Shown here: in pieces, positions 1 to 64,000 of the stretch
How the letters are laid out: every line of letters begins with the position of its first letter
Position numbering within the stretch: position 1 is the first letter of the stretch
IMG/VR virus record: IMGVR_UViG_3300020366_000001
Span: 64,001-128,000 of that record
Length of the DNA stretch: 64,000 bases
Source of the DNA: a virus
Lineage: Duplodnaviria; Caudoviricetes
Reading direction: 5' to 3' (one strand)
The notes under the pieces: model-generated
What the model was told of the DNA's origin: nothing
Database searches by the model: none
What the model saw: the letters and a program-made list of their open reading frames with translations, nothing else
Position numbers and translations under genes: made by a program

Positions 1-999
1 CTATGTCTAACTCAACTTGCGATTGCCCCTGCCACTCTGGCGGCAGATGTGGGGGGTGTAAGTGCAACAGCTAATCCAATCGCGAATAGCTCTGGCTCAG
101 TGACCAACCAAGCCATTCAGGTTTTGCAAGGTCCGTATATCACTAACACATATGGGGGTGGAATTAGTTGTCAAGGACCAACTATGAATTTCACCCCATA
201 CATTACTCACTCGCAGAGTAATAAAGATCCGTTTGAACAAAGATATTTTGAACCTCAATACGACAACAGAGATTTTGAAGGTCGAACTGTTGAGGTGCAG
301 AAAGTTGTAAAGAACTGGCCTTGGGAAGAGTGGTACGACAATAGAACTTATACTGACGCAGAGGGTAATGAAGTTCGTGCATATGAAGATGGTGCAGATA
401 TGCCCATTACTATTATGGAAGTTCAACCCGATGGAGTTCCCGACAATCCTGGCTCAGTGTTATGGGATAAACCAGTAAGAACTGGTGAGAAAATTAACTA
501 TAGTACCAACATAGGTTTATCTGCTACGTTATCACTACCTCTCGATGGAGGATTGCAAGAACGTTGTAAGGCAGCAGCAGATACACACAATCAACTACAA
601 ACTCAACTTGTCGCTAATAAGCGATTAGATTTTGAGATTGCGAGACTAAAAAATTGTGGCGAGTTAAAGAAAGCTGGAATATATTTTAGACCAGGAACAA
701 AATATGCTGTTATTTGTTCTGATGTAATTGTCACAAATCCAGGCGGTGTAATCCCACCACATCGTCATTCTATCCCTTCGGTTTCAGTGCCGAACGCAAC
801 TTCTTTATCGCCTGATTCCGATCACGCTGCTCAGCAACCCGCTCCCGCAAGGACAATACCTGGGGCTTCTTACCCCGTAAGGCAGCAACCTTCTTCATCA
901 CCTTCTTCACAGTCGGTTTCACCACTTTTAACAGAAGATCAGCAAGAGGTTTTGCGAGCAGTGCCGAGGTCGTTGCCACAACCGCAATGGCCGCGGTAG
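1..999 (+). CDS. Conserved cyanophage hypothetical protein, 5'-truncated, probable signal peptide
   Basis: Frame is open from position 1 (LCLTQLAIAPATLAADVGGV...), so the true start is upstream of the window. SATANP-SSGSVTNQAIQ and RLDFEIARLKNCGEL blocks resemble a common cyanomyovirus family. Confidence 0.65.
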   Translation, partial: LCLTQLAIAPATLAADVGGVSATANPIANSSGSVTNQAIQVLQGPYITNTYGGGISCQGPTMNFTPYITHSQSNKDPFEQRYFEPQYDNRDFEGRTVEVQKVVKNWPWEEWYDNRTYTDAEGNEVRAYEDGADMPITIMEVQPDGVPDNPGSVLWDKPVRTGEKINYSTNIGLSATLSLPLDGGLQERCKAAADTHNQLQTQLVANKRLDFEIARLKNCGELKKAGIYFRPGTKYAVICSDVIVTNPGGVIPPHRHSIPSVSVPNATSLSPDSDHAAQQPAPARTIPGASYPVRQQPSSSPSSQSVSPLLTEDQQEVLRAVPRSLPQPQWPR

Positions 1000-1525
1000 T
1001 CGTTACCGCTTCTGGAGCAGGTAGATATTTTTCAGTCCAAGGAATTTCTTCTGCGGGCGGTTCACCTACCTCCTCAACTATCTTTTCACAGACCTTCTTA
1101 GACTCGTTATATTTCTCATCGAGTCCACAAGAGGGTCTTTTTGGTATCTGGGGAGATGGTGCAGCAGGTGCTGATGTATCTTCTGGTGGTGGGGGAGAGA
1201 TCTTTGGTAGAGGAGGTTCCGTAGATTCAATGACTAATCGATTGGCATCGTAATCAATAGGATTGAAACTAGGAGTACCTGCATCACAAAAAGTACGAAC
1301 ACCATCTTTGTCTTCGTCCTTTAGTGTTTGGTTTTCATTACTATCAATATGTGCCTCAACGCAACCAGGGATATTGACAATAGGCACACCAACTCCCGAC
1401 ACGACTGGTGGTGCAACTGGTAGCATTGTGCTAGGAGGTGCAACTATCCATTCGGGCAAGACATTAACTTGAATATCTCTAATGTCGATATTCTTAATGC
1501 CAATGTCTATTTTTGGGATACTCAC
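770..1525 (-). CDS. Conserved cyanophage hypothetical protein, Pro-rich with a C-terminal hydrophobic then basic tail
   Basis: 251-aa ORF; PIVNIPGCVEAH and FCDAGTPSFNPIDY motifs; ATGA overlap with the upstream gene. Confidence 0.75.
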   Translation of the reverse strand: MSIPKIDIGIKNIDIRDIQVNVLPEWIVAPPSTMLPVAPPVVSGVGVPIVNIPGCVEAHIDSNENQTLKDEDKDGVRTFCDAGTPSFNPIDYDANRLVIESTEPPLPKISPPPPEDTSAPAAPSPQIPKRPSCGLDEKYNESKKVCEKIVEEVGEPPAEEIPWTEKYLPAPEAVTTTAAIAVVATTSALLAKPLADLLLKVVKPTVKKVMKKVAALRGKKPQVLSLRERVAEQRDRNQAIKKLRSALKPKG

Positions 1526-1767
1526 AGACCAGGAATGGCAGGCATTGAGGTGCTAACACCACCCGTAGCGCTAGGCATCTTAGGCATAGCACCACTGATC
1601 ATTCCAGGAAGAGCATCAGTAATAGCTTCAGTAACTGCCGCAGTTGCTTTTTCTCTTGCTGATTCAATCAGAGAATCCTTGTTAAGGTATAGGTAAGCAC
1701 TACCACCAACAACGGCAGCAGATACACCAAAAGACGCAATAGCAAGTATGTTGATAATTTTTTGCAT
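1522..1767 (-). CDS. Small membrane-anchored hypothetical protein
   Basis: 81 aa, N-terminal hydrophobic helix (MQKIINILAIASFGVSAAVVGG). Confidence 0.75.
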   Translation of the reverse strand: MQKIINILAIASFGVSAAVVGGSAYLYLNKDSLIESAREKATAAVTEAITDALPGMISGAMPKMPSATGGVSTSMPAIPGL

Positions 1768-1777
1768 TGTAAGTACT

Positions 1778-2290
1778 TCACTGTACTTTATTTAGTAGAA
1801 GGATTGCATTTTCCAGTTCTTCTTTATGATTCCACTCATCTTGTGCAACAGCAGCAATCTCTTTATCTTCTGGATGTGTCGCAAGATATTTAATATATGT
1901 CTCGAAAGCGTGCTCTTCTACTTTGACACTAACATCGTAAGCATTGCGAGGAGATACCCAATAATAAACCACGTTAACCCAATAGTAGATAAGGACGAGA
2001 TGCTTGGCAACAAAACGATCGATAAAATAAGCGTTGCCACCCCTACTTTCCATAAGTTCCAAATGTTCTGTTTCATTTAATGTCTGAGCAAAATGTTCTT
2101 TCATCAAATAGATATGTTCTGGTCCTCGCAATCCCAGAGATTCTCTGAGATGTAGTACACTCAAAAAAGCAAAATAGGGTGCCCGAGCAATTTCCTCAAG
2201 CACCCAAAAACGTTGTATTTCCCTGCCACGGTACAGAAAATCTAGTACCGCGACAGTCACGTTGAGAACGACCGTGTTAAGAGTCTTCAT
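1778..2290 (-). CDS. ptoX: Plastoquinol terminal oxidase (PTOX, AOX/PTOX di-iron family), auxiliary metabolic gene
   Basis: RFWVLEEIARAPYFAFLSVLHLRESLG, NETEHL, VEEHAFETY and QDEWNH di-iron carboxylate motifs. Confidence 0.93.
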   Translation of the reverse strand: MKTLNTVVLNVTVAVLDFLYRGREIQRFWVLEEIARAPYFAFLSVLHLRESLGLRGPEHIYLMKEHFAQTLNETEHLELMESRGGNAYFIDRFVAKHLVLIYYWVNVVYYWVSPRNAYDVSVKVEEHAFETYIKYLATHPEDKEIAAVAQDEWNHKEELENAILLLNKVQ

Positions 2291-2846
2291 CTACTTGGAT
2301 AGGTTCTTCTATACAATCTTTATACATCTTAGCAAGTTGTCCACCTACTTGCTCTCCTTGTTCCGAACTAAACATAGTTACGAATCCAGCGAGTGCCCAC
2401 CCAACAAAAGGTATTCCAGAAACAAAAGAAGCAGCTGCAGAACCCATACTAGCTCCTACAATCTTTCCTGTTTGTTTTCCACCACCTTCCGCCTGCAAAC
2501 ACGCTACGGTTTCGGCACTTAACTTTTTTCCATCAATAACTACTCCTCCCTCACCTGTATGTTTTGCACCGTCCATAGTATATTCTTCATAGGTTTGGAT
2601 TTGTTGTCGCTGTAGTCCCAAGAAACCAGATGGTCGATCGGAAGTTCTATTCTCGATCATCACTTTAGGATCGTTTGCACGATACTGTATTCTATATCCA
2701 TCTTTACTTGCCTCAACAGTGTAGGCATTGTAATCTTGGGTTGGCAGATTAACTACAGGCAACCCATTTCGTTGAACTAATAATCCTATCATTCCGACGT
2801 GTGACACTCCAATGAGTGCTCCCAATCCTATAGTGAACCACTTCAT
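2277..2846 (-). CDS. Conserved cyanophage membrane-associated hypothetical protein
   Basis: 189 aa; N-terminal TM segment and glycine-zipper-like C-terminal segment (GASMGSAAAS...GIPFVGWALAG). Confidence 0.75.
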   Translation of the reverse strand: MKWFTIGLGALIGVSHVGMIGLLVQRNGLPVVNLPTQDYNAYTVEASKDGYRIQYRANDPKVMIENRTSDRPSGFLGLQRQQIQTYEEYTMDGAKHTGEGGVVIDGKKLSAETVACLQAEGGGKQTGKIVGASMGSAAASFVSGIPFVGWALAGFVTMFSSEQGEQVGGQLAKMYKDCIEEPIQVDEDS

Positions 2847-2850
2847 AGCA

Positions 2851-3270
2851 TTATCCTTTCTTGTCCGTTGTCGGGGGTTGCAACACTAACGGTGCCTGTT
2901 CAATACGAATAGTTTGAGCAGGAGCTGTTGCCGCCGCCTTTTCAATCAGTCTCTCCATATCTGCTTTGGAGATAGAACCAGGAGGCATTTTCATAGTGCC
3001 ATCACCACTTTTTTTAGCCGTTTGAACCCCGAACGTAGCTAAAACCCCAGTAAACACGCTGGCTATGAAAGTTGGATCGATTTTCTGTTGTGGTAATCCA
3101 GGAATAGTAACATAGTTAAGAGTAAGAATTCCGCCACTCCAAACTAAAATACCTAATCTTACCAAGGTACTGAGAACCATTAACTGTTCATCAGCATCTT
3201 GTGCTTTTTCTTTTAATTTACCAAAGGGACCTTTAGGTTTGGTCTCTGGTTTCTTCTGTTCTTCCGTCAT
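2851..3270 (-). CDS. Two-TM hypothetical protein (cyanobacterial/cyanophage family)
   Basis: LVRLGILVWSGGILTLNY and KIDPTFIASVFTGVLATFGV motifs. Confidence 0.75.
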   Translation of the reverse strand: MTEEQKKPETKPKGPFGKLKEKAQDADEQLMVLSTLVRLGILVWSGGILTLNYVTIPGLPQQKIDPTFIASVFTGVLATFGVQTAKKSGDGTMKMPPGSISKADMERLIEKAAATAPAQTIRIEQAPLVLQPPTTDKKG

Positions 3271-3679
3271 TTTCTATCTCCGCATTTTTGAGCATTTTTG
3301 CAAGTTCTGCGGTACTTCCAACAAACATTGTGTTGTTCACAGTAGAGGGACCACGGGCATCTTTGCCCTCTTTCACTTCCTTGGTATCTTTCTGTAACTT
3401 CATCAACTTGTCAGTTGTGTCCGCTACGTTCTTAATCATTAAGGCAGCAACTTCATATGCTCTCGGATGATCCGAGGATGCCGCGACATCAAGAATACCG
3501 TTAAGTGCTTCCTGACCCTTTTCAATGAGAGAGTACAAATTGCCACGAGTATATTCGTAGTCCTTTGTTACATCCTCAGCCCTTTCGGGTTTTTTAGGTT
3601 CAACAGTCGCTTCAACAACATCAGCTTCCTCTTCGGGAAGATTTAACAGATCTTTCATATTATCTTCTAGTTTACTCAT
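3233..3679 (-). CDS. gp16: Terminase small subunit (T4 gp16-like)
   Basis: KDYEYTRGNLYSLIEKGQEA, HPRAYEVA and NNTMFVGSTAELAKML motifs; follows gp15. Confidence 0.92.
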   Translation of the reverse strand: MSKLEDNMKDLLNLPEEEADVVEATVEPKKPERAEDVTKDYEYTRGNLYSLIEKGQEALNGILDVAASSDHPRAYEVAALMIKNVADTTDKLMKLQKDTKEVKEGKDARGPSTVNNTMFVGSTAELAKMLKNAEIENDGRTEETRDQT

Positions 3680-4470
3680 AACGCTTCAAATCCTTCATTG
3701 AAACCGAAGTTATCGTCAGGGTGCACATATGAATCATCAGCTGTGGTAATCTGACCATCGCCATCATAATCCTTTTTCGCTTTGGGAGTATATGTGAGGC
3801 GAGTATTCTTGCGACGGGTACCGTCTCCAAGATCTCCAATTTCTGCAATCGATTTTTTGATGACGCCAATATTGGTCATAGGACCATAGAGGTATGTCTT
3901 TACAGAAAACTGCAGACGATACTCCAGGTAGCGGCGCTGTCTAAAATCCCCATCATATTGATCAGTGTAATCAACACTGTTGAGAACTACAGGACAATCC
4001 TTTACTTCATCCATATCAGGAATCATCTTGATAGGAAGATTGAATGATGGTTGAAAGTAAGGAAGAATCTGTTCTAAAATAGCAAGACCGTCATCTTGTG
4101 ATTTTGCCAGAATGCCTAATTCAAAACCAATATTATATGGCACAGGCATATATTGTTTACGTACTCCACCAGTAGCATCGTCAGTCTTTCTGTAAGTCTG
4201 AACAGGACTAGTTTTACGAGTAGCATCGTATGTGTAACTCGTCATCTCAAAGTACATTCTAGGAAGAGTCATCTGAGACTGTTTATCCAGATTCGGAAGA
4301 TCTTCTAGACGTGCCAAAAATTTGTCCCTAGGACCATATGCCAGGGGGACTTTTTCTCGGACGATTTCATTACCATTTTCGTCCAGGTCACGGAGTTCGA
4401 CATTATTGAAAATTGTGCCGAATGCGATAACCGTACGACGAATGGTACCGTTATAAAAGTACTGTAACAT
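3676..4470 (-). CDS. gp15: Tail sheath stabiliser/terminator (T4 gp15-like)
   Basis: YFYNGTIRRTVIAFGTIFNN, VPLAYGP, PVPYN and EQILPYFQP motifs. Confidence 0.93.
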   Translation of the reverse strand: MLQYFYNGTIRRTVIAFGTIFNNVELRDLDENGNEIVREKVPLAYGPRDKFLARLEDLPNLDKQSQMTLPRMYFEMTSYTYDATRKTSPVQTYRKTDDATGGVRKQYMPVPYNIGFELGILAKSQDDGLAILEQILPYFQPSFNLPIKMIPDMDEVKDCPVVLNSVDYTDQYDGDFRQRRYLEYRLQFSVKTYLYGPMTNIGVIKKSIAEIGDLGDGTRRKNTRLTYTPKAKKDYDGDGQITTADDSYVHPDDNFGFNEGFEAL

Positions 4471-5333
4471 TAGAAACTACCTGTCTTATTACCGATTTCG
4501 CCAAAGGGATTTCTCTCAGAGAAGTCAATGACATCATCTGCTTTGAATTCAATTGTGGCGTTATCGTCATACTGAACACTCTCTATAGTGATAGTAGTAA
4601 ACGATTGAATGGTACCGCTGCCATTTGGACCAGTGATGACTTCGTTCTCTTGGAACGATCCCTTAGGATAGACAACGGTAAGTTTACCAGTGCCAGCATC
4701 AAAGTCTACAACAGTACCAGAAGCACCACCAGCGGACGTAAAGTCTTCACCCTCAGAGAAGGTGCCAGTCACATTGGTAAGTGTGATTGGGAAGGTATAT
4801 GCTTCTCTTTCTAACTGATCAACAGCAGCATCGCCAGTATCAAAGAGAGTGTTGCCACGCTCCATAATCTCAGCGGTGATTGTGTAGAAATACACTTTCC
4901 CCAATTGGAAGAAAGGCATTTCTTTCTCAACGAATTTGATCTCATAGTTATCCCCTGTTAAGGGATAGTGAATGATGTCACCTTCGTTAGGACGATCAGG
5001 TAGTTGTGGATTAGCAGCATCAACTTCACTCCACCTGTTGACAGAAACAACAAACGTTGCTTCGTCGGTGATGCGAAGACCGAACTTGGATACAAGTTCT
5101 GCTCCCATTCCACCAAATCCTTCTACATTTTGCAGAAGCATTTCTACAACATATATATCCTCAAACTTCGATAGAATGACATCATTCAAGACATCATCCT
5201 TGATCATCACCCGAGGAATGTATTTGACATCACTGCCAAATAGTTTGATTTGCTCATCTACAAGATCTTGTACAAGACCCTGCTCACCTGCAGTGCCACC
5301 GTGTAACGTTGGGAAGTAAGGACTAGTAGGCAT
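4470..5333 (-). CDS. gp14: Neck protein (T4 gp14-like)
   Basis: EQIKLFGSDVKYIPR, SKFGLRITDE, RPNEGDIIHYP and DFSERNPFG motifs. Confidence 0.92.
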   Translation of the reverse strand: MPTSPYFPTLHGGTAGEQGLVQDLVDEQIKLFGSDVKYIPRVMIKDDVLNDVILSKFEDIYVVEMLLQNVEGFGGMGAELVSKFGLRITDEATFVVSVNRWSEVDAANPQLPDRPNEGDIIHYPLTGDNYEIKFVEKEMPFFQLGKVYFYTITAEIMERGNTLFDTGDAAVDQLEREAYTFPITLTNVTGTFSEGEDFTSAGGASGTVVDFDAGTGKLTVVYPKGSFQENEVITGPNGSGTIQSFTTITIESVQYDDNATIEFKADDVIDFSERNPFGEIGNKTGSF

Positions 5334-6139
5334 TATCCGATCAGATCAAGGGGAGGAAGAGCGTAAGTAGAAAGGATCTGTTCTTCTATCTTTTCTAATT
5401 CAGCAACTGCTTCCGTGTAGATTTTATCTCCGTTAAGAGTAATTCCACCAGGAAGTTGAACGTTGTTGTACTTAGTCAAGTTAGTACCCCACTGCCGTTT
5501 TATAAGAGCAGTGAGATACTTTTTGAGGAATGGATCGTTGTAGACTTGAGTGTATGTGTTGGGATCTAAAGCACGATAACACTCAATGATAAGGAATTCT
5601 CCTTCTTTAATATCTTCAGATGCTGTATCAAGATAGAGACGATCTTGTCTCTGGTTAAATCTATACTGGATAAACGTGCCGTTGTTCAGCACAAAATCAA
5701 GAGTCTCCAGATAACTCTTGGTCATATAATAGTTGAGGATATCAATAGACCCAAAGTGATAGAGGTCGTTAAGAAAAATTTGATACTCAATCCCAAAAAG
5801 ATTACCTCTAATACCACTAGACTTAATACCAAAAATGCGATTAATCCCATAAACGTGTTCAGGGACAGGGATATAGTTATCCCTTTCAACCCAGTCGGTA
5901 GAACCCACCGTGGTAGTTTGGTTTGACGTTTTGAATCTAGTGACATCATCAGCAGTTATTTCGTGTTTCAACAGCATCTTCTCTGTGCCGTTGTAAGTCC
6001 ACTCAGCAAACTTCTGTAAGGCATCATCAGTCAGGTCATCAATCTGCTCAGTTGCCACATTCACCTGCAGCACAGGTTGACCTAATTGCCTTAGACAATA
6101 TGCTTGTAATTCAGCTCTCGTACTTGGTGACGCCATCAC
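5333..6139 (-). CDS. gp13: Neck protein (T4 gp13-like)
   Basis: YCLRQLGQPVLQVNV and IKRQWGTNLTKYNNVQLPGGITLNG motifs. Confidence 0.93.
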   Translation of the reverse strand: MMASPSTRAELQAYCLRQLGQPVLQVNVATEQIDDLTDDALQKFAEWTYNGTEKMLLKHEITADDVTRFKTSNQTTTVGSTDWVERDNYIPVPEHVYGINRIFGIKSSGIRGNLFGIEYQIFLNDLYHFGSIDILNYYMTKSYLETLDFVLNNGTFIQYRFNQRQDRLYLDTASEDIKEGEFLIIECYRALDPNTYTQVYNDPFLKKYLTALIKRQWGTNLTKYNNVQLPGGITLNGDKIYTEAVAELEKIEEQILSTYALPPLDLIG

Positions 6140-6141
6140 AC

Positions 6142-6180
6142 AAAAATACCCTTCATATCTATTTAGACGTGAAGGGTATT
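6142..6180 (-). terminator. Rho-independent terminator whose loop contains a late promoter (CTAAATA) for gp13
   Basis: 11-bp stem AATACCCTTCA/TGAAGGGTATT ending in a T-run on the minus strand; loop contains CTAAATA (6160-6166). Confidence 0.7.
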
Positions 6181-6198
6181 GAGGTTATGATGTGATGG

Positions 6199-6426
6199 TC
6201 AGGAAGGAGTAGTCTCTGTGAGGAGTTCTCGTTCGACTTCTTCAGATTCTGCAACGGGTGCTTGCTGATCTTGCAGAATGTTCAAACCCTCAACAGCGCC
6301 TTGAAGCTTGAGATAACGCTCCTTTGCAGTATTGAGTTTGGTCTCCATCTCTGCAATTTCCTTCATCAGATCTTTCATCTGCGAAGAAAAATTAACAATT
6401 AGTTCTTCGGTATTCATCGTGGACAT
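6199..6426 (-). CDS. Small coiled-coil hypothetical protein
   Basis: 75 aa heptad-rich (ERYLKLQGAVEGL); has its own promoter upstream. Confidence 0.75.
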   Translation of the reverse strand: MSTMNTEELIVNFSSQMKDLMKEIAEMETKLNTAKERYLKLQGAVEGLNILQDQQAPVAESEEVERELLTETTPS

Positions 6427-6431
6427 TAGAG

Positions 6432-6461
6432 AAAAAAAGAAGGGGGCGTAAGTGCCCCCCT
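6432..6461 (-). terminator. Rho-independent terminator after the 1792-aa gene
   Basis: GGGGGC-ACTTAC-GCCCCC hairpin followed by TTCTTTTTTT on the minus strand. Confidence 0.8.
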
Positions 6462-6490
6462 AGTATAGAGTATTTAGTTGTCTTCGTCAA
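6462..6490 (-). promoter_or_regulatory. Sigma70-type promoter TTGACG-N17-TATACT with a late-type CTAAATA in the spacer
   Basis: -35 at 6485-6490, -10 at 6462-6467, exact 17-bp spacer; CTAAATA at 6471-6477. Confidence 0.65.
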
Positions 6491-6503
6491 TCGGTTTCCC
6501 GAA

Positions 6504-9500
6504 TTATGCCTGAGACTCACTCCAGGAAATACGACCCGTGACGGTAAAGGGTGAGGAGTTGTTCACACCCGTAAGGTCCACAGGTTCGGCAACCACAGTC
6601 AGGAGGTCAGGTCCGTTCGGGAAGATACCGTCGCCACCAAGGATGGAGTTACCCATCTCAATGATAGAACTAATATCGTACGAGGTAGAACCAGTACCAC
6701 GCTTACCAGTGTTGTCGATCGAACCACCAGCAGCACGGAAGGAGAAGATCTCAAGACCGCCTGCGTAGGTGTCATCCACCGTGTGCTTGATCAACTGGGA
6801 CAGTGACGGAGGTGCCACATCCAAGTAAGTATCAGACGAGAGCGATGGGTTCAGGATCAGTTTGACCTCACACTCGTGCGTGTTCACAACGTCAAGAGAG
6901 TTGAGTTGCAACTGCATTCGGTTGATGATCTCACGTTCACCCAGTGAACCAGACAGGGAGGAGTCCACAGAAGGAGACAGGCGAATAGACACCAGCGGAA
7001 TCTGCGAAGGCACCGTGTTGTCCGTACCCGCGACTGCACCAACAGCGAAGGTGGTGGAGGAAGGAACAGACGGGTTACCAACATCACCGTAGATGATGTT
7101 ATATCCTCTGTTGTACTGGAAGGTAGTGTTGCCGTTAGCATCGATGTACTGGAAGTCAACCTCCAGGCGACCAGAAGAAACTCTGGAACGATAGATCGAG
7201 CGACCATCCACCCACCAACCGTTACCAACAGTTGCCTGATACACGGTAGTACCCTGTGTCAGTTTGCTAGCTTCACTAGTTGGGAAGTACGTTCTGATGT
7301 AGAAGCGCATATTACGTGACCAACCTTCACCGATCTGCCACTGAGACAGAACCGTGGAGTTCTGGTTGGTTTGTGCACTTTGCGCAACTTCGTTGGTGAA
7401 CTTAAGCAGGTTACCAGATGCAGTGAACAGGTACGCTTTATCACTGTCGAATCTACCATCAGTGATAACGGAAGTACCCCAGTGGAACAGGGACGGAATG
7501 AACGTCGGAATTCCAGTGTTCTCAATCTCATAACGTGCGGGCAAGTTACCAGATCTGAAGTATGCTTCCGTCAAGCGGTTGTTGTGCTTGAATTCGTGCA
7601 CGTACTTCACGTGACCGTTCTGATCCTTGAATCCGAAGCGGATCTTACCTGCACCATACCAGGAGTAGTCCATATACGCCATCTGGATCTTAGTAATATC
7701 CAGAATGAAACCAGAAGGACCAGACCCGTCACAGTTGTCGTGGTTCCAAGAACCCTGAGGTGCCTTGGTGTTGATCGTCTTCGTGAGGATGATGTTGGAA
7801 GCAGTGATACCCTTGTACTGCGGTTGGATAACCAGTTGGTTATCGTTGACCACGCGGATAACCTTGTGGGACTGACCACGGATAACAATGAAGTCACCGT
7901 CAGACAGCTGCGAGAGGAATGCGGTGTCATCACCCGTAACCACGTTGTTGTTTCTAGTCACAGACACGCGACCAGTCAACTGAGTGGTGGAGGAACGACG
8001 GACACAGTTCAGAACGGAACCATCGTACTCGAAGTACATACCATTCTGGAAGTCGTACATACCGCAGCGGACATTGGAGTTAACCCAGTTGAGTACGTGA
8101 TACCCGAGGAAACCACCTGCAGCAGATGCAGTAGGTGCATTATCGAGAAGGAACGTGAAGGTAAACTCGTTAACGACAGTGGCGACACTACAACCACCGT
8201 TGTAGGAATCGTCTGTAGCATCCACGAAGCGCAGGTTGGTGCCAACCTCAAGGTTGTGCGGCAGCTTCGTCTCGACGATAACGCGGTGATAGGTCGTACC
8301 ATCCACGTAAGGCGAGTAGTATGCGCGTACAGCGGGTTGTTTCGGACAGAAGTTGATAGCGAGTGAACACTGGATACCTTTACCTGACTGGTAACGGAAG
8401 TATCTACGTGTCTGTCTAACAATCTGACCGTCAGGAGACTTACTAGTACCGATCTCCATACCACCGTCAAACGGTCTGTGGAGGAAGAATCCATCTGGTC
8501 GCACGTAAATGGCGGTGTCGATGAAGTACTCGGTATTACCAGCAGAGTTGACAGCACCTGTCGTGAAGGTTGCTGGGTCCGCGAGAAGAAGTTCCGTATC
8601 GTCTTTAATTGCAGAGATGGTAGTCTCAACAACAGTAAACGTTGTAGCAGAGTTGTTATCGATATAACGGAAAGTATCGTTAACTTTGAAGAATCTGGTG
8701 AAGGTGGTATCGGTACCAGTCACGATTCTAGAACCAGACTGAGTAGCGATAGTACCGCCGCCCACGACCTGTCCATCCATATTGGTATGGATCAGTTTCT
8801 GCAGAGGAGTCTGCGAACCACCAGTAGTGAAGTTAACGAAAGTACCTGCAACTGCAAGTGCTGCAGTCTCAGCAAGTTGGATGTGATCTTGGTCAACCAC
8901 GATCACGAAGTAGTCGCGGTTATCAGTCAGACCACCGATGGTAGTACCACCAGCATCCTGATAGATGAGACGTTGACCAGTCTTCATAAAGTGATCTTGG
9001 ATATTCAACGTGTGGTTGGTAGTATCAACGTTACCGCCGCTACCAGTGTCACGTGCGTCGAAGGTCTTAGTCGTAGGAACGATCTGGAAAGGAACTTCAA
9101 CAACCAGTTGAGTATCAGACTTAACTTCGTTGACGTTGTATGCACCGTCAGTAGCACCGAACGCAGCAGTCTGGTTCTCAAACACTTGATTACCAGAACC
9201 AGCAGAAGTAACGTCAATAGCACTTCCAGGATAGCTGAAGGAAGCAGAGTTACCCAGAGCGAAACGATCGTTAGAAACGACCTTCACGTAGTACTGAGAG
9301 TTCGGAGTCAGGTTGCCAATTGCAGTACCTGCAGTGGTGTAGAACAGACGCTCACCATCAGACAGGTTATGGTTCTCATAGTAGAAGGAGTTACGTAAGG
9401 GGTTAGCAAACGTACCAGTCATACCATAGACACCACGTGCATCAATAAGGCGATATGGTGAAGAACCAGTGCTAGACTTAATTCTGAAGCGGTTATCATC

Positions 9501-11882
9501 CACACGCTCCACATACACAGTTGCAGGGAGAGTCAACGTGGCGATATTGCTCTCGTTAGAATAGTAACGAGGATCAGCACCAGAGACCTTAGTAATGGTA
9601 ACGGAGTCGTTAGTAACGGCACCGTGAGATTCTGCGTAGAAAGTATCGTCATCATTAGAACGATCCTGAACCAGCATTAAGAATGCGTTACCATAGTAGT
9701 CTTGGTTGTAGTTCCAAACCCAGGAACCGTGACCACGATAGTATGCCCACCACCAGTCGTAACCATATCTGAAGTGGAAACCAGCGTCATTACTCATAGA
9801 GTAGTTGTAACGCCATCTGTTAGACCAGTAAGTACTTCTGTCGTACAGAGGATTCCAGCGACCATTGGTAAGAGCCGTCTCAGACTCAGGCAGATAGTCA
9901 CCATAGTTCCAACCAGGAGACCAACCCCAAACGGAGTTACCACCGTTATACCAGTTGTTGTTGAAACGACCGTCGTAATTGGAGTTATTCAGTTCGCCAG
10001 AACCATTGTACTGACGACGGTTCATCGTCAGGTAGTAACAGCGGTTCCACTGAGAGTTGGAAATACCACGGTTGCTGCTGACATCCCAGAAGTCGCGACC
10101 AGAGTTGTTGGCACCATAGTTCCACGCCATCCAACGATAACGCCAATACCAGTCCCACCAGGGTTTTTCATCGGTAAGGTATCTGTGAACCAGAGCGAAG
10201 TTATGCTTACCGTAAGTATACGTTGCAGCATTTCCTTGCAAGGAACTACCATCATTCTCCAGATTGATGATACCGTTCTGACCAGGGTTACCACCGTTGG
10301 TAGCAGCGAAGTAAGCGTTAGACAGTTTAATAACTGCAGTACCACCATCAGCGGATGAAGTAGATTCAACTCTGGTGTAGTACACACCGTTACGCTGGAG
10401 GTTTTCAATACAATAATCTCCAGGGTTCGGATAGTACAGCATACAGTATCTGTTACGAATACTGTTTGCGTTCGTACCCGTCAGGGTGATAGTGCTGTTG
10501 GTATAGTCAATGTTGGAATCATCGACAGTCCACAGTGCAGTCGGTTTGTGATCATATGGTTGGAACTCAGCCATATTCGGGTTGATAGTACCCGAGAAGG
10601 TGTTCTCATAGTCGATCACAGGACGACCATCAGGTGCCTGAGCAGTACCATTGTTAATGCTCAGAATCTTCGGAGAAATCGTATTCACGAAGTACAGAGA
10701 AGTACCGTTCTTGAATCCGTTCTCGTAAGAGGTAGACAGAACCACTTTAGTAGTGGTTGCAGGAGTGAAGTTGATCTCAAAACCAACTCCAGTGTTGCTA
10801 GGTGTAGCATCATATGCATACAACGTAGCAGGGGTGTTATCGGTAACGTAAATACGAACATAAGAGCCCGCAGTACCTTCAGTACCGTTAACATACACAC
10901 CATCAGTGTAAGCAACACCACCACCGTGGATACCATCGGCAGTAGTAGAAACACGGAATGGGTGACCGATGAGAGTAGAGCTACTCACATCGAAAATATA
11001 CATACCGTTCTTGTTCAGAACGAATGGGTCTCCACCAGGAATGTTGCCGTCAATAGAGAAGTAATCTTGTCCACCTGCATTCTCAACAGTGACGGTATAT
11101 TCAAACGTATCAGCAACGATGCCCTTATCTGTTTCCAGGGTAATGGCAGAACCCTCATAAAACAGACCAGGAATGATAGAGGTGTAAGAACCAGCAACGT
11201 TAGCAGTAATAGACTGCGTTGCACGAGACTTATACGTAAAAGTGGTCGGAGTAGGTACCGACTGAATAAGATAGGTACCCTCAGCGGTGGTTGATGCCAG
11301 ACCAGTAACCACAATAGGAATACCAGCAGTCAGAGAGTGCTCGTATAAGGTGGTAACTGTAACCTGCGAGGAGGTAGCAGTAGTAGCGACACTTTCGATA
11401 TAAGGAATCGTGGTGTCAGAAGTAGACGAATAAGTAGAAGGAATGTTGTTAACTAACTGCAGCGTCTCCCACTTAGTTGCCTGCGGACCATATTCAAAGT
11501 CCGTGTCAATCATAGTTTCGGGGTTTGACACCCTCAACTTAGACACTGGATCGACGAATGTTTCCGACGGTTCAAATTCTGCAGCGTGACTTTCGATGAA
11601 GATCTGAAGTTGATCAGTCGATGCCATCGTGCTAGTATCAGTAGCAAATTTGATGACCGTCTGTTCAAACTCCGAATTGAAGTCACAACCAGTTGTATCT
11701 GCAGTTGCTTGGAATCCCTTAGTAGGGTCCGAGAAGTTATACAGAATCTGGTTTTTTGTTACGTTGGTGATGAGCAGAACTCTCTCACCAGTAACGTTGT
11801 CGTTGATAGTTACCGTGCCTCCCGTCAACGATACGGGATCATATGGCACAAATGTATAATCTGTGACTAGTTTCTTTGCCAT
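6504..11882 (-). CDS. Large virion structural/fibre-associated protein (1792 aa)
   Basis: MAKK...LLITNVT N-terminus; KLRVSNPETMIDTDFEYGPQATKWE, RQTRRYFRYQSGKG and DYSWYGAGKIRFG blocks typical of cyanomyovirus structural proteins; late promoter upstream (11903-11909). Confidence 0.8.
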   Translation of the reverse strand: MAKKLVTDYTFVPYDPVSLTGGTVTINDNVTGERVLLITNVTKNQILYNFSDPTKGFQATADTTGCDFNSEFEQTVIKFATDTSTMASTDQLQIFIESHAAEFEPSETFVDPVSKLRVSNPETMIDTDFEYGPQATKWETLQLVNNIPSTYSSTSDTTIPYIESVATTATSSQVTVTTLYEHSLTAGIPIVVTGLASTTAEGTYLIQSVPTPTTFTYKSRATQSITANVAGSYTSIIPGLFYEGSAITLETDKGIVADTFEYTVTVENAGGQDYFSIDGNIPGGDPFVLNKNGMYIFDVSSSTLIGHPFRVSTTADGIHGGGVAYTDGVYVNGTEGTAGSYVRIYVTDNTPATLYAYDATPSNTGVGFEINFTPATTTKVVLSTSYENGFKNGTSLYFVNTISPKILSINNGTAQAPDGRPVIDYENTFSGTINPNMAEFQPYDHKPTALWTVDDSNIDYTNSTITLTGTNANSIRNRYCMLYYPNPGDYCIENLQRNGVYYTRVESTSSADGGTAVIKLSNAYFAATNGGNPGQNGIINLENDGSSLQGNAATYTYGKHNFALVHRYLTDEKPWWDWYWRYRWMAWNYGANNSGRDFWDVSSNRGISNSQWNRCYYLTMNRRQYNGSGELNNSNYDGRFNNNWYNGGNSVWGWSPGWNYGDYLPESETALTNGRWNPLYDRSTYWSNRWRYNYSMSNDAGFHFRYGYDWWWAYYRGHGSWVWNYNQDYYGNAFLMLVQDRSNDDDTFYAESHGAVTNDSVTITKVSGADPRYYSNESNIATLTLPATVYVERVDDNRFRIKSSTGSSPYRLIDARGVYGMTGTFANPLRNSFYYENHNLSDGERLFYTTAGTAIGNLTPNSQYYVKVVSNDRFALGNSASFSYPGSAIDVTSAGSGNQVFENQTAAFGATDGAYNVNEVKSDTQLVVEVPFQIVPTTKTFDARDTGSGGNVDTTNHTLNIQDHFMKTGQRLIYQDAGGTTIGGLTDNRDYFVIVVDQDHIQLAETAALAVAGTFVNFTTGGSQTPLQKLIHTNMDGQVVGGGTIATQSGSRIVTGTDTTFTRFFKVNDTFRYIDNNSATTFTVVETTISAIKDDTELLLADPATFTTGAVNSAGNTEYFIDTAIYVRPDGFFLHRPFDGGMEIGTSKSPDGQIVRQTRRYFRYQSGKGIQCSLAINFCPKQPAVRAYYSPYVDGTTYHRVIVETKLPHNLEVGTNLRFVDATDDSYNGGCSVATVVNEFTFTFLLDNAPTASAAGGFLGYHVLNWVNSNVRCGMYDFQNGMYFEYDGSVLNCVRRSSTTQLTGRVSVTRNNNVVTGDDTAFLSQLSDGDFIVIRGQSHKVIRVVNDNQLVIQPQYKGITASNIILTKTINTKAPQGSWNHDNCDGSGPSGFILDITKIQMAYMDYSWYGAGKIRFGFKDQNGHVKYVHEFKHNNRLTEAYFRSGNLPARYEIENTGIPTFIPSLFHWGTSVITDGRFDSDKAYLFTASGNLLKFTNEVAQSAQTNQNSTVLSQWQIGEGWSRNMRFYIRTYFPTSEASKLTQGTTVYQATVGNGWWVDGRSIYRSRVSSGRLEVDFQYIDANGNTTFQYNRGYNIIYGDVGNPSVPSSTTFAVGAVAGTDNTVPSQIPLVSIRLSPSVDSSLSGSLGEREIINRMQLQLNSLDVVNTHECEVKLILNPSLSSDTYLDVAPPSLSQLIKHTVDDTYAGGLEIFSFRAAGGSIDNTGKRGTGSTSYDISSIIEMGNSILGGDGIFPNGPDLLTVVAEPVDLTGVNNSSPFTVTGRISWSESQA

Positions 11883-11916
11883 TTTTGGACCCTAGGTTCT
11901 TGTATTTAGAGGTAAT

Positions 11917-12144
11917 TCAACCACCAAGTGCGATGGACAACGCAGCGATCTGTGATGTGATACCCACACCACCGATTTTAAAAGTCTTGTTCGTGCCCGT
12001 TAGGTTCACGTCGCCACCGATGTCCAGGTCCCCAGTGATGTTCCCCGTCGCAATGTTGCGCAGGTTTCTTGACCCGTCAACGATTTCTGTGCCAGCGACC
12101 GCTAAACCGTTCTTGGCATTAAAATTGATGTTTGACGTTGCCAT
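11917..12144 (-). CDS. Small fibre/adaptor protein
   Basis: 75 aa; NFNAKNGL N-terminus and AALSIALGG C-terminus; own late promoter. Confidence 0.75.
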   Translation of the reverse strand: MATSNINFNAKNGLAVAGTEIVDGSRNLRNIATGNITGDLDIGGDVNLTGTNKTFKIGGVGITSQIAALSIALGG

Positions 12145-12192
12145 CGTGGTTCCCTTTCCCCCCGATAGTATCGGATATAGGTTTTCAAATTC

Positions 12193-12200
12193 TATTTATA
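12193..12200 (-). promoter_or_regulatory. T4-type late promoter TATAAATA
   Basis: Exact consensus 49 bp upstream of the 12144 start. Confidence 0.8.
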
Positions 12201-12203
12201 CAA

Positions 12204-13370
12204 TCACACATTCATTGAGAATCGTGTAAATTGAATGAAAGTACCTACAGTAGACGTTGCTTTCACCAGAACATTACTGCCACTCATCTCTACATCGAAA
12301 GTAGCAACTGCATTACCAGGATTGGTGTGAACGTCAGCAAACATAGTGACGAAAGCATCAGTACCATTATGAGTCACAATGATCTCACTGGTGGAAACAT
12401 TGCCGCCATATGAAGCGTGCACCAGATATTTTGCTCCTCTTACGCTAGCACCTGCCAAGGTATCAAACGTCTCCGTGGCGCTAGTCGTAGTAACAGTTCC
12501 TGCAGAAATACCAGTGTAATCGGTGATGTTAATATGATCACTGTTATTATTAGTCTCGATTAAAACTCGATCACTAGTTTTAATTTGACCTGTAACGGTA
12601 ACAGCATTGGTAGCAATTACATCTTGCATCAAATGAATTGAAGAAGCTCTAAGTTCTAAAGATGCAGATGCTTGACCACCTCTATGCAAAGAAAGATTAG
12701 TGTTAGAAGTGCTGATCTCTGTATATGCAGCGTCTTCTTTAATGGTCAGCGCATTGTTGAGAAGACATTCGTCATTTGCTAACTGAATAGAACCCAGGAG
12801 ATCTAAAGCAGTAGATCTCAGAACTAAGTTATCGTTAGAACCAGTAATTAAAGATCTATTACTGGATGTGCCAAACACGACACTATTGGTGGGACTGATC
12901 TCAAGATCACCACCAGAAAGACTTAAAAGATTAAATGGAGATGCAGTACCAATACCAACACGGTGATTGATTTCATCTACCACAAGAGTAGAACTATCAA
13001 TAGCGATAGCACCATTAACCAGAAGACCACCCATTGTAAAGGTGCCACCCTGATTAAGTTTTACCGAATTGATGGTACCGTCAGAAGGTTCACCAACATC
13101 GATAGTGTCACCGATCACCAGTCCAAAGAAGTCAATACCTGGGTTCGGTGGATCAGAGAATGTAATCTGATCATTATTGATTTGATAAGCAACGTTCGCT
13201 TCCTGCAGAACACCACCGAGGGAGATAAGAAGTTGCAGTGGCGAACCAGGATAGATTACCTGCCCACCAACACGCAAATTGAAGATGTTCTGCACACCGT
13301 TAAACTGTGCAGCAACGTCATCCAACTTGCGGATATTACCAATTTTGGGAGTAACGCCTAGATACGCCAT
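12204..13370 (-). CDS. Tail fibre-associated structural protein
   Basis: MAYLG...LDDVAAQFNG...LLISLGGVLQ domain; RVGIGT fibre motif; C-terminal AKYLV...THNGT domain. Confidence 0.75.
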   Translation of the reverse strand: MAYLGVTPKIGNIRKLDDVAAQFNGVQNIFNLRVGGQVIYPGSPLQLLISLGGVLQEANVAYQINNDQITFSDPPNPGIDFFGLVIGDTIDVGEPSDGTINSVKLNQGGTFTMGGLLVNGAIAIDSSTLVVDEINHRVGIGTASPFNLLSLSGGDLEISPTNSVVFGTSSNRSLITGSNDNLVLRSTALDLLGSIQLANDECLLNNALTIKEDAAYTEISTSNTNLSLHRGGQASASLELRASSIHLMQDVIATNAVTVTGQIKTSDRVLIETNNNSDHINITDYTGISAGTVTTTSATETFDTLAGASVRGAKYLVHASYGGNVSTSEIIVTHNGTDAFVTMFADVHTNPGNAVATFDVEMSGSNVLVKATSTVGTFIQFTRFSMNV

Positions 13371-13387
13371 TTCTTTTTAATTATTTA

Positions 13388-14368
13388 TTAGGTGATAATA
13401 AACTTACCGTCAGTGCCCACGGTATTTTGAGCACCACCAACACCAGCAGGACCCCTACTAGCATCGGCATTATTACCAGGAGTTTCATTATTTCCTGCTA
13501 ATGTAGACCCAGCGATAATTCTGGTCTGGTCGATGAAGCTTGCGCCACCACCACCACCGTGACCATTTGTATCACCTGAACCACCGCCACCACCTCCGTA
13601 GTAGCCACCACCGCCGCCACCACCAGGATAGATTAGCAGTGAACCTGCTCTACCACCTGTCAATGAACCGCCGTCTAATGCATCAGTAAAACCAGCGAAA
13701 CCTCCCTCAGTTTGGGAACCTCCGCCACCACCTCTTTGATCGAAGAGTTGACCAATTTGTCCATTAAGACCGCCACCAGCACCGCCACGTTGGTCAGCAC
13801 CAGCACCCCCGCCACCAGCTGCAATCAAAAGAGCATTTGATTGAACAGCAGAATTTCTGAAGATACCAGTGTATCCTCCACCACAACCTCCCCAACGTAG
13901 TCCACTATAACCACCTAAAGCACCACCACAGTGACCGCCTTGGGTGACCGAACCTGATGAACGGGGAGCACCACCGCCACCAACACAAATGTAATATTGT
14001 TGCGATGACTCTAGAGTTAGACCACCTGCAGTATATCCAGCACCACCACCAATAGAACCAACTTCCGCTCCTCCTGCACCACCTGCACCCCACATAGTAA
14101 ACTGAACAACAAAAACAGCATCCGCAGAAACAACAGTTTCTAAAAGATACTCACCTTGCTGTAGGGTTAAAGAACCCTGAGTGTCTAAATTGTGGTTGAT
14201 TACAGGATCACCATTTTGAGGGGTGACTCTGATTGTACGTGCTGGTTCAAAGGGGGTTTTACGAATTTTGGAGGTGTCGTAAAATGGACGCAGATGTCCT
14301 TCATCGGTCATATTGTCTAACCGACTTTCGTAATTTTCAGTCTTAAGACTACCGACCCGAAAAGGCAT
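13388..14368 (-). CDS. Glycine-rich domain protein (ALK/LTK-like Gly-rich family), probable fibre component
   Basis: MWGAGGAGG, ICVGGGG, LLIAAGGGGAG and GGGGGYYGGGGG motifs. Confidence 0.75.
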   Translation of the reverse strand: MPFRVGSLKTENYESRLDNMTDEGHLRPFYDTSKIRKTPFEPARTIRVTPQNGDPVINHNLDTQGSLTLQQGEYLLETVVSADAVFVVQFTMWGAGGAGGAEVGSIGGGAGYTAGGLTLESSQQYYICVGGGGAPRSSGSVTQGGHCGGALGGYSGLRWGGCGGGYTGIFRNSAVQSNALLIAAGGGGAGADQRGGAGGGLNGQIGQLFDQRGGGGGSQTEGGFAGFTDALDGGSLTGGRAGSLLIYPGGGGGGGYYGGGGGGSGDTNGHGGGGGASFIDQTRIIAGSTLAGNNETPGNNADASRGPAGVGGAQNTVGTDGKFIIT

Positions 14369-14745
14369 TATGACTCCTTGTCGCCAATTAGAATGATTGT
14401 GACTTTATTGGCAGTATCTGCCAACCCATAGATAGCATCGTTCTCGTCTTCCAGAACGATAGGGTAATTTAGTTCTACGTAGAACGTTTCACCAGAACTC
14501 AGTTCCTGACGAACAAACTGCTGAGGTTTAGTCGCAGCATCGATAGTATCGAGTGCTCCAACATTATCTTCAGCAAGATATAAGTTGACAGTCTCTGTAG
14601 TAGTGTTTCCGTTGAAAACTACAAAACCTTTAAAATAGGTTTTAGTTTGCGCAGGGTTCACATATAATGTACCAGCAGTACCAGCAGGAACGAACATAAT
14701 GTTCTTTCCACCCTGACCTGCAAGTTTTCCTCTTGAAAGTGCCAT
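14368..14745 (-). CDS. Small structural protein
   Basis: 125-aa beta-rich ORF, TAATG-coupled to the next gene; late-type CTAAATA at 14764-14770. Confidence 0.7.
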   Translation of the reverse strand: MALSRGKLAGQGGKNIMFVPAGTAGTLYVNPAQTKTYFKGFVVFNGNTTTETVNLYLAEDNVGALDTIDAATKPQQFVRQELSSGETFYVELNYPIVLEDENDAIYGLADTANKVTIILIGDKES

Positions 14746-14766
14746 TGAATTAGACCTCCGTGGTAT

Positions 14767-16140
14767 TTAGCTAAACAACCAGATGTCCCGCATTTCATTG
14801 CGGTCACTGAATTCCATATTTACGGTTCCATCGATATTGCTGCTAGCAACCACAAGGTTGTAACCAATATCAGCAACTTGGGTAGCAGGGAAAATAACGT
14901 TACCAAGACGAATCCTATGAGGTACAGTACCGTTAGGATTGACTTGAATATTAACCCCGTTAATAGATGCATTATTTAGAGTGGGGGTTTCTAATGTTCC
15001 ACTAGAAGCATCTGCTTTTAAGGAGATGCTGTTATTGATGGTAGTTGCAAAGTTAGGGTCATCCCCCAACGCTGTACTTAATTCTTGTAATGTATCAAGT
15101 GCAGCTGGTGCCGACCCAATGAGATCAGCAACCTCTTGACGAACAAAAGCTGTAGTAGCAATTGTAGTGTTGTTGGTGTTTAGGGACTGAGTAACACCAG
15201 TGGAATTACTTGCAATATTAACAGTAGTTCTATTAGATAGACTACCAATAGAATTTTCAGTGGTAATATATCCCTGAGTTGCCACCAGGATATCAGTAGT
15301 AGTCCCACCTGGGTCGTCAGCAAAAATGTGGAAGTCATTGCCATTCTGAATTAACCTTGTTTTGCCACCAGTGTCTGATGACTCAAGGGTAATAGTTGGC
15401 AGAGTTTGTGCTTTTACTCTAAGACAATTGCTAGTGCTAGAAGCACCGTCGATGTCAATCTTAAAACTAGGAGAGAAATTACCGACGCCAATAGCACCGT
15501 AACAATCAATGTCTCTGACATTTATATCGTCTGTTTGTAGTAATTCGACAGCACCAGATCTTCCATAGAAAGAACTAACAGCGCTGGTGGGTCCAACTAA
15601 TGACGAAGAGAATCCGATATGAGTAACTTCGATATTAGATCCGATGTTAGGAGCTTCATCAAATCTAATAATTAAATTCTGACTAATGAGAGTGTATGAT
15701 GCTTTATGCTGCACCAGACCATCAATAGTAACAAGAATTGCGTGAATATTTGGTGGTGCCTTGGACATCGTAAAGTCCGTTGTCACACCATCTGCAGTAA
15801 AAGTCTCAGAGAAAATCTCTGAGCGATCCATATTATTTACAACAGAATTGTTTACTTGACCGAAGAAAACATCACCTGTAGAAGGTGCTTCGGAGAAGTA
15901 AATACGGTCACCTTGAATCCAGAAAGATCCTGGTCCAGAAACCGAGCTAGCAGTATTGGGTTGCTGATAAACGCCATTCAAACTGACGTTTAACTGCATC
16001 GAACTATTGACAGTTACAACGTCATTGTTCGTTGTGCGCAGTGCAAAGTTTGTAGCAACTCCATTAAACTGACTAGAGATATCTTGGAGCTCTTGGACTT
16101 TGAATACGTACGCCTCTGGATTTAGTCCAAGGTATGCCAT
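14767..16140 (-). CDS. Tail fibre-associated structural protein
   Basis: Likely start is MAYLG at 16140 (TAATG overlap). LQDISSQFNG domain, IATTAFV and APAALDTLQELSTALGDDPNFATT fibre motifs. Confidence 0.8.
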   Translation of the reverse strand: MAYLGLNPEAYVFKVQELQDISSQFNGVATNFALRTTNNDVVTVNSSMQLNVSLNGVYQQPNTASSVSGPGSFWIQGDRIYFSEAPSTGDVFFGQVNNSVVNNMDRSEIFSETFTADGVTTDFTMSKAPPNIHAILVTIDGLVQHKASYTLISQNLIIRFDEAPNIGSNIEVTHIGFSSSLVGPTSAVSSFYGRSGAVELLQTDDINVRDIDCYGAIGVGNFSPSFKIDIDGASSTSNCLRVKAQTLPTITLESSDTGGKTRLIQNGNDFHIFADDPGGTTTDILVATQGYITTENSIGSLSNRTTVNIASNSTGVTQSLNTNNTTIATTAFVRQEVADLIGSAPAALDTLQELSTALGDDPNFATTINNSISLKADASSGTLETPTLNNASINGVNIQVNPNGTVPHRIRLGNVIFPATQVADIGYNLVVASSNIDGTVNMEFSDRNEMRDIWLFS

Positions 16141-16784
16141 TAGATTGAAACCTCCATAATGCTCAAGATACAATCCAGAGCAGATGTTGTGTCACACTTA
16201 ACTAGGATTTCATCTCCTAAACCAACATCAACTTTTGTAAGTGAGTCTCCACTAGTGTGAGTCGTGGATGTAGAGTTTGCTTGCCCTCTGTCTACGTTCA
16301 GGGTAGTATTGTTTGCACCTGTAACAGAAGTGATTTTCAGAATTTCATTATTGATTCTGATAAAATCATTTTGCACAAACTTAGGACCAGTATTATCAGT
16401 AATAGTGATACTAACAATACTAGCAGAAGTAATATTTGCTGCTAATGTATCCGTTACCGATGGAGTAGATGGACGGTATGCATCTTCATTATATTCTAAG
16501 ATAATCTTTTGTCCCTGCATAACTTCAAATGCAGATCCAGCTGGAATCGGGACATTCTTGACGATCATCACATCGTCTTTAGGATACTGAGGATCAACCG
16601 AAAAAGCAGGATACCTATTGACTGACACTTCAGCAATGACAGCAGTTTGTGTCGTATTTGCTAAGTTGCAACCAATAATAACAGTTTGCTTTTCGGTCTC
16701 GGTACCGCGAAGTTCTACCGTATAGATAGCTTCTGCGGAAGTTCCTACACCGTTTTTAGAAGTTGAGATAAATTTGTTTGCCAT
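16140..16784 (-). CDS. Structural protein (MANxF family)
   Basis: MANKF...VIIGCNLAN...IVKNVPIPAGSAF with an inserted IRINNEIL..VDRG module. Confidence 0.7.
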   Translation of the reverse strand: MANKFISTSKNGVGTSAEAIYTVELRGTETEKQTVIIGCNLANTTQTAVIAEVSVNRYPAFSVDPQYPKDDVMIVKNVPIPAGSAFEVMQGQKIILEYNEDAYRPSTPSVTDTLAANITSASIVSITITDNTGPKFVQNDFIRINNEILKITSVTGANNTTLNVDRGQANSTSTTHTSGDSLTKVDVGLGDEILVKCDTTSALDCILSIMEVSI

Positions 16785-16790
16785 TTTTTA

Positions 16791-17444
16791 TTAACCCAGT
16801 GCGATAGCGAGTGCGGTAGCATCAAGACCTGCTTCCACAGACACACCAACCTGTGCAGCAAGGGTGTTCACCTCAGCTTGCAATTCGTTAATAGCATTAA
16901 CAAGGTTTGCTTTGTTCTGTGTAGTGAGGTTCAAAAGGTTACCGATGGTAACATCACGAATCTCATTAATAGCAGCAACGATACTAGACTTGGAAGTTGT
17001 AGTAAGTTGAGAAAGAACACCAATAATGATGTCTTTAGTCTCATTCAAAGCGGCAACTAAACTTGTGTGATCTGCAATATTTGCAGACAAGTTGCCAAGG
17101 TTGCCAACATCGCTATCTAATTCATTGATAGCATTAACGATACTGGTACTATCGGCAGTAGTTAATTGATCCAGATCTTTAATAATGGTATCGACAATAT
17201 AGTTGATTGCCTCAACTACGTTATCTTTATCATTAGCGGGAATTTCGCTAGTGATACTAGCAATAGGACCCAATTCAGTATCTAATTCCAGCAGGCAATC
17301 AGTAATCGTTTGGGCAACTAAATTATTTGCAATGTTTTGTGCAACAATTTTCCCACTAAAGTCACCAGCATCCGCACCGATCTCATTGATCTCGACACGT
17401 TGCTGCTCAAATGTAAATTGCTTAGTTACGTTCCTGGTTGCCAT
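16791..17444 (-). CDS. Repeat-containing fibrous (coiled-coil) protein
   Basis: About 5-6 repeats of IGxLxxLTTxxKxxLVxAINE; FTFEQQRVEIN N-terminus; ALAIALG C-terminus; TATAAATA at 17473-17480. Confidence 0.75.
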   Translation of the reverse strand: MATRNVTKQFTFEQQRVEINEIGADAGDFSGKIVAQNIANNLVAQTITDCLLELDTELGPIASITSEIPANDKDNVVEAINYIVDTIIKDLDQLTTADSTSIVNAINELDSDVGNLGNLSANIADHTSLVAALNETKDIIIGVLSQLTTTSKSSIVAAINEIRDVTIGNLLNLTTQNKANLVNAINELQAEVNTLAAQVGVSVEAGLDATALAIALG

Positions 17445-17480
17445 TCCATTTACGGCGTTGTTTGCTAGAACTTATTTATA

Positions 17481-19022
17481 TCAGGAGGTGATGAGGGATC
17501 TGTAGTACTTGACAGTATTTACAGCGTATGTAGGAGTAAAGACAACCTCAATGTTGGCACCATTATACTGAGCAGTAATAGTACCCAGAGCACCCTGAGC
17601 AATACCACCAGAAGTCATAGTGGCATACTCTTCAATGAAGATGTCAGTGCCATCGTGCATAATCAGAACTTCTTTAGTCTGAACATACACACCAGACACA
17701 ACCTGAACAACATATTTTCCGCTATAGTATGAAGCGGAATCGAAACTATCAATGACCGCTGCTTGAATTTGTGCAGTGGTCACAGTTCCTGCATCTTGAC
17801 CGTGGATATTTTTAATAGTAATCAATGAATCGGATTGATCGTTGTAACGAATTTTCTCGTCACCACCTAAACAAAGACCCATCTGATCAGATGCAGGAAG
17901 ATAGAAACCATTGTCCTGATCTGCGAAGAATGAAATACCAGGGATGGATTCTGTACCGTTACCTGCACCAGTAAAACCAGACAGGTTAGTCAGTCCGTTA
18001 CCATCACCAATAAATGCAGTTGCTCCAACTGTGCCATTAACTTGCAAAATCTGAGCAAGAGCGTTGTTTGGATCTTGCCCAATACCGATTTTATTGTTAG
18101 TAGCATCCAGTTTGAACAGAGCAACATTAGAACCAACTGGTTCCATTGTCACTACAGCACCGTCAAAAGTTACTGAAGAATTAGCCCCAGAAACGCTGAT
18201 GGTGTTTGCCTCAAGGTCTGCCAGCAGAACACCAGTATCATAAGTAAGGTCGCCACTAGTAGAACCAGTGAAAGTACCTGTTCCCAGTGCAAACTTGTCT
18301 TCGGATTCGTCATAACCAATAAACGCATTATCGCTAGTACCACGTTCGATAACAATACCAGCATCACCTGCGGGAGTACCAACAACACCGTTACCAAGTT
18401 CAATCAGTTTATCACCGACAACAGTGTTGGTGGTAGAAACGGTAGTGGTAGAACCAAGAACAGATAATGCACCGTTGATGATAACGTTATTGGCAACCTC
18501 AAGATCTTCGGTAGGTGCACCAACACCAATACCAACTTTACCTTGACCAGTGATAACAATAGCATCTACTAGACTATTAGCAGACGATCCAGATGTACCG
18601 CTAGCAGGAGCAGTTTTTAATTTAATCTGACCACCAGTTGCAGCACCAGTACCAGCACCACCAGCAATGATCAAATCAGAACCAGAAACATCAGTTCCTG
18701 ATGCATCAGCACGGGAGACTTTACCAGTAACGTTGAGAGAAGTAGCAACACTAACAGCATAGAAATTGAATGTTGCTGAAGTGTCAATTTTTGTAGGAGT
18801 AATAGCTCCTGTGCGAATAACTGCCGCACTAATTGCTTCTAGTCCGCCAGTCGTAGATAGTTTTTCGGTTGTGATGGAGTTGTCTGCTAACTTTAGGGTG
18901 GTAACAGCGCCATTCCTGATAGTTGCTGTAGTTACCGCCTGGGTGCCTACACCGCTATCGAGTTTGGCGTCACTGACCAGCCCATCATTTAAACCAGTTC
19001 TCCTGACTCGTGTAAGCGCCAT
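17481..19022 (-). CDS. Tail fibre/baseplate connector-like protein
   Basis: AVTTxKL repeats, GKVGIG and DKLIELG fibre motifs, C-terminal GKYVVQ...MHDGT domain; TATAAATA at 19047-19054. Confidence 0.75.
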   Translation of the reverse strand: MALTRVRRTGLNDGLVSDAKLDSGVGTQAVTTATIRNGAVTTLKLADNSITTEKLSTTGGLEAISAAVIRTGAITPTKIDTSATFNFYAVSVATSLNVTGKVSRADASGTDVSGSDLIIAGGAGTGAATGGQIKLKTAPASGTSGSSANSLVDAIVITGQGKVGIGVGAPTEDLEVANNVIINGALSVLGSTTTVSTTNTVVGDKLIELGNGVVGTPAGDAGIVIERGTSDNAFIGYDESEDKFALGTGTFTGSTSGDLTYDTGVLLADLEANTISVSGANSSVTFDGAVVTMEPVGSNVALFKLDATNNKIGIGQDPNNALAQILQVNGTVGATAFIGDGNGLTNLSGFTGAGNGTESIPGISFFADQDNGFYLPASDQMGLCLGGDEKIRYNDQSDSLITIKNIHGQDAGTVTTAQIQAAVIDSFDSASYYSGKYVVQVVSGVYVQTKEVLIMHDGTDIFIEEYATMTSGGIAQGALGTITAQYNGANIEVVFTPTYAVNTVKYYRSLITS

Positions 19023-19049
19023 TGTTTAAACAGTTTCCTATGTGAGTAT

Positions 19050-19298
19050 TTATAGTTTAGAAACTAAGTCTTTAAGTAATGACTTAATCTCCGAAATTTC
19101 ATCTTGTAATCTTTTAATATCCTCAGTATTGTTAATACTGCGAACAGCTGCTTCCTTCTGACGAAGGTAAGCATCATATGCTTCTTTATTTGTATTCACG
19201 ATGGCACCTGTAGTGCCATCCTTCTTAAGATTTTGGTGACCTGTGACTCTATAGTCACTATTTTTAGCCCACATTTCAAGTATATTAAATGGTTGCAA
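19050..19298 (-). CDS. Conserved small protein downstream of the VrlC-like gene
   Basis: RVTGHQNLKKDGTTGAIVNT...EISEIKSLL pattern; start uncertain. Confidence 0.7.
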   Translation of the reverse strand: MQPFNILEMWAKNSDYRVTGHQNLKKDGTTGAIVNTNKEAYDAYLRQKEAAVRSINNTEDIKRLQDEISEIKSLLKDLVSKL

Positions 19299-22200
19299 TA
19301 GCGCGAATGTCTCTGATTCTAGGAGGCATCGCAGGATTGCGTGATCTCATAACGATCTTGATTGCAAAGGAACTAAACTCATTCAGATTGTCAACTGTGA
19401 ATGAATACTCCTTAAAGTCTGAGGAATCTTCGGTTGTGGGAGAGAAGTTAGTTCCTGTAGTAGGAGTAACAACCACATCGGATTCGCCATACTCATTGAA
19501 GTAATTCCAGTTGATTTCACTGAAGAAGATCTGCTGCGATGCTCTCTTGATTTTGTACATAACAGCAATGTCGTCAATTTCCTGCAGGGCAGCAGCAATC
19601 TTGACCGAAATACCGTTACCAGGATTATCGAGAGAAATTTCTTTAGTAACATACGTAGCGATGTTACTAGCATTCTTCAATCTATCGGGAGTATAAAGAA
19701 CTCCATATGAATCATAGACTGCCTTGATCTGCATCGGAACTTTATAAGATTCGTTAGTCAGATCGAAACCAGATTGATAAGCACCACCTGCAACAGCACC
19801 AGCGCCAATCACATCTCCAACATTAAAAGATGATGCATTAGATGTGAGTAGCATTCTGTAGTTTTCTTGATTCCAGCGAGTAACTTGACCCGTCTTAGTA
19901 TCAAGGTTGTTAGCGAGATTATCGCCACTAGTAATATCAAATTGTGCGAGAGAAAGAGTTCCAGAAACCTTGAGCGGTAAAGTTAAACCAGCTGCATTTC
20001 CAGTACCAGCACCAGATCCATTAAAGTCATCATTGTATGTAGAAGAACCACTGAATACGGGTTCTTCACCAATAAGGAAACCGTCACCTTCAATAATTCT
20101 CACATACAATTTACCAGTGCTAGCACCAGCATCCCAGAAAGAAATAACACCTTTCGTCTTAGATGTTTTACCAGTAACTACTTGCCCAATACCACCAGTT
20201 GCTTCCAGAGCAATAGTATTACCAATAGCAACAGGAGAAGCGTTACTATCGGTGAAGTTCAGGACTACAGTCTTATAAAGTTCAACTTCCTGTGTCAACT
20301 TACCATATCTCGGTTCGTCACCCTTAGCAGACTCAACTCTGTTAGTAGTAAGAATTGCCTTAGGATTCTTAATGTTGATGATTGGAGAAAGGTTTGCATT
20401 CGTAGTAGACAATGTAGCAGCAATATTCATACTGCTGTTATTGTTCATACGTGTTGCAAACATCTTTTCATTCAACTTAGAAGCAACTACCCTTTGTGTC
20501 GGGAAGAAGTATTCTTTGTTGAAGATAATATCAACAGGAACTTCAGGAGTGTAGTCAACAACATTATCTCTAGCATCCACTGCCTTAATGGCAGTTGTGG
20601 TGATCTGGGTCTCCAGACTAGTGTCGGCAAAATCTAGAGAATCAACTTTGATGTTTGCTTTCTCGTATTTGATTTGACCTAATGCTTTTCCGTTATATCC
20701 ACCGCCAATGGTAGTACCACCAGCATTAGTAGACATCGCAACGGTATAGAAGTCAATACCAACATCAATAACTGGGAGAATTTGACGGTTGAGTGCGCCA
20801 ATTGCATAACCACCAACGGAAGCAACATCCTTCAGAGCAACAAAAGAACCAGGATTCAAACCGTGATTCTTATGACTAATCTTGACAATCTTCTGGTTTG
20901 CACCATACAGATTGCTAGTAGTTGAATTAGAACCTTCTGAATTAGTTTGAATTGGATTGCTCTGAAGTTTGCCATAACCCATATCGGTGTTGATAAGGTT
21001 GATGACACCAGTCTTATTAGCAGTAAACTGTGCCTGATAAAGATCAAACTTAAGATCTTCATACTGGTTTGCAGTCCAAAGATCAGAGTTTTGAGACTTA
21101 AACAGAGAACCAATCAGAGGTTGAGTTGTTACCGTAGAGTTGGAATTGATTTCAGTCTCACCAAGTTTTGAAACGAAAGTCTTATACTTGGTGCTGTTGG
21201 TTTCAATAACCAAAGCATACTCTCTATCATTTTCCAGATATACGGGATATTGGAAATTAAACTTGGTAGGAATAAGTGCCTTAGCGTTAGTAGCAGCACC
21301 CATTCTTACTGCAGGTTTTGTGTACTTGACGACTGCAGTAGCATTTGCCAACTGCGTTGCACCTGTACCTGTGATAAGAACAGCAGGAGCAGTAGTGTAC
21401 TCGCTACCACCCAAAGAAGGTAGAATTTCGTAAACTTTGGTATCTGTAATTTGAGGTGCTGCAGTTGCGGTAACACCACCAGGAAGTTGAGGAGACTCGA
21501 TAGTAACAGTAGTAGAACCAGGATAACCATCGCCTAAGTCATTCATTACAATATGGGACACATAACCAGAGTCAAGAACAATATTCATCTTGACAATACT
21601 GTCACCAGAACGTGCATTGTTAGCAACAGTCAGTGAAGTAATAACAAGAGGTTCACCAGCAATAAAGGTTTCTTTATTGTGATCACCCAACATTAAAGTA
21701 TAGACTTGGTTAGTAGCAAGTGTAAACTCGTTATTAACAGCAGCAACAGGAGTGTTCTGCGAATCCAAAACTCCAATAAGGGGTCCTTGTGCGTTTGAAG
21801 TGTCTCCTTCAATGATCTCATCTTTTTTGAGATTATGTTCACCACTAGTAATAACGCGAAGATAGGTGATAGGATCAACAACAACGGTAGAACCAGGAAT
21901 AATATTCTTAGTAGGTCTTCCAGCAATAGTGTCAGTGACCTTAACCGTAATTGGAAGTTTCGCATCCTTTTCTGAGAAGTAAAGATCTAAGGAAGAAAGG
22001 AAGATACCACCATCAAAACTTTCGACTCTGAACGTTTGTGCCAAAGGATCGGCAACTGCTACATCAGGGTTAAGGATGTTTTCAGTATGCTGAATACCAT
22101 CAGTTTTGTCTTCCGAATCAACATCTTCGGTAGCAATAATATCATTTGGTGCTTCTTTCTTGATAGCACTTACTTTGAATGTTTTAGTTGCAACTGACTC

Positions 22201-25200
22201 AGCATCTTTGCCATTATTTTTATCACTGGTGAAAGTAATTTTCTTATCACCAACAGTAAAACGGAGACCTTTCTCTGTGTCAAATGTCAGATCATCGATT
22301 ACTTCTTCGTAACCAGTTCCTTTGGTTGGTCTTCTGCCACCAGGGAACAGAAGAATGCCAGTAGCATTACCACTATCGTCGGTAATTAAATCATCGCCAA
22401 AGTTACGAAGTGAAGAACCAACTTCACCTGAGTAAGAACGATCAGGGACAAAGTAATTTTGTGCTGCTTGTCCATCGATGAAAACATACAATTTTGTATC
22501 TGGTTTCATCCTACGAATATGGATATTCAGATACTGCTCTTTAGCATACAGAGTCATCGAAGTGGAAACTGTCTTTCCATTCTTAGTAGTGCTAGTTTCT
22601 CCGACAGCAACCTCGGAATTTTGAGATGCAATGTTAGAAGAACTAGTAGTAGAAGCACCAGTGACTTCAGACTCAGAATTATTAGGAGCGTCAGAACTCA
22701 GTGAACTAGTATTAGAGAACTCAGTCTCATTACCAGTGGCAGCTGTCTTACTAATATCGTGGATTTGAGACATTGCTTTGTCTCCATCCTCAGAGTTGAC
22801 TTCCAGAGTATCTAAAGTCTGGTTATCATTATTGTTGACAGCAGGTGTTTGATCTTCGTCATACCAGCAATCATAATTAGGAGAAATAGTTGCTTCGCCT
22901 TTATACTTAAAGACAAGGAATGGATTAACTGCAACTGTTTCTGTTGCAAAAGTATTTTGAGCAAATACTTTCTCGGTATATGGTAAGGTAACCATACCGT
23001 GATTTACAACATAATTAGAAAGTGCACGTGCAGTAGGAGAAGGATCCTTCTCTACCAACTCAATCGTAGTTTCTTTTGACTCAGGACGTAAGGTACCACG
23101 AGTCAAGTCAAGTGCTGCTTTAAAGTCAACTGATTGTAAGTTGGAAAGAGCAAAATTTTCAAAATTGTCAACAACAAAACCAGACTTAAATTTCTCAATA
23201 CCAGTCAGACTATCTTTGATCTGGGTGTTAAGAGCAGACTGTTCCAGAACAGAAAGCATTGTGTATCTTTCAAGTCTCTCAATTCTGGTTTGTAATTTAC
23301 CAATATCGCGCATAGTAAAGCGCTTATTCTCAACTGGATAGACCTTAACCTTCTTGAGGTTATCGGTATATGCAGGAATATACAGTTTGTATACCTTCAG
23401 TGCCTCATCAGAACTTTGTGCAGACTGAGGATCATTGGAACCAGCACCTTTCTTGACAAAGAAAGTGCCATCTTTCTTCAGGTAAACAATATCGATACGA
23501 TCGACATAGTAACTATAAGTACACTCAAATGTGTAAGGGAGTGATGATGCAGCTGCTTCTGCAGGTAATGCTGCGGAAACACCACCAGCAGTGAAGACTT
23601 CAGACACATTAGAGTTAGTGTCCATCACACTGGCATTCAAATAACCAGGAATGCTGGCAGAAGTACCAACTAAAGGACGGAAATCAACTACATCACCAAG
23701 ACTCTTTTTGCCATAAACAAGTGAAGTAAATTGAGGAATTTCGTCAAACGTAACACCTGCTTCGTGCAGATAGGAATCAACAGTAAAGAAGTCACCCTCA
23801 GAATGGGAGAAGTGATCAAAACCAATAACTAAAGTTCCTTGGGGAGTTGCAAATCCTGGTTTTCTGACAATCGATGCAGTGTCGTAGAGATTGTCTCTTT
23901 GTCCATCGTCAAACAGGAAATGATCAGTGATATTAGTTCCAGTGTCTCCCAGGATGTTTCCATTTTCGTCCACTGTTGGTGCGATTCCAGGAGCACCTTC
24001 GTAAATATAGCGTAATTTATAAACGTCTGAGAAAGACTTAACTTGACCTGTAGGATTATCGTAGTCATCACCTCTTAACGGAATAATTTCGTTATCAATA
24101 TCACCAGTAAGAGAAATGCGCTTGTTTTTGACTGCAGTCTTAAGTTTTGGTTTTGCCTTACTAGTTTTGATAGTAACGCTCAACTTAAGTTTCAGATCTG
24201 ACAAGTTCAAACTTCCAGACTGAACGAAATAATCTTCGGGAAGAACAATACTAATAGCACCAGCATTGTTAGTGGATGCAGAATTCTGAATCTGCACCAT
24301 AGATTCATCAATGTATAGGAGATCGCCATCTTTCACAATCTCGCCAGTAGCACTACCATATCTCGTGGTAGTTGCACCAGAACTATAAACTTCTAAGATA
24401 TAGTCTTGTCTATTGAATGGAGCAAACTCCTGCTGACCAAAATCTAAGTTTGCACTGAAGGTAACTGTGTTATCAGTACCACTAACTGTCACATTCTCAA
24501 TAAACTGTCTTCTAGCGTAATATTTAATTCCGCTATCATCGTCTTCCTTGACTACTGATTTGATTTTGGAGTTGGGCAGAGGAAGAATGAGACTGGACTT
24601 ACCAGCATTCTCAATGAGAGCATTAATCTTAGACAGCGTATTGGAAAGGAATCCAACAATCAAACGTTGCTTCAGATAAATTCTACCAGTTCTAGAGGTA
24701 GTAGGATTGCACGCTTTATAAACCTCATACTTATAAGTCTTACCATCAGCAGTAATCTGAATGAGATCGTCTTCTTTCAGTTCATCTGCTGGACGTGCGG
24801 AATAGTTAGTTGCCTCAACATAATCAGCATCAGTCTTACCAGAATATGCAAGACCATTACTCAAAGTCTTGTAACTGGCATATTGAGTATCTGCATACTG
24901 AACATCAGCGGTAAATGTCTTATTCAGATTACCGTGCTGCATACCAATGGAACGCAGATCCTCTGTACCAAAATTCTGAATAGTATTGGTGAAAAGAACT
25001 GCTCTAACATAAGCATCAGGATCATTAGAACTGTGCACACCACCATCATCAACCACCTCACAATCTGGAGGAGATTCATAGAGTTCAATGAGTTCTCTTC
25101 TGCCAAGTTCTGTTAATTGAACTTTGTGGATATAAGCATTCTGCTCATTAATACCAATATTGGAAGTGCCTTCTTTTGACACAACCACATAGTTAGACTG

Positions 25201-27537
25201 ATACGTACGATCGCCAATTTTCAATAAGCAACCATCGCTGTACTCAGCACCACCATAAGGAACAGTGAAGTGACTGATTCTTCCAGAAATGGCAATAACA
25301 GCAGCTTTTTCGCTGTTATCCATATCAAAAATTTCTTCTCCTTCTACAAACTGTCCAATAACTCCAGACAGAGTTAAGGTATTGGAGTGAGACAATGTGC
25401 AATTTTCGGGGTCATTTTGTCCAACAGACAGACCACCTTCTACAACACCAGTAGCACCAGAGATAGAACCTTGGATATTGGAACCAGTTTCAAACAAATG
25501 ATTACCAGTAAGTTTTAACTTGGTAAACAAGATTGGACTAGTGTATGCAATATCAAACGTTGCATCCTGCATAGTAGAGGAAGCAATAACGTTTTTGGTT
25601 TTATCAAAACCTTGAGGGAGACTTCTGAATCTAAAGTCTCTAGAAATAGCACGACCAATGATCGGAGTCACTGGCATAGTGTAATCAATAATCTCTCCGT
25701 ATTCGCCAGAACCATTAGATACTGCAAAGAGAGTCAAACCATCGGTTGCAGATTCTCCAACTTTTTGGGGACCGTGAGATTGATATGAAGCGTGAATCTT
25801 CTGTAAATTATCAATCGGTCCTCGAAGGATGAATTCGTGAACAACGTGAGTGGGGTTGCCACCACTGTTCTCGTTCATTCCACCAGAACCAGTCTCAGCT
25901 AACCAAGCAAGATTGGGGTTTGTACCGTCCGTTTGATAACTAAGGTTAAATCTCGCAGCGACAACATCAACCTCGACATAAGAAGAACCATTGTAGACAT
26001 ACAAAGTTTTCTTATTGCCGTCTTTCAATTGAGAAAGGACAATATCAGTAGGACTGGTAGCGGTGACATCAATAGAATCACCTCTAGTAGTATCCTTACC
26101 AGGATATACATAAACGGTCATCAGACCGATATTGTTATCGTATGGTACTCCTCTTAACTCGGAGCAAGCAAAGAAACTCTTAGCAGTAACTGGACCACTA
26201 AGTACCCCATTGGTACCTAGATATCCATCAATAAACTTACGATAAAGATTGATCTTTTTGAATGGAGTTGATTCGCCATCTAGAGTTGCACTGATAGGTA
26301 CACTACTCTGTACAGAACGAATACCAAGACGAGTTAAACTAGTAGCATATAAACGAGTATCAAATCTCGTTTGAGTTGATAATGCTTTGTCTAACTCAAT
26401 ATATTTTGACTCTTGATTTTCAACTTCGTAACCACGAATATATGCTTTGCCAGGTCCAATACCCAGCACCATTTTATTACGTGCTTCTAAAATCGAAAGA
26501 CCGTTAACTAGATTATCTGCATCTGCAGTATAGAAACCACTGCCATCTGCATTGTAGTAATCTTTAAGATCTGGAGTAAACTCGTTAACGACATAATCAC
26601 CAGACTCATCATAAGTTCTGCGTGCCAGAATCTCTTCAATCTGACTGGCAGGAGTCTGTTTGATTTGTCTTTGAATTTTGCCCTGTTGGAGATATACCAA
26701 CTGGACGAAATTTTTATTGGAGGGAGTATCAGTAGCAAACTTCTCCAGTGCCAGACTAATTTTCAGTCTGTGAGCACCAGGAGCAGAGAAGTTAGAATAT
26801 CCCTGTGCATTATCTTTCAGTGAAATATCATCTTCAGGAGTGATGATAGTTTCAGTAATAGTCCAACCAACTTTGTAAGAAGGATTTTGACCATACTTGT
26901 CAAGAATCAGTGTTTGTTCATCATTTTGAACAAAGTGACCATTAATAAAGTAAATACCTTTCTGCACATTGACAGCAGAACCCATTCCCAGTGCAGGGGT
27001 GTTAGAAGGTTTAATGCCATCGGTACCACACACCAGAGTAGGATCGTTACTGGTGGTAGGAGTCTCTAATTTGAGTGCTTCACCTTGACGGAACTTGGTG
27101 TCAATATTATCAGCACCAGAACTGACATATTTGACGTAGATTGTGTCAGCGTCAGTGCTAGTTTCGTAAGCGTAATTATCTACAATCGCCTTAACGCCTG
27201 AGGTCTGACCCACAAGGACCAGACCCATCAGTTGCGCAATGTCATACTTAACGAAATTAATTTCGTTATTGACATTCTGAGCAACCTGAGAAATGCTACT
27301 TAACTTTACGTATTCATACTTATCGGTAAACGAAACTTCACCAGGGATCACCATCTGACCCTGTTTGAACATACTGTTACCGACCTGTTCGACTTGATCC
27401 TGCAGCATAGACTGCAGTTGAGTCAGTTCTCTCGCTTGGATAGAATATCCAGGTCTGAACAGAACCCTATAGAAGTTTTTCCCCGCATCAAAGTCGTCGT
27501 AATACGGGGACCTATTCAGATTAGTATTTTGTGGCAT
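19285..27537 (-). CDS. VrlC/DUF4815-type large virion structural protein (2750 aa)
   Basis: NLNRSPYYDDF..KNFYRVLFRPG..QARELTQLQS, APGAHRLK, ARRTYDESGDY, GKAYIRGYE, RFTMRDIG, KSGFVVDNF and DPLAQTF motifs. Confidence 0.88.
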   Translation of the reverse strand: MPQNTNLNRSPYYDDFDAGKNFYRVLFRPGYSIQARELTQLQSMLQDQVEQVGNSMFKQGQMVIPGEVSFTDKYEYVKLSSISQVAQNVNNEINFVKYDIAQLMGLVLVGQTSGVKAIVDNYAYETSTDADTIYVKYVSSGADNIDTKFRQGEALKLETPTTSNDPTLVCGTDGIKPSNTPALGMGSAVNVQKGIYFINGHFVQNDEQTLILDKYGQNPSYKVGWTITETIITPEDDISLKDNAQGYSNFSAPGAHRLKISLALEKFATDTPSNKNFVQLVYLQQGKIQRQIKQTPASQIEEILARRTYDESGDYVVNEFTPDLKDYYNADGSGFYTADADNLVNGLSILEARNKMVLGIGPGKAYIRGYEVENQESKYIELDKALSTQTRFDTRLYATSLTRLGIRSVQSSVPISATLDGESTPFKKINLYRKFIDGYLGTNGVLSGPVTAKSFFACSELRGVPYDNNIGLMTVYVYPGKDTTRGDSIDVTATSPTDIVLSQLKDGNKKTLYVYNGSSYVEVDVVAARFNLSYQTDGTNPNLAWLAETGSGGMNENSGGNPTHVVHEFILRGPIDNLQKIHASYQSHGPQKVGESATDGLTLFAVSNGSGEYGEIIDYTMPVTPIIGRAISRDFRFRSLPQGFDKTKNVIASSTMQDATFDIAYTSPILFTKLKLTGNHLFETGSNIQGSISGATGVVEGGLSVGQNDPENCTLSHSNTLTLSGVIGQFVEGEEIFDMDNSEKAAVIAISGRISHFTVPYGGAEYSDGCLLKIGDRTYQSNYVVVSKEGTSNIGINEQNAYIHKVQLTELGRRELIELYESPPDCEVVDDGGVHSSNDPDAYVRAVLFTNTIQNFGTEDLRSIGMQHGNLNKTFTADVQYADTQYASYKTLSNGLAYSGKTDADYVEATNYSARPADELKEDDLIQITADGKTYKYEVYKACNPTTSRTGRIYLKQRLIVGFLSNTLSKINALIENAGKSSLILPLPNSKIKSVVKEDDDSGIKYYARRQFIENVTVSGTDNTVTFSANLDFGQQEFAPFNRQDYILEVYSSGATTTRYGSATGEIVKDGDLLYIDESMVQIQNSASTNNAGAISIVLPEDYFVQSGSLNLSDLKLKLSVTIKTSKAKPKLKTAVKNKRISLTGDIDNEIIPLRGDDYDNPTGQVKSFSDVYKLRYIYEGAPGIAPTVDENGNILGDTGTNITDHFLFDDGQRDNLYDTASIVRKPGFATPQGTLVIGFDHFSHSEGDFFTVDSYLHEAGVTFDEIPQFTSLVYGKKSLGDVVDFRPLVGTSASIPGYLNASVMDTNSNVSEVFTAGGVSAALPAEAAASSLPYTFECTYSYYVDRIDIVYLKKDGTFFVKKGAGSNDPQSAQSSDEALKVYKLYIPAYTDNLKKVKVYPVENKRFTMRDIGKLQTRIERLERYTMLSVLEQSALNTQIKDSLTGIEKFKSGFVVDNFENFALSNLQSVDFKAALDLTRGTLRPESKETTIELVEKDPSPTARALSNYVVNHGMVTLPYTEKVFAQNTFATETVAVNPFLVFKYKGEATISPNYDCWYDEDQTPAVNNNDNQTLDTLEVNSEDGDKAMSQIHDISKTAATGNETEFSNTSSLSSDAPNNSESEVTGASTTSSSNIASQNSEVAVGETSTTKNGKTVSTSMTLYAKEQYLNIHIRRMKPDTKLYVFIDGQAAQNYFVPDRSYSGEVGSSLRNFGDDLITDDSGNATGILLFPGGRRPTKGTGYEEVIDDLTFDTEKGLRFTVGDKKITFTSDKNNGKDAESVATKTFKVSAIKKEAPNDIIATEDVDSEDKTDGIQHTENILNPDVAVADPLAQTFRVESFDGGIFLSSLDLYFSEKDAKLPITVKVTDTIAGRPTKNIIPGSTVVVDPITYLRVITSGEHNLKKDEIIEGDTSNAQGPLIGVLDSQNTPVAAVNNEFTLATNQVYTLMLGDHNKETFIAGEPLVITSLTVANNARSGDSIVKMNIVLDSGYVSHIVMNDLGDGYPGSTTVTIESPQLPGGVTATAAPQITDTKVYEILPSLGGSEYTTAPAVLITGTGATQLANATAVVKYTKPAVRMGAATNAKALIPTKFNFQYPVYLENDREYALVIETNSTKYKTFVSKLGETEINSNSTVTTQPLIGSLFKSQNSDLWTANQYEDLKFDLYQAQFTANKTGVINLINTDMGYGKLQSNPIQTNSEGSNSTTSNLYGANQKIVKISHKNHGLNPGSFVALKDVASVGGYAIGALNRQILPVIDVGIDFYTVAMSTNAGGTTIGGGYNGKALGQIKYEKANIKVDSLDFADTSLETQITTTAIKAVDARDNVVDYTPEVPVDIIFNKEYFFPTQRVVASKLNEKMFATRMNNNSSMNIAATLSTTNANLSPIINIKNPKAILTTNRVESAKGDEPRYGKLTQEVELYKTVVLNFTDSNASPVAIGNTIALEATGGIGQVVTGKTSKTKGVISFWDAGASTGKLYVRIIEGDGFLIGEEPVFSGSSTYNDDFNGSGAGTGNAAGLTLPLKVSGTLSLAQFDITSGDNLANNLDTKTGQVTRWNQENYRMLLTSNASSFNVGDVIGAGAVAGGAYQSGFDLTNESYKVPMQIKAVYDSYGVLYTPDRLKNASNIATYVTKEISLDNPGNGISVKIAAALQEIDDIAVMYKIKRASQQIFFSEINWNYFNEYGESDVVVTPTTGTNFSPTTEDSSDFKEYSFTVDNLNEFSSFAIKIVMRSRNPAMPPRIRDIRAIATI

Positions 27538-27555
27538 TTCTTAGGCTCTTGTTAA

Positions 27556-29373
27556 TTAGAACTCAACGACGAGTTTGATGTCCTCAATCTGGTCAGAGGC
27601 ACGAGAGATAGCACGACGGTTCTCAATGTAAATGATATCGCCAGAGTTCTTCTCGATTTCAGGGTTAGCAGCGCCAGAAGCGAAGATAACACCGCCATCA
27701 GTCTGACCACCAGGGGTATTATATGAACTATTTACCGTAGCAGAAGAAAGGGAAGTTGCGCCACTAATTGCATCCGAACCATTGCTGAACGGATAAACAA
27801 CACCGTTATGGGTGTGACGGTCAGGAGACTGGAAGTACTTCAGAATGTTAAACTGAACACCATCCACAGTACCTTTCCAGGAAACCACGGTACCCTTAGC
27901 AGTCACAGATTGACCGTTGAGGGTGTAAGTCTGAGAGATTTCTTCGTCAACGAAGAAGTCACCAGTGGGGTTCTGAACTTTAAGTGCAGGAGTAGCACTC
28001 AGGTTGTCAGCAGTTGCAAAGTTGGTGGAGTTGTAGTTGTAAGGATCGCGGAGAAGACCGATGCGACGGAAGTCGTTATCAGTCGGGAAGTCACCCTCAC
28101 CTTCGTCATAGGTCAAGCGAGTGTTAATCATCACACGCTTACCACCAAGTTCCTCGACAGGATCAGCACCGTGACCACCTTGAGGAGGAATGATCACTTC
28201 CAGAGCGCCGCCAGTAGCGTCGCTGTTTGCGTCAATGTTGGAAGGAGTAGTCAGAGCGGCATCGCTGAAGACAGAACCAAGATTGATGGATGCATAGGTA
28301 TAACCTGTACCAGCAGCTTGGAGACTTGCCTCAACAATTGCGCCAGAATCGACAACTAACTTAGCGATACCGCTAGCACCATCACCTTGGATAGGAGCAT
28401 AGTAAGTACCAGGGTCATAGTTGGTACCACCATCGGTAATAAGAATAGTGTCGATAGCACCGTTGACCGCAGCAGAAGTAACTGCAGTTTCTTCGATGAT
28501 AGGAAGGAAGTCAGTAGACAGGAACTTCAGCACACTATCAGTAGGGATGGTGTACATATACTTCCAAACGTACGGACGCTTACCGTCAGTACGGAAACCA
28601 GGGTTGCCAGGATCTTCGGGTTCGATAAAGATACCAGAGATCGACTGAACCTTGGTGGGTTCGGTAACGGACACAACACCGCTAGGGTCGGAAGGGGTCT
28701 GACCGTTATACAAACACTTAAACACCTCATAGTTGCTGTTCATCACATAGAATGTGGAAGCAAACAGAGAGGTAGCACCCGTTGCACTAGTTTTAGAACT
28801 AGAATAATCGGGTTTGTACATATCGTACACGGTGTTCGTACCGAAGTTATAACGCTTGACCACGAAGGTCACGTCATCCTTCTTAACACGCTTAAGCGAG
28901 ATCATATCATCGTAGATCTCGAATTTCTCTTCTTGAGAATCGAAAGGAGTGGTAGGAACGTTTTCCGAACCAGTTCTCCACACACCTGCTTTGGCGGTAG
29001 CACCACTGGTATTACCAGTAGTAGTTACGCCATAAACAAAGTTGGAGTTCTGACCCGAAGCACCGTTAATATTTGAGAGAAGAACGGAATTTGGGAAGAC
29101 TTTTTGAACCGTGCCATACACGGTAGCACCGCCAGGGTAGGATGTACCCTGATAAACAATCTCTCCCTCTTGGAAAGTGTTATTAACAGCGTACAGTTCT
29201 AAGTACGCACGCCACTCTTGGGGGCGTCCAATAAAGAAGTATAATCGAGTTCTTTGGGTACCAGACTCAGCTGCTGATTCCTCACCAGGAGTCGAAGTGG
29301 TAGGTTCCGAAAGTGCCTCAACGAACTGCTGTGCATTATGAATTCTAAAGAGATCAGTGATAATTGCAGACAT
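27556..29373 (-). CDS. gp8: Baseplate wedge subunit (T4 gp8-like)
   Basis: MSAIITDLFRIHNA, YFFIGRPQEW, FYVMNSNYEVFKCLYN, WKYMYTI, PQGGHG and SGDIIYIENR...EDIKLVVEF motifs; TATAAATA at 29407-29414. Confidence 0.9.
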   Translation of the reverse strand: MSAIITDLFRIHNAQQFVEALSEPTTSTPGEESAAESGTQRTRLYFFIGRPQEWRAYLELYAVNNTFQEGEIVYQGTSYPGGATVYGTVQKVFPNSVLLSNINGASGQNSNFVYGVTTTGNTSGATAKAGVWRTGSENVPTTPFDSQEEKFEIYDDMISLKRVKKDDVTFVVKRYNFGTNTVYDMYKPDYSSSKTSATGATSLFASTFYVMNSNYEVFKCLYNGQTPSDPSGVVSVTEPTKVQSISGIFIEPEDPGNPGFRTDGKRPYVWKYMYTIPTDSVLKFLSTDFLPIIEETAVTSAAVNGAIDTILITDGGTNYDPGTYYAPIQGDGASGIAKLVVDSGAIVEASLQAAGTGYTYASINLGSVFSDAALTTPSNIDANSDATGGALEVIIPPQGGHGADPVEELGGKRVMINTRLTYDEGEGDFPTDNDFRRIGLLRDPYNYNSTNFATADNLSATPALKVQNPTGDFFVDEEISQTYTLNGQSVTAKGTVVSWKGTVDGVQFNILKYFQSPDRHTHNGVVYPFSNGSDAISGATSLSSATVNSSYNTPGGQTDGGVIFASGAANPEIEKNSGDIIYIENRRAISRASDQIEDIKLVVEF

Positions 29374-29423
29374 TGGATTTTAGTAAACTGAGACTGGATC
29401 CGAGGTTATTTATATTTAGTGGG

Positions 29424-32400
29424 TTAGAAAGTATTTGCGCTCATTACGATACTACCTTCAGGATATGCTTCTGTCAGATCTTCCAACCAGAAAGATCTAA
29501 TAGCGAAGTAATCGGAAGTAGCACCAGCGACGTTAACCTGATCGTAGTAGATACGTACAGCTTCGCCATTGGCAATGTCAGTTTGTATAGCAGCAGGAAT
29601 TGTTAATGTAGTAGTAGACCAATCCGCGCCATCAGAAGATGCGCTAGTCCAGAGTGCTCCTGCTTGTACATAACCACTAGTGGGAGTGTGGAGGAATACT
29701 CTCAAATCTTGATTTGGAAGTTCTCCACCGTTCACGTCATTACCTCTTATATATTCGGTGGTAATAGTCGTTCTTCCAGCAAATGCAGCAGTTGTTTCTG
29801 CTTGTGTAAATTGCCAGTAGATATGTCTATTAGCACCTGCAGTACCGCCTTGGAAAATATAATATTGCGTAGGACTTGCGAATAGAGTATTATTTCCAGT
29901 GCCAGCGCCTCCAGCGGTAAGAGAAACGTTCAATGTTTGAGCGGGAGTAAGATCTGAGAATCTAGCTCCTTGCTCGACATTATTAAGAGGATTAACTCTG
30001 GTAATTCCTACAAATCTATCCGTCATCGCTGAGGTGTAAGTCATTAACTCACACTTGTCAGTAGTGGTATTTCCGATAATAAACTGACCACCATTAGCAG
30101 GGAAACCCTTAGTGCTATTTACCAAGACAACATCGCCGCCAAATTGATTATCTAATAATAATGCTCTGGTTTGAGTAGAGAAGTGAATCTCAGAACCCTG
30201 CTGGAAATTAAATCTTGTTCTATCTCCATTATCTACAACTTGAGAGTTGGCAACATCAGGATTTTCAAAATCACCAATGGTTAGAAGCGGGAACAGATCA
30301 CTAAAGAATCCGATATCCATATCACCCATTGTGTAATTGATAGTTCTACCAGAAGCATCTTGGTAAGAACCTGCCAGTCCAGCAGCACTCTGATCTTGTG
30401 GTTGAATCTCAAACTTAAAGTCTTCGAGTTGCTTTAAGCGAGAACCAAGAGAATTAGTGGTATAGGTATCGTATCCGACCATATCAGGATTATTGTCAGC
30501 ACGCTTTTCAACAGAACCTGCGTTCATTGACAACTTAGTTTCAGTCTTCTTATGGGTAGTAATGGCACAAGTCAGACCCTGTACACCACCACTCATTTGA
30601 GACTGGGTAACTCTAGTTCCCTGATGAGCAATCTTAAGATCCTCTGGCGCAAGTTCAATAAGAATTTGCGGTTGAGGTTTCATTTCGATGTCATCAACAT
30701 CCAAGAGGTATTGATGCATCAGAGTAACTTGCTGAGACTTATTGACTAAGAATGCAGCGTGTCCAGCATTACCAAATACAATGATGTTTCCAACAGGCAG
30801 TTGAGAAGCAAAGCGGGACAGATCCCCACCTTTCTTAAAGACTTCGATGAAGGACAGAAGTCCTGCTCTGGAATCGATAGTGACAGGTTCAATACCGAAA
30901 GTCGTCAGATTTGTAATATCGAGAGGATCCTTGCGGATAATAAAGTATCCTCTAGTGAAGAGAATCTGGGGAGGAAGTTTATATCCAGAACCACCAGAAA
31001 CAATTTCTACATCGACAACTTCGCCACGTACCACCACAGCATTAGCACGAGCACCACCACCTGTAGGCGATCCAGTAGGATTGCCATTAGAGTCAACAAT
31101 TGGTGCCGTACGGAAGAGAATCTTGGGTGGTTCTCTATAGTCCTTAGAAATTTGTGGTTCTAAGAGATCATCATAGTCTGATGTAGCAAAATCGTACTCC
31201 TGACTAATATCGTTAGCGCTAGCATTAGCAGGGACAAATGCACCCCCAAGAAGATTTTCACCGTTACTCCAAACGTTGTCTTGTTTCCAGGTCTTGAATC
31301 TATCATAGTAGGCGCTATTATCTCGTTTAGAAACAACAACGGAATTAACACTACCCGCAGGCAAAACCTGTAATCCCGTTGATTCTGTACCCGCTACATT
31401 CTGAATATAGACTTTTTCACCTGATCTAAATGTAGTTAAATCGGGATTTGTGTAGGGGCTGCCATCGAGATGGTTACTGAAGAGTTCAATTGTCTTCCTG
31501 GCAGGGATATAATTCTTGACAGTAGCAGACCAAACAACGCCACTGTTCACATCGTTCTGATCGTTGTATTGGATCAGCACATCATTAGGTAGGTACTCAG
31601 AACCTGCGGCGCGTGCTGATGTTAAAGAATGGTAACGAAGTTCTGCTTCAATACGTGCAACTGCTTGCGCGTCTTGTCCTTCTCTTTGACCAGAATATGA
31701 ACCAACGTTCAGTACAACCTCATATTCATAAGATCTGAAGTACGATGACACCGTATTATCAGAATCATAACCAGAAGTCACCAACGCCTCTTTAGCAGCA
31801 CGAATAATGCTACGAGTATCTGCCTCACCATCAATCTGAATTAGATCTCCAGGTTTCAGGTTAGACTTAATTCTATCCTGTCTATTGAATAGTTTTTCGC
31901 GAAGATCATCATCAACAGTTTCTTCCACGGATAGAATATTGACATCTAATATGGATGCAGAAGAACCTCTATCCCTAGTGAAACTAAGAACACCACCTTC
32001 CCAGTTAATTTTCTGTCCAGTAACATTCTCAACGAAAATTAAATTCTGCTGTCCAGGAGTCCAGGACTGCTTGTAGCATCTACCTCTAGAGAATGACTGA
32101 ACATAAGGATATGCAACGCCATTAGCATCTGTAGAAACCCAAACATTTGCTCCTTCTACTGGCAGCACCACTTGCTGGTCAACAGTCAGTTTGAAGAACT
32201 TACTAAACGTACCAGGAGGTTCAATATTATATCCAAGCAGAATACGCTGAGGATCTAAACCGAAGAAGTACAGAACGAAGCAGTTAGATCCTGCAGCAGG
32301 TGCTTCATTGAAAACGATAATATTATCTTCGACACGATAAGCATTTTTGTTTTGCTGAATAACACCATTCAAGATAATGATGATATTTTGACTTCTTTCA

Positions 32401-35400
32401 GCGTAGAATGGAACGCCATTACGCTCCAATTCAAAAATAGTTTGTGCATCATTAAACTGATCTTCAATACTATCCAGTTTATAGAACTTACCTTGCTTAA
32501 ATCCAAAGAACTTCTGTTGAGTACCAGGGGCAATCACACTGGTGCTTTGAATAGTTGTAGTAGCAAGAGATGCTTCGCTCTGAATATCTTCACCGCTAAC
32601 AAATTCTTTCTTAGTCATCTCAACCTGAATGCGGTTGGGATTGGGGAAATCTTCAGTAACTGATAGCAAATGATTCTCACCCTCAAATGCTGCCTTTCTA
32701 ATAGTGTTTAGAACAATCTCAAACAGCACATTGACAGCAGATTCTACCTGTGCACAATATGGATTTGCACCATAATCGACAGTAATTGTAAGATCTCTGT
32801 TGGCGGGAAGAGGACTATGAACAATAGGCCAGTATTCGGGAATAGTTCTGGTGTAAGTGGTCTCGAAAGTATCGGGGTTCTGAATAGCACCACCAACAAT
32901 ATCCACCAGAGTATTAATTGTGGATTCTACAACTGCGCACTCATTCGTTTCAACAGTAATGCTGTTATCAACGATCTGAGTGATTCCGTGGGTACCAACA
33001 GGTGTGATAATGTTGTTGCGAATGATATCAGCAGCGAGAGTTTTGACATTGTTGAATACAGTGAGGGTTTCAGTTACTTTTTGGGTAATATGATTCAGGA
33101 AACCATCTCTATCGACATAGAGATCTGCCGCATCATAGACTTTGTTATTACCACCGTATTTTATGTTAAAGATGATAGCGTTCACCATATCCTTAACATC
33201 ATCGACACAATCGTCAGCACTTCCAGGAGAAGATGCACGAGGATATGATTTAATGCTGCCACTACCTTGAGCTACTCCAACGTTGATTGTGATAGTTGTA
33301 GCAGTTACAGCTGTGATTGCTTCAGCAACACCTGATGATGGGTCTGTTGCACGTGGATAACTGTGGTTCGTTGCGTGATTATCAGCATCACAAGTAAATG
33401 TAACACCGTTATCAGCAATAGTAACTGTATTTGAAGTTGTTAAACTATGGGATCCAATCTCAAGAACCATATCTCCAGTTAAAGGATCATATGTTGTTCC
33501 AGCTGCAGCTGTAAATGTTCCTGATGCTCCACCGCCAGCAGTAATTGCATTTCCAACACCACTTACGAAAATATGAGTTCCAGTTCCATAATTGCAGTTG
33601 AATGAGATACCATTTGCCAACAGTTTGACGCTAGTTCCCTCTGCAAGAGTGTGAGTGCCGATATCCAGCATCATCATTCCAGTCAGAGGATCATATGTAC
33701 CATTGGTAGGTGTGAAGGTTACTTCAGGAGAAGCACCAACGTTAACTGTGAAGGTATCGCCAGCAACAGCGGTGATTGCCAATGCCTGCCCAGAAGCAGG
33801 ATCAGTAGAACGAGGATAAGAATGCGGTGTAGCATTCTGATCCATCGTGCATCTAAAGGTAAATGCATTATCTGCGATAGTAATTGTATCGCTAGTTGTC
33901 AAAGTGTGACCAACAACCGTAATTACGAAGTCACCTGTTGTAGGATCGTAAGAAGCATTAGTTGGAGACAGAATAGGACCAGAAGTTACCTGAATAGAAT
34001 TTGTATCTGCCTCTTGGAATGTATGAGTATAATTGCCACCAGTAATAACAGCATTATTGAGTGCACTATCAAAAGTGTGAGTGGCAGGAGAATCAGATTT
34101 GCCAACATCCAAAGTAATGGTTGTGGCAGTAGCGCTGATAATAGGAAGAGCAGTATTGAATGCAGGGTCAGCAATCGTGCCACCTGCGTCAAGCATTCTT
34201 GCAACTGCTTCTTCTGCTATTAGCGCCACGTTAGAAGACAGAAGAGAAGCAGCGTCAATATAGGTATTCCCAACACTGTTCGTGGTGTGGAAAGGATCAT
34301 TATACTTACCAACACTATTAGCAGCAGCACTAACGAACGTGTGGTCGTACTGTTGTCCTGCAGGGCTTGCGCCAACGTTGACAGTAATGGTGTCACTAGT
34401 AACCGAAAGAATGTCGATGATCCTATTATAGTAAGGATCTGTCGTTCTGGGATAAGAATGCGGTGTAGCGTGGTTGTCTTGTGAGCAAGTGAAGACTAAA
34501 CTGTTAGCAGCAAATGCAATGTAGTCATTTGCAGTCAAACCGTGATCAGCAATGGTCAACGTCATATTGCCACTGGTGGATTCATAACTGATGTCAGTAG
34601 GTTGCATTGCAAACGTAACATCATTATATCTCTCAGTGTAAGTTAAATGATCGATGCCGAACTTATTGCGCAGCGAAAGGAATGTCATATCCCTAAGGTA
34701 ACGCATTGACCAGAGAGTTGCCTCAACCTCACCTTCAATATGTTTGATGGTGCCAGTAGACGCAGAAGGATCAATTAGATACTCAGATGCTGCGGCATAG
34801 GTGTTTGCGTTTCCACCAAGTCGTAAATCCTGTGCAATAGACTTAAGAACAGATTTGAGATCAGTAATACATTGGTTTCTGCCAAGTCCAGGATATGTAA
34901 ATCCGTTTTCGACACTAAATGCAGTGGTTGCATCCAGAATACCGACTGCTTCTTCTGCCAAAACAGCAGAGTTGTTATCAACAATGTCTCCAGCATCTAA
35001 GAATCGGTGATCTTGGAAATAACGCTTAGCAACAATCTCGCCACGTGCACCAGTTGTCTGTCCAACCACATAATCATTAACTAACCAATTGGTAGCATCC
35101 TGAATATCAAGTTCGACAATTTTACCAACCTGTCTAGGTGGTTCTGTAAATTTAACTTTACCAGCACCACCAGCAACTAACTCATATGCAACTCCAGGTT
35201 CTTGAATAACACCATCAAGGGAGATGTGAAGGTGATCTCCATCTAAAACAGGAATACCAAGATCGAATTCCGTAGTAGTACCATCAAAAAGACTGGTGAG
35301 GTTATTTGCTTCCAGCAAATATTGAGAATTCAAAGAGTCATCTTGGAACTTAATCGATTTGCCGTAGAATGTTACGCCAGGAACAAAGATTCCAGTCTTA

Positions 35401-38400
35401 GGATCAATATGAGGTCCAATAGGTGGAGTTGCAAATGTAATCGTGCTACCACTTACTGTATATGCAGTATTTGGATCTTGCAGCACACCATCCAAGGTTA
35501 CAATCAATTGATTGGCATTAAATGGAATGAGAACTTCGTTAATACCTTCTTTAAACAAAGTAAACTGGGTTGTGCCAGTTACCGTACCGTCTGTTTGGAA
35601 CGAACCATCAAATCCAGGAGATAGAGCAAGGTCAAATACCTCAATCTCAACATTATTCTGTTCGCTATAGTTAATACTACCCAGACCACGTTGTTTCTGG
35701 AATGAATCAACTCTAACGTGAGATTGTGTAATCTTTCTGGACTTATGTTGTGCAGTGCAACCAAGAACTCCAGGTTCGATGACACTCATAACAGCACCGA
35801 AACCATTATCCTTCGTACCAGACTGAGGTGTGTCAATAGTTTCAGGTTTTCTGGCATTGCCAAAAGATTCAATCAGAACTTCGCCAAACAGGTTGAATCC
35901 TGCAGGGTGAGTGAATTTTTTAACAAAATCTCTCCAATCGTTAATAGAAACGGTGGATTTGACCACATAAGAATAATCTTGATAATAAACTCCATCCTGA
36001 AGTTTCTGCGACACAGCGCTCAGTTTACTGCGGTCACTGCCGTAACTACCAACAGAAGTAGATGTGGAGTCAATTTTAGGAGTAATATTGGCAACGTAAA
36101 TCTTTTGAATGTTTGCCGTACTTAAAAGCGACTTACCAGTGATAGGTCTATCGCCAACAAACTTACCAGTGACACTTTTCAGTCTTAAGATGTTTTGACC
36201 GTCAACCCAATAATCAACACGACCCGTAGCAATCAATTGTTGATCACCGTCGCGTTGCTCAATTAATTCGCCATTTAAGAATGCCTTATCAGGCATATCT
36301 CTCAATGTCATCACAATAGGAGGATTGACCTGAGGAAGCAGCGTAGGATCATTATTGAAGTCTTTACCCGAAGAAATAATCTCCAGAGTTGCTAATCTAC
36401 CAATATCTTCGCCGTGAGCAAATAATTTGTTATCTGACTCGTAAAGACGCAATACAGTGTCTTCGCTGTAATTGGTTCCTTCATTAGTAGGAACAATACG
36501 AGAAACAGACCCATCTGCTCTCAATTCAACGTTGAATTGCGCATTGACACCAGATCCAGTGTTTTCCAACAAAACAATGGGTTTAGAGTAATTTAATCCA
36601 GTATCCTCAACAGTAACCGAAGTAATTCTTCCCTCTTGAATTAATGGTTTGAAAGAACCTCTAAAACGCTTGTTTAAGAAGACACCAGGCAGAATAGGAG
36701 GAATAGTATAGTTTTTACCGCCACTAATGACTTTTACGCTTCTAATCGAACCAATAGCGTATAAAGAATCGGTATAATACTGAACATTAGTAAATCCTTC
36801 TTGCTGAGGAGTATATGGCAGTCTGTAAGCAAATTCGTACTCATATCCATAGAATACAGGATGTTTGCCTGCAAATGGGTCTTCAATCAGAGTAAAGAAC
36901 TGATCTTCGGCATTAATTAGTCCAACTGACTCGCCATAGTAAATTTTTGGCGGAATATCGAGCACAGGTGCAGATTTCCAAGTATTTCCGTCAATTGGAA
37001 TTCCATAACCCAATTGGAAGGTAGTAAATGAATTATTAGTGCCTGGTTTCGCTAAAGACTGATATGCTTGATTTAAAGTCTGCGTACGATAAACATTATT
37101 GTAGAATGTAAGGTTTCTGCCAAGCAGAGACTGATCGCTAGTGTCAAAAATGTACTGATAGGTTCTTTGAACATCTAAAGCGATATTTTTCTTCCATTCA
37201 GAATCTCCATCTTTACGGAAACGGAATCTGAGATCAGAAGCGCTAACACTGGTAATTATTACCTGTTTTCCAGGAGTACTCTCATCAGTGAAGGTTGATG
37301 TGGAAGTAATTTCCGTATCATTCTCATTAATGTAATATACGGTTAAAATGTTGGTGGTTGGGTTGTAAGAGTCAACATATGCAACATTTCCAGAGAAATT
37401 AATCGCACTATCTTTATTAAACCTATAATCTCTAGTAATTAGAGTTACAGGGATATCATCGATGTGATCTACAACTTCAGTATCGTTATATCCGCGCTGA
37501 ACCTGTAACGTATTACCAGCAACCGCAGTAACAAGTAATTCTTCATCAGTAATACGAATTACATCTTGTTCGGATATCTTAAGGCTACTATCAACGATAA
37601 CTTGAGTATCGTCTCTGCCCATACCAGCTGCATCGACAAAGAATTTTGCTTCATTGGATCCAACATTACCGCCTAGGTTTCCAATAGCAGTAGTAAGAAT
37701 ATCGCCATACTTATAACCAGATCCCTTACTACCAACAACAATAGAGACAACTCTACCATCTGCATTGGTTGTGACATTACCAGTAGCAGAAGTACCGCTA
37801 CCAGTACTAGATGTTAAAGGAACGTTGTTAAATGTAGTGCTAGGAGTAAATCCAGAACCTGCATTAACAACATCTAAACGTGCAACGCCACTATCGTTAA
37901 TAGCAGTAGAAGCATCAATCTCAGTTACAGCAATATCTTGGTACTTCTTAGTTTGTACAAAATATTTTTGAGTGGAGATGGAAGAATTGGGTTCTACCGT
38001 AACAATGACATCATCACCAACAGCAAGACCGTGAACTTTGTCTTGAGTACGCAGAACTGCGATATTATCCTCAACGTCCAAAAGTTTAAATCCTTTAGAC
38101 AGAGAATTAACATCAACAATAGTTGCAGATGCTAAACCAAGAGCAACACCGTCACCTACACTAAAATATCCATATTGACTGTACTGATCTCTCGGAAGAG
38201 TAATAGTATTGCCATCAGTATCAGTGCTAGTTTGTTCTGTTGGGTTGGCAAATTTAAGTTCGACAATAACAGTGTTTTTATCGAATACGTTTCTAATAAC
38301 TTTACCGATTGCTTTTTCGTGAGCAACACCACCAGATTGTGCTGAGAAAACAACCTCATCTCCAATATCAGCAACAACCGTGCCATCAAACGTCAAATTA

Positions 38401-41400
38401 TAGATCTCAGTGTCAGAATCTACGGCATCAGTAAGATTAAACGTTCCGCTAACATTTTTGACAACAAATTTATCACCTTCCTCAATGACACCAATCACAG
38501 AAGCAGTTGCACCACTGTTTTGCTGTGTAATGGTTGCTTCGTGATTAATAAAGACAGGTTTATCTGTAATGAGGTAATTATTCTTAGGAGAATTGCAGGA
38601 AAGTGAAGCAACAGTGTGACCTTGAATTTCATTTACTGCAGCAAACAATCCATCACCAGTTTCAGTCGTTTTTGTATCGACATAGATGACATCTTCATTA
38701 GTATAGTTGCCTGAAGAACTGTGCACCTCAATATTAGTCACAGGACCATATTGAACACCACTAATACGAGAAGTAAGCAGTTCACCAGTGTCTACATTAG
38801 CAGCAACTCTGCGTCTGCGAACATCATCAGGCAAATAATTCTGCCTAGACTTAGGTTTCCAGTTTTCTTCAATTGGGAGGTTATAATATGCATCGCCAAT
38901 CGTATATGGATATGCAGGCGCGTCAAGACTGTCAGTAGTGCAGAAATATGCATAAGTTCCATTCGGGAACTCTGGTGTGGTGCAGAAACGTCCGTTATTG
39001 GCGTCCAGATCGCCTAGACGGGCGACATACTCATAGTCATTACAAAATGTACCTAATGAGTATTGCGTCTCGCTAGGAGCGTCTGTACCTCGTGTTGACT
39101 TAAGACGCCAGCTCGAAGACATCCGTGCAATAGAAGCATTTGAAGCGTAGACATCTTGATATGGATCTTGATAGCCAAAAGAACCATAGATCGGGTTACC
39201 ATCGTATGCCCATCCTAGAATTGGTGAGTGTGACTTATTAGTAAGGGGGTTACCCTGACTATCCACATTATCACTCCTAGAAATCTTAAGTGAAGTAGGA
39301 GGGATAATATGACCATATGCCAGACCATATCTGGCATCACTAGAATTAAAGACAACACCAGCAGAGTTGGAGTTATCAATGCTATTATAGAGATATGAAT
39401 TATACTTCCAACGCACTAATTCGCTAGTTCCCTCAGCAGTGCGCATCGTAGGCGCTAAGACAACCGTTGTAGTTTCTAATTGGTAATCAAATCCACCAGA
39501 GAGTTTGGTGAATCCCGTAATCTGACCAGTAGCGGTGTCAATCTGGCAAGTAAACAGTGCACCTCTACCTTTTCCGCTAGCATCGGAAATAACCACCATA
39601 GGTGGTTCTGTATAGTTCTGACCAGGATCGATAACGGTTGCAGTTTGATCAATATCAAGGTAAATGTTCTCAATTTGTCCTTGAGAAATCGTGTGAGTAA
39701 TCTGACCACCAGAACCAGAAGTAAAAGTGACATTTGGAGCGGTAGAGTATCCAGAACCAGGATCTGTGATGGTTACAGTGTCAACTTGACCAGAACCGTT
39801 AATTGTGCAAGTTGCAGTTGCATTACCCTCAATAATAACCTTAGGAGGTGCTGTATATCGCGCACCAGTGTTAGTAATATTGATTTTAGTAAGTGCACCA
39901 AAATCAATGCCATCTACAGACTTGTGGTTAATGATAGGAACACCATTAACGTACAATCCAATATCTTCACTGTCGGTATATTGAATAGTAGATGCTTCCA
40001 GAGGTTTTCTCGGGAAAATCTTCAAATGTTGCTGATCTTGAGGAATTGCAATGTTGTCAAAAGGTCCAATGGCGTATTCTGGGAAACCAGAAGACGCAAT
40101 GAAGTAATTTTCTCTATCTCTGTAGATCGCTTGGACATTTGACAACACAGTATTCTTAATACTGTTAGAACCCAAGTTAGTTGGGTCAAATCCAGTTAGT
40201 TTAGTGGCACTTTCGTTAATAATCCACTCATTAGTTAAAGGAGTGGAATCATAAAACCCAGAAGTCGAAAATTCGACCATATTGTCGAAAGTGACATAAG
40301 GAATGCCACCTGCATCCACATCAAAGTAATTTTGTGCGGTAGGATCGTATTCCAGACCAGCAGACAACTCACCTTCGATGCCAGTAGATGCTAATGACGC
40401 AATCAAACCGTAAATTCGTAAATTTACAGTCTGTTCAATATTATTTTCGTCTAAGTAAACGCCAGCAAGATTATTTTTCGTAAAACAGCGAACTCCCTTC
40501 TTATGAGCAAACTGTCTTTTGTTTTCAACGCCTGCATCACGCTCGTGAATGACAAATTGGGTTGCAGTCTTGCTGCTATACGTAATTTGCTCTTCTCCAA
40601 TCAAGACTCGTCCGTCTTGCTCTGGGAATCCAACTGTAGAGAACACATCGATTCGATCTCCACGACCAGCATTGGGAGAAAGGTCGGTCATTAAGAATGA
40701 ACGACGTGCAATAGCAAATTGACCCTCTTTACTGCCAGGAGAGATGGTCAGTGTGTACTGTAGACTGCCTTGATATGGTTCACCGACAATATTGTCGATA
40801 ATTGCGCTGGCAGGAGTAAGTTCTGGGTTATATGGGTCGGGAGTTTGTCTAATTTCGTTACCAACGATCTTTCTGATGTCACCATCGATAACTTCGACCA
40901 CCAAAAGTTCTTTACTGTTCCATCCAGACTCCGAACTTTTGAAAACACTCTCTTTAGGGTAGAAAATGTCAGGTTTGACACTAAACAGCATCTGGAAAAT
41001 AAATTCCAGTGACTGGGGAGTACCTTTTACGTTATAGAAGTCACGAATCTTCTTAACGAGTAAGTTTTTGTTGGTTTCGTCTCTAAGGTACTGATATGGG
41101 AAACCAGAAGTATATTGCTCTTCGTAATTCTTGATTAAACCAGCAAGCAACAGGTTGCTCAGATTATTAATCTCCGCAAATTGCTTATGGACTTGTGGGT
41201 TAGTCTCTTCGTAAGTTAAATCGTTATATAAATCGCCAAGTTTTGTCTTTGCGCTATATCCACGGATAGCATTTTTAAAAACATTACCTTCTACACGTTC
41301 ATACAAGAAAATTTCCTGGTCAATCATAATAAGACCATTCCTTCTAGGGAATCCATCGGTCTTATTCGCCAGGATGTCAATTTTTGTTGTTCCGAGTGGA

Positions 41401-41618
41401 ATTTCCTGTTGCAGGATGCAAGTCTTAACTAAGACTTCGGGTGCAAATGTGTCAACATCGAGAAATCTCTCGAAATTATTGATAATATCCTGCGGACCCT
41501 CACTGATAGTGAGTGCTTCGTAATATTTGGACAGGAAATTCGTTACTAGAGGATATTCCTCTACGATAAAGTCAGGTAACTGACTTTCGATCAGCGTGGA
41601 GAGATTCGGTCCTGCCAT
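29424..41618 (-). CDS. gp7: Baseplate wedge initiator (gp7-like), 4064 aa, with a YHYH-like domain and internal repeat modules
   Basis: LIESQLPDFI, LVKKIRDFYNVKGT and LQDGVYYQDYSYVVKS...HPAGFNLFGE motifs; lies between gp6 and gp8. Confidence 0.85.
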   Translation of the reverse strand: MAGPNLSTLIESQLPDFIVEEYPLVTNFLSKYYEALTISEGPQDIINNFERFLDVDTFAPEVLVKTCILQQEIPLGTTKIDILANKTDGFPRRNGLIMIDQEIFLYERVEGNVFKNAIRGYSAKTKLGDLYNDLTYEETNPQVHKQFAEINNLSNLLLAGLIKNYEEQYTSGFPYQYLRDETNKNLLVKKIRDFYNVKGTPQSLEFIFQMLFSVKPDIFYPKESVFKSSESGWNSKELLVVEVIDGDIRKIVGNEIRQTPDPYNPELTPASAIIDNIVGEPYQGSLQYTLTISPGSKEGQFAIARRSFLMTDLSPNAGRGDRIDVFSTVGFPEQDGRVLIGEEQITYSSKTATQFVIHERDAGVENKRQFAHKKGVRCFTKNNLAGVYLDENNIEQTVNLRIYGLIASLASTGIEGELSAGLEYDPTAQNYFDVDAGGIPYVTFDNMVEFSTSGFYDSTPLTNEWIINESATKLTGFDPTNLGSNSIKNTVLSNVQAIYRDRENYFIASSGFPEYAIGPFDNIAIPQDQQHLKIFPRKPLEASTIQYTDSEDIGLYVNGVPIINHKSVDGIDFGALTKINITNTGARYTAPPKVIIEGNATATCTINGSGQVDTVTITDPGSGYSTAPNVTFTSGSGGQITHTISQGQIENIYLDIDQTATVIDPGQNYTEPPMVVISDASGKGRGALFTCQIDTATGQITGFTKLSGGFDYQLETTTVVLAPTMRTAEGTSELVRWKYNSYLYNSIDNSNSAGVVFNSSDARYGLAYGHIIPPTSLKISRSDNVDSQGNPLTNKSHSPILGWAYDGNPIYGSFGYQDPYQDVYASNASIARMSSSWRLKSTRGTDAPSETQYSLGTFCNDYEYVARLGDLDANNGRFCTTPEFPNGTYAYFCTTDSLDAPAYPYTIGDAYYNLPIEENWKPKSRQNYLPDDVRRRRVAANVDTGELLTSRISGVQYGPVTNIEVHSSSGNYTNEDVIYVDTKTTETGDGLFAAVNEIQGHTVASLSCNSPKNNYLITDKPVFINHEATITQQNSGATASVIGVIEEGDKFVVKNVSGTFNLTDAVDSDTEIYNLTFDGTVVADIGDEVVFSAQSGGVAHEKAIGKVIRNVFDKNTVIVELKFANPTEQTSTDTDGNTITLPRDQYSQYGYFSVGDGVALGLASATIVDVNSLSKGFKLLDVEDNIAVLRTQDKVHGLAVGDDVIVTVEPNSSISTQKYFVQTKKYQDIAVTEIDASTAINDSGVARLDVVNAGSGFTPSTTFNNVPLTSSTGSGTSATGNVTTNADGRVVSIVVGSKGSGYKYGDILTTAIGNLGGNVGSNEAKFFVDAAGMGRDDTQVIVDSSLKISEQDVIRITDEELLVTAVAGNTLQVQRGYNDTEVVDHIDDIPVTLITRDYRFNKDSAINFSGNVAYVDSYNPTTNILTVYYINENDTEITSTSTFTDESTPGKQVIITSVSASDLRFRFRKDGDSEWKKNIALDVQRTYQYIFDTSDQSLLGRNLTFYNNVYRTQTLNQAYQSLAKPGTNNSFTTFQLGYGIPIDGNTWKSAPVLDIPPKIYYGESVGLINAEDQFFTLIEDPFAGKHPVFYGYEYEFAYRLPYTPQQEGFTNVQYYTDSLYAIGSIRSVKVISGGKNYTIPPILPGVFLNKRFRGSFKPLIQEGRITSVTVEDTGLNYSKPIVLLENTGSGVNAQFNVELRADGSVSRIVPTNEGTNYSEDTVLRLYESDNKLFAHGEDIGRLATLEIISSGKDFNNDPTLLPQVNPPIVMTLRDMPDKAFLNGELIEQRDGDQQLIATGRVDYWVDGQNILRLKSVTGKFVGDRPITGKSLLSTANIQKIYVANITPKIDSTSTSVGSYGSDRSKLSAVSQKLQDGVYYQDYSYVVKSTVSINDWRDFVKKFTHPAGFNLFGEVLIESFGNARKPETIDTPQSGTKDNGFGAVMSVIEPGVLGCTAQHKSRKITQSHVRVDSFQKQRGLGSINYSEQNNVEIEVFDLALSPGFDGSFQTDGTVTGTTQFTLFKEGINEVLIPFNANQLIVTLDGVLQDPNTAYTVSGSTITFATPPIGPHIDPKTGIFVPGVTFYGKSIKFQDDSLNSQYLLEANNLTSLFDGTTTEFDLGIPVLDGDHLHISLDGVIQEPGVAYELVAGGAGKVKFTEPPRQVGKIVELDIQDATNWLVNDYVVGQTTGARGEIVAKRYFQDHRFLDAGDIVDNNSAVLAEEAVGILDATTAFSVENGFTYPGLGRNQCITDLKSVLKSIAQDLRLGGNANTYAAASEYLIDPSASTGTIKHIEGEVEATLWSMRYLRDMTFLSLRNKFGIDHLTYTERYNDVTFAMQPTDISYESTSGNMTLTIADHGLTANDYIAFAANSLVFTCSQDNHATPHSYPRTTDPYYNRIIDILSVTSDTITVNVGASPAGQQYDHTFVSAAANSVGKYNDPFHTTNSVGNTYIDAASLLSSNVALIAEEAVARMLDAGGTIADPAFNTALPIISATATTITLDVGKSDSPATHTFDSALNNAVITGGNYTHTFQEADTNSIQVTSGPILSPTNASYDPTTGDFVITVVGHTLTTSDTITIADNAFTFRCTMDQNATPHSYPRSTDPASGQALAITAVAGDTFTVNVGASPEVTFTPTNGTYDPLTGMMMLDIGTHTLAEGTSVKLLANGISFNCNYGTGTHIFVSGVGNAITAGGGASGTFTAAAGTTYDPLTGDMVLEIGSHSLTTSNTVTIADNGVTFTCDADNHATNHSYPRATDPSSGVAEAITAVTATTITINVGVAQGSGSIKSYPRASSPGSADDCVDDVKDMVNAIIFNIKYGGNNKVYDAADLYVDRDGFLNHITQKVTETLTVFNNVKTLAADIIRNNIITPVGTHGITQIVDNSITVETNECAVVESTINTLVDIVGGAIQNPDTFETTYTRTIPEYWPIVHSPLPANRDLTITVDYGANPYCAQVESAVNVLFEIVLNTIRKAAFEGENHLLSVTEDFPNPNRIQVEMTKKEFVSGEDIQSEASLATTTIQSTSVIAPGTQQKFFGFKQGKFYKLDSIEDQFNDAQTIFELERNGVPFYAERSQNIIIILNGVIQQNKNAYRVEDNIIVFNEAPAAGSNCFVLYFFGLDPQRILLGYNIEPPGTFSKFFKLTVDQQVVLPVEGANVWVSTDANGVAYPYVQSFSRGRCYKQSWTPGQQNLIFVENVTGQKINWEGGVLSFTRDRGSSASILDVNILSVEETVDDDLREKLFNRQDRIKSNLKPGDLIQIDGEADTRSIIRAAKEALVTSGYDSDNTVSSYFRSYEYEVVLNVGSYSGQREGQDAQAVARIEAELRYHSLTSARAAGSEYLPNDVLIQYNDQNDVNSGVVWSATVKNYIPARKTIELFSNHLDGSPYTNPDLTTFRSGEKVYIQNVAGTESTGLQVLPAGSVNSVVVSKRDNSAYYDRFKTWKQDNVWSNGENLLGGAFVPANASANDISQEYDFATSDYDDLLEPQISKDYREPPKILFRTAPIVDSNGNPTGSPTGGGARANAVVVRGEVVDVEIVSGGSGYKLPPQILFTRGYFIIRKDPLDITNLTTFGIEPVTIDSRAGLLSFIEVFKKGGDLSRFASQLPVGNIIVFGNAGHAAFLVNKSQQVTLMHQYLLDVDDIEMKPQPQILIELAPEDLKIAHQGTRVTQSQMSGGVQGLTCAITTHKKTETKLSMNAGSVEKRADNNPDMVGYDTYTTNSLGSRLKQLEDFKFEIQPQDQSAAGLAGSYQDASGRTINYTMGDMDIGFFSDLFPLLTIGDFENPDVANSQVVDNGDRTRFNFQQGSEIHFSTQTRALLLDNQFGGDVVLVNSTKGFPANGGQFIIGNTTTDKCELMTYTSAMTDRFVGITRVNPLNNVEQGARFSDLTPAQTLNVSLTAGGAGTGNNTLFASPTQYYIFQGGTAGANRHIYWQFTQAETTAAFAGRTTITTEYIRGNDVNGGELPNQDLRVFLHTPTSGYVQAGALWTSASSDGADWSTTTLTIPAAIQTDIANGEAVRIYYDQVNVAGATSDYFAIRSFWLEDLTEAYPEGSIVMSANTF

Positions 41619-41621
41619 TTA

Positions 41622-43436
41622 TCAGATGAGTGCTTCTTGTTGAACGAGGAAAACGCTACTAGAGAGATCAAGACTTAAATATGCCTCACGCAAAGCATAA
41701 ATGTCTTTGTTCACGGGTAGAACACGTAGTTCTATCCTGTTGTCGTCGTAGGTACCTTTGATTATATTTAACCGATTCAGCATTACCTCTCCTTTGAGGT
41801 AATCTATGGTACCTTGCTGTTCGTTGAGGACAAATCTGTCCTGGGTGGTAGGATCGATCTTATAAAGGTAGACATTACCTTTTTGATCGTCTGCCAGATA
41901 GACAATATCCGTAGGAAAGTCAGAAACAACAAACCCAGTAGATTGAACAGAAGGATTAGAACAACCTGATTTAACTGTGTTCTGATAGCAGATTTCATAT
42001 TGTGTAACAGTATTCAGAATGGGGTAAAAATCCTTCCTTAATTTAATATCAGTTTCGTTAGATGTAATAGATGTCTCTGTAGAATCAATAATTCCGACGA
42101 TACGAGAATATTTGAATCTACCATTGAACTTTTCAAGATCTGATGTACTCCTATAAGAAGTCAGGGACTGATTAACCTTAGATTTGATCTCTGCTTCGGT
42201 TAAGTCAGTCTTTGATTTGTTATAATAGATCTTTGAATTTAGTTCAACGTAAGTAATGGACGGATCAATAATTTCTGGGGTAACAGAAACAACCGAATAT
42301 TTTTTAAGTTGCGTTACAATAAGATTCTTCGTATATTGAGAAAGTTTTGTAGAGAACTTAGGTTTAATTACGATTTTGACTTTACCGTACTCTGGTGGAT
42401 CAGCGTCTTCTCCACCGAAAGATACAATGTCAGCAATCGAAGGGTAAATATTACGGATAATGGATTCGTAGTCGTCTGCCGTAACTGCACGACTTTGGGT
42501 ATTGAAAAATTTCGGAGCATTTCGTTTAATCGAATCAATCGATTCAAGTTCTTCACCTCCTGTGGCTGCACTTACTGTGGTAAGATTAATCGTAGGTCCA
42601 TAATTAGAGTTGCCAAGGCTATCTTCTAATAAAGCACCGAACGTAAACACTCTAGCGTTATTAGCTACATTACCGTTGGTGGTAATATAGGTGATCTCGA
42701 TATAATTGTTGGTTTTTAGTTTCTTACCTAAGATACCATCACCAAAAATAATCTGATAACGCTCATCTTCTCCCTCTTGGAGGAAGAAAACATTTGAAGT
42801 TCCATCAAAACCGATAATATTATCTGCCAGACGGAACTCAGTAAAAGTAGTATCGCTTATCGTGTCTCTAACAATAATTTTAATCGTGCTTGTGTCAATA
42901 TTGGAGTTCTTCAGTCTAAAACGCTGAGGAATTGCAGCGTTGTAAGTATATGTCTCTGACACATAATTTCCTTCCTTGATTTCAACGTTATTAAACGTAG
43001 CGAGAGAGTTGGAATCAAGATTGGAGGTATAATCTTTATCAGTAATGAAGGAGTATGTTACTCCATTAATACGAGTGAGAAACTGTGACCCTCTTGGGAG
43101 TCTCACCGTAGTGGGAACGTTATTCTCTGCAGCGTAACTTGCCTCGAAGTTGATAACTGCAGTTGGTGCGGTAGAAGACTTGGGTAAGTAACCGATTTGC
43201 TTCGCCAGAGACACCACATTGTCCCTGAGAGTCGCTGATTCAAGGAATGCCTCATTGACTACCATATTGGCGTTAAACGCCGTGTAGTACGTATTATAGG
43301 CAAGTACATCCAACAGGACCGAAAGAGTCGATCCTTCAAAGTCATAATCAGTAAAATCGCTATTTGAGCGAAGGTACTCTTTTAAAGATTGCTTGACTTG
43401 ATCAAAGTCTAAGTTTGCAACTTGGATGTAGGACAT
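41622..43436 (-). CDS. gp6: Baseplate wedge subunit (T4 gp6-like)
   Basis: LDFDQVKQSLKEYL..FTDYDFEGS..LAYNTYY..FLESATLR, FGDG and RAVTADDY motifs. Confidence 0.95.
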   Translation of the reverse strand: MSYIQVANLDFDQVKQSLKEYLRSNSDFTDYDFEGSTLSVLLDVLAYNTYYTAFNANMVVNEAFLESATLRDNVVSLAKQIGYLPKSSTAPTAVINFEASYAAENNVPTTVRLPRGSQFLTRINGVTYSFITDKDYTSNLDSNSLATFNNVEIKEGNYVSETYTYNAAIPQRFRLKNSNIDTSTIKIIVRDTISDTTFTEFRLADNIIGFDGTSNVFFLQEGEDERYQIIFGDGILGKKLKTNNYIEITYITTNGNVANNARVFTFGALLEDSLGNSNYGPTINLTTVSAATGGEELESIDSIKRNAPKFFNTQSRAVTADDYESIIRNIYPSIADIVSFGGEDADPPEYGKVKIVIKPKFSTKLSQYTKNLIVTQLKKYSVVSVTPEIIDPSITYVELNSKIYYNKSKTDLTEAEIKSKVNQSLTSYRSTSDLEKFNGRFKYSRIVGIIDSTETSITSNETDIKLRKDFYPILNTVTQYEICYQNTVKSGCSNPSVQSTGFVVSDFPTDIVYLADDQKGNVYLYKIDPTTQDRFVLNEQQGTIDYLKGEVMLNRLNIIKGTYDDNRIELRVLPVNKDIYALREAYLSLDLSSSVFLVQQEALI

Positions 43437-43834
43437 TATCGGGTTCTTTCTAGGAAGAATTCTAAATCACGAACTTGTGCGTCAGATTCGATGCCTACAA
43501 TCTCAAACGAAATTGCTACATCAAAACCATTGTTGTCATAATTTGCATCGACAGTCAAATCAATAAGGTTTACTCTAGGTTCATACTTGACAATAAGATA
43601 TTCCAGCTCATCTTGTAATAACGAAGCAGTAACTGAATCTAAAGGTTCAAATAACAGGGCAGCAACATTGCTACCCAGATCGGGTTTGAAAAACCTTTCA
43701 CCCTTACGGGTCATTATTAAATTGTACAATGCTCTTTTTACCGCAGATTCATCTGTGGTAACTAAAACGTCATTTGTAATAGGATTAATGCCTAATGAAA
43801 TAGACACATCCTTAAATTTGACCGATTTAGGCAT
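43436..43834 (-). CDS. gp25: Baseplate wedge subunit (T4 gp25-like)
   Basis: AVKRALYNLIMTRKGERFFKPDLGS...YEPRV motif. Confidence 0.93.
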   Translation of the reverse strand: MPKSVKFKDVSISLGINPITNDVLVTTDESAVKRALYNLIMTRKGERFFKPDLGSNVAALLFEPLDSVTASLLQDELEYLIVKYEPRVNLIDLTVDANYDNNGFDVAISFEIVGIESDAQVRDLEFFLERTR

Positions 43835-43979
43835 TGTCAGTCGGTTTCTTTTCTATGTATGCGACTTTCTTGGTAGCTTGGCGCAGATATCTATCAGAGG
43901 CAGGATCTGTGATTAACAGCATCCCACTTTTCATAAAATCTTTACCATAATCGACTGGTGTTTTGCGAGGGATTGCCAT
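43827..43979 (-). CDS. Small conserved hypothetical protein
   Basis: MAIPRKTPVDYGKDFMKSGMLLITDPASDRYL; GGAG RBS upstream of the 43979 ATG. Confidence 0.65.
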   Translation of the reverse strand: MAIPRKTPVDYGKDFMKSGMLLITDPASDRYLRQATKKVAYIEKKPTDNA

Positions 43980-44001
43980 AGCATCTCCACGATCTGACGA
44001 T

Positions 44002-44658
44002 TTATTTAGTTTGTCGTTCATCTGCGTTTTTCCAGTAATAATCATCGGTGTCACCTAGTCTACCCCATCCAGTTCCGTTCTCAACTTGATAATATCTCGT
44101 CGATACCTTGAAATCTGGTGTTAGAGGTTCATCTGGTGTTAGTGAAAGGTCATAAACTCGCATCCTATTGTTAGGATATAGTGCATATTGACCATTTTCA
44201 AGCAAAATGCAATTGTGAGACTTGTGTTCTTCGGGTTGCTCGCTCACATTGGTGTCTGTAATGTCGATATCAGCGTGAAAATTGTCTAAAGTGAACAAAT
44301 ATTCACCTTTCATCAGTCCGTGAGTGCGTGTTAACACCTCAAAATCCATTGAAGCGATAAATTGCTTGGTGATACACCGCACACCATAGTCCATACAGTT
44401 CCAAAATTGCAAATTTTGCAAATTTAAGCACGGATCGGGTAGTTCTGGCGCGGATACAAACGCCGAAATAGGCAATTTGTCGTATAATGCGCCATATTCG
44501 GGCAAAAATGTCTCAAAATAAAAAGCGCGTCCAGGTATCGACTTAACAGATACCCAAACGCCCTCAACAAATTCGCCAAATCCGTCTTGAAAGTCTCTTA
44601 AATACTCTCTTCGCACCCAAACTTTAGTATTTGGGAGATTGACGACTAACTGACTCAT
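44002..44658 (-). CDS. Conserved cyanophage hypothetical protein
   Basis: WVSVKSIPGRAFYFE, YDKLPISAF, EHKSHN and ALYPNNRMR motifs. Confidence 0.8.
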   Translation of the reverse strand: MSQLVVNLPNTKVWVRREYLRDFQDGFGEFVEGVWVSVKSIPGRAFYFETFLPEYGALYDKLPISAFVSAPELPDPCLNLQNLQFWNCMDYGVRCITKQFIASMDFEVLTRTHGLMKGEYLFTLDNFHADIDITDTNVSEQPEEHKSHNCILLENGQYALYPNNRMRVYDLSLTPDEPLTPDFKVSTRYYQVENGTGWGRLGDTDDYYWKNADERQTK

Positions 44659-44795
44659 CGCTTGCCTTGTCCACGGTAACGTTTTTTCTTGCCATTACGG
44701 GAAGAAGCGGCAAGTTTAGTATTTACACTACATCCTTGACGAGTTTTTTTCGGAGCAGCAGGTTGAAAAGTGATGCCAGTTTTGTAAAGTGCCAT
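44655..44795 (-). CDS. Small basic protein (46 aa, not in the ORF track)
   Basis: MALYKTGITFQPAAPKKTRQGCSVNTKLAASSRNGKKKRYRGQGKR; TAATG and ATGA coupling on both sides. Confidence 0.75.
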   Translation of the reverse strand: MALYKTGITFQPAAPKKTRQGCSVNTKLAASSRNGKKKRYRGQGKR

Positions 44796-45352
44796 TAATC
44801 GCAATCAGTAATAGAGTTGTCACCTGGGGCTTGTGAAGATCTGCTTCCTTGTCCGCCTATGGTTGGGAAACCAATGGCAAAAATACCAGCAGCAAGAGCT
44901 CCAGCAATGCCTGCAGCAGCGGCGGCAGCAGCAAGACCTGCCACTGCGCTACCACCACTGCATTGTAACACGTTAGGTGCCCCCACTGCAACCGCAGAAC
45001 CGCAGGTAATAGAGTCTCCTATCCTTGCAAGGGGTACACGTGCCGCACAGACCTTAGGACCGATAGCAGTGAGGATAGCATCTGTCTCAACATCACCCGT
45101 TTTCATAGTTTTCATAGGCACTGCAGGTGCTCCACTACCTCCCATTACTGTTGAACAAGTTGCTTTAACAGTTCCAGGGTGACAAGCAGGGTTTTTTCCG
45201 CAGGGTTTGCAGTGTATAACTCTTACAGTGCCTGTATGAATAGGAACAATCTTCGTAACCTGAACGTTGGTGATCAGATTTGTACTATAATTCGCTGGTG
45301 GCCAACAACCGTGACCTGTACATACACCTGTAAATAGTCCTACTGCTGCCAT
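44795..45352 (-). CDS. PAAR-like spike tip protein (gp5.4-like) with a C-terminal extension
   Basis: CTGHGCWPP, IHC, CHPG and PLARIGDSITCGSAVAVGAPNV motifs. Confidence 0.75.
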   Translation of the reverse strand: MAAVGLFTGVCTGHGCWPPANYSTNLITNVQVTKIVPIHTGTVRVIHCKPCGKNPACHPGTVKATCSTVMGGSGAPAVPMKTMKTGDVETDAILTAIGPKVCAARVPLARIGDSITCGSAVAVGAPNVLQCSGGSAVAGLAAAAAAAGIAGALAAGIFAIGFPTIGGQGSRSSQAPGDNSITDCD

Positions 45353-45353
45353 T

Positions 45354-48053
45354 TTACACGTAAATATGGGAGAAAGTGTGATCGTTCCGCAAATGTTGCT
45401 CTGCTGTGGTCTGTTTGCGCTCCCTAAGAACGTTCAAAAGTTTAATAGACCCGTCACTGCGGACCCTTTTTCCGTCGTAGTGCGCAATCTCACGGGATCC
45501 CTCATATTTATACACGTTTGCATCGGATGCTCCCAGCGATAAACGGGTGGTTGCGGTAGCATTTGTCAATTGAGGCGCAGTAAGTTCGATAGTTGCACCT
45601 GATAAAGTGACAGTTGCGGGAGAAATTAACTGTATTGCGGGTGCTGTACTCAAAGAATATGTACCTGCAGCGACTGGTGCGGTCACAGTAACCTCATCTA
45701 GGTTCAAACTTACGCTTTGAACAGTCAATGTTTGGTCATCAGTACCGATAACTAACATACCAACCTGAATATCGTCTAGGTCAAACCCTTCTTCGCCCAC
45801 TTGCACGCTACTAATACTCAAAACTTGAGTGCCATCTGCAACTGCATCGAAGGAAACACCAGGAATTGAACGTAAAACCTGCGCATCATTCATACTAGTA
45901 GTGGCAACATTGACACCAAGACCCAAAAATATCTTCTCGGGTTCGGATGTAACGACGTTTAGAATGTATCTGTTGCCAATTTCTACATCACCAGTTATAG
46001 AAATCGACGGATCTGGCGCATCAATAGTGACAAGAGGGGGTTGAACGTACCCAGTACCACTATCTGTGATGTTATATCCAATAACTCTACCGAAAGATAT
46101 CTTTGCTTCTGCAGTTGCTTGCCTTCCATTCTCCAAATCAGGTTCCCCAATCGTCACATTTGGGGTATTCATATACCCTAGACCAGGATTGAGTTGCTGA
46201 ACGATCTCAATTCCTTGTCCTTTGAGTGAATAGTTGTTCAATTCAACGTATCCAAAGTCAGGGAAGTCCTTAGCATCATAGTCAAAGATGATTAAATCAT
46301 CCTCACTGGTGTTCATAAACTCTTTAATTTGCGCAACTTTAATATCTCCATCAGGATTTCCCTGATATTCGATAGTTTCTTTCAGTTTATCGCGGTATGT
46401 TGACCAGTTAGAATCGATTGTAAGCATAGCATCGTAGGTATGAACCTCAGATGCACCGTATCCAGGGTTTGCACTGGTTGTGCTGCCACCAGGACTAGAC
46501 TCATCGATGTCTGGAGTGCTTGGATCATCTGGAGTTGGTTCGATTATTGTCGTAATTGTTGCCTGGTTACAATACCAACTAACTTCAATAGCATAATCTA
46601 GAACTTTTGTGCCAATCTTATGAGGTTCATACTCAAAGACACTCCACTTAATCTTCTCACCAGCAGGAGGAACAGTTCTGAAACTATGTGTACACCACTT
46701 TTGTACTAGTTCATAATACCAATTGTCTGGTACAACTGTACTAAAGTTATTCATAATATCGTCAGTGTACTCATTCGCAGCAATTGCTGTATCAATAGTT
46801 GGCAAAACATTACAGAAATATGTTCTTGTTTCACGGAACATCTCTGCTGTATTGTTATACAACTTACCTTCTAACGCTTTATTTGTAATAACTTCTTCTT
46901 CTTCTGTTTCTCCGACAATATCCTTATAGTTGTCAGTAATGCTAGCGGGAGAAGTTAATGAATCTACACTGTTTGCAAAACTTTCTTGATCCTCAAAACT
47001 TGGGATCAATGTACCAGTACACTTTAACTTACCCCAGAACTTATCAGCAGCATCTACTAACTTCTTCTCTAAGCGTCTATTTCTCTTATTCTTAAACGGA
47101 ATAGGTTCGTCTTTCTCGTCAAACCCTAAAATAGGTACCTTGGCATAAACACCAGTATCTACAGAGATAGGCCAAGTAGATTCACGAGATGCAGCATAGT
47201 CAACACCCTTTGACTTTTGCTCTGCATCCATAATCTCCTGACCTAAGTCATATAACCCACAAACAGACTTATCTAGATTGTAGGCAATTTTTGCATTCTT
47301 TTTCTTCCTTCTTTTCTTTTTCCCATCGGTAGGATCCTCATAATCCTCAAAGAAGTCAGGGTTATATTCACCAAATAATTCCTCATACGATTTTGTTGCA
47401 TCAGGAACTTCGGCAACGGGTCCTACAACGTCCACTAACGTGTCGCATTTGGGTTGGAGGTACTTCGTATAGCAAACCTTCTTTGGATGGGAATAGAACC
47501 CGCTTATGGACGCTCTCAGAGGTTCTACATTAATAGTAAACAATCCAATGGTTGATACAGTAGGAGTATCATAGTAACCAGCGACGACATCGGCGGTCGC
47601 GCCGCTTTCAGCACCAGTTATAACTTGATCTGGAAAATTACCAGATGGATTATCTAACTCAATAATATTCAGAGCATTACTCTCACGATATCTGTGCCAC
47701 TCGGCAACGGTCCCTGTAGCGCCATTCGGACAACTTACAGTCTCGCCTACCTTGAAATTACCAGACGGATTCCTGACACTAACTCTCGGTGTCACCGAAT
47801 CGCATATCCACAAATAAAAATACTGCTGCTCTCCTGTTATGCGAATTTGGTATGGAATTAATTGATTGCAAGCAGTACTCTCATCCCCTGAAATATTAGA
47901 AGCACTAAAAAGATACTCAAAATAATCCTCATCATCCATAGGACCCATCTGTACGTCCTGAGACCCCAAAGGTCCCCGCCCACCTTGCGAATCGCTTTGG
48001 TAAAACGGGAATGTACTAGTGACTATTAGAGCATCTTCAAAGTTATACGTCAA
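45354..48053 (-). CDS. Putative virion structural protein (899 aa)
   Basis: GNFKVGETV..GATGTV and NPGLGY..P.VTI / DSGTGYVQPP modules also seen in the baseplate proteins. Confidence 0.65.
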   Translation of the reverse strand: MTYNFEDALIVTSTFPFYQSDSQGGRGPLGSQDVQMGPMDDEDYFEYLFSASNISGDESTACNQLIPYQIRITGEQQYFYLWICDSVTPRVSVRNPSGNFKVGETVSCPNGATGTVAEWHRYRESNALNIIELDNPSGNFPDQVITGAESGATADVVAGYYDTPTVSTIGLFTINVEPLRASISGFYSHPKKVCYTKYLQPKCDTLVDVVGPVAEVPDATKSYEELFGEYNPDFFEDYEDPTDGKKKRRKKKNAKIAYNLDKSVCGLYDLGQEIMDAEQKSKGVDYAASRESTWPISVDTGVYAKVPILGFDEKDEPIPFKNKRNRRLEKKLVDAADKFWGKLKCTGTLIPSFEDQESFANSVDSLTSPASITDNYKDIVGETEEEEVITNKALEGKLYNNTAEMFRETRTYFCNVLPTIDTAIAANEYTDDIMNNFSTVVPDNWYYELVQKWCTHSFRTVPPAGEKIKWSVFEYEPHKIGTKVLDYAIEVSWYCNQATITTIIEPTPDDPSTPDIDESSPGGSTTSANPGYGASEVHTYDAMLTIDSNWSTYRDKLKETIEYQGNPDGDIKVAQIKEFMNTSEDDLIIFDYDAKDFPDFGYVELNNYSLKGQGIEIVQQLNPGLGYMNTPNVTIGEPDLENGRQATAEAKISFGRVIGYNITDSGTGYVQPPLVTIDAPDPSISITGDVEIGNRYILNVVTSEPEKIFLGLGVNVATTSMNDAQVLRSIPGVSFDAVADGTQVLSISSVQVGEEGFDLDDIQVGMLVIGTDDQTLTVQSVSLNLDEVTVTAPVAAGTYSLSTAPAIQLISPATVTLSGATIELTAPQLTNATATTRLSLGASDANVYKYEGSREIAHYDGKRVRSDGSIKLLNVLRERKQTTAEQHLRNDHTFSHIYV

Positions 48054-48333
48054 GTTCTTGCCTCATCTCGATTGTGGTTAACCTAGTCTCTACACTATTC
48101 AGATAATCGACAATACTCTCGTGCTGGGTACTTCCAGGACGACGGTACATAATTGTCATATTGCTGATTGAGTCCTGCACCGCTTTGATACTTTCGCGGA
48201 TCTCTTTGATCTCTTCCTTCATCTGAAGCTTGTAATCTCTCAAGTCGTAATCCATAGCAAGTTCGTTAATTAAACTATCATACCACAAAGTGTTCTCATC
48301 GGGCGTTCGGGTTGATTTTGAGAACTCTGGCAT
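48043..48333 (-). CDS. Hypothetical coiled-coil protein
   Basis: 96-aa ORF with MYRRPGS..HESIVDYL block. Confidence 0.65.
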   Translation of the reverse strand: MPEFSKSTRTPDENTLWYDSLINELAMDYDLRDYKLQMKEEIKEIRESIKAVQDSISNMTIMYRRPGSTQHESIVDYLNSVETRLTTIEMRQELDV

Positions 48334-48511
48334 CTGACCTCATTTCTAGAATGTCTGGAAGTCCCTTAACGGCAGTTTCTTCCTTCCTAAATTTATGCGC
48401 CGAGTCACTGTCAGTACTCCACATACTGTCCCGAATCCAATAAACCATACCCGTGTGCAATGATCCTGCAAAAGGGGCAGCAATTGTCCAATACTCTTTG
48501 CGTTGTGCCAT
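48296..48511 (-). CDS. Hypothetical protein
   Basis: 71-aa ORF; late-like GATAAATA at 48568-48575 upstream. Confidence 0.6.
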   Translation of the reverse strand: MAQRKEYWTIAAPFAGSLHTGMVYWIRDSMWSTDSDSAHKFRKEETAVKGLPDILEMRSDARVLKINPNAR

Positions 48512-48620
48512 TGTAAAAAATTCTAAGGGCGAAAATTAATTCCGAAAATTTTTCAGAACCAAAAAAATATTTATCTCGCTCTCTGGGTTCGTTGTAGGTT
48601 AGACTTGGCGAATTCTCTAT

Positions 48621-48661
48621 AAAAACGCCCCCCATCGAATAACAGTCAAATAGGGGGCGTT
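48621..48661 (-). terminator. Terminator closing the early-gene block
   Basis: AACGCCCCC...GGGGGCGTT stem ending in a T-run on the minus strand. Confidence 0.7.
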
Positions 48662-48689
48662 CGGTTTGTGTTACTTAGTGCCGCTACGG

Positions 48690-48851
48690 TTAGCGATACT
48701 TAGTGCAGGCGTCGTCGTAGGATGACCCCACGGGCACCGCCTCGCAGAAGCGGGTCATCTTAGCGTCTTGCATCTCAGAGACTGAGGTGATGGCGTTGGT
48801 GCCGATCAGGGTGCCGAAGAAGACGACGACGGCGAGGAGAGCGATTCGCAT
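48690..48851 (-). CDS. Small membrane/secreted early protein (53 aa, not in track)
   Basis: MRIALLAVVVFFGTLIGTNAITSVSEMQDAKMTRFCEAVPVGSSYDDACTKYR; TATAAT at 48873-48878. Confidence 0.7.
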   Translation of the reverse strand: MRIALLAVVVFFGTLIGTNAITSVSEMQDAKMTRFCEAVPVGSSYDDACTKYR

Positions 48852-48883
48852 TGGTTGGTTGCTGTTGGTGAAATTATAGCAGA

Positions 48884-49069
48884 TCAGTGGCGATCTGAGA
48901 TGTTCCAGGTTCCCCAGTCTGCGGACTCCAGACCCTGGCGGATCCGATCGCGACGCTGAGTCTCAGCACGCATCCGACGGATCTCGTCTTCCATCACCTG
49001 CTGAATCAGAGGAGAGGGGTTGGCGTTGGTCAGGAACAGACCGCCGTGCTGAGGAGTGAGGTTGGTCAT
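48884..49069 (-). CDS. Hypothetical early protein (61 aa)
   Basis: Start MTNLTPQHGG lies just downstream of the promoter element. Confidence 0.65.
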   Translation of the reverse strand: MTNLTPQHGGLFLTNANPSPLIQQVMEDEIRRMRAETQRRDRIRQGLESADWGTWNISDRH

Positions 49070-49093
49070 CGGTTGCTTTGCTTTGTTGTTCAT

Positions 49094-49151
49094 AGTATGG
49101 CAGTGATGGGGGAGAAAGTCAACAGGCAGTGGACAGGCATCCCTTTGGCAC
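49094..49151 (-). promoter_or_regulatory. Early promoter element, copy 1
   Basis: GTGCCA...CTGTCCAC-N29-CATACT, with TTGACT 17 bp before the -10. Confidence 0.7.
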
Positions 49152-49832
49152 ACACCCTGTCAGGCGACGCCAGGTGAGGGCGAACTGAATGCTCTTCTCT
49201 GTCATCCCACCCTGGCGGCGATGACCTTTGACCTGCCACCCGTCTGGGGTATAGTAGAAGGTGATGGCGCACCTGCTCACGGTGTGACCGATGAAGTGCT
49301 CATCAGTATGGGCGAGGTGCCAGTCCTTCACGTCCGTCACGCAGTGGCGGCAGAACTTACCCGACCGAAGCAAGCGGACTAGGTTGGCAATCTCCTGGCG
49401 GGTCAAAATGAACCACTCGGTTCCACCCTTGCCGTTGTATAGGTGGCGGTACTCCTCAGGCAGATTCTCAGACCAGGGACCTGGCACGGTGCTGCACTTC
49501 TTACTGTTGCGCAGTCGCTCGTGGACGATCGCCTCGGTTGCCTTAACGCGATTGCTCAGCACTAGGGCAATGAATTCTGTATCACCGTCGTTGCTGGTCT
49601 GGTGTCCCTCTAGCATTGCCATCGTCGCTTTCTCACCACCAGAGGCAAGACCGATTTTCACCGCGACGTAATCTGACTCGTCAGCGGTGACGACGTTGGA
49701 ATGGGACACCATAAAGTAGAGGACGCCAGCACCACCCGCACCTGATCCAGAGGTGCGCTTATGGGCGGTTGCCTTGTCTACCGTGATGGTGGCAGAGTCG
49801 AAGACGGGACGATCAGCGTAGAGAGTCGTCAT
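49119..49832 (-). CDS. T5orf172/MUG113-like (GIY-YIG superfamily) protein
   Basis: LYFM...VKIGLA...HQTSN...EAIVHERL...GGTEWF signature. Confidence 0.65.
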   Translation of the reverse strand: MTTLYADRPVFDSATITVDKATAHKRTSGSGAGGAGVLYFMVSHSNVVTADESDYVAVKIGLASGGEKATMAMLEGHQTSNDGDTEFIALVLSNRVKATEAIVHERLRNSKKCSTVPGPWSENLPEEYRHLYNGKGGTEWFILTRQEIANLVRLLRSGKFCRHCVTDVKDWHLAHTDEHFIGHTVSRCAITFYYTPDGWQVKGHRRQGGMTEKSIQFALTWRRLTGCVPKGCLSTAC

Positions 49833-49858
49833 TTCGTAGAGTTCGTTTCGATGCCATT

Positions 49859-49917
49859 AATATACCCCCACCCTGGGGAGGATGGGGGCGATTGTGGACA
49901 GTTCAGAGTTCGTCCAC
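49859..49917 (-). promoter_or_regulatory. Early promoter element, copy 2
   Basis: GTGGACGAA-CTCTG-AACTGTCCAC-N29-TATATT. Confidence 0.75.
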
Positions 49918-50148
49918 CATTTCGTCTAGTTCTGCCTCGTCTAGGTTAGGATCGTCGTAGGCAACGCCATCGCCTGTGTGAGTGATGCCGAGGTCGCTAA
50001 GAGTGCGAACCACGTGCTGCCAATCGTAACAGCGACGGGCGAGGTGGTAAAGACCCTCATCGTTGCCGATCCAGAGGGCAGCGTTCCAGGTCTCATAGTT
50101 TGCCCATCCGTTGAAGGTCGAATCCTGTGCCATTGGTGTTGCGGTCAT
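49903..50148 (-). CDS. Conserved phage hypothetical protein (NGWxNYETWN family)
   Basis: FNGWANYETWNAALWIGNDEGLY motif; acidic tail; start at 50148 or 50133. Confidence 0.75.
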   Translation of the reverse strand: MTATPMAQDSTFNGWANYETWNAALWIGNDEGLYHLARRCYDWQHVVRTLSDLGITHTGDGVAYDDPNLDEAELDEMVDEL

Positions 50149-50278
50149 CGGGTCGTACGATTGCAGAGGTTTCATTGAGTAGGTTAGCAGCGCCAACCCG
50201 TGCACCGTTGCGAACGTCATCATTCGCAACAAGGACGCCAGCGCCGAAGGCAGCAGCGTAGGAGAGGATCCGAATCAA
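50093..50278 (-). CDS. Hypothetical membrane protein
   Basis: TTG start overlaps the upstream TGA; N-terminal hydrophobic helix. Confidence 0.5.
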   Translation of the reverse strand: MIRILSYAAAFGAGVLVANDDVRNGARVGAANLLNETSAIVRPDDRNTNGTGFDLQRMGKL

Positions 50279-50415
50279 AGGTTGTCAGCGATGAGGTTCA
50301 GGATAGCAGAGGCGTCGTCCATTTCGGCATTCACCTCTTCACGGTCGAAGAGCGCGTCTTGAATGAGAGCGTCAAGAGCGTCATCCTCGAAAGGGCAGAG
50401 ATCAGTGTTGAGCAT
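50275..50415 (-). CDS. Very acidic 46-aa protein (not in track)
   Basis: MLNTDLCPFEDDALDALIQDALFDREEVNAEMDDASAILNLIADNL, directly after a promoter element. Confidence 0.7.
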   Translation of the reverse strand: MLNTDLCPFEDDALDALIQDALFDREEVNAEMDDASAILNLIADNL

Positions 50416-50438
50416 CTGTGTTGGTTGTGAACGTTTTG

Positions 50439-50496
50439 ATTATAGGATGCCGAGGCGACTCAGCAACCAGTTGTAGACCAGTTCGGTGAGTGTCAC
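50439..50496 (-). promoter_or_regulatory. Early promoter element, copy 3
   Basis: GTGACACT-CACCG-AACTGGTCTAC-N28-TATAAT. Confidence 0.75.
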
Positions 50497-50729
50497 AGGG
50501 CAGCGACCCCGTACAGTTCGTTCTCACGCTTTGCCCAATTGCAGAACCTGCCAAAGGACACGCTAGGGCGAGCGGTGATCTCACACCATAGCAGACGGAG
50601 TTGGTCGCGGCGTCGTACCTGATAGGCGGCGACACTGCCAGAGATCCAAGCGACTTGAACCCGACGCGAGGTGAGTGGGAGGATGATCCCATCAACAGCG
50701 CTCGAACGGTCTTCAGTGTTCAGGAACAT
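50493..50729 (-). CDS. KTSC-like small protein
   Basis: SSAV...VQVAW.SG...Y...SFGRFCN pattern resembles the KTSC domain. Confidence 0.5.
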   Translation of the reverse strand: MFLNTEDRSSAVDGIILPLTSRRVQVAWISGSVAAYQVRRRDQLRLLWCEITARPSVSFGRFCNWAKRENELYGVAAL

Positions 50730-50752
50730 AGGTGCCTTGCTTTGACTCTTCT

Positions 50753-50809
50753 AATATACAGGAGAGGGAGGGGAATGGGGTGATTGGTGGACACCCCGTC
50801 GATTGTCAC
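50753..50809 (-). promoter_or_regulatory. Early promoter element, copy 4
   Basis: GTGACAATC-GACGG-GGTGTCCAC-N28-TATATT. Confidence 0.75.
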
Positions 50810-50985
50810 AGGAACTGAGACGGATCGCCGTAATCTCCAATATGGTTGCCGAAGGGGTCACGCACCTCAGCGTAACCGAATTCATCAGCGAGACTGAGGC
50901 AGATGTCCCACGCCTGATCCTCGCTGAGGCAGGACTCAGACTCCTGGGGTTGGTGTGGGACTAAGACGCTGTAACGGTTTGCCAT
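50806..50985 (-). CDS. Acidic hypothetical protein (59 aa, not in track)
   Basis: MANRYSVLVPHQPQESESCLSEDQAWDICLSLADEFGYAEVRDPFGNHIGDYGDPSQFL. Confidence 0.7.
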   Translation of the reverse strand: MANRYSVLVPHQPQESESCLSEDQAWDICLSLADEFGYAEVRDPFGNHIGDYGDPSQFL

Positions 50986-51008
50986 TGAACTTTGATTGAA
51001 CTGAGGTC

Positions 51009-51065
51009 AGTATAGGGCACCAGCGTGGCAATGGTGAAAATGATGGACAGTCCCATAACTGTCAC
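51009..51065 (-). promoter_or_regulatory. Early promoter element, copy 5
   Basis: GTGACAGT-TATGGG-ACTGTCCAT-N28-TATACT. Confidence 0.75.
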
Positions 51066-51292
51066 GCTCCAACGTATTTCACTTTAATTTCGGTGTAGGA
51101 TTCCAACAGTTCAGGATAATAGTCCTCAACCTCAGTTATCAACTCATCAACAGAATAGTCCTCTAAAGTATGATTGAGGGAGTCGTAGACAAATTGATAC
51201 ATTGTCTTGTGATCCATCCCGTCAATGATACTTTCAATGTACGCCTCCTGAAGTTGATCACGATCAATGATGTTGTCGGTTGATTGTGTCAC
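51062..51292 (-). CDS. Acidic hypothetical protein
   Basis: 76 aa; YIESIIDGMD...ELITEVEDYYPELL. Confidence 0.7.
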   Translation of the reverse strand: MTQSTDNIIDRDQLQEAYIESIIDGMDHKTMYQFVYDSLNHTLEDYSVDELITEVEDYYPELLESYTEIKVKYVGA

Positions 51293-51320
51293 TGATGGTC
51301 TCCGTTGTTTGGATGTGTTT

Positions 51321-51378
51321 ATTATACAGGATCAGGATTGATACTGATTGGGTTAGTGGACACTTCAGAAAGTGTCAC
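51321..51378 (-). promoter_or_regulatory. Early promoter element, copy 6
   Basis: GTGACACTT-TCTG-AAGTGTCCAC-N29-TATAAT. Confidence 0.8.
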
Positions 51379-51555
51379 TGGTTCACTTGCAAAGGTGTTG
51401 TATTGAATTATAATACTATCGATGTCTTTCTGTTCTAATTCTGTATACAATCTCTCCAGTTCTTTCATATAATTGTATTCATCGATTGTATCCATTAACT
51501 CTTGCATTCTATGGGATACAATCTGTTTTATTAAATCTCTTTTAGTAACTGTCAT
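51322..51555 (-). CDS. Hypothetical protein (AT-rich gene)
   Basis: 77-aa ORF, ATGA-coupled. Confidence 0.6.
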   Translation of the reverse strand: MTVTKRDLIKQIVSHRMQELMDTIDEYNYMKELERLYTELEQKDIDSIIIQYNTFASEPVTLSEVSTNPISINPDPV

Positions 51556-51725
51556 TCTATCTCTTCTATATCAACAACGGTTAACTCTTCATCGTCCCCT
51601 ATCTCCAACATATCTTTAAAATCCCAACTATGTGGATTCCAAGGGGTTTCAATCTCTAGCGTTATTTGATATTTTGTAATTTCCAAGTTTTGATTTAATG
51701 CAGGAATGTGAGAAAGCAAAGGCAT
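51552..51725 (-). CDS. Acidic hypothetical protein (57 aa, not in track)
   Basis: MPLLSHIPALNQNLEITKYQITLEIETPWNPHSWDFKDMLEIGDDEELTVVDIEEIE. Confidence 0.55.
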   Translation of the reverse strand: MPLLSHIPALNQNLEITKYQITLEIETPWNPHSWDFKDMLEIGDDEELTVVDIEEIE

Positions 51726-51762
51726 TGGAAAAAATCAAAAAACGCTAGAGTTAATTATAACA

Positions 51763-52086
51763 CTAAACGGTGATTTGTGCAGACCACCAGTCACCAGTAT
51801 ACTCAACTTCACCTTCGGGAGTGTTAATGAACCAATCGAACTTACGTTGGAACACGTTGTAACCACAGAACTCGAAAAGCAACACATTAAGAATTTGCTT
51901 AGTTGTTGCTGTCCAATAACCGCAGTTATTGATGCTGATGCTGTTGTTCGAGATTGCACCAATCAAGTGACCGTGAAAGGTGATAGATGCCGAACCATTA
52001 TCGTGCCACGTCACGCAACGGTTACCCTTAGAGAAGGGACGAAAGTTGCGGATGGCGGTGATCATTTCCTGGTCAACTTTGCGCAT
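51763..52086 (-). CDS. Conserved phage hypothetical protein
   Basis: MRKVDQEMITAI...FHGHLIG...GYWTATTKQILN...VFQRKFDWF. Confidence 0.75.
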   Translation of the reverse strand: MRKVDQEMITAIRNFRPFSKGNRCVTWHDNGSASITFHGHLIGAISNNSISINNCGYWTATTKQILNVLLFEFCGYNVFQRKFDWFINTPEGEVEYTGDWWSAQITV

Positions 52087-52131
52087 AATGAAGAGAGAGT
52101 GAGTGTGTACGTAAGGTGGACAGGTGAGAGA

Positions 52132-52299
52132 TCAGATCTTGAGTTCACCCATCATAGAACCTTCAAGGGTGCCACACAGGGCGCTGAGGTCGTTGTAGAG
52201 TTCGTCATCGGGACCGATACGATTGAGGATGCTGTCGAGAGCATCGATCGCACGCTGAGTCTCGGTGGCGGTCATCGAAGTTTGAATGATGGTGGGCAT
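52132..52299 (-). CDS. Hypothetical early protein (55 aa, not in track)
   Basis: MPTIIQTSMTATETQRAIDALDSILNRIGPDDELYNDLSALCGTLEGSMMGELKI, after a promoter element. Confidence 0.65.
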   Translation of the reverse strand: MPTIIQTSMTATETQRAIDALDSILNRIGPDDELYNDLSALCGTLEGSMMGELKI

Positions 52300-52320
52300 T
52301 GGTTGCTTGCGAATGACTGT

Positions 52321-52378
52321 ATTATAGCGGAGTGGGAGACAGATGGGAGATGCCTAGGACACTTCGTCAACTGTCTAC
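52321..52378 (-). promoter_or_regulatory. Early promoter element, copy 7
   Basis: GTAGACAGTT-GACG-AAGTGTCCTA-N28-TATAAT. Confidence 0.75.
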
Positions 52379-52420
52379 CACTCCTGTGATAGTTGTGTCG
52401 GGTCTCCCCTCCACTCACCT

Positions 52421-52479
52421 AATATACACGATCACGGAGGTCACACAACCTAGGGTGTGCCACTTTCCTCACCGACCAC
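52421..52479 (-). promoter_or_regulatory. Early promoter element, copy 8 (no clear ORF of its own)
   Basis: GTGGTCGGT-GAGGA-AAGTGGCAC-N30-TATATT. Confidence 0.65.
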
Positions 52480-52866
52480 GATGGCATCAGGGGGGAGTGT
52501 GCTACCTTGGAAAGCGTCCCATCCATCATCCAATTTATCAGGAGTCTGTGTAATCATATGGTCCAGGGTAAGGTTACCCATTTGGATACGTTCATTAATA
52601 AACTTACCAATGCTGAAATCCTCTCTGTCGATGGTGTCTTCCACATCCTCGACTAGATTGTCATTGTCATCTCTATCTTGCTCACCTTCAAGTAGACCAC
52701 AAAGTTGCATAAAAGCAGACTGAAATTCGTCTAAGTCTTTGCATTTATATGCATATTGTTTGTTTTTATTACTCTTATAGATGATTTTTACATTACTTAG
52801 ATCATAGTCTAACTCCAAGTAGTCAATAGCACCACTAGGGAGTTCTTCGTAAACCTTGTTAGTCAT
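52450..52866 (-). CDS. Acidic KTSC-like protein
   Basis: SGAIDYLELDYD...VKIIY...YAY...SIGKFIN pattern with an acidic insert; TATACT boxes upstream. Confidence 0.55.
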   Translation of the reverse strand: MTNKVYEELPSGAIDYLELDYDLSNVKIIYKSNKNKQYAYKCKDLDEFQSAFMQLCGLLEGEQDRDDNDNLVEDVEDTIDREDFSIGKFINERIQMGNLTLDHMITQTPDKLDDGWDAFQGSTLPPDAIVVGEESGTP

Positions 52867-52941
52867 CTTAATGTCTTTCTATAGTATACAGTATAGCACG
52901 TGGGTGGGAAAATGAAAACCCTTAAAGGTTAAGAAAGTAAG

Positions 52942-53007
52942 TTTTTGACTTTTTTAACTTTTTCATTATTTCGGTTTTCTGACTTTCTTGACTTTTTCAG
53001 TTTCTTG
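52942..53007. repeat. T-rich ~9-bp imperfect tandem repeat (TTTyTGACT)
   Basis: TTTTTGACT, TTTTTAACT, TTTTCATTA, TTTCTGACT, TTCTTGACT, TTTTCAGT in a non-coding stretch. Confidence 0.75.
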
Positions 53008-53076
53008 TGTTAGACTGCAGGCTAAGACCCCCAGTTATCTCAGTATTGTAAGAGATATAGAACACATAAACTATAT

Positions 53077-53129
53077 TTTTCCACATATTTAATAAGTTTT
53101 CCACAGATATGTGGATAACCTGTGGAAAA
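53077..53129. promoter_or_regulatory. Cluster of four DnaA boxes
   Basis: TTTTCCACA at 53077-85 and 53097-105 (+); TGTGGATAA at 53110-18 and TGTGGAAAA at 53121-29 (-); a fifth TGTGGAAAA at 53542-50. Confidence 0.7.
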
Positions 53130-53138
53130 GCATTGGTA

Positions 53139-53288
53139 TCACTGGGAGCGGAGGGTCCGCACATAGGTATTAAAACTGTCTGACATAGTGTAGTAACCAG
53201 ATGCTACTATTAGTTGACCACTAAAGACAATTGCTGTACATATACCCCAGAATATGTAATACATTTGGGACTTAACTTGGTGGTTCAT
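53139..53288 (-). CDS. Small TM protein
   Basis: MNHQVKSQMYYIFWGICTAIVFSGQLIVASGYY; start uncertain. Confidence 0.55.
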   Translation of the reverse strand: MNHQVKSQMYYIFWGICTAIVFSGQLIVASGYYTMSDSFNTYVRTLRSQ

Positions 53289-53463
53289 ACTTAGGTACTG
53301 GGTAGGAGATGATGATTCTTTGGGTGTTGTTACCTTGGGAGTCAAGCATAGACTGGCGATGGAGTGTTGCATCAGGGATAGCATTAAGGATATTGGATAG
53401 GGAGTTATTCAATACCATTTGTTGTTTAGGTGTCATTGTAAGTGTGATAACCAAAGGGACCAA
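53272..53463 (-). CDS. Hypothetical protein
   Basis: 63-aa ORF ending LDSQGNNTQRIIISY...; start uncertain. Confidence 0.5.
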   Translation of the reverse strand: MVPLVITLTMTPKQQMVLNNSLSNILNAIPDATLHRQSMLDSQGNNTQRIIISYPVPKYEPPS

Positions 53464-53659
53464 GTTATGTTTGTCTTCTTAATACCAAGCAATATGATTG
53501 ATGAAGCAAAAAGAAGAGATAGTAAGAATGGATACAATCCTTGTGGAAAACGTTCGTTTTTTGGTGGATCCAACATAAAATAGTATGTGTTAACGGACAA
53601 GACTATGAACTGAAACCCATCACACTTTCGTTATACGTTTTGAATTGAGGTTACAAACA

Positions 53660-53821
53660 ATGCACAACTTAATGTCACACAATCAGTTGGAGGGATGGAG
53701 AGAATCTATCAAAGATGCAGTTGATAAGCAAGATGATTACTTTGACTGTTTAATCGAGTGTACGACAGAGGGGCGTCATACACGTGAATGCAGAAGAGTC
53801 TGTCGGGAAATGCTTATGTGA
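53660..53821 (+). CDS. Small Cys-containing protein (53 aa, not in track)
   Basis: MHNLMSHNQLEGWRESIKDAVDKQDDYFDCLIECTTEGRHTRECRRVCREMLM; GAGG RBS; CxxxC...CxxxC. Confidence 0.75.
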   Translation: MHNLMSHNQLEGWRESIKDAVDKQDDYFDCLIECTTEGRHTRECRRVCREMLM

Positions 53822-53822
53822 T

Positions 53823-53881
53823 GTGACAATCGTAGTAGTGGTATACACCCCCTTGACCTAAGGTTGAGGGGGTTTTATGCT
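53823..53881 (+). promoter_or_regulatory. Early promoter element, copy 9 (plus strand), overlapping a hairpin terminator
   Basis: GTGACAATC-GTAGT-AGTGGTATAC-N29-TATGCT with TTGACC exactly 17 bp before the -10; hairpin ACCCCCTTGACC-TAA-GGTTGAGGGGGT. Confidence 0.55.
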
Positions 53882-54061
53882 GTCTGGAGTCATTTTAATA
53901 GTTTGCGTGAGCGTTTCTTGTTGTTTCATATACAATTTAATGAAACTTTTAGCAAGGTCTCTTAGAATGACAACATCATCAATTGCGTCGATTTCTCTAC
54001 GTACCTTGTCATATTCAAAGTTTTTGCTCATCGTCGAGAGCAGTATGTCGTCGGGATTCAT
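53858..54061 (-). CDS. Conserved small hypothetical protein
   Basis: MNPDDILLSTMSKNFEYDKVRREID...FIKLYMKQQE. Confidence 0.7.
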   Translation of the reverse strand: MNPDDILLSTMSKNFEYDKVRREIDAIDDVVILRDLAKSFIKLYMKQQETLTQTIKMTPDSIKPPQP

Positions 54062-54233
54062 AAGCTTTAGTTTCTAATTCATTAATGAGACTGTGCACAC
54101 CTTCGTGTGTGATAGGATGGGGTAGAGCTTGCAATGCGCAACGCAATACGGATGCTTGTAAATGTTCCAATCGATAATCTTCATCTGAAGACTCTAGTCC
54201 AAAATAGAATTGAAATCGATCGAGTGAAGACAT
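54015..54233 (-). CDS. Hypothetical protein
   Basis: 72-aa ORF. Confidence 0.5.
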   Translation of the reverse strand: MSSLDRFQFYFGLESSDEDYRLEHLQASVLRCALQALPHPITHEGVHSLINELETKAYESRRHTALDDEQKL

Positions 54234-54262
54234 TACTAATTACCTAAAACACATTACTAATT

Positions 54263-54451
54263 ATGGCGTGTAAAAATTGCGGTGGCAATATGTCACTGGA
54301 TGAACTAGAAAACCAAATGTTTGCTCATCTCTGGACAAAGACTGATGATGGGTGGACAGTTAAGTGTGAAGATGGTACACTAGTTACATTCGCTTCAGTT
54401 AGTGAAGCAAAAGAATTTATACTAAGTGGTGAGCACCGCGACAATGGATAG
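54263..54451 (+). CDS. Hypothetical protein with N-terminal CxxC
   Basis: 62-aa ORF overlapping the next gene's start. Confidence 0.55.
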   Translation: MACKNCGGNMSLDELENQMFAHLWTKTDDGWTVKCEDGTLVTFASVSEAKEFILSGEHRDNG

Positions 54452-55130
54452 ACAAGGAAAGAAAGTCATCAAACACACTGTTGAGTGTGACACAATGATT
54501 AGAGAGTATCCTAATCACGTACCACCTGAGTTCTGTGATATGTTGATTAAGTATACTGAAGATCTATACAATGGACACATCAATAATGAACCAACAGGGA
54601 CAAATACAGAGGCGTCAAAGTTTGAACGTTCAGATTACTTTTATTGGTTGACTGAAGGTACATCACCTAGTGTACGTAATACACTATTGAGTGGATGGGG
54701 TAAGTTGGCGCAACGTCAATACCTTGAAGAGTTTAGTCAATTAGCATTGAATGATTTCTGGATGAGTGCTGCTAAAGTGCATCGTACTGAACCAGGACAA
54801 GCATTTCATAGTTGGCATTACGATAATGCTGGTTTCTTTGTTGCTGATCGTGAGTTTGTCTTTATCACCTATCTAAATGATGATTTTGAAGGTGGTGAGA
54901 CTGAATTCTTGTATCAAGGTGTTAGAGTGAAACCTGAAAAGGGAAAGACTGTTATCTTCCCCGCAGGTTATACTCATATGCACCGTGGTAATCCTCCCAT
55001 CAAAGGTAACAAATACATTGCAACAACGTGGGCATCAAAATTACCAAGAATGGATCGTGAAACTGGTGACGCTGGTGAAATGAAGTTCATTGGTCCTAGT
55101 GAACAAATGATCAGTTACTATAAAGGTTGA
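54444..55130 (+). CDS. 2OG-Fe(II) oxygenase (prolyl-hydroxylase-like)
   Basis: FHSWHYD, YLNDDFEGGETEF, FPAGYTHMHRG and KYIATTW motifs. Confidence 0.88.
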   Translation: MDRQGKKVIKHTVECDTMIREYPNHVPPEFCDMLIKYTEDLYNGHINNEPTGTNTEASKFERSDYFYWLTEGTSPSVRNTLLSGWGKLAQRQYLEEFSQLALNDFWMSAAKVHRTEPGQAFHSWHYDNAGFFVADREFVFITYLNDDFEGGETEFLYQGVRVKPEKGKTVIFPAGYTHMHRGNPPIKGNKYIATTWASKLPRMDRETGDAGEMKFIGPSEQMISYYKG

Positions 55131-55313
55131 TCACATTTGATTCAACTTCCCATACAAGTGAACTAGAACCTCATCACGAACTTCCATTAGTTCGTGATAA
55201 CATTTTTGGTTGTGTGCACAAGACCGTAGTTTATCATCTGGTTTATACACAGATTCGATGAATAGACCTAGTGCACGTTTAAGTTTTTCAGTTTTGTTCT
55301 CGGGATCGTACAT
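55131..55313 (-). CDS. Conserved cyanophage hypothetical protein
   Basis: RALGLFIESVYKPDDKLRSCAHNQKCYHELM. Confidence 0.7.
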   Translation of the reverse strand: MYDPENKTEKLKRALGLFIESVYKPDDKLRSCAHNQKCYHELMEVRDEVLVHLYGKLNQM

Positions 55314-55464
55314 TGAGTTGGATTGCAGTTGCGTCAGGATACGACTTCTGGACGTGTCGCAATATTGTGGTGGGGTAAACGACATCTTCTGTCCAGGTTC
55401 GCCATTGTAATTTATCATCGATCTCTGACAATACTGCTACTTCCCAACATTTTTTAGTCTGCAT
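55288..55464 (-). CDS. Hypothetical protein
   Basis: MQTKKCWEVAVLSE...; overlapping-operon geometry. Confidence 0.5.
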   Translation of the reverse strand: MQTKKCWEVAVLSEIDDKLQWRTWTEDVVYPTTILRHVQKSYPDATAIQLNVRSREQN

Positions 55465-55912
55465 TTCCATCTTCATTGTTCCAGAAGTCTTCCCAGTCTG
55501 ACGGTGAGTCAGTAACGTCTTTGACATACGATACATTCTTGCGAGTGTGGAGATGCGGCGTGTTCTTGCCACTGAGGTAAGATATGATAGCATTGACTTT
55601 GTTGAGTTGACCTTGGAAATAATCTTGCAAACTAAAGAGTTCGTGACGTACGTCTGAGACAAAATCATATGCTGATGTATCCTCTTGTGATACGTACTCT
55701 AGAAGCAAATCAGCAATGAGTTGTCGTTGATGATCACGATAGGTTTTCTTGTTGTTCTTGCTCAAATAGTTCTGAATCTGCTCTTCCACGTTCTGCTGCG
55801 GCAGTGAGGATGTCGTAGCAGTCTCCAAGTCTGGCGTGATTATTAGATTCGCAGACTGATTGTTGTTGTCGGGAGAGGACTTGGCAGGCATTTCGGAGGA
55901 CCTCAATTTCAT
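55454..55912 (-). CDS. Hypothetical protein (start uncertain, overlaps 55734-55940)
   Basis: C-terminal part (YRDHQRQLIADLLLEY...) looks protein-like. Confidence 0.5.
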   Translation of the reverse strand: MKLRSSEMPAKSSPDNNNQSANLIITPDLETATTSSLPQQNVEEQIQNYLSKNNKKTYRDHQRQLIADLLLEYVSQEDTSAYDFVSDVRHELFSLQDYFQGQLNKVNAIISYLSGKNTPHLHTRKNVSYVKDVTDSPSDWEDFWNNEDGNAD

Positions 55913-55940
55913 CGGTATTTAAGAAGAGTTTTACAAGCAT
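55734..55940 (-). CDS. Hypothetical protein
   Basis: 68 aa, TAATG-coupled to the upstream gene. Confidence 0.5.
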   Translation of the reverse strand: MLVKLFLNTDEIEVLRNACQVLSRQQQSVCESNNHARLGDCYDILTAAAERGRADSELFEQEQQENLS

Positions 55941-56152
55941 TATTCAGTTTCCTCGATGATTGTAGCTGAAATTTGGTTAAGAACCTTGGCAGTTTTGTTG
56001 ATACTAGTGCCTATCTTAGCACCTATATCATTCTCAACCCAGGCACGATAGATGAACTGGGCAGTGGCAACAATGACTGCTGCGATAGTTACCAACCAAT
56101 ACAAGACTTGACGAAGAAACTTGTTATCGGGGATAGATTTGATCATTAGCAA
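55940..56152 (-). CDS. Small TM protein
   Basis: Hydrophobic helix VLYWLVTIAAVIVATAQFIY. Confidence 0.6.
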   Translation of the reverse strand: MLMIKSIPDNKFLRQVLYWLVTIAAVIVATAQFIYRAWVENDIGAKIGTSINKTAKVLNQISATIIEETE

Positions 56153-56388
56153 TAAACAGGGGAATAGTCATCACCAGTATATGGAGTGAGATTGAAATCA
56201 GTAACCTCAGCACCATTAGCGACGTACTGGTTAACGTCGTACACCATATCAGACTTGGTGCGAGTCGAAAACGAGACACAACCTTGGTACTCATTCTCAG
56301 TGGGGTGCCAGATGACACGCTTTACGTAGCGCTTGCCAGTGCCAACTGGAAAATAATCGATTTGTGTTGCGGGAGTGAGAAGTTGCAT
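56146..56388 (-). CDS. Conserved cyanophage early protein
   Basis: MQLLTPATQIDYFP...YVANGAEVTDFN, directly after a promoter element. Confidence 0.7.
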   Translation of the reverse strand: MQLLTPATQIDYFPVGTGKRYVKRVIWHPTENEYQGCVSFSTRTKSDMVYDVNQYVANGAEVTDFNLTPYTGDDYSPVYC

Positions 56389-56412
56389 CGGTTGTGCCGC
56401 GTTGATGAACAT

Positions 56413-56469
56413 ATTATAGAATGGACAGGGGACAAAAGAGACTGGTAGTGGACAGTTTGTGAACTGTCC
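56413..56469 (-). promoter_or_regulatory. Early promoter element, copy 10
   Basis: GGACAGTT-CACA-AACTGTCCAC-N29-TATAAT. Confidence 0.8.
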
Positions 56470-56621
56470 TAGTATGTCTCGCCGTCCCGTGCCTTGGGTG
56501 CAGAATGGATCAGGTCAACTATCGTCTGCACTGTCTCAGCTTGAGCGTCTGATGGCATTACACAGACATAGATGAGACCGATGCTGACCAGTGCTGTTGC
56601 CAGGGTCCAGGTACTACGCAT
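56469..56621 (-). CDS. Small signal-peptide/TM protein (50 aa, not in track)
   Basis: MRSTWTLATALVSIGLIYVCVMPSDAQAETVQ...; TGATG overlap. Confidence 0.55.
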   Translation of the reverse strand: MRSTWTLATALVSIGLIYVCVMPSDAQAETVQTIVDLIHSAPKARDGETY

Positions 56622-56872
56622 CAGGCGCTACGCACCTCCCCCTTGACTACAACGTCAGCAGGGACACGTGAGATGGTGTAGCGACGGATCTGCTGAGAGA
56701 ACGGACGCCAGGCATCGACAGTCTCGTTCACGATACGGTTGTGCTGACGGTCAGCACCCTTAGCAGTGGTGCACTTGCCACACTTGCGGAAGTACACGAT
56801 AGGGTGCTGAGGAGCATCAACGGTGTCGATCTCAACTTTGTAGAAGCAGTGCTTCACAACTTGAGTGGTCAT
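56621..56872 (-). CDS. Hypothetical early protein
   Basis: 83 aa, GGAG RBS, after a promoter element. Confidence 0.7.
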   Translation of the reverse strand: MTTQVVKHCFYKVEIDTVDAPQHPIVYFRKCGKCTTAKGADRQHNRIVNETVDAWRPFSQQIRRYTISRVPADVVVKGEVRSA

Positions 56873-56899
56873 CGAGTCTCCCTCGTTTGGTATGTACCT

Positions 56900-56957
56900 A
56901 TTATAATGCCCCCTGATCGCGAAACCAGGGGGCGTGTGCCAGTTTAGACAGTGGTTG
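56900..56957 (-). promoter_or_regulatory. Early promoter element, copy 11, with a hairpin in the spacer
   Basis: AACTGGCAC-AC-GCCCCCTG-N10-CAGGGGGC-AT-TATAAT. Confidence 0.75.
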
Positions 56958-57441
56958 TGACTGTCAGTTTGTTGAGGTAGTCAGCAGTATAGTTCCACCT
57001 ATGTCCTGTCACTCCCCACCTAATCCACGAGAATGATGCATCCTTGTATGATTGTAGGGGTAACCCAGGTGTGGTGAATACATTCTTCACTAGTTGGAAA
57101 TCATATTCATTCACCAAGTATCTCATCTGTCCACTGATAGTGTTAGGGTTACACATATTGGTAGTACAGAATGTACCGAGACCCTTGATTCTACCTTCAG
57201 ATGTCCACTGAATCAATCCAAATCCACCACGTGTGTTCACATAACAATCTTGGTAGTCTCTAGCAACACGTGGTGTGTATTCTTCACACGCTAACGGTTT
57301 GAAGTTGGATTCTTGTTTAATGTTACCAAGAATAACAGCAACTGCATTCTTATCTTTGATGCCATAATCCGATAGGACATTGATGACTTCCTTTTCAGCA
57401 GGTGTACATAAGGTGCACAATAGTGCGGCGGCAATGATCAT
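56944..57441 (-). CDS. Lysozyme-like muralytic enzyme (phage tail lysozyme family) with an N-terminal hydrophobic leader
   Basis: AVILGNIKQESNF, GGFGLIQWT..R and QMRYLVNE motifs; start MIIAAALL via ATGA overlap. Confidence 0.75.
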   Translation of the reverse strand: MIIAAALLCTLCTPAEKEVINVLSDYGIKDKNAVAVILGNIKQESNFKPLACEEYTPRVARDYQDCYVNTRGGFGLIQWTSEGRIKGLGTFCTTNMCNPNTISGQMRYLVNEYDFQLVKNVFTTPGLPLQSYKDASFSWIRWGVTGHRWNYTADYLNKLTVTTTV

Positions 57442-57959
57442 TTTAGTTTCTCTCCATACTTTTTGATTGCAGACATACAAATACTATCACCTAGTCGCGG
57501 ATCTGCAGGTAGTTTCTCCGCAGTCTTCAACTTGTCGTATTTAACCTTGAGACGTGGTTTGAGGTAATTATACACATCCTCACCACTCATACGCCAAATT
57601 TCCGCGATTTCCGCACCATCATACCGTACAAAGTAATGGTTCTTGTATTTCAACAACTTCTCTTCGCGCAGATACTTATCTTGTGCTCTCCACGATCCTT
57701 TCACACTGATGCCATTGTACGTGGCATTGATAGTTTTACCAATAGTAGACTTATATTCCGCTTCTCCAATATCATCCTCTGCATCACTACCAGAGTAGTG
57801 TTGTGCAATCTTATGCTTAAGTTCAATGGCAGTATGGATCTCACGCAGACGATTATATGAACAGGGGTCACCCCATCCTTGGTCTTCACACACATCGTGG
57901 AGACCCATAAACAGGAGTCTGAAGCGCTCTTCTGCTGTTGCTTTGGTGTACTTAGGCAT
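57438..57959 (-). CDS. PvuII-like PD-(D/E)xK endonuclease
   Basis: SGSDAEDDIGEAEYKS and FVRYDGAEIAEIWRM parallel PvuII GNDAVDNAGQEYELKS and FAIYRGIAIEAIYRL (PvuII recalled from memory); similar length. Confidence 0.6.
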   Translation of the reverse strand: MPKYTKATAEERFRLLFMGLHDVCEDQGWGDPCSYNRLREIHTAIELKHKIAQHYSGSDAEDDIGEAEYKSTIGKTINATYNGISVKGSWRAQDKYLREEKLLKYKNHYFVRYDGAEIAEIWRMSGEDVYNYLKPRLKVKYDKLKTAEKLPADPRLGDSICMSAIKKYGEKLK

Positions 57960-57986
57960 AGATGATGTTACAGAGGGGTTACAGGG

Positions 57987-58193
57987 TCATTCAGAGGGGT
58001 CTGAGGTGTTCTCAAAATCCTCAATCATATTCACAGGGACAATATGTTCACCAGCAATCAAATAATGATGCTGAAACTCATCAGTGTCACCTACTCTACG
58101 ATATCCAAGGTATGCTAGTTCATCATCAGGGAATTCATTCTCCCTCAATGCTGCTTGCAGTTTGTAGTGTAGAAGATCAGAGGTACTTACCAT
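57987..58193 (-). CDS. Conserved cyanophage hypothetical protein
   Basis: LLHYKLQAALRE...YLG...HHYLIAGEH. Confidence 0.7.
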   Translation of the reverse strand: MVSTSDLLHYKLQAALRENEFPDDELAYLGYRRVGDTDEFQHHYLIAGEHIVPVNMIEDFENTSDPSE

Positions 58194-58428
58194 AGTCCTG
58201 TGCGCGAACGGTGTCTTTAGCATAACAAGTCTTGCCTGTCAACCAGCGTGGATACTGATCATCTTCGATAGCAAGGAGGAATTGATCTTGATTGTCGAAA
58301 TAGTATACATCAGACCAGCGCTTGGTATACTCATTCTGCTCTTGCAGACGATAGTCTGGGTTGCCATTCTCTAGGACACCAGACTCAACAAAGCGGAAAC
58401 CACCGCGTTCTAGAATAGTTTTGGTCAT
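58177..58428 (-). CDS. Conserved cyanophage hypothetical protein
   Basis: ILERGGFRFVE..G..NGNPDYRLQ...DVYYFDNQDQFLLAIED. Confidence 0.75.
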   Translation of the reverse strand: MTKTILERGGFRFVESGVLENGNPDYRLQEQNEYTKRWSDVYYFDNQDQFLLAIEDDQYPRWLTGKTCYAKDTVRAQDYGKYL

Positions 58429-58460
58429 TGTGTTGTGTAGTATAAGGACAGTATAGCAGA

Positions 58461-58862
58461 TCACCTCTTGTAGAGGTAACCACCTGCCCAGTCAGCGTGC
58501 TCCAGCAACCACTCACGGTGCTCAATCAAGCGCAGATCATAACGAACGTGCTTAGCAGGTGATTTGAATGATGCTGGTTTGTAGACTTCACCAGTCTTCT
58601 TGTCCACAAATGCGTGGACACTCTCAGAGGGAAGACGACCTTCGTTAGGAACAACCATAACGATCTTGAGATACTTGCGACCCTCTTCAATCACGAACTT
58701 ATAGGAAGGAGCATCGTGACGACCAACCGTACCACGGTTGCGAGACTTGAAGTTGTCCTCCAGAGCATCACACAGCATCAGCGTCCACTTGCGGACGTTG
58801 AGTTGGATCTCGTTACGAGCGTCCTGGGTAGCACAGAAGTCAGAAAACGATTGAGTGGTCAT
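58461..58862 (-). CDS. Conserved phage early protein
   Basis: GRKYLKIV...SVHAFVDKKTGEVYKPASFKSPAKHVRY...ADWAGGYLY. Confidence 0.8.
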   Translation of the reverse strand: MTTQSFSDFCATQDARNEIQLNVRKWTLMLCDALEDNFKSRNRGTVGRHDAPSYKFVIEEGRKYLKIVMVVPNEGRLPSESVHAFVDKKTGEVYKPASFKSPAKHVRYDLRLIEHREWLLEHADWAGGYLYKR

Positions 58863-58886
58863 TGCCTGTCCCTTGATTACCTTAGT

Positions 58887-58943
58887 ATTATACAGCCGTC
58901 AGTGCGGCGCACCATTGTTCTTGTGCCAGTTCTCAAACCGCAC
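58887..58943 (-). promoter_or_regulatory. Early promoter element, copy 12
   Basis: GTGCGGTT-TGAG-AACTGGCAC-N30-TATAAT. Confidence 0.75.
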
Positions 58944-59528
58944 AGTGGGGTCAGCATAGACGGTGCGAGGCATCATATTAAATGATAGAGTGTGTCTTGT
59001 CGAGTCCTCTGTATTGGTATTGACGAAATGCGCAAGTGTAGATGGGAAGATGAGCATCTTACCCAATGATAGTTTATGTGCGTGCTCGTGCTTATGTGCG
59101 TGAGACATATTCATTCTACCATTTGTATCATCATATGGATTCTCACGTACAAATGTAGTATCTCCACTCTCTCCAGTGAGGTAAACGATGCCACTAATTA
59201 CTGACCACGGGTGCTTATGTAAATGTGTGTACTCACCACGTTTTGTCTGTGTGATCCACATCGATGTCACTGCCATACTATGTGCGTATGGTTTATTGTA
59301 TATGTCTAAGTATATCTCTTCTACTGATTCTTCTGCCCAATTGGCAAGTGCTAGTGCTGCTGGTGCAGCAGAGCAGTCAGCATAGTTTCTCACATCACCA
59401 TCATTCTCCCAATTATATGGGATTTGATGGCATAATGCTACCAATGGTGCAAATATATCTTGGGGTACCTCGAACTCATACAGAGTTGTCGGTAGGATTG
59501 GTATCTTTTTTACCGAAGATTGTGTCAT
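58899..59528 (-). CDS. Putative 2OG-Fe(II) oxygenase (TIGR02466-like)
   Basis: SMWIT...HLHKHPWSVISGIVYL...LIFPSTLAHFV...RHTLSFN; start likely MTQSS at 59528. Confidence 0.8.
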   Translation of the reverse strand: MTQSSVKKIPILPTTLYEFEVPQDIFAPLVALCHQIPYNWENDGDVRNYADCSAAPAALALANWAEESVEEIYLDIYNKPYAHSMAVTSMWITQTKRGEYTHLHKHPWSVISGIVYLTGESGDTTFVRENPYDDTNGRMNMSHAHKHEHAHKLSLGKMLIFPSTLAHFVNTNTEDSTRHTLSFNMMPRTVYADPTVRFENWHKNNGAPH

Positions 59529-59736
59529 AGTCGTAGTTTGTTCCATACTCGCGGTTACATCCATCACAAATTTGTTTAAGGGTAGGATCTTCCTTGGGTT
59601 TGGGTACAGCACCACGCTCACGCAGTTGACGCCAGGTATATACTGGACCGTGGTCACGTTGTGCACGATAGAATGGTTCTAGTGCAGCAGCGTCCTTCAC
59701 TGACAGTGTGTGACGTGGTGGGAGTGTTCCTTGCAA
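59476..59736 (-). CDS. Hypothetical early protein
   Basis: 86 aa, TTG start directly after a promoter element. Confidence 0.6.
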   Translation of the reverse strand: MQGTLPPRHTLSVKDAAALEPFYRAQRDHGPVYTWRQLRERGAVPKPKEDPTLKQICDGCNREYGTNYDYDTIFGKKDTNPTDNSV

Positions 59737-59757
59737 TACTAGGTTGCGAATGACATT

Positions 59758-59812
59758 ATTATACCATTAAAAAGAGGGGTAGAACCCCTCGTGTGCCACT
59801 TTTTCAATTGGC
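59758..59812 (-). promoter_or_regulatory. Early promoter element, copy 13, with a terminator hairpin in the spacer
   Basis: GCCAATT-GAAA-AAGTGGCAC-AC-GAGGGGT-TCT-ACCCCTC-TTTTT-AATGG-TATAAT. Confidence 0.75.
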
Positions 59813-60049
59813 TTTTCGGATCTTTTCTAGTAGTGAATCCGCAATTTGTTGTTGTCGCTGTCGATATTGGTGTCGTTTGGTGTTATCTGTACTCTGATTG
59901 AACTTCAGTTGTGTCATCTGTTCAGCAAACATATGCTTGTAAGTGAGAATCATCTCTTTAAGATAACCTCTCTCTTCCAGAGTGGTATTGATATCCCTAA
60001 AGACATTACAATCAACGGTGTGTTTTGAAGGTAGAGAGTGAGCGCCCAT
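59804..60049 (-). CDS. Hypothetical protein
   Basis: 81-aa ORF. Confidence 0.55.
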   Translation of the reverse strand: MGAHSLPSKHTVDCNVFRDINTTLEERGYLKEMILTYKHMFAEQMTQLKFNQSTDNTKRHQYRQRQQQIADSLLEKIRKAN

Positions 60050-60076
60050 AATAATGTTCAGGATGTTAGTAGTATA

Positions 60077-63000
60077 TCACGATTGAGTGAACGTTTGCAA
60101 CTCCTGCGTTACAGCATTGAAGGTACCAAGGTTAGTAATATCGTTGACCTTAACACTTCCTGCAGGAACATTAAGCATTGTAGTAGCATTTACTGCTCCA
60201 TAGAAGAACCTAGTGCCATCTCTATACGGATCGTTACTTGATCCTGGTTCTGCTTGGTTAATCTCAAGAGCATACATCGACTGACCAGTGATGTTAATTG
60301 ATGTATCTCTTTCATCCCAAACAACAGACAGAGGACCAACTGTATGATATGCTGCCTGCTTCTTAGACAGATCCATTGGTAACTTAGCAGTCAACAGATG
60401 TCTATCATTAGGTGTACCAGAGTTAGCAGCATTCATTGAGAACATCAGCGTGCCATACTGGTGACCCAGCACTGCAACACCTGCAGGTTCAGTGATACCA
60501 CTGGTGCTCAACTTACCAATCCTGGTGATATTACAACCAGTCACACTCTTATTGTGTGCAGCACTCACGTTACCGTGAACACTCTGCGCAATTACACCAG
60601 CAGTGGTGATTTCACAGATGTAGGTGTCAAGTTGGTTGAACTGGTTGGTGATAGATGCGACAGCGTAGAGTTTGTCCTGAGATACCTCGTGGGGATTAAA
60701 TCTATGGTGTGCATAGGTAGACTGAGATATGCCACCTTGACCAAAACCAGTATCATTGAAATAATAATGCTCAAATTCAGTATTTAATGCAAAATCCTGA
60801 ATTCCAGGAACTTCATTATGTCCCCAAACTATGTCTTTGATGGTATCTGCACCACTACTATTATTGATAGTGAAACTAGAGAAGGAGTGTGGACGGTTAC
60901 TAACAGTGTTGGTGAATGAAGGGAATGCATTAGTTGCATCCCACGTATCATTAGCAACGATGATAATACCGTTAGTATCACCTGCTTGAGTTTCAGATCC
61001 AGAGACAGCGTAGGTGCAACCACCTTCCGCAGCATTATTTCCTGAACCTCTCATCACATTGCCAATACCCTTACGCCACTTAAACTTATTAAGTTGCAAG
61101 TCGTCACCAATAATATATCCACGACCATAACCACCAGCGCTACTACCCATTACGTTGGCACTTGTATCAACTGAGAAGAATCCGTACATACCACGGGTAG
61201 TATTACCAGTGGAATCGTAGGTTTTACCAGCGTAACCAACCTTGATAGAGTTAGTACCACCACCGCCAGGACTACGTTCTTCGAGAGCAGTATCAATACC
61301 AAAGATACCATCAACAGCATTACCTGCTTGTGAACCACCAAGAGCAAACTGAACATTATTAAGTGTGGTGGCAAGCGGTGTAGCAAGACCAGTATCTGTA
61401 CCAGCAACTTGTAGTCTGATACCCACAACCTCTGCCATTTGTGTTGATTGCCCACCACTTTCTTGGGTGAAGTGACCACCAACAAACAAGACACCTGCAC
61501 TAGGTGAGTTCAACTCAACAGAAACACAGTGTGCTTGGAAGTTAGCAGGTGCGCTGCCAATATAAGTGGAGTTACTTTCAGTAATCTCGTAATCCCATTG
61601 ATAATTCAGATCTTTGTCATAACATACAATATAACCTAAACCATAGTTATTACCACCTGTAGTGTTGGCAGTCCAACCCACACAATAGATGTTACCATAT
61701 GGATCAACATCAATACCTTTAGGATATGTGTTGTATCCAGTGTGATATGCACGTGCTTCAATACCACCAGTAGGACCGTGCCTGGTGAGAACTTGTGTTC
61801 TCAGTCCAGTGTTACCATCCCAATACTGTGATAATGTGAGCAAACCATTAGGCACCTCTTGCTTATCAATTCGTGCAGCATTAGGTTGTCCCGCAACACC
61901 GTGAAGTTGGTGATTACTAGGGTTAGCATTACTATAATCTAATTGTGCATTGTCAGTTGCAACTGACTGATCCACATACAAATGACACGGGCAAGATGCA
62001 ATTGCTTCAATTCTTGTATCAAATTCGTTCTCAGTCTGCTCAGCATATGACTGTAAGAACATACTTGATGTAGTTCTACGATCAGCACGATCCCATTGTC
62101 TATTCTGTGTGCTATCTAACTGCACATTTTGTGTTGGTGCAGACCACAAATACCTATTCTGATAGGTACCAGTGTCAAGTGTGACCAATCTAGAAGGACT
62201 GATAGATGTAGTTGCTTGATAGTTATTGATTGTAGTAGGTGCAGCAGTCGAAGAAGGATCAGTCGCAGAGCTGATGTCTGTGTTCCACAGAGTACAAGTG
62301 CGGAGAAGTTTATACTTCTCAAGACCACTATTATCATTGTTAGTTGCGTTCAGATCATACACAACTTCATCCCAACAACGTACGATGGTTGCAGGAGTGT
62401 AGTCAAAGTTGATATCAATGTATGTTCCTGATGCATCAGTGACTTCAATAGGACCAACTAAATCACCATTATGAGGCAGTTTAAAGATTGTATTTCTAAC
62501 AAAGTGACCCGAAGATCCAACGTTGTTAGAACTCACATAACGTGCAGTAACAATCATATTGTTAAATGCGTCAAAATTGATGCTGTCTAACAGGACACCA
62601 CCATCTTGCTCCATTGCATAATAATATCCAGGAGTATTAGGCACTGGATTGAATGCATCTCCAGGTTTTCTACCAGGAGTTCCAGCTCTAATCTCTCTAA
62701 TATAATCTACAGTGCCATCAAACTCAATCTTAGCAATGAAACCAATGTAATTTGCCTTTGACTCATAGTTATTGCCACTAGTATTGTCATAACCATCAGC
62801 ATTACGTGCACCAATAACATTACCAATGACGTAAATGCCATTGCTAAACACTTTACTATCAGTGACTTGAATGTCATTACCAGCGAAGTTTACACCTTCG
62901 CGATAGTACATATCACTACCAATACCAGTCTCACTGGTGTCATAACCACAGTTATTACCATCCCTAACATACATCTTAGGAATAGTAAAGAATGATCTCA

Positions 63001-64000
63001 CCCAATCGAGAGCATTAGTGGCAATATTCTTTTTCTGTACCTGTACAAAGTTAGTATGTCTACCAATCTTCCAGTGGTGGTTGTCTGCAGTTCTCGAAGA
63101 AATAACATTTCCAAGATTAACAGTAGGACCAGGAGTTAGACCAGCAGTTGTCACATACTCATAGGTAGTGCCAGGTGCAGGTTCTTTCTCTACCTTACAC
63201 ACCTTAACAGGTGCTTGATTAATTAAATCATAATATGTGAAATCATAATCAGTAGTATTCCAATCATATCTGATGTATGAAGCAGTGCAATCAGTCTGTG
63301 TGTTGCCTGGGTCTCCAGTGTCAAAGAACTGATAGTATACAGGGTTACCTTGAATAGTAGAGACTGACTGATCCCTCATATTGCGAGCTTTGTTGGTCAT
63401 AGACCAAGGAATCACCAGTTTGCCATTGACATCAATTGCCATTCTGACATTCTGATCCCATCCACCAGGATAAACTAGTTCTCTTGATTGAATAGCAACT
63501 CCATCAAACGGAATTCGTAGAAGATGGAATGTAGATCTAGTGTTAGAGAGATCCGTACCACTGGCATTAGCAGCAACCCCAATATAAAATTGTGAATTGC
63601 TCTGATCAATAACAATATTACTAGTACATTGCGGACGACCACCAAAATGAGGACCATCAGTTGCTAATGCTTCGTGTACACCAAGAGCTCCAGACTTGTT
63701 CACACCAAGAGTCTTAACATTATCACTCTCCGCCAATTCAACAGAGCGGTGTCCACTACCATTTAAGTCTACTGCTACGTGAGCAAGAACTGATGCGTCA
63801 GTAAGGCTATTAACACTCGTGAAAGCTGCCAATCTAGGAGCGCTACGAACCATCTTAAGATCACTAGCACCCGTCAGTGATCTCATTTCATATGCTTGGT
63901 TTGCTCTGTTCTCAAAAATATTTGAGAACGTAGCACCACTAGAACTCATCGTGTTAATAGAGCTACGATAAGATGCCGTGTTTGTCGTAGTGTATTGATT
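60077..64000 (-). CDS. Large beta-rich protein, probably structural/receptor-binding, 5'-truncated
   Basis: Frame is open to the window end (17 more codons beyond the 63949 ATG). Beta-propeller-like motifs (GIDVDPYGNIYCVGWT, FIAKIEFDGTVDY). Confidence 0.7.
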   Translation of the reverse strand, partial: NQYTTTNTASYRSSINTMSSSGATFSNIFENRANQAYEMRSLTGASDLKMVRSAPRLAAFTSVNSLTDASVLAHVAVDLNGSGHRSVELAESDNVKTLGVNKSGALGVHEALATDGPHFGGRPQCTSNIVIDQSNSQFYIGVAANASGTDLSNTRSTFHLLRIPFDGVAIQSRELVYPGGWDQNVRMAIDVNGKLVIPWSMTNKARNMRDQSVSTIQGNPVYYQFFDTGDPGNTQTDCTASYIRYDWNTTDYDFTYYDLINQAPVKVCKVEKEPAPGTTYEYVTTAGLTPGPTVNLGNVISSRTADNHHWKIGRHTNFVQVQKKNIATNALDWVRSFFTIPKMYVRDGNNCGYDTSETGIGSDMYYREGVNFAGNDIQVTDSKVFSNGIYVIGNVIGARNADGYDNTSGNNYESKANYIGFIAKIEFDGTVDYIREIRAGTPGRKPGDAFNPVPNTPGYYYAMEQDGGVLLDSINFDAFNNMIVTARYVSSNNVGSSGHFVRNTIFKLPHNGDLVGPIEVTDASGTYIDINFDYTPATIVRCWDEVVYDLNATNNDNSGLEKYKLLRTCTLWNTDISSATDPSSTAAPTTINNYQATTSISPSRLVTLDTGTYQNRYLWSAPTQNVQLDSTQNRQWDRADRRTTSSMFLQSYAEQTENEFDTRIEAIASCPCHLYVDQSVATDNAQLDYSNANPSNHQLHGVAGQPNAARIDKQEVPNGLLTLSQYWDGNTGLRTQVLTRHGPTGGIEARAYHTGYNTYPKGIDVDPYGNIYCVGWTANTTGGNNYGLGYIVCYDKDLNYQWDYEITESNSTYIGSAPANFQAHCVSVELNSPSAGVLFVGGHFTQESGGQSTQMAEVVGIRLQVAGTDTGLATPLATTLNNVQFALGGSQAGNAVDGIFGIDTALEERSPGGGGTNSIKVGYAGKTYDSTGNTTRGMYGFFSVDTSANVMGSSAGGYGRGYIIGDDLQLNKFKWRKGIGNVMRGSGNNAAEGGCTYAVSGSETQAGDTNGIIIVANDTWDATNAFPSFTNTVSNRPHSFSSFTINNSSGADTIKDIVWGHNEVPGIQDFALNTEFEHYYFNDTGFGQGGISQSTYAHHRFNPHEVSQDKLYAVASITNQFNQLDTYICEITTAGVIAQSVHGNVSAAHNKSVTGCNITRIGKLSTSGITEPAGVAVLGHQYGTLMFSMNAANSGTPNDRHLLTAKLPMDLSKKQAAYHTVGPLSVVWDERDTSINITGQSMYALEINQAEPGSSNDPYRDGTRFFYGAVNATTMLNVPAGSVKVNDITNLGTFNAVTQELQTFTQS

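Follow-up and report, generated by a model that had tools for sequence, protein, structure and literature searches.

The gene-free region at 52867-53138, which holds four DnaA boxes, is our best candidate for the place where this virus starts its replication. We tentatively read it (probability about 0.4) as a cassette resembling the T4 origins oriF, oriG, and oriE, i.e., a promoter-plus-unwinding origin at which the host's DnaA would dock.

The cassette bears on how replication starts in T4-like cyanophages, from which the MotA/AsiA system, responsible for firing the best-understood origins of T4, is absent. It offers a precise, single-copy candidate in two laboratory models, namely S-PM2 (19.23-19.36 kb) and Syn9 (52.56-52.73 kb). 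If true, a lytic phage that has a replisome of its own and carries boxes for host DnaA would represent a new kind of host dependence. The cassette could also explain a coupling of infection to the host cell cycle or to light, which is of importance when cyanobacterial mortality in the ocean is modelled. We found no published report of DnaA boxes in T4-like cyanophages in the literature searched, and a prior mention is possible.

The locus and its DnaA boxes

The window, by which we mean the whole 64-kb stretch of DNA that was analysed, comprises bases 64,001-128,000 of a 187,435-bp genome, which according to its IMG/VR record is complete, has a G+C content of 43%, and carries direct terminal repeats. 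Its relatives are T4-like cyanophages of Synechococcus and Prochlorococcus (Kyanoviridae). A 107-aa open reading frame (ORF) at 51763-52086 on the minus strand matches the Pfam family Kyano_Gp96 (E = 3e-23), and therefore independently confirms this affiliation. A BLAST comparison of the window with the phage collection gave no match; the named phage relatives discussed below were found through a related locus (L006) and not through the window itself. The features of the locus are as follows.

53139-53384, minus strand: small gene on the upstream side (phrog_2000), ending with its stop codon next to the box array
53121-53129, minus strand: DnaA box TTTTCCACA, exact match, 9 nt past the stop of the upstream gene
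53110-53118, minus strand: DnaA box TTATCCACA (the E. coli R1/R4 consensus), exact match, with a 2-nt spacer to the 53121 box
53097-53105, plus strand: DnaA box TTTTCCACA, exact match, reading TGTGGAAAA on the gene strand and pointing at the AT-rich block
53077-53085, plus strand: DnaA box TTTTCCACA, exact match, within AT-rich module 2 of the relatives
53044-53096: AT-rich, easily melted block, candidate unwinding element (modules 2 and 3, being CTATRKTTWWTTTAACMATTT and ATAGAACAC on the plus strand)
53010-53032, plus strand: conserved block TTAGACTGCAGGCTAAGACCCCC, containing the TAGACT of the backward promoter-like element
52988-53032, plus strand: backward promoter-like element from a consensus scan (TTGACT at 52988-52993, 17 nt, TAGACT at 53011-53016)
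52941-53007: strand-asymmetric A/T-tract array, with T prevailing on the plus strand and A on the gene strand, flanked by the two divergent promoter-like elements
52890-52918, minus strand: promoter-like element (sigma-70 type) belonging to the downstream gene (TTTTCA, 17 nt, TATACT; a TG precedes the -10)
52450-52866, minus strand: downstream gene, a small protein of 138 aa with no assigned function (phrog_4357, T4-GC 805 family)
53542-53550, minus strand: DnaA box TTTTCCACA, exact match, inside a 55-aa ORF without a family match

The gap runs from the ATG at 52866 to the stop at 53139, both belonging to minus-strand ORFs. The first-pass annotation described it as a gene-free stretch of about 270 bp with four packed DnaA boxes. 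Indeed, 52867-53138 holds no supported gene, and every box lies at the place, on the strand, and at the spacing reported (20 bp between the 53077 and 53097 boxes, 11 bp between those at 53110 and 53121). The sole ORF over the boxes (52997-53164, 55 aa) was rejected as a gene; it is not conserved, because changes between 2- and 3-nt spacers among the relatives shift its frame. Small ORFs have also been annotated across the cassette in Syn9 (gp86 and gp87, L157:978-1298) and Syn1 (Syn1_073 and 074, L149:2483-2769). These are likewise unlikely to be genes, judging from the same 2- or 3-nt spacers, which would shift any reading frame. For the downstream gene, a suspected resemblance to KTSC-domain proteins was dropped, as no such Pfam match was found.

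Exact matches to TTWTCCACA number five in the window (1.9 expected), all of them accounted for by the four array boxes and the box at 53542. The whole 187,435-bp genome holds ten, of which five fall inside 475 bp and four inside 53 bp (53077-53129). No second cluster of DnaA boxes was found in the 187-kb genome, even when one mismatch was allowed. Under a Poisson model, the chance of three further hits inside 53 bp is about 5e-10 per hit and about 5e-9 over the ten hits. The genome-wide count that had been proposed as a check thus shows one cluster only (P ~5e-9) and no similar ones elsewhere. The five exact TTWTCCACA sites conform to the 9-mer consensus of a DnaA box (TTWTNCACA; cyanobacterial form TTTTCCACA), and they show clustering and conservation beyond chance with a constraint that matches DnaA specificity.

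The box at 53542, also part of the earlier description, is present as an exact match some 50-100 bp from a switch of coding strand. None of the 12 related loci described below has a corresponding box, and the one at 53542 is therefore lineage-specific or due to chance, the chance of a background box within 500 bp of the cluster being about 3%. At the switch itself (53600/53645), roughly 500 bp from the cassette, the minus-strand small genes end and plus-strand genes start, among them a phrog_665 ORF and a 2OG-Fe(II) oxygenase (54426-55130).

Using the downstream protein as a query, we retrieved 12 related IMG/VR loci (63-78% identity), and in all 12 the gene is preceded, at a distance of 250-300 bp, by three or four exact boxes. 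The syntenic cluster in related cyanomyoviruses that the first-pass annotation had suggested looking for is thus found at the same place in 12/12 related contigs. In two related contigs (83 and 88 kb), the cluster contains all the exact boxes present. Furthermore, the array occurs in named isolates of at least five Kyanoviridae genera: Syn1 and S-RIM44 (Vellamovirus), S-CAM3 (Charybdisvirus), S-RIM32 (Bristolvirus), S-PM2 (Nodensvirus, 19231-19264), and Syn9 (Ormenosvirus, 52565-52597), as well as S-BM3. The freshwater phage DSL-LC03 has seven exact boxes within a 606-bp gap. Overall, the number of boxes among relatives ranges from two to eight, with two to four in most phages, usually at 11-12-bp spacing. 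The orientation of the 53097 box is the same in 19/19 distinct array contexts collected, and an inverted box at the position homologous to 53121 is shared by L006-type contigs, S-PM2, Syn9, S-CAM3, and S-RIM32. Boxes were seen in phages isolated on Synechococcus and were missing from Prochlorococcus phages, in a small sample partly picked by the box search itself, from which we claim no host bias. Tandem DnaA-box arrays in unannotated DNA were also seen in Microviridae, the Clostridium phages phiCD119 and CDMH1, Escherichia phage P483, and a Xenohaliotis phage.

Among eight distinct arrays from one subgroup, 0/32 fixed box positions vary, compared with 7/8 spacer positions (p = 4e-7) and 17/33 flank positions (p = 9e-7). 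The spacers alternate between 2 and 3 nt among relatives, and the only changes within the boxes are A/T swaps at the third position (W), where DnaA is degenerate. A second subgroup of arrays shows the same pattern. Because the boxes sit at the same position in every related locus retrieved, with change only in the spacers and at W, the data support genuine DnaA-type sites under selection and not a product of chance. For a purely computational inference, the link to DnaA appears unusually strong: the signature of selection is clean, and only the position that DnaA tolerates drifts. Some turnover of boxes is apparent as well. The 53077 box aligns over AAATGGTTAAAAAAACATAG of the relatives, the corresponding stretch of this window being AAATATGTGGAAAAATATAG (53071-53090), and it appears to have been gained within the AT-rich module by a few substitutions.

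As for the protein that would read these sites, TTTTCCACA is a cyanobacterial DnaA box that binds DnaA in vitro for Cyanothece (PMC4674748), which agrees with the initial view that this form is typical of cyanobacteria. Among 301 cyanobacterial genomes sampled, 36 hold triple head-to-tail arrays with an 11-12-bp period. In the two of these that have the array and dnaN on one contig, the distance from the array to the downstream dnaN is 300-350 bp. In the phage genome, no DnaA DNA-binding domain (domain IV) and no dnaA were found. Since the phage has no such domain of its own, a reader from the host is implied, and we expect this to be the host's DnaA.

A conserved cassette beside the boxes

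The boxes form one end of a larger conserved cassette, whose modules emerged when 13 diverse copies were aligned. Along the gene strand, the boxes come first and are followed by AAATGKTWAAAWAAAYATA, GTGTTCTAT, a variable segment able to form an inverted repeat, GGTCTTAGCNCGCANTCTA, and (A)TTGTCAA. Beyond these lie about 100 bp of A-tracts and then the sigma-70-type promoter of the next gene. Seen from the plus strand, a sigma-70-type promoter-like element thus runs against the direction of the genes, followed by some 30-90 bp of AT-rich DNA and then by two to four boxes. In this window, the variable segment between modules 3 and 4 holds the inverted repeat TATCTC...GAGATA (53034-53056); the relatives have other stems at the equivalent place, some with G-U pairs on the gene strand, and automated folding of the alignment missed the inverted repeat. 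Modules 2 and 3 were also considered as a gene-strand promoter or a T4 late promoter and were rejected as such, the alignment showing no consistent -35/-10 or TATAAATA.

The backward promoter-like element is formed on the opposite strand by the last two modules (GGTCTTAGCNCGCANTCTA and (A)TTGTCAA). It consists of TTGAC[A/T/G], exactly 17 nt, and then TAAGAC, TAAGCC, or TAGACT, and is aimed at the boxes. This form is kept, while the sequence of the spacer varies, in 12 relatives (L001, L003, L006, L133, Syn1, S-PM2, S-BM3, S-RIM44, S-CAM3, S-RIM32, S-RSM4, and P-HM2). In DSL-LC03 and P-RSM6, TTGACA is retained 17 nt ahead of different hexamers (TAGGGC and GACAAT), and in Syn9 the -35 is degenerate. 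The commonest -10 hexamer, TAAGAC, does not have the near-invariant final T, and the element may therefore be a weak promoter or something else.

Between this element and the boxes lies the AT-rich block, the sequence of which is conserved across genera. By nearest-neighbour free energy, 53044-53093 is the second least stable 50-mer among the ~187,000 windows of the genome, and it thus has the character of the easily unwound element found in T4 oriF and oriG. The equivalent 30-mer of S-PM2 ranks in the top 0.007% of least stable sequences, and the equivalent 50-mer of Syn9 in the top 0.3%.

On the far side of the backward promoter-like element, the first-pass annotation had noticed T-rich repeats of about 9 bp. 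The run itself is real (plus strand, ~52941-53007); the period was misjudged, being 8-8.5 bp. On the gene strand, the array is 73% A+T, with 51% A versus 23% T, and it is this property and not the sequence that is kept in L001, L003, L006, Syn1, and S-PM2. The proposal that the repeats act as unwinding element or iterons did not hold up, as they lie 70-190 bp from the boxes, between divergent promoter-like elements, and are free to vary in sequence; A-tract or UP-like DNA is the better description of them. The promoter of the downstream gene has stronger forms at the same place in relatives (TTGACT-17-TATAAT in L006 and TTGACA-17-TATACT in L001). Between the cassette and the -10 of that promoter, several phages have a dyad GTGACA-N10-TGTCAC (Syn1 at L149:2625-2650, L307, L309, L305, and L306).

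A model of the cassette built from sequence without the boxes (R1) finds exactly one match per genome, with E-values from 1e-4 to 5e-20. It also matches S-RSM4, P-HM2, and P-RSM6, where the cassette comes without a box cluster. It detected no cassette in P-SSM2 or P-SSM4, and the cassette is thus not universal. Two of the phages without a cluster carry other repeats at the spot of the boxes: S-RSM4 an inverted TTCTCAATA and P-HM2 a tandem ATTTCATAGT x2. In detail, the S-RSM4 pair is TTCTCAATA / TATTGAGAA (L305, record 140.26-140.32 kb), the P-HM2 tandem lies at 35.55-35.60 kb of its record (L306), and the TTCTCAATA motif recurs inside the cassette of DSL-LC03 (L150:2560-2620). These repeats suggest that other DNA-binding proteins may replace DnaA. 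Because the cassette persists without a box cluster and with other repeats at the same spot, the DnaA array is apparently an exchangeable add-on to a promoter-plus-AT-rich core.

The genes behind the cassette differ as well. A gene of the phrog_4357 family follows it in six phages, including L006, S-RSM4, Syn1, S-PM2, and P-HM2, whereas unrelated genes follow it in four (Syn9, S-BM3, DSL-LC03, and P-RSM6); it is therefore not merely the promoter of the downstream gene. Nor does it look like an RNA. The locus matches no Rfam family, RNAalifold gives an energy of ~0 on both strands for ten diverse copies, and no tRNA was found at the locus here or in S-PM2, Syn9, or Syn1. The cassette would therefore act as DNA. 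The RefSeq record of S-PM2 (NC_006820, 18.5-19.3 kb, L158) places six tRNA features over protein-coding genes and the box array; these look misplaced, as ARAGORN finds no tRNA there.

Possible roles: replication origin, transcription control, or decoy

How might such a cassette work as an origin? Host DnaA would bind the array early in infection. Starting at the backward promoter, the RNA polymerase of the host would run into the unwinding element, and its transcript, remaining hybridised there as an R-loop, could serve as a primer for the T4-type replisome. An oligomer of DnaA just past the unwinding element would be a dispensable helper, which might halt the polymerase, keep the strands apart, or adjust the time of firing to the replication state of the host. 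Promoter and unwinding element would form the core, and the accessory would be exchangeable, because phages without boxes carry other repeats at the same spot. A further step, which we consider doubtful, is that a lytic T4-like phage recruits host DnaA to its own origin as a checkpoint, coupling the start of synthesis to the replication or energy (light) state of the host; the docking module would then be exchangeable, with different lineages plugging different sensors into the same core.

Several points count against an origin. T4-type replisomes need no DnaA, the polarity of the boxes is the reverse of that in bacterial origins, there is no GC-skew turn, and the cassette was undetected in P-SSM2 and P-SSM4. 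Moreover, intergenic DNA that is AT-rich, bent, and bound by proteins could also be just the control region of an ordinary promoter. Cyanomyoviruses are described as having a T4 replisome and no MotA/Asi, with unmapped origins; for Syn9, a single theta origin is known as a computational prediction only (PMC2984593). A gp59-like helicase loader is annotated in Syn9 and P-HM2, and the gp59 Pfam model gave no match in the source genome, a result that is uninformative because the model also missed all controls.

The strongest rival is DnaA-dependent control or insulation of transcription with no role in replication, itself somewhat unlikely and ranked nearly as likely as an origin. The array marks the 3' end of one early transcription unit and the outermost upstream limit of the promoter region that follows, and DnaA bound there would be a roadblock or regulator. 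It might stop read-through from upstream, or cut the backward transcript short of an antisense run into the upstream genes; the activity of the divergent early promoters could also be adjusted in this way to the status of host DnaA (replication, energy, light). The position of the array suits such a role: in this phage it starts 9 nt past the upstream stop, and in relatives it directly follows the upstream gene, whichever gene that is. Two divergent promoter-like elements flank the A-tract array, and the boxes are swapped for other repeated motifs in S-RSM4 and P-HM2, as would be the case for swappable regulator sites. DnaA is known to repress, activate, and block transcription in E. coli and B. 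subtilis and to stimulate lambda pR, thus giving precedents for this kind of control. On the other hand, the boxes lie 200-300 bp from the promoter of the downstream gene, and the cassette persists beside different downstream genes, so it is not simply the promoter of that gene. Transcription control also leaves unexplained why the block adjoining the boxes is so unstable and why the cassette is present in single copy among dozens of early promoters.

Much less probable is a decoy in the manner of datA, whereby the boxes of the multiplying phage genome would soak up host DnaA, stop host initiation, and spare nucleotides and replication factors for the phage. Perfect, high-affinity boxes in a phage without dnaA are what a decoy would call for, and a box number that ranges from two to eight, with boxes dispensable in some relatives, befits an optional add-on. 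A sponge, however, needs no fixed place or direction, whereas the array is found at a single site per genome, invariably next to one and the same AT-rich module and in one orientation; this fixed orientation and position argue against a pure DnaA sponge. In addition, most phages have only two to four boxes, and T4-like cyanophages degrade the host DNA anyway. Finally, it is very improbable that the reader is a non-DnaA protein, phage-encoded or another host factor, sharing the TGTGGAWAA specificity: the unrelated repeats at the same position in other phages must be read by some other protein, but here the motif equals the DnaA consensus at 9/9 positions in both accepted variants, variation among relatives is limited to where DnaA is degenerate, the spacing equals that of the cyanobacterial chromosomal arrays beside dnaN, and the phage has no DnaA-like DNA-binding domain.

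Comparison with known origins and DnaA-box clusters

The first-pass annotation had labelled the locus oriC/datA-like, a label that is not supported: the box polarity is reversed with respect to the bacterial unwinding system (BUS), there is no GC-skew turn, and the T-rich repeats do not adjoin the boxes. The GC-skew inflection it had looked to was absent, with the cumulative skew making no turn at the element in the source genome, Syn9, or S-PM2; GC and AT skew in these three are monotonic and dominated by transcription, and hence uninformative.

With cyanobacterial oriC, the phage array shares the box sequence TTTTCCACA, the head-to-tail arrangement at 11-12 bp, and an AT-rich neighbour (PMC4674748, PMC8287927). 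Like a BUS, it has a tandem pair of boxes with a spacer of at most 3 nt (53110-53129, 2 nt; two or three boxes with 2-3 nt in relatives). The search rule for a basal unwinding system places the AT-rich region 5' of TGTGGAWAA (PMC8287927), whereas in all phage copies the AT-rich block is 3' of TGTGGAAAA, and the inverted boxes, when present, face inward. DnaA-trios with an AT-rich region within about 16 nt on the correct side (5' of TGTGGATAA) were not found, the correct-side trios being sporadic, chance-level NAN runs, and the locus was thus rejected as a BUS on polarity. The cyanobacterial origin-like loci that we fetched have outward-facing arrays, with AT-rich DNA and TAG-trios 5' of TGTGGAWAA, and 10-14 boxes versus two to four in the phage. 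Phage arrays point inward or toward the upstream gene, with the AT-rich block on the wrong side, and have no consistent DnaA-trio run, dnaA/dnaN neighbour, or GC-skew turn; the flanking genes encode small proteins. Because the polarity of the boxes is reversed, DnaA probably does not melt the block in the manner of a host oriC. The four origin-like loci L298-L301, from cyanobacterial chromosomes of 2.2-3.2 Mb, have 10-12 TTATCCACA-type boxes, arranged as a triple tandem array followed by five or six inverted ones. Their box block is flanked by a TAG-trio run and AT-rich DNA on one side and by AT-rich DNA alone on the other, and no dnaN was found within the 1-kb stretches fetched.

The datA locus of E. 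coli and the DnaA-box clusters of B. subtilis are, like the phage array, tight, high-affinity clusters outside the chromosomal origin. datA works with IHF and promotes the hydrolysis of DnaA-ATP. The phage has the cluster of boxes, but its position and orientation beside the conserved cassette are invariant, and titration needs no such thing.

The T4 origins oriF (uvsY), oriG (gene 34), and oriE are among the known systems closest to the cassette. Both serve or would serve a T4-type replisome and combine a promoter, in the cassette a candidate one, with an A+T-rich, easily unwound element within ~100 bp (PMC3016281). T4 origins lie near strand switches, as does the cassette, which has a local switch of the coding strand nearby. 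An early promoter is also required by T4 oriE, which contains 12-nt repeats at even intervals (PMC3016281); the cassette has a candidate early (sigma-70-type) promoter and evenly spaced direct repeats of 11-12 nt. The MotA-dependent middle-mode promoter of oriF and oriG is absent, as the -35 is sigma-70-like and cyanomyoviruses have no motA/asi (PMC2984593). Furthermore, the repeats of the cassette are host DnaA boxes, which occur in no T4 origin, there is one cassette per genome versus several T4 origins, and R-loop and origin activity are candidate properties of the cassette. A persistent R-loop, and a plasmid with the element that replicates autonomously when the cell is infected, are the experimental criteria for an origin of the oriF/oriG type (PMC3016281).

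Replicons that use host DnaA as an accessory form the last point of comparison. P1 oriR, F, pSC101, and RK2 have, like the phage, DnaA boxes beside an AT-rich region on a mobile replicon, and in these as well as in pBR322 and lambda, DnaA is a helper and not the sole initiator. pBR322, with a DnaA box beside an RNA-primed origin, and lambda, with its DnaA-stimulated pR, even combine DnaA with transcription at the origin. In the phage, neither an initiator gene nor iterons to go with one were identified. All of these replicons are plasmids or temperate phages copied by the replisome of their host, whereas here the boxes are carried by a strictly lytic, T4-like phage with its own polymerase.
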